The position numbers were made by a program, and so were the translations under genes. Below the pieces are notes generated by a model, which saw nothing but the letters and a program-made list of their open reading frames with translations, searched no databases and was not told the origin of the DNA. Positions 1-5,254 of a stretch of DNA of 5,254 nt are shown one piece after another. Numbering within the stretch: position 1 is the stretch's first letter; every line of letters starts with the position of its first letter. The stretch lies in assembly GCF_000143415.4 (NCBI RefSeq), contig NW_003314739.1, positions 1-5,254 on the forward strand, read 5' to 3'. The DNA is from Selaginella moellendorffii. Lineage: Eukaryota; Plantae; Lycopodiophyta.

Positions 1-784
1 AGCGAGTGGGCAACATCCATGGCTCGGTTTGCGGTGGGACTTGAACCGTTGGAAAGCTTGCGTGAGTCCACCCAGTTTCCACAGAAACGGATCCCGATTT
101 CGTTGCTCCACCGTCCCACACCATTGCAATGGGTTTTGTGCTGTTCCCGTTGCCATATCTCGTGGACCGTGGGCCCCCTTTCGCCCTTGGGCACATGGGA
201 GCAACTGGGGCGGTGCGCGCAACTGGCCCATGTGGCCAAGTACATTTTTCCATGTCCTGGGCGCCTGCTTTTGTGGTTTTTCCCACGGAAGAAGATGCGT
301 CCCACGTGGCGATCCGTGTGCCCGCCCGCACTCCGGCACCAACGGGGCCGGCCGGCGTGACGCCCCGGTCGCGGCCGTGCCAACGGATCGCGGGCCCCAT
401 GCGTGGGCTGCCGCCGGGAGTGCATCTCACTCTCGAGGAAAACACCGCACTGGCGCTCGGGCCTGCACTGGAACGCGACCCCAGGAGCGCCGTGGCGAAG
501 CCCGCGTCGAGGGCATCGATCCGAATTGGCTGGGCCCCCCATGCCATGCTGGCACCGTGCGTGCCTTGTCGAAAACGGCACACCCTTGCGACCGCTGGGC
601 GAAAGGGGCAAACCCCGAGAGGTCCTTGCACCTCCTGTCACTGGGGAGGGTGCCCCCCACGAACACGAACCCAACGGCGCCAGTCCCACGCGAAACGCAC
701 GCACGGTTCGCGAGAAAACGGCCCCCAACGCCCGCATTCTCCATTATTCCGAGAGAATATTCCCTCCACTACTTAAATTGTGCC

Positions 785-789
785 AAAAA
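785..789 (-). terminator. Pol III oligo(dT) terminator TTTTT (also 2034-2038, 3283-3287, 4532-4536)
   Basis: The first run of 4 or more T downstream of the B box on the minus strand; it abuts the 3' strand of the terminal stem. Confidence 0.7.
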
Positions 790-805
790 GAGGTGGCTCC
801 GGGTG

Positions 806-816
806 GGTCTCGACCC
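806..816 (-). promoter_or_regulatory. Pol III internal B box, non-canonical (also 2055-2065, 3304-3314, 4553-4563)
   Basis: GGGTCGAGACC; the core GGTCGAGAC differs from GWTCRANNC at one position (G for W). It lies 44 nt downstream of the A box, a normal type-2 spacing. Confidence 0.68.
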
Positions 817-860
817 AGGGACCTATTTGAGTGGACTTGTTTTTAGATTGGGGGTCTCTG

Positions 861-871
861 CCACTAGGCCT
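861..871 (-). promoter_or_regulatory. Pol III internal A box (also 2110-2120, 3359-3369, 4608-4618)
   Basis: AGGCCTAGTGG against consensus TRGCNNARYGG: only the first base mismatches. It starts about +12 from the inferred 5' end. Confidence 0.72.
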
Positions 872-903
872 CTACCACCTCTCCGTTACATATTTCGTGT
901 CGG

Positions 904-914
904 TTAAATTTATT
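904..914 (-). promoter_or_regulatory. TATA-like element AATAAATTTAA (also 2153-2163, 3402-3412, 4651-4661)
   Basis: An 11-nt A/T-only run in an otherwise GC-rich unit, at -32..-22 from the inferred start, where TBP/TFIIIB binds on Pol III genes. Confidence 0.6.
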
Positions 915-1025
915 GGGTTTGTGGGGGAGGGGGTTTAACTAGCAAAGGGCGATTATGGGGAGCGCTTAGTGCGATTAAGTGGGGCTTAAGTTGGGGCAAT
1001 CGCGGCCGTCGGTGCGGTGGGGTGG

Positions 1026-1055
1026 TTGACCGGCGGCGATGAGTTTGACCGGCGG
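1026..1055. repeat. 11-bp direct repeat TTGACCGGCGG x2 (1026-1036, 1045-1055), present in every unit
   Basis: Two exact copies with starts 19 bp apart. Confidence 0.85.
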
Positions 1056-1091
1056 TCCCCGTGACACGTGGCTAGGGCTAGGGTCTGGATA

Positions 1092-1390
1092 TGGGTTTTG
1101 CGCGAGTGGGCAAGATCCATGGCTCGGTTTGCGGTGGGACTTGAACCGTTGGAAAGCTTGCGTGAGTCCACCCGTTTCCACAGAAACGGATCTGGATTTC
1201 GTCGCTCCACCGGCCCGCACCATTGCGATGGGTTTGACGCTGGGTTTTCGAGCGAGTGGGCAACATCCATGGCTCGGTTTGCGGTGGGACTTGAACCGTT
1301 GGAAAGCTTGCGTGAGTCCACCCGTTTCCACAGAAACGGATCCCGATTTCGTTGCTCCACCGTCCCACACCATTGCAATGGGTTTTGTGC
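1092..1390. repeat. Internal direct duplication: sub-repeat A (1092-1240) and sub-repeat B (1241-1390), ~150 bp
   Basis: 1102-1240 and 1252-1390 align without gaps with 10 mismatches in 139 bp; 1115-1192 and 1265-1342 are identical. The window starts inside a B copy (1-141). Confidence 0.97.
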
Positions 1391-2033
1391 TGTTCCCGTT
1401 GCCATATCTCGTGGACCGTGGGCCCCCTTTCGCCCTTGGGCACATGGGAGCAACTGGGGCGGTGCGCGCAACTGGCCCATGTGGCCAAGTACATTTTTCC
1501 ATGTCCTGGGCGCCTGCTTTTGTGGTTTTTCCCACGGAAGAAGATGCGTCCCACGTGGCGATCCGTGTGCCCGCCCGCACTCCGGCACCAACGGGGCCGG
1601 CCGGCGTGACGCCCCGGTCGCGGCCGTGCCAACGGATCGCGGGCCCCATGCGTGGGCTGCCGCCGGGAGTGCATCTCACTCTCGAGGAAAACACCGCACT
1701 GGCGCTCGGGCCTGCACTGGAACGCGACCCCAGGAGCGCCGTGGCGAAGCCCGCGTCGAGGGCATCGATCCGAATTGGCTGGGCCCCCCATGCCATGCTG
1801 GCACCGTGCGTGCCTTGTCGAAAACGGCACACCCTTGCGACCGCTGGGCGAAAGGGGCAAACCCCGAGAGGTCCTTGCACCTCCTGTCACTGGGGAGGGT
1901 GCCCCCCACGAACACGAACCCAACGGCGCCAGTCCCACGCGAAACGCACGCACGGTTCGCGAGAAAACGGCCCCCAACGCCCGCATTCTCCATTATTCCG
2001 AGAGAATATTCCCTCCACTACTTAAATTGTGCC

Positions 2034-2131
2034 AAAAAGAGGTGGCTCCGGGTGGGTCTCGACCCAGGGACCTATTTGAGTGGACTTGTTTTTAGATTGG
2101 GGGTCTCTGCCACTAGGCCTCTACCACCTCT
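2034..2131 (-). ncRNA. Candidate Pol III small RNA, vault-RNA-like; copy 2
   Basis: Identical to 785-882, offset 1249. Confidence 0.72.
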
Positions 2132-2340
2132 CCGTTACATATTTCGTGTCGGTTAAATTTATTGGGTTTGTGGGGGAGGGGGTTTAACTAGCAAAGGGCG
2201 ATTATGGGGAGCGCTTAGTGCGATTAAGTGGGGCTTAAGTTGGGGCAATCGCGGCCGTCGGTGCGGTGGGGTGGTTGACCGGCGGCGATGAGTTTGACCG
2301 GCGGTCCCCGTGACACGTGGCTAGGGCTAGGGTCTGGATA

Positions 2341-2639
2341 TGGGTTTTGCGCGAGTGGGCAAGATCCATGGCTCGGTTTGCGGTGGGACTTGAACCGTTG
2401 GAAAGCTTGCGTGAGTCCACCCGTTTCCACAGAAACGGATCTGGATTTCGTCGCTCCACCGGCCCGCACCATTGCGATGGGTTTGACGCTGGGTTTTCGA
2501 GCGAGTGGGCAACATCCATGGCTCGGTTTGCGGTGGGACTTGAACCGTTGGAAAGCTTGCGTGAGTCCACCCGTTTCCACAGAAACGGATCCCGATTTCG
2601 TTGCTCCACCGTCCCACACCATTGCAATGGGTTTTGTGC
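2341..2639. repeat. ~150-bp sub-repeat pair A+B
   Basis: Copy of 1092-1390, offset 1249. Confidence 0.97.
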
Positions 2640-3282
2640 TGTTCCCGTTGCCATATCTCGTGGACCGTGGGCCCCCTTTCGCCCTTGGGCACATGGGAGC
2701 AACTGGGGCGGTGCGCGCAACTGGCCCATGTGGCCAAGTACATTTTTCCATGTCCTGGGCGCCTGCTTTTGTGGTTTTTCCCACGGAAGAAGATGCGTCC
2801 CACGTGGCGATCCGTGTGCCCGCCCGCACTCCGGCACCAACGGGGCCGGCCGGCGTGACGCCCCGGTCGCGGCCGTGCCAACGGATCGCGGGCCCCATGC
2901 GTGGGCTGCCGCCGGGAGTGCATCTCACTCTCGAGGAAAACACCGCACTGGCGCTCGGGCCTGCACTGGAACGCGACCCCAGGAGCGCCGTGGCGAAGCC
3001 CGCGTCGAGGGCATCGATCCGAATTGGCTGGGCCCCCCATGCCATGCTGGCACCGTGCGTGCCTTGTCGAAAACGGCACACCCTTGCGACCGCTGGGCGA
3101 AAGGGGCAAACCCCGAGAGGTCCTTGCACCTCCTGTCACTGGGGAGGGTGCCCCCCACGAACACGAACCCAACGGCGCCAGTCCCACGCGAAACGCACGC
3201 ACGGTTCGCGAGAAAACGGCCCCCAACGCCCGCATTCTCCATTATTCCGAGAGAATATTCCCTCCACTACTTAAATTGTGCC

Positions 3283-3380
3283 AAAAAGAGGTGGCTCCGG
3301 GTGGGTCTCGACCCAGGGACCTATTTGAGTGGACTTGTTTTTAGATTGGGGGTCTCTGCCACTAGGCCTCTACCACCTCT
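3283..3380 (-). ncRNA. Candidate Pol III small RNA, vault-RNA-like; copy 3
   Basis: Identical to 785-882, offset 2498. Confidence 0.72.
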
Positions 3381-3589
3381 CCGTTACATATTTCGTGTCG
3401 GTTAAATTTATTGGGTTTGTGGGGGAGGGGGTTTAACTAGCAAAGGGCGATTATGGGGAGCGCTTAGTGCGATTAAGTGGGGCTTAAGTTGGGGCAATCG
3501 CGGCCGTCGGTGCGGTGGGGTGGTTGACCGGCGGCGATGAGTTTGACCGGCGGTCCCCGTGACACGTGGCTAGGGCTAGGGTCTGGATA

Positions 3590-3888
3590 TGGGTTTTGCG
3601 CGAGTGGGCAAGATCCATGGCTCGGTTTACGGTGGGACTTGAACCGTTGGAAAGCTTGCGTGAGTCCACCCGTTTCCACAGAAACGGATCTGGATTTCGT
3701 CGCTCCACCGGCCCGCACCATTGCGATGGGTTTGACGCTGGGTTTTCGAGCGAGTGGGCAACATCCATGGCTCGGTTTGCGGTGGGACTTGAACCGTTGG
3801 AAAGCTTGCGTGAGTCCACCCGTTTCCACAGAAACGGATCCCGATTTCGTTGCTCCACCGTCCCACACCATTGCAATGGGTTTTGTGC
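3590..3888. repeat. ~150-bp sub-repeat pair A+B
   Basis: Copy of 1092-1390 with G>A at 3629. Confidence 0.97.
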
Positions 3889-4531
3889 TGTTCCCGTTGC
3901 CATATCTCGTGGACCGTGGGCCCCCTTTCGCCCTTGGGCACATGGGAGCAACTGGGGCGGTGCGCGCAACTGGCCCATGTGGCCAAGTACATTTTTCCAT
4001 GTCCTGGGCGCCTGCTTTTGTGGTTTTTCCCACGGAAGAAGATGCGTCCCATGTGGCGATCCGTGTGCCCGCCCGCACTCCGGCACCAACGGGGCCGGCC
4101 GGCGTGACGCCCCGGTCGCGGCCGTGCCAACGGATCGCGGGCCCCATGCGTGGGCTGCCGCCGGGAGTGCATCTCACTCTCGAGGAAAACACCGCACTGG
4201 CGCTCGGGCCTGCACTGGAACGCGACCCCAGGAGCGCCGTGGCGAAGCCCGCGTCGAGGGCATCGATCCGAATTGGCTGGGCCCCCCATGCCATGCTGGC
4301 ACCGTGCGTGCCTTGTCGAAAACGGCACCACCCTTGCGACCGCTGGGCGAAAGGGGCAAACCCCGAGAGTCATTGCACCTCCTGTCACTGGGGAGGGTGC
4401 CCCCCACGAACACGAACCCAACGGCGCCAGTCCCACGCGAAACGCACGCACGGTTCGCGAGAAAACGGCCCCCAACGCCCGCATTCTCCATTATTCCGAG
4501 AGAATATTCCCTCCACTACTTAAATTGTGCC

Positions 4532-4629
4532 AAAAAGAGGTGGCTCCGGGTGGGTCTCGACCCAGGGACCTATTTGAGTGGACTTGTTTTTAGATTGGGG
4601 GTCTCTGCCACTAGGCCTCTACCACCTCT
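4532..4629 (-). ncRNA. Candidate Pol III small RNA, vault-RNA-like; copy 4
   Basis: Identical to 785-882, offset 3747. Confidence 0.72.
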
Positions 4630-4838
4630 CCGTTACATATTTCGTGTCGGTTAAATTTATTGGGTTTGTGGGGGAGGGGGTTTAACTAGCAAAGGGCGAT
4701 TATGGGGAGCGCTTAGTGCGATTAAGTGGGGCTTAAGTTGGGGCAATCGCGGCCGTCGGTGCGGTGGGGTGGTTGACCGGCGGCGATGAGTTTGACCGGC
4801 GGTCCCCGTGACACGTGGCTAGGGCTAGGGTCTGGATA

Positions 4839-5137
4839 TGGGTTTTGCGCGAGTGGGCAAGATCCATGGCTCGGTTTGCGGTGGGACTTGAACCGTTGGA
4901 AAGCTTGCGTGAGTCCACCCGTTTCCACAGAAACGGATCTGGATTTCGTCGCTCCACCGGCCCGCACCATTGCGATGGGTTTGACGCTGGGTTTTCGAGC
5001 GAGTGGGCAACATCCATGGCTCGGTTTGCGGTGGGACTTGAACCGTTGGAAAGCTTGCGTGAGTCCACCCGTTTCCACAGAAACGGATCCCGATTTCGTT
5101 GCTCCACCGTCCCACACCATTGCAATGGGTTTTGTGC
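4839..5137. repeat. ~150-bp sub-repeat pair A+B
   Basis: Copy of 1092-1390, offset 3747. Confidence 0.97.
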
Positions 5138-5254
5138 TGTTCCCGTTGCCATATCTCGTGGACCGTGGGCCCCCTTTCGCCCTTGGGCACATGGGAGCAA
5201 CTGGGGCGGTGCGCGCAACTGGCCCATGGGCCAAGTACATTTTTCCATGTCCTG

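Follow-up and report, generated by a model that had tools for sequence, protein, structure and literature searches.

The window analysed here, a stretch of 5254 bases from Selaginella moellendorffii (contig NW_003314739.1), is made of 4.2 head-to-tail copies of a 1249-bp repeat. When the whole window is compared with itself at a shift of 1249 positions, the ungapped identity is 97.6%, and only five sites (305, 580, 621, 625 and 1131) vary among the four full units that can be aligned. A full repeat unit, to which no strand is assigned, can be delimited at 151..1399 from the period, the five variable sites and the contig joints; head-to-tail joints are likewise present in contigs from three public runs. 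One run, X20, had been guessed to be RNA, and was read as DNA because its depth is flat and because it yields tandem joints and contigs as the DNA runs do. The 1249-bp array is young and highly uniform.

GC content is 61% over the window; it rises to 65-79% in the unit's body and is ~47-53% around the cassette described below. In the GC-rich body (151-740), the observed/expected ratio of CpG is 0.99, so a long-term loss of methylated CpG is not apparent in this segment, in spite of its likely repeat status. Long open reading frames are found in several frames on both strands; they were rejected as coding sequences, as such frames are expected at 61-79% GC. Exact look-ups of ORF products from the unit gave no match, nor did a protein search with the longest ORF that spans the cassette, and pattern scans of metagenomes for relatives were also negative.

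Several minor features recur in the unit. The heptamer GTCCCAC is found five times per unit and 21 times in the window, where 1.5 occurrences are expected; sites that recur in each unit lie at 113, 299 and 683 on the plus strand and at 34, 1134 and 1284 on the minus strand. We take GTCCCAC to be the core of the upstream element of plant snRNA genes (RTCCCACATCG). A role as an element of this kind was discarded, as the spacing to TATA-like runs is unsuitable. On the plus strand, a hairpin at 186-249 has 14-nt arms (186-199 and 227-240) that are 93% complementary, with a T5 at 245-249 and a fold z-score of -1.5; it could be a second, small terminator hairpin of Pol III type, or the product of chance. 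Two occurrences of the motif TTGACCGGCGG (1025-1035 and 1045-1055) are offset by 20 nt, and (CTAGGG)2 lies at 1072-1083.

The main feature of the unit is a cassette on the minus strand, made of an AT run, a predicted transcribed part of ~97 nt (882..786 in the first copy) and a terminator. As read from the sequence and its exact copies, the first cassette occupies 785..914. Identical copies at 2034..2163, 3283..3412 and 4532..4661 were recovered both by exact match and with a covariance model of the cassette, which finds exactly one match per unit.

If position 882 is taken as +1, the cassette begins with AATAAATTTAA, a TATA-like AT run of 11 nt at 914..904 (-32..-22); no other A/T-only run in the 1249-bp unit is as long. 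It is followed at 871..861 by an A-box-like site, AGGCCTAGTGG, which starts at +12 and has one mismatch to TRGCNNAGTGG. Further downstream, GGGTCGAGACC (816..806) is a B-box-like site that departs from GGTTCRANNCC at one position; in tRNA numbering, G53, T55, C56, A58 and C61 are retained and T54 alone is changed. The ends of the putative RNA are predicted to pair with each other: AGAGGTGG (882..875) and CCACCTCT (796..789) form 8 bp, and a U-G pair between 874 and 797 raises the stem to nine pairs, so that its 5' arm is AGAGGTGG plus T (874..882) and its 3' arm is G plus CCACCTCT (789..797). A T5 at 789..785, with no other on that strand within the unit, would serve as terminator. The first-pass annotation of this DNA had proposed these five minus-strand signals in this order, and each of them was found at its proposed position in every unit. 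Two details were adjusted. The B box had been placed 44 nt beyond the A box, a figure that is right for the gap between the boxes, the distance from start to start being 55 nt. The T run had been placed directly after an 8-bp stem; it does lie at the end of the stem, but its first T is engaged in the last stem pair, and the arrangement can thus be described either as 7 bp followed by T5 or as 8 bp followed by T4.

This layout agrees with that of type-2, TFIIIC-dependent Pol III genes. In such genes the A box lies ~10-20 nt past the start, as AGGCCTAGTGG does, although matches to the A box are by themselves at chance level. The B box (GGTTCGANNCC) is found 30-60 nt past the A box, a range that includes the 44-nt gap before GGGTCGAGACC. 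The terminator of a type-2 gene is a run of at least 4-5 T, with no such run inside the gene; on its minus strand the cassette has no internal T4. On the plus strand, an internal T5 is present at 840-844, as had been reported; a full-length Pol III product is therefore possible from the minus strand only. Boxes, spacing, AT run and T5 all support the earlier assignment to the type-2 layout. Fold prediction and a comparison by eye with the T arm (CTGGG/CCCGG) of the retroelement Helenus-1_SMo delimit a 3' hairpin at 799..818 (minus strand), with CTGGGT and ACCCGG as arms and a loop of 8 nt; it contains the B box and can be interpreted as what was once a T arm, its loop now larger.

Short motifs may co-occur by chance within a repeat, and this explanation has some support in the fact that the A-box-like match alone is unremarkable (4 observed in the window versus 2.5 expected) and that the fold, considered below, is nothing unusual. 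We consider it nonetheless extremely improbable. B-box-like matches number 17 in the window versus 4.2 expected, and none of 200 shuffled sequences had as many. A rough estimate of the expectation of the whole composite by chance, obtained as the product of the empirical motif rates, the 8-bp stem and the T run, is ~0.05 per genome (2 x 2.1e8 positions); tolerances on position were generous, and the AT run was excluded from the calculation. Moreover, the AT run is longer than any other in the unit and the T5 is unique on the minus strand, and both are placed exactly as a Pol III gene requires. B-box enrichment, joint expectation and the placement of AT run and T5 together make it very unlikely that the composite arose by chance. 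We thus take it as real, in the sense that it would descend from a gene of Pol III type or would still be one, and we regard the cassette as a well-formed candidate gene.

B-box-like sites are not restricted to the cassette. Each unit has four, all on the minus strand (806-816, 512-522, 1137-1147 and 1287-1297), and the plus strand has none. Two of the four sit in a duplicated sub-repeat, so that three can be counted as independent; in simulated units, at least three sites on one strand occur with P = 0.026. One can conceive of an array in which sites of TFIIIC type stand without complete genes. The sub-repeats themselves, found in every unit, are two 150-bp segments (1093-1242 and 1243-1392) that are 91% alike, and their 13 differences all fall outside an identical core of 78 nt (1115-1192 and 1265-1342). 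The core carries a perfect consensus B box on the minus strand, GGTTCAAGTCC (1147..1137), and a perfect 7-bp hairpin, CCGTTTC-CACA-GAAACGG (1172-1189); its overall fold is unremarkable. The idea that the sub-repeats are decayed copies of the cassette was rejected: local alignment performs no better than with shuffled sequences (p 0.4-0.6), and the covariance model finds the cassette alone. A piece of the sub-repeat core is present elsewhere in the genome, as indicated by a 661-nt, low-depth contig from run X2 that matches 1149-1199 only (51 bases, with 3 differences) and has AT-rich, unrelated sequence on both sides. A 28-mer from inside 1149-1199 found no match in the metagenome collection.

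Comparison with known RNA families gave negative results. The Rfam search proposed in the first-pass annotation was run and returned no family match on the cassette strand. With Rfam 15, the whole window yielded no match at E<=1. When the search was relaxed to E<=10 for 770-900, no tRNA, tRNA-Sec, vault, Y RNA, 5S, 7SL or snRNA match was obtained, and the only entries were noise, namely plus-strand matches to a trypanosomatid snoRNA (16 bits) and to mir-1281 (14.5 bits); at the same threshold, 1080-1520 gave noise alone. ARAGORN detected no tRNA gene on the cassette strand with default or permissive settings. Calls made at its 80% score setting were dismissed as implausible, as they involve huge introns; one of them is a plus-strand call within the cassette, on a strand that is interrupted by the internal T5. 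An identity as Y RNA, a family recognised by its model and by the Ro-binding stem, was also discarded, as the cassette has no Rfam match.

The cassette is not a plant nuclear tRNA gene either. A cloverleaf is absent, and the sequence allows neither a D stem nor an anticodon stem: where the 5' side of the D stem would have GCTC, GAGG plus CCT are found instead, and the position of the anticodon arm is occupied by 31 nt without a stem, compared with an arm of 17 nt in tRNA. The hairpin at the position of the T arm has a loop of 8-10 nt, and one extra base precedes the acceptor-like stem. Because its RNA could not adopt a cloverleaf fold, the cassette does not encode a working tRNA.

The two ends of the cassette are nevertheless tRNA-like. 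On the 5' side the sequence reads GGTAG..AGTGG.AGAG.AC, and on the 3' side AGGTC, CTGGG, a loop bearing TCGA, CCCGG and an acceptor-like strand follow each other. The motif AGGTC and the CTGGG...CCCGG T stem, with its T-G wobble, recur in the tRNA-like LTR of Helenus-1_SMo, a miniature LTR retrotransposon from S. moellendorffii (PMC10886601), as judged by eye on these short motifs. The outer thirds thus look like decayed segments of a tRNA, the D arm on one side and the variable loop and T arm on the other, and the cassette probably descends from a tRNA. In view of these ends, descent from a tRNA is a better reading than a wholly new kind of gene. As neither Rfam at E<=10 nor ARAGORN reports a tRNA, the resemblance behind this proposal is one of motifs only. 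The earlier statement that the gene matches no recognised tRNA, 5S, snRNA, 7SL or Y RNA sequence is upheld by the Rfam and ARAGORN results, but the term “unassigned” has to be qualified because of the tRNA-like ends.

A tRNA-derived segment is also known from a different context in the same species. In the 120-bp LTR of Helenus-1_SMo, a tRNA-like part that contains A and B boxes precedes a T run (PMC10886601). One may consider that a miniature LTR retrotransposon of Helenus type (“TRIMp3”), arrayed in tandem, makes up the 1249-bp repeat, and that the cassette represents a tRNA-derived Pol III promoter located in the LTR of this element. The length of the repeat is compatible with this idea, as Helenus elements measure 311-1263 bp, and tandem arrays are formed by Cassandra and LTR-11_DR; furthermore, the cassette is flanked by TG (890) and CA (781 or 779). 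The remaining hallmarks of an LTR retrotransposon are missing. The unit holds a single cassette, with no second, diverged copy detected by the covariance model, and paired LTRs are absent. The CA end is followed by ATTTAAGTAGTG and not by a TGG... primer-binding site, and the upstream strand in the sense direction is C-rich and contains no polypurine tract. Elements of this class are flanked by target duplications of 4-6 bp, but the 5 nt on the two sides of the cassette disagree (AAATA versus ATTTA or CAATT). Beyond generic tRNA motifs, the cassette differs from Helenus-1_SMo as judged by eye: it retains neither the D stem nor the anticodon arm, and its T loop is larger. We therefore view an origin of this kind as very unlikely.

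If the cassette is a Pol III unit, its RNA can be examined for signs of a conserved structure. The 93-nt core has a predicted folding energy of -29.3 kcal/mol, compared with -24.7 +/- 3.5 in shuffled sequences (z = -1.3), and 20 of 200 shuffles were as stable, so that its stability is not significant; with the flanks included, the z-score is -1.35. The minimum-energy and centroid structures agree only in the panhandle and in the 6-bp hairpin on the 3' side. As all four copies are identical, the window provides no signal of conservation or covariation, and since the units differ at just five sites over 4 x 1249 bp, the fact that each copy is intact is uninformative on selection. The proposal of the first-pass annotation that the repeat contains a real gene for an RNA of ~95-100 nt, and not inert satellite, receives no help from the fold, from the identical copies or from the searches, which found no relatives.

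Transcript data have a limited bearing on this question. In RNA-seq run X24, which bears the label of this species, none of 9.2 million reads mapped on 151-1249. The library is a paired-end cDNA library, unsuited to an RNA of 97 nt, and the organism in the run is unconfirmed; at most, the result makes it less likely that long transcripts spanning the array are abundant.

Two opposite interpretations have to be weighed at this point. One is that the cassette is a dead relic, either a decayed tRNA pseudogene or a SINE-like head, that was amplified together with the ancestral unit and neither binds TFIIIC nor is transcribed. The intact look of its signals would then reflect merely the youth and uniformity of an array in which differing sites are so few. 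Loss of the cloverleaf, lack of a family match, the ordinary stability of the fold, one mismatch in each box and the absence of an upstream CAA would all be natural in a relic, and the lack of reads in X24, with the reservation made about that cDNA library, points in the same direction. On the other hand, decay would have had to spare, by luck, a perfect 8-bp stem, the key residues of the B box, the longest AT run at -30 and the only T5, and the survival of these elements contrasts with the loss of the D stem and the anticodon arm. We regard a dead relic as a real possibility, albeit on the unlikely side.

At the other extreme, the cassette might encode a working, lycophyte-specific Pol III RNA of ~97 nt, a tRNA-descended component of a ribonucleoprotein in the style of vault or Y RNA, arrayed like 5S rDNA. 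Style refers here to an architecture in which a panhandle encloses a variable centre and the 3' end is a U tail. Such a function would be in line with the retention of promoter, ends and terminator while the inner, tRNA-specific part changed, and also with the multicopy tandem arrangement. The likeness to vault RNA lies at this level: vault RNAs are also ~100 nt long, have internal A and B boxes, a panhandle of paired ends and a variable centre, and end at a T run. The likeness is, however, architectural only: the Rfam Vault family gave no match in the window at E<=1 or in 770-900 at E<=10, and the same holds for Y RNA and for any other family. The major vault protein is not known from land plants, and a literature search found nothing that links it with Selaginella. 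Besides, structure beyond the terminal stem gives no signal, the identical copies leave no room for covariation, and X24 contains no reads, again in a library ill suited to so short an RNA. We give a functional RNA of this type a low probability.

Between these extremes, a parallel is offered by tRNA genes of other plants. The signals used by plant tRNA genes are the A and B boxes, a poly-T tract and, upstream, a region that is AT-rich or TATA-like; transcription is aided by a CAA triplet located no more than ~20 nt from the start (PMC7544208, PMC13578239). In the cassette, no CAA is found in -20..-1, and the AT run at -32..-22 is present. In Arabidopsis, the tandem clusters of Ser-Tyr-Tyr, Pro and Cys tRNA genes retain their cis signals and yet are repressed, and the clustered Ser genes lack the CAA motif (PMC7544208). 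The array, with its putative type-2 unit, resembles these clusters, in which head-to-tail units of ~0.4-1.5 kb each carry type-2 Pol III genes that are transcribable but mostly silenced (PMC7544208, PMC12308677), and the cassette shares with them the A and B boxes, the AT-rich upstream region and the poly-T, as well as the lack of CAA that is seen in the clustered Ser genes. Unlike the Arabidopsis genes, the cassette has neither a cloverleaf nor an anticodon arm and is present once per unit, and silencing would be a property deduced for the array from the parallel itself.

The interpretation that we favour, with a probability of about 0.5, is that the cassette is a type-2 (TFIIIC-dependent) Pol III unit, descended from a tRNA and still transcribable, that is carried passively by the array and is probably silenced for the most part. 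TFIIIC would bind the A-box-like and B-box-like sites and would position TFIIIB on the AT run, ~27 bp upstream. Pol III would then initiate near 882 and terminate in the T run at 789..785. The predicted product would be an RNA of ~96-97 nt in which the paired ends form a panhandle of 8-9 bp and the former T arm persists as a 6-bp hairpin; the centre of the molecule would be an A-rich open loop, and the 3' end would be a short U tail, of the type that is bound by the La protein. Like the clustered Arabidopsis tRNA genes, the array would likely be kept silent most of the time.

Multicopy arrays of RNA genes are, in addition, known targets of site-specific LINEs: rDNA is colonised by R2, and 5S, U2 and tRNA genes are also occupied by elements of this class (PMC4640811, PMC3706591). 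The 1249-bp array is comparable to such loci in being tandem and uniform and in carrying a small unit that, judging from sequence alone, is of Pol III type. Unlike the colonised arrays, the units of this window carry no insertion.

The significance of the cassette differs according to whether its RNA is made. If it is, S. moellendorffii would possess a plant Pol III non-coding RNA that lies outside every described family and is produced from a tandem multicopy array; such an RNA would illustrate how a tRNA gene can be turned into something else with only its promoter, its ends and its terminator kept. If, on the contrary, the array is silent, it would represent in a lycophyte what the silenced clusters of tRNA genes are in Arabidopsis.
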